Assembly (NCBI GenBank): GCA_964342815.1
Contig: CAYFHS010000055.1
Span: forward strand, 1-11,600
Length of the DNA stretch: 11,600 nt
Source: an uncultured archaeon
Lineage (GTDB): Archaea; Thermoplasmatota; Penumbrarchaeia; JASLWR01
Reading direction: 5' to 3'
Of the stretch, positions 1 to 11,600 are shown piece by piece; position 1 is the first letter of the stretch, and every line of letters starts with the position of its first letter. Position numbers and translations under genes: made by a program. A model generated the notes under the pieces. It had not been told where the DNA came from and did no database searches. It saw only the letters and a list, made by a program, of their open reading frames with translations.

Positions 1-68
1 CCATCACTTGGAACCATCACTTGGAACCATCACTTGGAACCATCACTTGGAACCATCACTTGGAACCA
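1..68. repeat. 13-bp tandem array (CCATCACTTGGAA)n, truncated by the window start
   Basis: Five perfect copies at 1, 14, 27, 40 and 53, plus CCA at 66-68. It ends 4 bp from the helicase stop codon (73-75). Confidence 0.97.
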
Positions 69-72
69 CACC

Positions 73-3000
73 TCACGTAAAAAAGTTCACACCCATACCC
101 ACTACTTTGGAATATCTAACGTCATTGATCTTATCAGCAAATCTCTTCTCCGAGATCAGATACTTGGCCTTGCTTCGACAATCCTCGTGGAGGATCCCGA
201 CATGTCCTAATTTGTCTCGCTTGAAAATACACAAACCGTCGATGATTGCCCGGTACTGTCCAGATTTGTCTGAGTTGTGGTAGTTTTCACAGCATCGAGT
301 CTTTTTCCCTCCAACCGTCTTGCGGGAATGGTGCCAATTCATGCATTTCATGCATTTGGGTTGGTTCATGGCAAGTTTATATCCCTTGGATTTGAGCTCG
401 GGGCGCTCAAAAATGTTGTTCCAGCACTGCCTCTTGATATCCTTGGGTTGCATGTGCTCTGTGAATTTAGCGTGATAGCTGAAAATGGTGTCCAAGGTCT
501 CGCTTGTGGTGTAATAACTCTGGTTAAAGGTAAACTCGAACGTATCATTGCCGTTAAGTATCATTTTCCCGCCAGGCATGCGTTCCCAGACATCCTCATT
601 ATCTTGAATCTTAAGAATGGGAGGTAATGGCATGGACATCAGTCCAATCTTTTTCACACTCAAGTACCGACGAACTCGATAGTACCACTTGAGACATTCT
701 AGCTCGTACGTCGCACACTCGGGTCCAAGGTAGTCCCACGCGTTTGGGTCACAGCAGTCCAAGGGTTTTGTAAATTTAAAGGTTGAGTACTGCTTTCGTC
801 GACTCACATCTCCAATCCCCCCATCCGCTGCATCACTCGTCTTGCTGTTACAAACCACGACCATGGGACTGGTGTTGTTGAACTTGGCGTTCCGACTTTG
901 CTGCTTCTGATTCGTTTGCATCTGATTCCCGGTGACTAACTTTTTAAAGTTGGCCACCCCGATGTTGTCAATGAAACTGGATGGAGCATCTTCGCAGAAA
1001 ATGATGCCGTCGTGCTTGGACAACGACTCCCAGGCAAAGGTGTAACTCTCCCGGGCGTTATCCAGGGCATGGCGGTCATCAAATTTGTAGAAATATTTCA
1101 CCGTCATCCGAATATACATTGACTTCCCAGAGCCTGGAGCTCCATCCAGAAACATTGCCAGCTCCCAGTTGTCCTCCTGAATGGCAAAGTGGAGTCGACC
1201 TGTACAGGCCATGAGTAGCTCCTGGGTGCTAAAGGGGCAGTGTGGAGCGATTATCCATTCGGGATCGTAGGGCACGGCACCAAGGAGGTCCGATTTTTCG
1301 TCATCCTCATCAAGCAACTGCTTGGCCTCGTGTTTCCCCAGCTGCTTCTCCAGACCAAGACCTTTGGCATTCTCCTCCGTGACTTTGATCTTTCGATCCG
1401 AGGGGAAGTGGAAAACCAGAAATTTCGGAATGTGCTTTAATGATTGGTACACAATATGTTCATACTTGCAGTCACGCCAAAAGAGGCAGTAGGTGTAGCT
1501 GTCAATTGGTGGGGCCTCCCCCACATGGAATTGCAAGATGGGTTCATTTGGTGTATTTGATTCAGCACCATAAAAAACGGGTGTCTTAATGTCCAGGTAA
1601 CCGTCTTGATATAAGATAAAGTTACGCGACGTGTGTTTGAAGAGGGGAAACAAGTCAAAGGCCTTGTTGTCCAGATGTTTGACAATCTTCTCATCCACAC
1701 CAGGTGCTGATCCTTGGGCCAAGGATGCAATCGCCAAGGTCACAAACTCTTCTATTTTCATGCAGGGAACCATTGCCCCTGGCACACGTTCATGGAGGCG
1801 ATAGACAAACCCTCGGCCCTTGATACGTCGGTAGCCACGAAAGTAGGCACACCGCAGAACATGGCTGAGGCAGCTCCGATAGGCGGCATCGCCAGTAGGA
1901 TTTCGAAGCGTTTTTGTGCAGAGAATGAATGGAAAGGAGTCGCGGTTAGCACCGACGGTAAGATCAGCCTTGGTCTGAAACTGCAAGTACTCATTTTGGT
2001 CATCCACATCTAATGACATTGCTGATGATTCCTCCAGGGCTTCCATTGATACATCCATTGATGCCTGCACCTCCAGGGCTTCCATTGATACATCCATTAA
2101 CATTGGCTTACTCGGATGGTCCTCCAATAAAACCTGATCCTCCAATATAGCGGTCTGAATTCCGTTCATATCTGTTATTACGTCCAAGGCAAGATACTGA
2201 AGTACTTCCTTGGGCAACATCGCGGTTAAGAGATCACGGAGTTGTCGTCTGAGCCCACCTGATTTACAATCCAGTACAACGTCCATAAGTGAAATGACTT
2301 GTTCGGCAAATTCGGATTCCATCGGTAGGTACTGAAGCTGATTGAATAGAGCATAACGAATCGGGGTTTCCTTGATGTCAAGGACGTCCGGACCCGACCC
2401 GAATATGTTTTCGCGGGTGGACTCGGATTTTTCCTCATCACACTTGGATTTTTCCACATCATATTCAACATCAAACTCTACAAATCGCCGCTGAACGGCA
2501 GGTACGAGACCAATCCGGAGCTTGGCTAGGGTGAAGGGATCTTTGTTGATGTAGTTACGCAAAAGTTCCAAGGGGGAAACTTTTCTTCCTTTGTGTGCTC
2601 TTAACAAGTCCGTCATCACCTTGGTGGCTTGGCTGATGATGTCTTGCAGATCTGTGGCCATTAGGTCATTAATATCGGAATTTGATTTGAGGTCATTAAT
2701 ATCGGAATTTGATTTGAGGTCGTCGATGATGGAATTGATGGAATATGGCTCGTGGTCTAAACAACGACGTTTTTTGTCTCGTTCCCCCATATTTTCGACC
2801 ACATGTTCCACGACATCTTCGCTCCTGTGCCTTTTCAAGAAACGAGTGAACTTGGCTTGCTGCCTACGTTTCCAATTATCGTACTTGGCTCCATCACCCA
2901 GCCAGATGTCTTTCAAGTGCCAAAAGGCATTCCATTTAGCTTCCTTTGGAATTACATCAACGAGAAAGTCGTGAGAGTTGTACTCCCACAGAGCTAGCAA

Positions 3001-3909
3001 GTCAAAATACAGTTGAATAAGCCTGACATCCTCGGCTCTACATAACGCTCCATACAACGAATTGTACATGCTCTGGATGCAATATTCACGATTGGGGCAG
3101 AGGGGCATGTTAGAAATCAGCTCCTTGATTTCCATGACTTTTATAAACACCTCGCAGGTATCACCCGTCATGTTGAACCAATCACGGTCATCTCTCCTTT
3201 CAATAATTTCCATGAAGGATATTTCCGTGTTATCATCAGTTGTATTGCCAGTACAAAACCAGCTGGTGTCTGGGTCCATCAGGGCGGTTTCAAGGTTCAG
3301 TGGTGCACCACCATTAACACTTTTAGGAGCACGAATGGCTTCCGCCAACACCTTGGCCGCCAAGATTTGTATGGCTTGGTCGTGTTCGATACCCAACCAT
3401 CTCCAGAACTTGTCGGCCTGAATTTGTCTACCATCGACCACATACATGTAGTCCTTGTCCGGAGTGAAGGAATAGTTGATTCCTTCTTCTTTAAAAACAA
3501 TGTCATTATGAATCATGGCCACGAGATTAAAAATTTCATCGCCGTACAAGGTTTTCTTAGCTTTTGAGTTTTGATCAAAGTAATTAAACCAAGTATCCGT
3601 CGTATGAATAGCGTTGAAAATATAACCTGGGTATGGTAGGTCGACCCTATGGTCCACTGGAATGGATGGGAGAGAGCCGGAAAGATAATCACATGCTCGC
3701 TTTAGCTCATCATGGGTAATATCCCCCAAGTCATCTTCAACTCCCTCCTCCTTATCCAACAGGGTTTTGACAGCCTCGTAGATCTCTTGATAGTCCTTAA
3801 TTTCTTTCTTGATGAGACATGGTTTATCCTCCACCATCAAACGTTTTTGCAAGGTGGTAATTAAACTCAGAACGTAGCATTTCATGCCTTTCTCATGATC
3901 TAGATTCAA
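73..3909 (-). CDS. D5-like superfamily-3 (SF3) helicase of NCLDV/phycodnavirus type, with long N-terminal extension and C-terminal Cys/His motif
   Basis: Uninterrupted 1,278-codon ORF. Walker A GAPGSGKS (1120-1143), Walker B-like GIIFCED (988-1008), motif C VVVCN (847-861), arginine-finger-like SRR. The segments GRLHFAIQEDNWELAMFLDG, YFRGYRRIKG...KIEEFV and FPLFKHTSRNFILYQDG resemble phycodnavirus D5-like helicases as I recall them. The track start at 3909 is TTG; the first ATG is at 3885. Confidence 0.88.
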   Translation of the reverse strand: MNLDHEKGMKCYVLSLITTLQKRLMVEDKPCLIKKEIKDYQEIYEAVKTLLDKEEGVEDDLGDITHDELKRACDYLSGSLPSIPVDHRVDLPYPGYIFNAIHTTDTWFNYFDQNSKAKKTLYGDEIFNLVAMIHNDIVFKEEGINYSFTPDKDYMYVVDGRQIQADKFWRWLGIEHDQAIQILAAKVLAEAIRAPKSVNGGAPLNLETALMDPDTSWFCTGNTTDDNTEISFMEIIERRDDRDWFNMTGDTCEVFIKVMEIKELISNMPLCPNREYCIQSMYNSLYGALCRAEDVRLIQLYFDLLALWEYNSHDFLVDVIPKEAKWNAFWHLKDIWLGDGAKYDNWKRRQQAKFTRFLKRHRSEDVVEHVVENMGERDKKRRCLDHEPYSINSIIDDLKSNSDINDLKSNSDINDLMATDLQDIISQATKVMTDLLRAHKGRKVSPLELLRNYINKDPFTLAKLRIGLVPAVQRRFVEFDVEYDVEKSKCDEEKSESTRENIFGSGPDVLDIKETPIRYALFNQLQYLPMESEFAEQVISLMDVVLDCKSGGLRRQLRDLLTAMLPKEVLQYLALDVITDMNGIQTAILEDQVLLEDHPSKPMLMDVSMEALEVQASMDVSMEALEESSAMSLDVDDQNEYLQFQTKADLTVGANRDSFPFILCTKTLRNPTGDAAYRSCLSHVLRCAYFRGYRRIKGRGFVYRLHERVPGAMVPCMKIEEFVTLAIASLAQGSAPGVDEKIVKHLDNKAFDLFPLFKHTSRNFILYQDGYLDIKTPVFYGAESNTPNEPILQFHVGEAPPIDSYTYCLFWRDCKYEHIVYQSLKHIPKFLVFHFPSDRKIKVTEENAKGLGLEKQLGKHEAKQLLDEDDEKSDLLGAVPYDPEWIIAPHCPFSTQELLMACTGRLHFAIQEDNWELAMFLDGAPGSGKSMYIRMTVKYFYKFDDRHALDNARESYTFAWESLSKHDGIIFCEDAPSSFIDNIGVANFKKLVTGNQMQTNQKQQSRNAKFNNTSPMVVVCNSKTSDAADGGIGDVSRRKQYSTFKFTKPLDCCDPNAWDYLGPECATYELECLKWYYRVRRYLSVKKIGLMSMPLPPILKIQDNEDVWERMPGGKMILNGNDTFEFTFNQSYYTTSETLDTIFSYHAKFTEHMQPKDIKRQCWNNIFERPELKSKGYKLAMNQPKCMKCMNWHHSRKTVGGKKTRCCENYHNSDKSGQYRAIIDGLCIFKRDKLGHVGILHEDCRSKAKYLISEKRFADKINDVRYSKVVGMGVNFFT
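2031..2098. repeat. In-frame 39-bp-period duplication in the helicase ORF (MDVSMEALE x2)
   Basis: CCTCCAGGGCTTCCATTGATACATCCATT (29 bp) is identical at 2031-2059 and 2070-2098. Confidence 0.95.
2663..2721. repeat. In-frame 27-bp tandem duplication in the helicase ORF (DLKSNSDIN x2)
   Basis: AGGTCATTAATATCGGAATTTGATTTG at 2663-2689 and 2690-2716, plus AGGTC. Confidence 0.95.
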
Positions 3910-4322
3910 CCAGCTTCAGACTTGCTTGGTGGGTATAGGCTCCGAAAATTCCTTCTTGGGTTGTAAAAGGCCGTCTTTATCTGGTGTGATTGAGAAGGAG
4001 CCTGAATGATTCGCTTTGCCTGGAAGACCGCAAGTTGATAGAGCTTCTCCTTGGGGACGTCTCCTCTCCAGAACAAGTGTTTCTTGTAACTCCGCACACA
4101 GTCGCGGAATATCGAGGATTTCGATAACTCAGTCCTCTCAGGCAAGATGACGGGGGAATTCGCTTGGGGTGGGGTAATCTCCGTGCTCCAACGACGTTGA
4201 GCCTCGGCCAGGTCGATTTCCAAGGTCGTACCCCATTCACCCCAATAGTCATACATCAAGTTGGAGATGTATTCGATGTCGGACTTGGAGTTGAGAAACT
4301 TGAGATGAGCGGTGATTGACAT
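3906..4322 (-). CDS. Hypothetical protein, 138 aa
   Basis: ATG preceded by an AT-rich leader (..AAATCCAAAATG), globular-looking composition, co-oriented with and abutting the helicase. No family recognised. Confidence 0.7.
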   Translation of the reverse strand: MSITAHLKFLNSKSDIEYISNLMYDYWGEWGTTLEIDLAEAQRRWSTEITPPQANSPVILPERTELSKSSIFRDCVRSYKKHLFWRGDVPKEKLYQLAVFQAKRIIQAPSQSHQIKTAFYNPRRNFRSLYPPSKSEAG

Positions 4323-4350
4323 TTTGGATTTCTAATTTTATTATACCATG

Positions 4351-4371
4351 ATTCCTAAATTATTTAGGAAT
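4351..4371. terminator. Perfect inverted repeat ATTCCTAAAT-T-ATTTAGGAAT, candidate hairpin 3'-end/polyadenylation signal
   Basis: 10-bp arms with a 1-nt centre, about 20 nt downstream of the minus-strand stop at 4393-4395. The function is inferred from the Mimiviridae hairpin polyadenylation rule. Confidence 0.45.
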
Positions 4372-4383
4372 GGGTTCAATTAA

Positions 4384-4391
4384 TCAATTTT
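4384..4391 (-). promoter_or_regulatory. AAAATTGA motif (Mimiviridae-type early promoter)
   Basis: Plus strand TCAATTTT reads AAAATTGA on the minus strand, about 60 nt upstream of the ATG at 4322. A near-copy TTAATTGA follows immediately. A chance match in AT-rich DNA is possible. Confidence 0.5.
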
Positions 4392-4392
4392 T

Positions 4393-4581
4393 TTACGCAC
4401 TTGGGATCCCTAATATGCAACAATAATACAACGTCCAATTTCCAAAACACGGGTCCCAAACGTATCCAAACTCAATGAGTCCCTGCCAGAGCAGGCACAA
4501 AACCTGTTCCAAGTACAAGCATTCACTTGGGGTTTTATAGTCGGAAGTTTGCAAAGTTCCGAGTGGCTCCGGTCGAGCCAT
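4393..4581 (-). pseudogene. Possible N-terminal remnant of an amino-(N6A/N4C) DNA methyltransferase
   Basis: The 62-aa ORF contains DYKTP...VWDPCFGN, resembling the Y-x-T-P motif X and D-P-x-x-G-x-G motif I. Removing one T (AATTGGA to AATGGA) gives DPCFGNG. No catalytic NPPY/DPPY motif follows. Confidence 0.3.
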
Positions 4582-4635
4582 ACGGAGTTTCTGACAGGTC
4601 CCTACACAAACTGAAGGTGTTAAAATAGTTCGTTG

Positions 4636-4657
4636 TATTTTATTTAATATTATTAAT
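4636..4657. promoter_or_regulatory. Pure A/T island upstream of the 4581 ATG
   Basis: 22 consecutive A/T bases, including the palindrome TTAATA-T-TATTAA, 55-75 nt upstream of the minus-strand ATG. Confidence 0.3.
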
Positions 4658-4987
4658 GATCAATCCTTGTGTCAGTAGCCGCAACTAGCTGAAGGTAAGA
4701 CTGATAGACTGAACAAAAGAGTGGTTGTATCCCATTGATAGGACATTTGTTTCTTCATCTTCAAAACGCTCTCGCTCTGTTGAGAAAATAAGATGAAATG
4801 CACACACAACAGTAACAATACACGCATACCTGATGGTGACTCCACTCAGGACGCGGCACAGAGGTATCCAGTCCATTTACTTTGCTTCTCCCTCTCTTTA
4901 CTGCACGTTCACGAGATGTCACGAGATGCTCCACAGTAGCAAGCCTTCCACTCACACAGTGGCACTTGGAGAATGAACGCCACAGCA

Positions 4988-5028
4988 CTCTGCTAGCTAC
5001 TAAACTCTCTGCTAGCTACTAAACTCTC
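4988..5028. repeat. 19-bp tandem duplication CTCTGCTAGCTACTAAACT x2
   Basis: Exact copies at 4988-5006 and 5007-5025, plus CTC. Confidence 0.93.
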
Positions 5029-5359
5029 CAACAGGTACCGGTTACCTTCTGTGCTACTCTGTAACCTTCCACACATACCATTGCTAGGTGAATTGTCGAC
5101 AACCATTTCGAACACACATACAAGATGAACAGCTCCAACGCAAAAAATCAAACACATCTGAAGGTGGTTGCACAGTTGAACTAGATTTGAAATCCCACAA
5201 CCTGTGCATTCTCTAAGACGAACGCCGGGGACACAGGATAACGACACGCAAGCTAAGGCAATCTCACCAATAAAGAGAGGAATGGTAGGAAGCTAGCTAT
5301 GACTCGGAGAAGGACCAAGTCTAAAGGATTGTCCCGAAAGGAAATCACGGCTTAGAAAG

Positions 5360-5977
5360 TCACGACACCCGATCGTACTGTATACCAAGCTTCTTCCAGA
5401 ACCCTTCCGATCCTTCCGCTATATTCCCAACACTGTTGATATTGAGGTACCGTACAAGCTTCGCCGCAATTCCGCACCCGCGAGCCCGTTCGTGGGTCCA
5501 AAGAATGGTGATATCATGGTTCTCTGGGTCATACACCATGAAGGTTGGCAACAAGCACCTAGTCAAGCACACATCACCTCTCATACTCTTCACAAACACT
5601 TTGTCCCTGTGCCCCTTTCGTAGAGAGCAGAATTGATGGTAAAACTCGTCGTCTTCCAACGAGAATCGGACGCTGTAGAGATTCCCCTCACGATAGGCTG
5701 CTGCAATGCAGTCCAGATCGGTGTAGAAGGGGTCTCTGCTGTGAACAAGCTCGTGGTAGATTGCGGCAAAGTCCTTTCCAGAAGTGATATTGAACACCTC
5801 GCCCTTCTCTTCCACTAGCGTTTTGAATTCACCTGGAGCAAACAATTCCTCCTCCTCCTCCTCCTCCTCCTCCTTGTTCCTCACGGTAGCCCCACGTATT
5901 ATCACGTTGGGGCACAACGAACATTTCCGGCTGGCGTCATCCAGGGTTCTGGCTCGTTTGGGAGCGGACTCCGCCAT
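5360..5977 (-). CDS. GNAT-family N-acetyltransferase, about 205 aa
   Basis: C-terminal ITILWTHERARGCGIA (acetyl-CoA-binding motif A, R-x-x-G-x-A) and GFWKKLG (motif B). The likely start is the ATG at 5977 (ACAATGG context, MAESAPKRAR with a basic NLS-like patch), not the track start at 6142. Confidence 0.8.
   Translation of the reverse strand: MAESAPKRARTLDDASRKCSLCPNVIIRGATVRNKEEEEEEEEELFAPGEFKTLVEEKGEVFNITSGKDFAAIYHELVHSRDPFYTDLDCIAAAYREGNLYSVRFSLEDDEFYHQFCSLRKGHRDKVFVKSMRGDVCLTRCLLPTFMVYDPENHDITILWTHERARGCGIAAKLVRYLNINSVGNIAEGSEGFWKKLGIQYDRVS
5847..5873. repeat. (TCC)9 trinucleotide repeat encoding poly-Glu in the GNAT protein
   Basis: Translates as KEEEEEEEEELF on the minus strand. Confidence 0.95.
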
Positions 5978-5982
5978 TGTAA

Positions 5983-6663
5983 CTGCAAAGGGAGGAAGAA
6001 CGCATTGGTTGGATAGAAACATGACGAGGGGGAATAAGCCAGACGGAGACGAAAACGTCGTGTGAAATAGCCACGAAAAAGGAGTCACATGAAGGGAAGT
6101 GGACGGATTTACACAAATACGAATACACACAATGTCGTTCATTGTGAGTCATGTAAGATAAAAACCAGCGCATGAAAGGCACCGCAACCCAACAGAGACG
6201 TGTAACACATACCCACACGTGTAACACATATGCACCCACACACACATATAATATACACACACATATGCCACATATGCACACACATGCACACATAATATGC
6301 ACACATAATAATTATGAACACACACATGCACACACATACACACACCTTAAACACAGTTACAGTCCAGCCTGGGGCGTGCTTGAGAACGCTCGTGTCGCCT
6401 TTCAGCGGGTTTGCTGTCCAATCCACGCAACACTGTTCGCAACGTCACAAAGCAGAACACTCACATGAGGGGAGGGGCTAGAGAAAGGAGGAGATGCGCG
6501 CAGAAGAAACAGCGCATATGTGAGCAGAGGAAGTAATTGTGATAGCACAGCCGCGAGTGAGTGACCGTTACCCACACCAACCGGTTACACACTGACCGAT
6601 AATATTATATCCTGATGTCGATGCTTTTCAGGGAGCGCTGAGGAGCGAAGTCACACAACTCAC
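5983..6663 (-). other. Predicted 5'-UTR spliceosomal intron of the GNAT gene
   Basis: Acceptor TTCTTCCTCCCTTTGCAG ends 5 nt before the ATG and is strong. Donor AAG|GTGAGT at 6663 matches consensus, but its pairing with this acceptor is inferred. Confidence 0.55.
6198..6345. repeat. Compound (CA)/(TA)/(CATG) alternating purine-pyrimidine microsatellite
   Basis: About 150 bp of ACACAC/ATAT/ATGCAC motifs, including ACGTGTAACACATA twice. It generates several spurious low-complexity ORFs. Confidence 0.9.
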
Positions 6664-6687
6664 CTTCGTAGTGAGGCACATCCACAG

Positions 6688-6750
6688 CTGGGGTCACGCA
6701 ACCTTCCACACTCCAGTGCTCGTGTAGAACGGCCACTTCGGAAGACTTAC
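6688..6750 (-). other. Possible first 5'-UTR intron of the GNAT transcript
   Basis: CCA|GTAAGT donor at 6750 and CCCCAG acceptor at 6688 would leave a 24-nt mini-exon (6687-6664). Confidence 0.35.
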
Positions 6751-7556
6751 TGGAAGTACTCGTAGTAACCTTACTCGTACTCGTAACCGGTTAGTAACTT
6801 AGTACGGAAAATGCGGTGTAAAAACCGTCAAGCCACCGTCACAAAACAAAGGAAAGGTTTTGCAGCACCATCATTGCCCCCGCTGCACCCTTACAAGGCC
6901 AGGGAACGACCACGGACAGGGCTGAGGCACAGCTGCTGGACCTGCTGGTGCTCTTCTGTGTGCTGCCCCACTCCTCCCCGTTGAATGGTATGGCCTTGTG
7001 TTTGCTGCGTCCCGTGGTTTCTTATTATTCATCTTTCGCGACTGGTAAATCTTACCTCGCTTCCATACATCGTACTTGGTACGGGGTAGTCGAAGTACGT
7101 GTACTTCCAAGTAGTGTGAGCATCGCAGTTGGAACATTAATGAAGACTGAGTGTAGAATTCTACAAAGTATGTTGCCCGCCTTGCTTGTTTTGTTGTATC
7201 GCAAGTATGTTACATTATGGCCTTTTTGTGCGGTGCTTTACTGAACGAATGATGAACTCGTATGTATGTACTTGTGACACTCGGGATTTCACACACGCGC
7301 GTGTGTTGTTGTCCACCCAATGAACGGGGTCATGCTGTTTGTGCCCTGTTTTTCACTCCCCCCTCAACCGTTTCCCGCTGTGTGCATGCATTGTTTTCAC
7401 ACAGCACTGATACTGGAATTATCTGGTGCCAGGCATGATATATGTGAAAGGGCTCGACTTGGTGTGTCCTTCCGTTTTGTTGTGGCACTGGTTGGCATCC
7501 GTGGAAGTATATTAATCTAATTATTCTGCGGCACCATAACCGCACAAGTCACAAAA

Positions 7557-7787
7557 GTAAGTAACACCAAGGTGTGTTGGGCCCCTGCCTGCCCCAATGG
7601 GCAATGGGCCCCGCCACAAAGGGAATGCCCCACTGCAAAGTGTGTCTCCCGTCCGATGTCGTGATGAGTCGATGACCCCTGTGCTTGTTGATGCGCTTCT
7701 TACGCTCGTGGAATCTACACAACTTGTTTAACCAACACGCGTTGTGTCTTATTCTTAGTCTTCTTATCCTCTGGCTGCACTCCGCAG
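7557..7787 (+). other. Predicted 5'-UTR intron of the LRR gene
   Basis: GTAAGT at 7557, then a pyrimidine-rich tract and TCCGCAG ending at 7787, 33 nt before the ATG at 7821. TATATTAA at 7508-7515 lies upstream. Confidence 0.55.
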
Positions 7788-7820
7788 GTGACGAACAAAC
7801 GCAGGGATTGCGTTATCAAC

Positions 7821-8623
7821 ATGGCGTTTGGTGAAGAGGTGGTAGCGAAGTGGAAGAGGGAAGGAAGGACGGAGATCGACATGCGCCACAAGCGACGCAG
7901 TGCTCTGCCGGGGAGCATTGGTTGCCTGGTGAATCTAATAACCCTCAAGTTGAGCTACAACCGACTCGAGAGACTCCCCCGAGAGAATCGGGAATCTGAT
8001 CAACCTGACAACCCTCCACGCCAGTCACAACCGACTCCATGCACTGCCCAAGGGTATCGGCAATCTGGTCAACCTAGAGGATCTTACGTTAAACAACAAC
8101 CAACTCAATGAACTGCCAAAGAACATCGGGAATCTGACAAGCCTGACAATTCTCATGTTACACTACAACCAACTCAAGGAACTCCCTGAGAGCATCGGGA
8201 ATCTGATCAACCTGACAACCCTCAACGTCAGCCACAACCGACTCAATGAACTCCCCGAGAGCATCGGCAGTTTAACAAACCTGACGGAGCTCGCACTATT
8301 TCAAAGCCAACCCGATGAACCATCTGCCAACAACAACAGTTTCGTGGTCAATGTTAGGGATCTCTATTTGTTTCGTACCCCGTTTACTTCCCTGCCGGCA
8401 ACCATCCGTTTGCTGCCAATAAGAACACTCCCGCGCAACATCTTTATCCCACCCCTCTACTGGCATCCCAAATACCACCTGCGCTTCCCACGACACTTCC
8501 GACGGATGGTGTTCGCCTTTATGGTCTGCAACCGGCGAGAGTTGTTGTCGTATCTTCCGATGGAAATGATGTGGTGTATTCCTGGAATTCCTGGACTATC
8601 AGACCCTCCAGGCTTTGGAGTAA
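7821..8623 (+). pseudogene. Leucine-rich-repeat protein (about 7 x 23-aa repeats) with C-terminal SOCS/F-box-like motif; two +1 frameshifts
   Basis: Start CAACATGG. Removing one C from CCCCC (7976-7980) gives LPERIGNLINLTTLHASHNRLHALPKGIGNLVNLEDLTLNNNQLNELPKNIGNLTSLTILMLHYNQL, which joins the two track ORFs. Removing one C at 8581-8582 gives LPMEMMWCILEFLDYQTLQALE* (TAA 8621-8623). Restored length is about 266 aa. Confidence 0.85.
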
Positions 8624-9248
8624 CACATGGATGTGTGCACGAAAGGTTTGAACGTAGCGGAACTCCAAGTGTGTCTTAGAAATTCTATTAGCTCAGCGTA
8701 ACATATCAAGTGTTGTTCATTTCTTAAAGTTTACTCTCCTGTGGTATGGAATTCCTGTAACCTTTAACTCCCCTTCATGGGAAGCAACTTAGGTCTAGAT
8801 TTGGAAGTTCTACATCCTCCCAGTGCAACAAATATGCTTGTGGGGAACGAGATGCATCGGACGCTGGGAAGCTCTTCCGTAAGAAATGCGTGGAAGTGTA
8901 GAATCTACAAGCCAGACAACAAGCTGTTTCATTTCTGTTTCATGTGTTCATGTGTATGATTGTATTCACGTGCACTTGACATGCGCGCGAAGTGCCCGAT
9001 AAATACACAGCGGGATTTGATGTTTTCTTTCCACCAAGAACGTGGTGAAGTGCACAGCAATTAGAATTCTACGGAAGTACTGCAACAAGAAATAGTTGCT
9101 GAATTCTACAGCGCTACCTCCACAACTCTCCACAGCAGAACAAATCGCCGACGGTAGGATCGAGAGCACATCACAATTAGAACATGGGAACACCTACCAG
9201 AGACATCTCAAAACCTAGCCACCAGTAGTCACAGACATCTTCCCAGCA

Positions 9249-9323
9249 ACATGAGAGCAAACAACACATGAGAGCAAACAACACGAGATAGCAAAACACA
9301 AGAGAGCAAACAACACATGAGAG
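9249..9323. repeat. About 17-bp minisatellite ACATGAGAGCAAACAAC, about 4.5 copies
   Basis: Perfect copies at 9249-9265 and 9266-9282, degenerate copies after. Confidence 0.9.
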
Positions 9324-9400
9324 AAAGCGCAGGACCAAAACGATAACACGTATAACTCTACATCGACTCCTTCTGTCCTTCCTCCAGTCCTACAGCCCCA

Positions 9401-9483
9401 GAGGTACCCCCCAGACTGCACAGTTGAGAGGTACGGCACAGTTGAGAGGTACGGCAAAGTTGAGAGGTACATCCCAGACTGCA
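9401..9483. repeat. 18-bp minisatellite GCACAGTTGAGAGGTACG x3 bracketed by GAGGTAC..CCCAGACTGCA direct repeats
   Basis: Units at 9418, 9436 and 9454; bracketing repeats at 9401-9420 and 9464-9483. Confidence 0.92.
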
Positions 9484-9630
9484 TCGAGCGAGTTACGGAA
9501 GTACCTGTCAGGCACAAGAATAAGGATTCCGAGGTCATATTCGCAACTATGAGGGGATTCCATGGGGCACATAGTGCTGATGATTGAATGGGGGAACCTC
9601 CCTTAACGTGCACTCGACACCTACAACGCA

Positions 9631-9818
9631 CATCTGTTCACGAAGAGCACATCAAGAGCACATCAAGGAGCACATCAAGAGCACAACAAGAGCACATCAA
9701 GAGCACATCAAGGAGCACATCAAGAGCACATCTGTACATCAAGAGCACATCAAGAGCACATCAGCACATGAAGGGCACATCAAGAGCGCATCTGTTCACG
9801 AAGAGCACATCAAGAGCA
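9631..9818. repeat. 11/12-bp minisatellite (GAGCACATCAA[G])n with higher-order structure
   Basis: More than a dozen perfect or variant units. The 30-mer CATCTGTTCACGAAGAGCACATCAAGAGCA is identical at 9631-9660 and 9789-9818. Confidence 0.95.
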
Positions 9819-9987
9819 TAACGCACCCGTTGTCGGTTGCACCACACATGCCATCAAGTGCCCCAGCGCATAATTATGCAAGACGAGCCGTGACACTGAG
9901 GTCGGACAACAGGGAATGTGATTAATCCAAGACAATGCCAAAAGGCACACCTTCTGGGGAACATACTCATGTACGAAGCACTTACCA

Positions 9988-10753
9988 TTATATCGTCGAC
10001 ATCACAGCTTCCACTGCACATACTTCGTAGACCCGCTCCAAGACGCCATGGCTGCAGTAGGAGGGCACACGAGCCTCGGCAGGGACGGTGTAGGTTTGAC
10101 TTCTTCCTCCACTTAGCGCCAGGGGGTATGTCGTAATCACTCGTGTTCCGATATGCAACTCGGCTTCCAGCTTGCGCAGTATTCGGCTTGTCAACGAACC
10201 TTCCCCTCGCCCAAACACCACGTTGTTGATGTCGAAAATATAATGACCGTGAAAGGCCTCAAGTCCAGGTCCAGCCCACCCCCGTGCTGAAGGTGCAAGG
10301 GGGCAGCTTGTATCTGCCTTCTCCCGCAAACGTACTTGTAACTGCCCATCAGGTGCATGTGCGTCCAAGCACAATCTCCACCCCTGCCACACTGTGGAAG
10401 GTTGGGCAGCAGAACGCAAGCTGCAAGCAGAGACGACCCACGCCACAGCCAAAGTCCAGGAAGCGACCCGGTGGTGCTGTTACGGATGACATGGATAACA
10501 ACAAATCCCGCGCCAACCAATGGGCAAAGGCGTCGGACACCTCTCCGTACTCCAGTCCCTGGTAGGGAGGTACTTGCCAGACCTGCACGTCACCATACAG
10601 GTCCTGTCCACACCTCCGCAGCAAGTCATTGACCATCCCCTCAAGCTCGTCCAGTGGCAAGGGAGTGCGCGTGCACAACTGACGGCACACCCTATTAGTC
10701 CCTTGCATCCTGCCCTTCGTCCTCCGCCCGATACGCACCTTCTTGGGTGCCAT
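9988..10753 (-). pseudogene. DOT1-like (histone H3K79-type) class I SAM methyltransferase, disrupted by frameshifts
   Basis: YGE (10541-10549), motif I FLDFGCGVG (10436-10462), post-I GVEI. After a shift near 10360 comes LHLQHGGGLDLDLRPFTVI (motif II-like). After a shift at 10231-10244 comes INNVVFG...LHIGTRVITTYPL, matching the DOT1 VIFxNN and GxRIVS pattern. Restored length is about 255 aa. The methyltransferase fold is firm; the DOT1 subfamily call is less so. Confidence 0.72.
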
Positions 10754-10865
10754 TGCACGCCGAAGGATGTCAGCTGTGCTCCAACACCATTGAGTACCTC
10801 ACTCCTACCCTCATGTTGTTGGCCATTCACCGCTACTGGAAGTGCAGAGCACCACTCAGGCCTGG

Positions 10866-10976
10866 GTGAGTAACTGCCCGTGTACGTGCTCCTTGCAAAT
10901 GTGGGAGTCGGGATCGCCGTGCAAAATTCGTGGAGTCGGGATGGAGTCGTTTGGAGTCCGATGGAGTCGACTCCAG
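10866..10976 (+). other. Predicted 5'-UTR intron of the Cys/His-rich gene
   Basis: GG|GTGAGT donor at 10866 and CTCCAG acceptor ending at 10976. The acceptor has a weak pyrimidine tract. Confidence 0.4.
10931..10975. repeat. Four TGGAGTC units (10-11 bp spacing) ending in the perfect palindrome TGGAGTCGACTCCA
   Basis: Units at 10931, 10942, 10952 and 10962; palindrome at 10962-10975. Confidence 0.9.
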
Positions 10977-11021
10977 GGTTGACGCAGAAGGGACGGAACT
11001 CACCGAAGGGGAGGACCGAGC

Positions 11022-11600
11022 ATGGAATCGATGGAGGTGGATGGTACTGGCAGTTCTGCTGCTGAGGGGCCTCCAGGTAAGGAATTGTGAAAGGTCAAAG
11101 GTGTAAGCCAGTCGTTAACAACACCTCCGACTCATTTACATTCCATCTACAGGATGCATCTGCACAGGCCCTCCTGCCTGCATCTCCAAGCAGTGCCTTG
11201 CAAGCGCGACACAATCCCGGTGCGGCCGCACACCAAGGAAGAGCGGTCGGTCCATGTGTGGGCCCTGTTGCAACGGCCATGCCAGGGATCACAAGAGAGC
11301 GAAGGCGACAAAAAAAGCTGCAGTGGAGGAAGAGGGCCACATGAGCTCATAGACATCAACGCATGATGGGAAGCGGAAGAGAATCTCATCGACAACTTCA
11401 ACCACCACTTCAACCACCACTGCCCCATCGACAACAACCACCACAACTCCCACAAGCCCCCCACCCAAGAGAACAAGGCTGGACTTGGAACCTCCTGATG
11501 AGTTTACCCTCCCCCACAGCTGGGCAGAGAGCGCAGAGAAGTGTCGGCGAGCATGCCTTCCAATTCGGTTGGTGTCTGGTCGGGGCGAAGGACGCCGTCC
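11022..11600 (+). pseudogene. Spliced gene (exon 11022-11076, exon 11153 to beyond 11600) for a Cys/His-rich, Thr-rich, NLS-bearing protein with an in-frame TAG at 11350-11352
   Basis: AGCATGG start; splicing gives MESMEVDGTGSSAAEGPPG-CICTGPPACISKQCLASATQSRCGRTPRKSGRSMCGPCCNGHARDHKRAKATKKAAVEEEGHMSS*TSTHDGKRKRISSTTSTTTSTTTAPSTTTTTTPTSPPPKRTRLDLEPP... The frame stays open to the window end. Not in the ORF track. Confidence 0.65.
11077..11152 (+). other. 76-nt spliceosomal intron (phase 1)
   Basis: CAG|GTAAGG donor and TTTACATTCCATCTACAG| acceptor. Splicing joins an ATG-initiated exon in frame to the Cys-rich exon. Confidence 0.7.

Follow-up and report, generated by a model that had tools for sequence, protein, structure and literature searches.

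A complete D5-class helicase module behind a long N-terminal region with no recognisable primase, in eukaryote-like DNA binned with an archaeon

In large DNA viruses and many mobile elements, the replicative helicase is most commonly D5-like, and the module that stands in front of it reveals how the element initiates DNA synthesis. Papillomavirus E1 and polyomavirus large T antigen, which are nuclear SF3 initiators without a primase, borrow that of the host. Most multidomain D5-like helicases have an AEP, DnaG or TV-Pol module at the N-terminus; such N-terminal modules displace one another, and the fusion partner of an SF3 helicase is often an origin-binding domain instead of a priming one (PMC2579912, PMC4889955). 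How, then, should one read a D5-like helicase preceded by some 660 residues in which no primase can be recognised? Such a gene lies in the 11,600-nucleotide stretch of DNA analysed here (the window), which had been assigned to an uncultured archaeon.

The gene and its helicase module

The open frame reaches upstream of the ATG to a TTG at 3909 (ORF 73-3909, minus strand), and public gene calls at the same locus give proteins of 1268-1270 aa. The gene and its immediate surroundings are laid out as follows.

1..68, no strand: 13-nt tandem array, CCATCACTTGGAA x5.2, 4 nt past the stop codon, haplotype-specific
73..3885, minus strand: complete coding sequence, ATG at 3885-3883, stop at 75-73, 1270 aa
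76..189, minus strand: C-terminal tail, aa 1241-1278, low model confidence
190..384, minus strand: Cys-rich beta-hairpin region, aa ~1176-1240 (C1186, C1189, C1206/C1207), clade-conserved; a probable zinc ribbon
385..729, minus strand: C-terminal helical/beta domain after the ATPase, aa ~1061-1175, as in D5/E5/C962R
730..1245, minus strand: SF3 AAA+ helicase core, aa ~889-1060
1246..1413, minus strand: charged insertion loop, aa ~833-888, low model confidence
1414..1902, minus strand: D5N-like collar, aa ~670-832, pLDDT mostly >90
1990..2109, minus strand: acidic repeat linker, MDVSMEALE x2, aa ~601-640
2110..2667, minus strand: N-terminal region 2, aa 415-600, without homologue in searches
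2663..2736, minus strand: 27-nt tandem repeat encoding a DLKSNSDIN x2 linker, aa ~397-414
2770..3885, minus strand: N-terminal region 1, aa 9-380, of aromatic-rich, globular-like composition, with a basic NLS-like end (aa ~345-382)
3906..4322, minus strand: 138-aa ORF whose end lies 20 nt ahead of the helicase ATG

The helicase module is complete, with every ATPase motif present. A confident model of aa ~670-1240 (nt ~190-1902) comprises a D5N collar, an SF3 AAA+ core, a C-terminal domain and the Cys-rich hairpin. Walker A (G923-S930, reading G923-APGSGK929-S, with K929), Walker B (IIFCE973-D974), motif C with its sensor Asn (N1021) and the arginine finger (R1037-R1038) are all intact; K929, D974, N1021 and R1037/R1038 do not vary across the clade alignment, and the K, N and R of the ATPase motifs are invariant across 37 relatives. 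The D5N-type collar (model residues 31-193, aa 670-832) lies directly N-terminal to the ATPase and in structural alignment pairs with D5/E5 starting at residue 323 and with C962R starting at about residue 407. From fold and motifs, the protein is predicted to assemble into hexamers and to unwind DNA by means of ATP.

In comparison with the PDB, the overall fold agrees with solved D5-class helicases, the module superposing on vaccinia D5, MPXV E5 323-785, ASFV C962R and the SaPI5 primase-helicase. These fold matches to D5, E5, C962R and SaPI5, together with the intact motifs, bear out the initial annotation, which had placed a D5-type helicase at about nt 1900-73 behind ~670 unexplained N-terminal residues (nt ~190-1902 could be modelled, and aa 9-660 are without match). 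Its label ‘giant-virus-type’ also fits, since a Foldseek search of BFVD ranks only D5 proteins of giant viruses at the top (Aureococcus anophagefferens virus, E 3e-23; Pandoravirus, Tetraselmis virus 1, Sylvanvirus, Medusavirus), phage proteins ranking from only about E 6e-15. For the best fold matches, A0A076FGI0 (Aureococcus anophagefferens virus), A0A2P0VN23 (Tetraselmis virus 1) and S4W0L4 (Pandoravirus), E is 3e-23 to 1e-21 and TM 0.56-0.59 by query, over about 600-650 aligned columns. The highest VIA-align Z values, 19.8 and 18.1, belong to the SaPI5 primase-helicase (7ola/7om0) and the ASFV C962R PrimPol-helicase (8iqi, 9ivf), and a family profile run against the PDB likewise found SaPI5 best (7ola, E 4e-16), with E1 at about 2e-9. 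Pfam gave a DUF5906 match of E 5.7e-5, under the gathering score, and no sequence match to D5_N or Pox_D5 in the whole protein.

Beyond the module itself, the protein departs from its structural counterparts. Poxvirus D5 and monkeypox E5 (PDB 8apl, 8hwa-h, 8xj6-8, 9ilz) are just 11-14% identical to it; D5 has a ~320-aa AEP primase and a zinc linker in front, whereas here 660 unrelated residues precede the collar and an extra, clade-specific Cys-rich hairpin is found near the C-terminus. SaPI5 and C962R have a recognisable N-terminal AEP-type primase, which this protein lacks. The D5 helicases of algal and amoebal giant viruses (13-16% identity) total 675-830 aa, confirming that shorter homologues exist and leaving at most about 100-250 residues before the collar; they come from free viral genomes, whereas the present gene lies on a host chromosome. 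In contrast to E1 and large T antigen, nothing marks the N-terminus as an HUH-derived origin-binding domain, and the collar is of D5N rather than E1 type.

The N-terminal region and the relatives

No AEP, PriCT, Toprim or polymerase profile from Pfam, NCBIfam or PHROG matches the N-terminal region; the earlier observation that no primase is visible thus stands, with no detectable AEP/PriCT signal. Residues 9-660 had no match in Pfam, NCBIfam, PHROGs, the PDB or the ESM Atlas, nor in an exhaustive phmmer search of 1.84 billion proteins, and ESM Atlas feature searches with aa 1-400 and 415-672 returned no usable match. Homologue searches with the whole protein, a four-sequence alignment and a conserved-region alignment (‘longer’ class) recovered only the near-identical P0002, a profile search with the clade alignment in viral, genome and metagenome contigs gave no confirmed relative, and no full-length orthologue is already annotated.

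In the helicase tree, this protein and three relatives (P0003, P0004 and P0005) group together on a single branch (SH-aLRT 99), separate from those with AEP/PriCT or polymerase-like N-domains. The clade is small and fast-evolving, and its other members sit in compact islands beside SET-domain and rve integrase genes. The N-termini of the clade, 415-700 aa long, are mutually unalignable except for P0004 with P0005: against those of P0003, P0004 and P0005, the present N-terminus gave local-alignment z values of -0.1 to 3.2 relative to shuffles and hhalign probabilities of at most 1.4%, and no collinear conserved motifs are common to it and any of the three. A GALCRxxD string found both at aa 288-294 and near residue 55 of P0004/P0005 was judged a chance resemblance, because hhalign gave E 0.12 (probability 0.5%) and another allele has Gly in place of the Cys.

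Some distant relatives carry an AEP_C962R, PriCT-2 or polymerase-like N-domain. An AEP fold would be recognised by its motifs I (DxD/E), II (sxH) and III (hD). PriCT_2 matches the N-termini of three of 39 relatives (up to 1.3e-11) and, in the same scan, nothing in this protein. Sixteen distant relatives have in common an N-domain of ~300 aa (profile A5) that, judged only from its consensus, would fit TV-Pol, the marks of which are a conserved Arg hairpin, two palm aspartates and an RxxxK fingers motif (PMC2579912). The present N-terminus is without similarity to this polymerase-like domain: hhalign of A5 against aa 1-660 gave a probability of 1.4%, and comparison of the N-terminal region with the group bearing AEP_C962R/PriCT-2 gave 0.1%, both with a single-sequence target and hence little power. 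The PolA(TV-Pol)-S3H and AEP-S3H fusions of virophages and polinton-like viruses likewise join a D5-like helicase to an exchangeable N-terminal replication module (PMC2579912, PMC11161782), but the present helicase clade branches separately from them.

Chromosomal setting and alleles

The contig is eukaryote-like DNA, mis-binned into an archaeal MAG, and most likely belongs to the nuclear genome of an uncultured marine eukaryote. This setting is indicated by its tetranucleotide composition (the strongest outlier of the MAG), a low open-frame cover, microsatellites and LRR repeats, and the recurrence of the same locus and flanks in five further assemblies of marine metagenomes, of which at least three come from Tara Oceans.

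The window holds no viral hallmark genes (capsid, packaging ATPase, polymerase, integrase) and no element termini; contigs extending 3.8 kb downstream and about 10 kb upstream likewise have no viral hallmark genes or element ends, and no terminal inverted repeats surround the gene in a 15.7-kb allele. The link to mobile elements thus rests on the distant relatives. The 13-nt array was rejected as an element terminus because other haplotypes have about two copies of the unit, followed by ordinary minisatellite DNA. The 138-aa ORF, for which no homologue was found, is identical in all alleles checked, and a neighbouring 260-aa ORF is intact and identical in every allele; neither resembles any neighbour of the relatives. 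The Mimivirus-type promoter word AAAATTGA occurs once ahead of the 138-aa ORF and was discounted, since at least one match turns up in 44% of shuffles. The LRR and methyltransferase genes nearby appear broken or are divided among frames.

In five of six alleles the 3.8-kb frame is uninterrupted and every ATPase motif preserved; in the sixth (L006) a 1-nt insertion in the acidic repeat linker splits the gene, which may therefore be dispensable. Variation between alleles is confined to five short patches, mosaic among alleles, with none elsewhere, so that selection can be judged in neither direction. These hypervariable patches occur only in the N-terminal region and the C-terminal tail, where aa 1260-1278 differ between haplotypes. 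Changes in the N-terminal patches (aa 198-209 and 266-321) are almost all non-synonymous (19 codons against two changed synonymously, radical changes included), which speaks for a rapidly evolving region and against a conserved enzyme. The initial annotation had suggested that the first ~350 residues may be an uncharacterised domain, for instance for origin binding, priming or host interaction; a new conserved domain for origin binding or priming finds no support in these two patches or in the unalignable N-termini of the clade.

Origin and role of the protein

Our preferred reading, advanced tentatively, is that of an endogenised helicase from an integrating virus-like element, with a fast-evolving, non-primase N-terminus that serves in targeting. 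Such an element would have left an intact copy of a D5-class helicase in the nuclear genome of a marine eukaryote, consisting of a collar, an SF3 AAA+ ring ATPase, a C-terminal domain of DNA-binding type and a Cys ribbon; the collar would mediate hexamer formation on DNA, with ATP-driven unwinding as in D5/E5. The 660-residue N-terminal part would be lineage-specific, rapidly changing and mostly helical, with two folded-looking segments, repeat linkers and an NLS-like basic stretch. It may recognise the element's own DNA or recruit host replication factors, and the host primase would be borrowed, by analogy with papillomavirus E1 and polyomavirus large T antigen.

The N-terminus could instead hide a very divergent or new primase or polymerase, which would make the protein a genuine primase-helicase of the kind seen in D5, C962R or the PolA-S3H fusions of virophages. 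The prevalence of AEP, DnaG and TV-Pol modules in multidomain D5-like helicases (PMC2579912, PMC4889955) and the priming or polymerase-like domains of distant relatives speak for this; AEP and TV-Pol domains are notoriously divergent, the polymerase domain of Sputnik V13 having once been misassigned (PMC2579912). In addition, aa 80-360 and 420-600 are composed like folded domains, and the region is bigger than a linker requires. The silence of all profiles, the hhalign values and the want of collinear motifs within the clade, however, count against it, as does the tolerance of part of the region to radical allelic changes, and we consider it unlikely. The sole model of aa 9-660, a single-sequence AF2 prediction (pLDDT 34, pTM 0.20) dropped for fold searches, has almost no beta structure, another point against a primase; at such low confidence, the helical content it suggests is a hint only. 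That the N-terminus or its clade counterparts hold a previously unseen priming, polymerase or origin-melting domain appears improbable.

Two further readings concern the gene's present status. It may be a recent, functionless relic of a viral insertion, its frame open only for want of time to decay: the gene is solitary, with no viral genes, ends or integrase nearby, the adjoining LRR and methyltransferase genes appear broken, one allele is frameshifted and the variable patches are mostly non-synonymous. Yet five alleles remain open with their ATPase motifs unharmed, and the 138-aa and 260-aa neighbours are equally intact; the invariance beyond the patches weighs on neither side, and a relic seems doubtful to us. 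Alternatively, the host may have domesticated the helicase for a non-replicative role such as antiviral defence, the N-terminus being a sensor or interaction surface under diversifying selection. A chromosomal position fixed across samples from different assemblies, the intact frame and the restriction of mainly non-synonymous patches to the N-terminal region and C-terminal tail are consistent with this, but gene conversion from paralogues or assembly mosaics explain the patches equally well, there is no orthologue in another species and no link to known defence genes, and we regard domestication as quite improbable.

A clade that retains a complete giant-virus-type helicase but has long, unrelated and mutually dissimilar N-termini in place of the primase suggests either host priming, as in papilloma- and polyomaviruses, or an unrecognised module. 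An unseen N-terminal domain, if real, would be a fourth fusion module beside AEP, DnaG and TV-Pol, and would define the replication protein of an undescribed group of integrating DNA elements in marine protists. The locus also places eukaryotic, viral-derived DNA as a contaminant in an archaeal MAG, which matters when ‘eukaryote-like’ genes are read from that genome.

The helicase gene and its D5-class module

The helicase gene lies on contig C55 (the entire 11,600-nt window), one of the contigs of a 4.35-Mb MAG. Residue numbers are counted from the TTG at 3909, and M9 is the likely start of the protein.

Genes and open frames in the window
3909 to 73, minus strand: helicase open frame
3885, minus strand: first ATG of the helicase (public gene calls at the locus are 1268-1270 aa)
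3906-4322, minus strand: intact 138-aa ORF upstream of the helicase, ending 20 nt before its ATG
5360-6142, minus strand: intact 260-aa ORF with a poly-Glu run, identical in all alleles
7821-8679, plus strand: LRR gene over two frames, with 69-nt repeats; its one Pfam match, a weak one, comes from the first frame
9988-10753, minus strand: SAM-methyltransferase-like fragment beginning MAPKKVRIGRR (DOT1 match, E 0.013)

The sole Pfam signal in the helicase half is a sub-threshold match (aa 922-1023, E 5.7e-5) to DUF5906, the SF3 core of D5/P4-type proteins. An exhaustive phmmer search with aa 1-1200 against 1.84 billion representative proteins returned 49 matches, all confined to aa ~655-1200; aa 640-1278 and the corresponding parts of 36 of these matches formed the alignment used for modeling (37 sequences). 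With the resulting AF2 model of aa 640-1278 (pLDDT 77.5, pTM 0.76), the top ranks of a Foldseek search of the PDB were SaPI5 primase-helicase, MPXV E5, vaccinia D5 323-785 and ASFV C962R (E 1e-9 to 1e-7). Because of this model and these matches to D5-class proteins, aa ~670-1240 are assigned a D5N-type collar, AAA+ core, C-terminal domain and Cys-rich hairpin, and the modeled extent agrees with the module boundary that the initial annotation had placed near nt 1900.

Catalytic motifs, each present and invariant in the alignments
K929: Walker A
E973-D974: Walker B
N1021: motif C
R1037-R1038: arginine finger

The 37-sequence profile matched SaPI5 primase-helicase (4e-16), NrS-1 (1.6e-10) and papillomavirus E1 (~2e-9). 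Among the predicted viral structures of BFVD, the D5 protein of Aureococcus anophagefferens virus came first (3e-23), followed by Pandoravirus, Tetraselmis virus 1, Sylvanvirus and Medusavirus proteins; every named entry in the first seven is from a giant virus (two of the seven are unnamed) and phage proteins appear only at ~6e-15, which bears out the earlier label ‘giant-virus-type’. The protein contains a complete D5-class helicase with its motifs intact, representing a new, very divergent clade inside a well-known family.

The N-terminal region and its counterparts in relatives

The nearest relatives, P0003 (975 aa), P0004 (1171 aa) and P0005 (1256 aa), share 23-26% identity with the subject protein over aa ~655 to ~1218, Cys motif included; the hairpin cysteines (C1186, C1189, C1207) are conserved inside the clade that the four proteins make up. 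These four form one branch of the helicase-region tree (SH-aLRT 99, in a quick tree with long branches), distinct from the AEP/PriCT group and the polymerase-like one. All four carry long N-terminal regions (415-700 aa) with no match in Pfam, which are mutually unalignable except for the first ~100 aa of P0004 with P0005 (Smith-Waterman z against shuffles of 20 for this pair, and -1.0 to 3.2 for the remaining pairs). Low-complexity sequence accounts for 35-40% of N-terminal residues in the three relatives, versus 23% in the subject protein.

For aa 9-660, no match was obtained in Pfam (E<=1), PHROGs, NCBIfam or PDB sequences (E<=10), ESM Atlas feature searches with aa 1-400 and 415-672 returned none, and the exhaustive 1.84-billion-protein search yielded nothing except copies at least 98% identical. 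The region is a true orphan, but it is not conserved within the clade. Two segments, aa ~80-360 (aromatic-rich) and ~420-600, have a composition like that of folded protein; a low-confidence single-sequence AF2 model of aa 9-660 (pLDDT 34) gives no more than a hint of mostly helical secondary structure.

Other features of the N-terminal region
DLKSNSDIN repeat (x2): separates the two folded-looking segments
MDVSMEALE repeat (x2), acidic: after the ~420-600 segment
aa ~345-382: basic, NLS-like stretch

Among more distant helicase relatives, P0017 carries AEP_C962R, and P0020, P0042 and one more carry PriCT-2; the same scans found neither in the subject protein. Sixteen other D5-like metagenomic relatives (among P0006-P0048, alignment A5) have in common an N-domain of ~300 aa, unmatched in Pfam and among PDB sequences, whose consensus (GRLY ... 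YYxDIDMVNAxP ... FDGLxV, with D-I-D and F-D-G segments as well as an Arg hairpin) would fit a minimal polymerase of the TV-Pol/PolA-like type described by Iyer et al. (PMC2579912). Aligned to aa 1-660 with hhalign, the AEP/PriCT group profile gave a probability of 0.1% and the polymerase-like A5 profile 1.4%, the single-sequence target affording little power in either case.

The locus, its alleles and related islands

Five further marine metagenome assemblies, of which Tara Oceans accounts for three or more, contain the locus with the same flanks (LRR gene, 260-aa ORF, 138-aa ORF). For the 260-aa ORF the sole match was a weak GNAT-like one at the C-terminus (E 0.02), and no homologue of the 138-aa ORF was found. 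The gap of just 20 nt between the latter and the helicase ATG is tight in the manner of viral genes; upstream of this ORF, window positions 4323-4395 contain a palindrome with 10-bp arms and one AAAATTGA word, its single occurrence in the window, also present in 44% of shuffles. In longer contigs the 3.8 kb downstream consist solely of minisatellite and MITE-like DNA, and neither terminal inverted repeats nor viral hallmark genes were found in them around the locus. The stop codon is followed by a perfect 13-nt array (window 1-68) that is haplotype-specific; the window and contig L007 both end within it, at an assembly break. The array was rejected as an element end, since it behaves as a minisatellite: L002:9681-10259 holds about two copies of the unit with other short repeats, then gives way to arrays of units resembling GATCAAGGATGACAA.

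Across six alleles (the window, L002 and L006-L009), 70 of 3,814 aligned columns are variable, all inside five blocks, and the rest are identical.

Variable blocks of the helicase gene
aa 198-209: block 1
aa 266-321: block 2
aa 615-616: block 3, with a 1-nt insertion in L006
aa 1235-1241: block 4
aa 1260-1278: block 5
Window 2948-3114, 3285-3320 and 76-132: spans, in window coordinates, of blocks from the five above, which are short and dense

The blocks combine differently from allele to allele, a pattern suggestive of recombination, of gene conversion from unseen, diverged paralogues, or of mosaic assembly. Block aa 266-321 has 19 non-synonymous versus 2 synonymous codons, radical replacements among them; the N-terminus is therefore not tightly constrained, in this part at least. 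The window gene is a single uninterrupted frame. In the Tara Oceans allele L006 (L006:10001-13811), one extra nucleotide at codon ~616, exactly within the acidic linker, divides the gene into an N-terminal product of 628 aa and a helicase product of 660 aa; either a genuine polymorphism or a fault of assembly could account for it.

The P0004 and P0005 loci are compact, syntenic, GC-rich islands (L003:1-14909 and L005:1-9059, ENA ERZ795105) with the gene order 316-aa ORF, SET-domain protein, small ORFs, helicase and large antisense ORFs, and an rve integrase in one of the two; SET and rve alone gave Pfam matches among the island proteins. They may constitute an undescribed integrating element. 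Of two further island proteins, one (803 aa) has Cys/His clusters and possibly a 2OG-oxygenase-like HxD segment, and the other (686 aa) contains the segments ‘RHKATGRH ... HSLQTRGWIY’, which are similar to tyrosine-recombinase motifs.

Possible function and host

By analogy with the family (PMC4889955) and with solved D5/E5 structures, the protein would form a hexamer through its collar and unwind DNA with ATP, the C-terminal domain binding DNA.

Our leading reading, held tentatively, is that the N-terminus is a non-catalytic, fast-evolving targeting or recruitment region and that the element would rely on the host primase in the nucleus, the model being E1 and large T antigen. A primase or polymerase hidden in the N-terminus seems unlikely; a conserved enzyme normally retains collinear motifs at such divergence, and none were seen among the N-termini in the clade alignment. 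We give equally little credence to a functionless recent relic. Host domestication with diversifying selection ranks last. It is improbable that the N-terminus is a new priming or origin module. D5-like helicases are already known to swap their N-terminal modules (PMC2579912, PMC11161782).

The setting is most economically read as a helicase lineage of integrating, virus-like protist elements, with a solitary endogenised copy in the window. An archaeal origin is rejected for the contig, which as a whole resembles eukaryotic nuclear DNA wrongly binned into an archaeal MAG. Its tetranucleotide profile is a stronger outlier than each of 336 equal-sized MAG chunks; open frames of at least 150 aa cover 56% of it (34% beyond the helicase) versus a median of 90.5% in MAG chunks; and CA-rich microsatellites are present, as are an array of 69-nt LRR repeats interrupted by frame breaks and a fragment of a methyltransferase. 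‘Eukaryote-like’ genes read from this contig are not to be credited to the archaeon.
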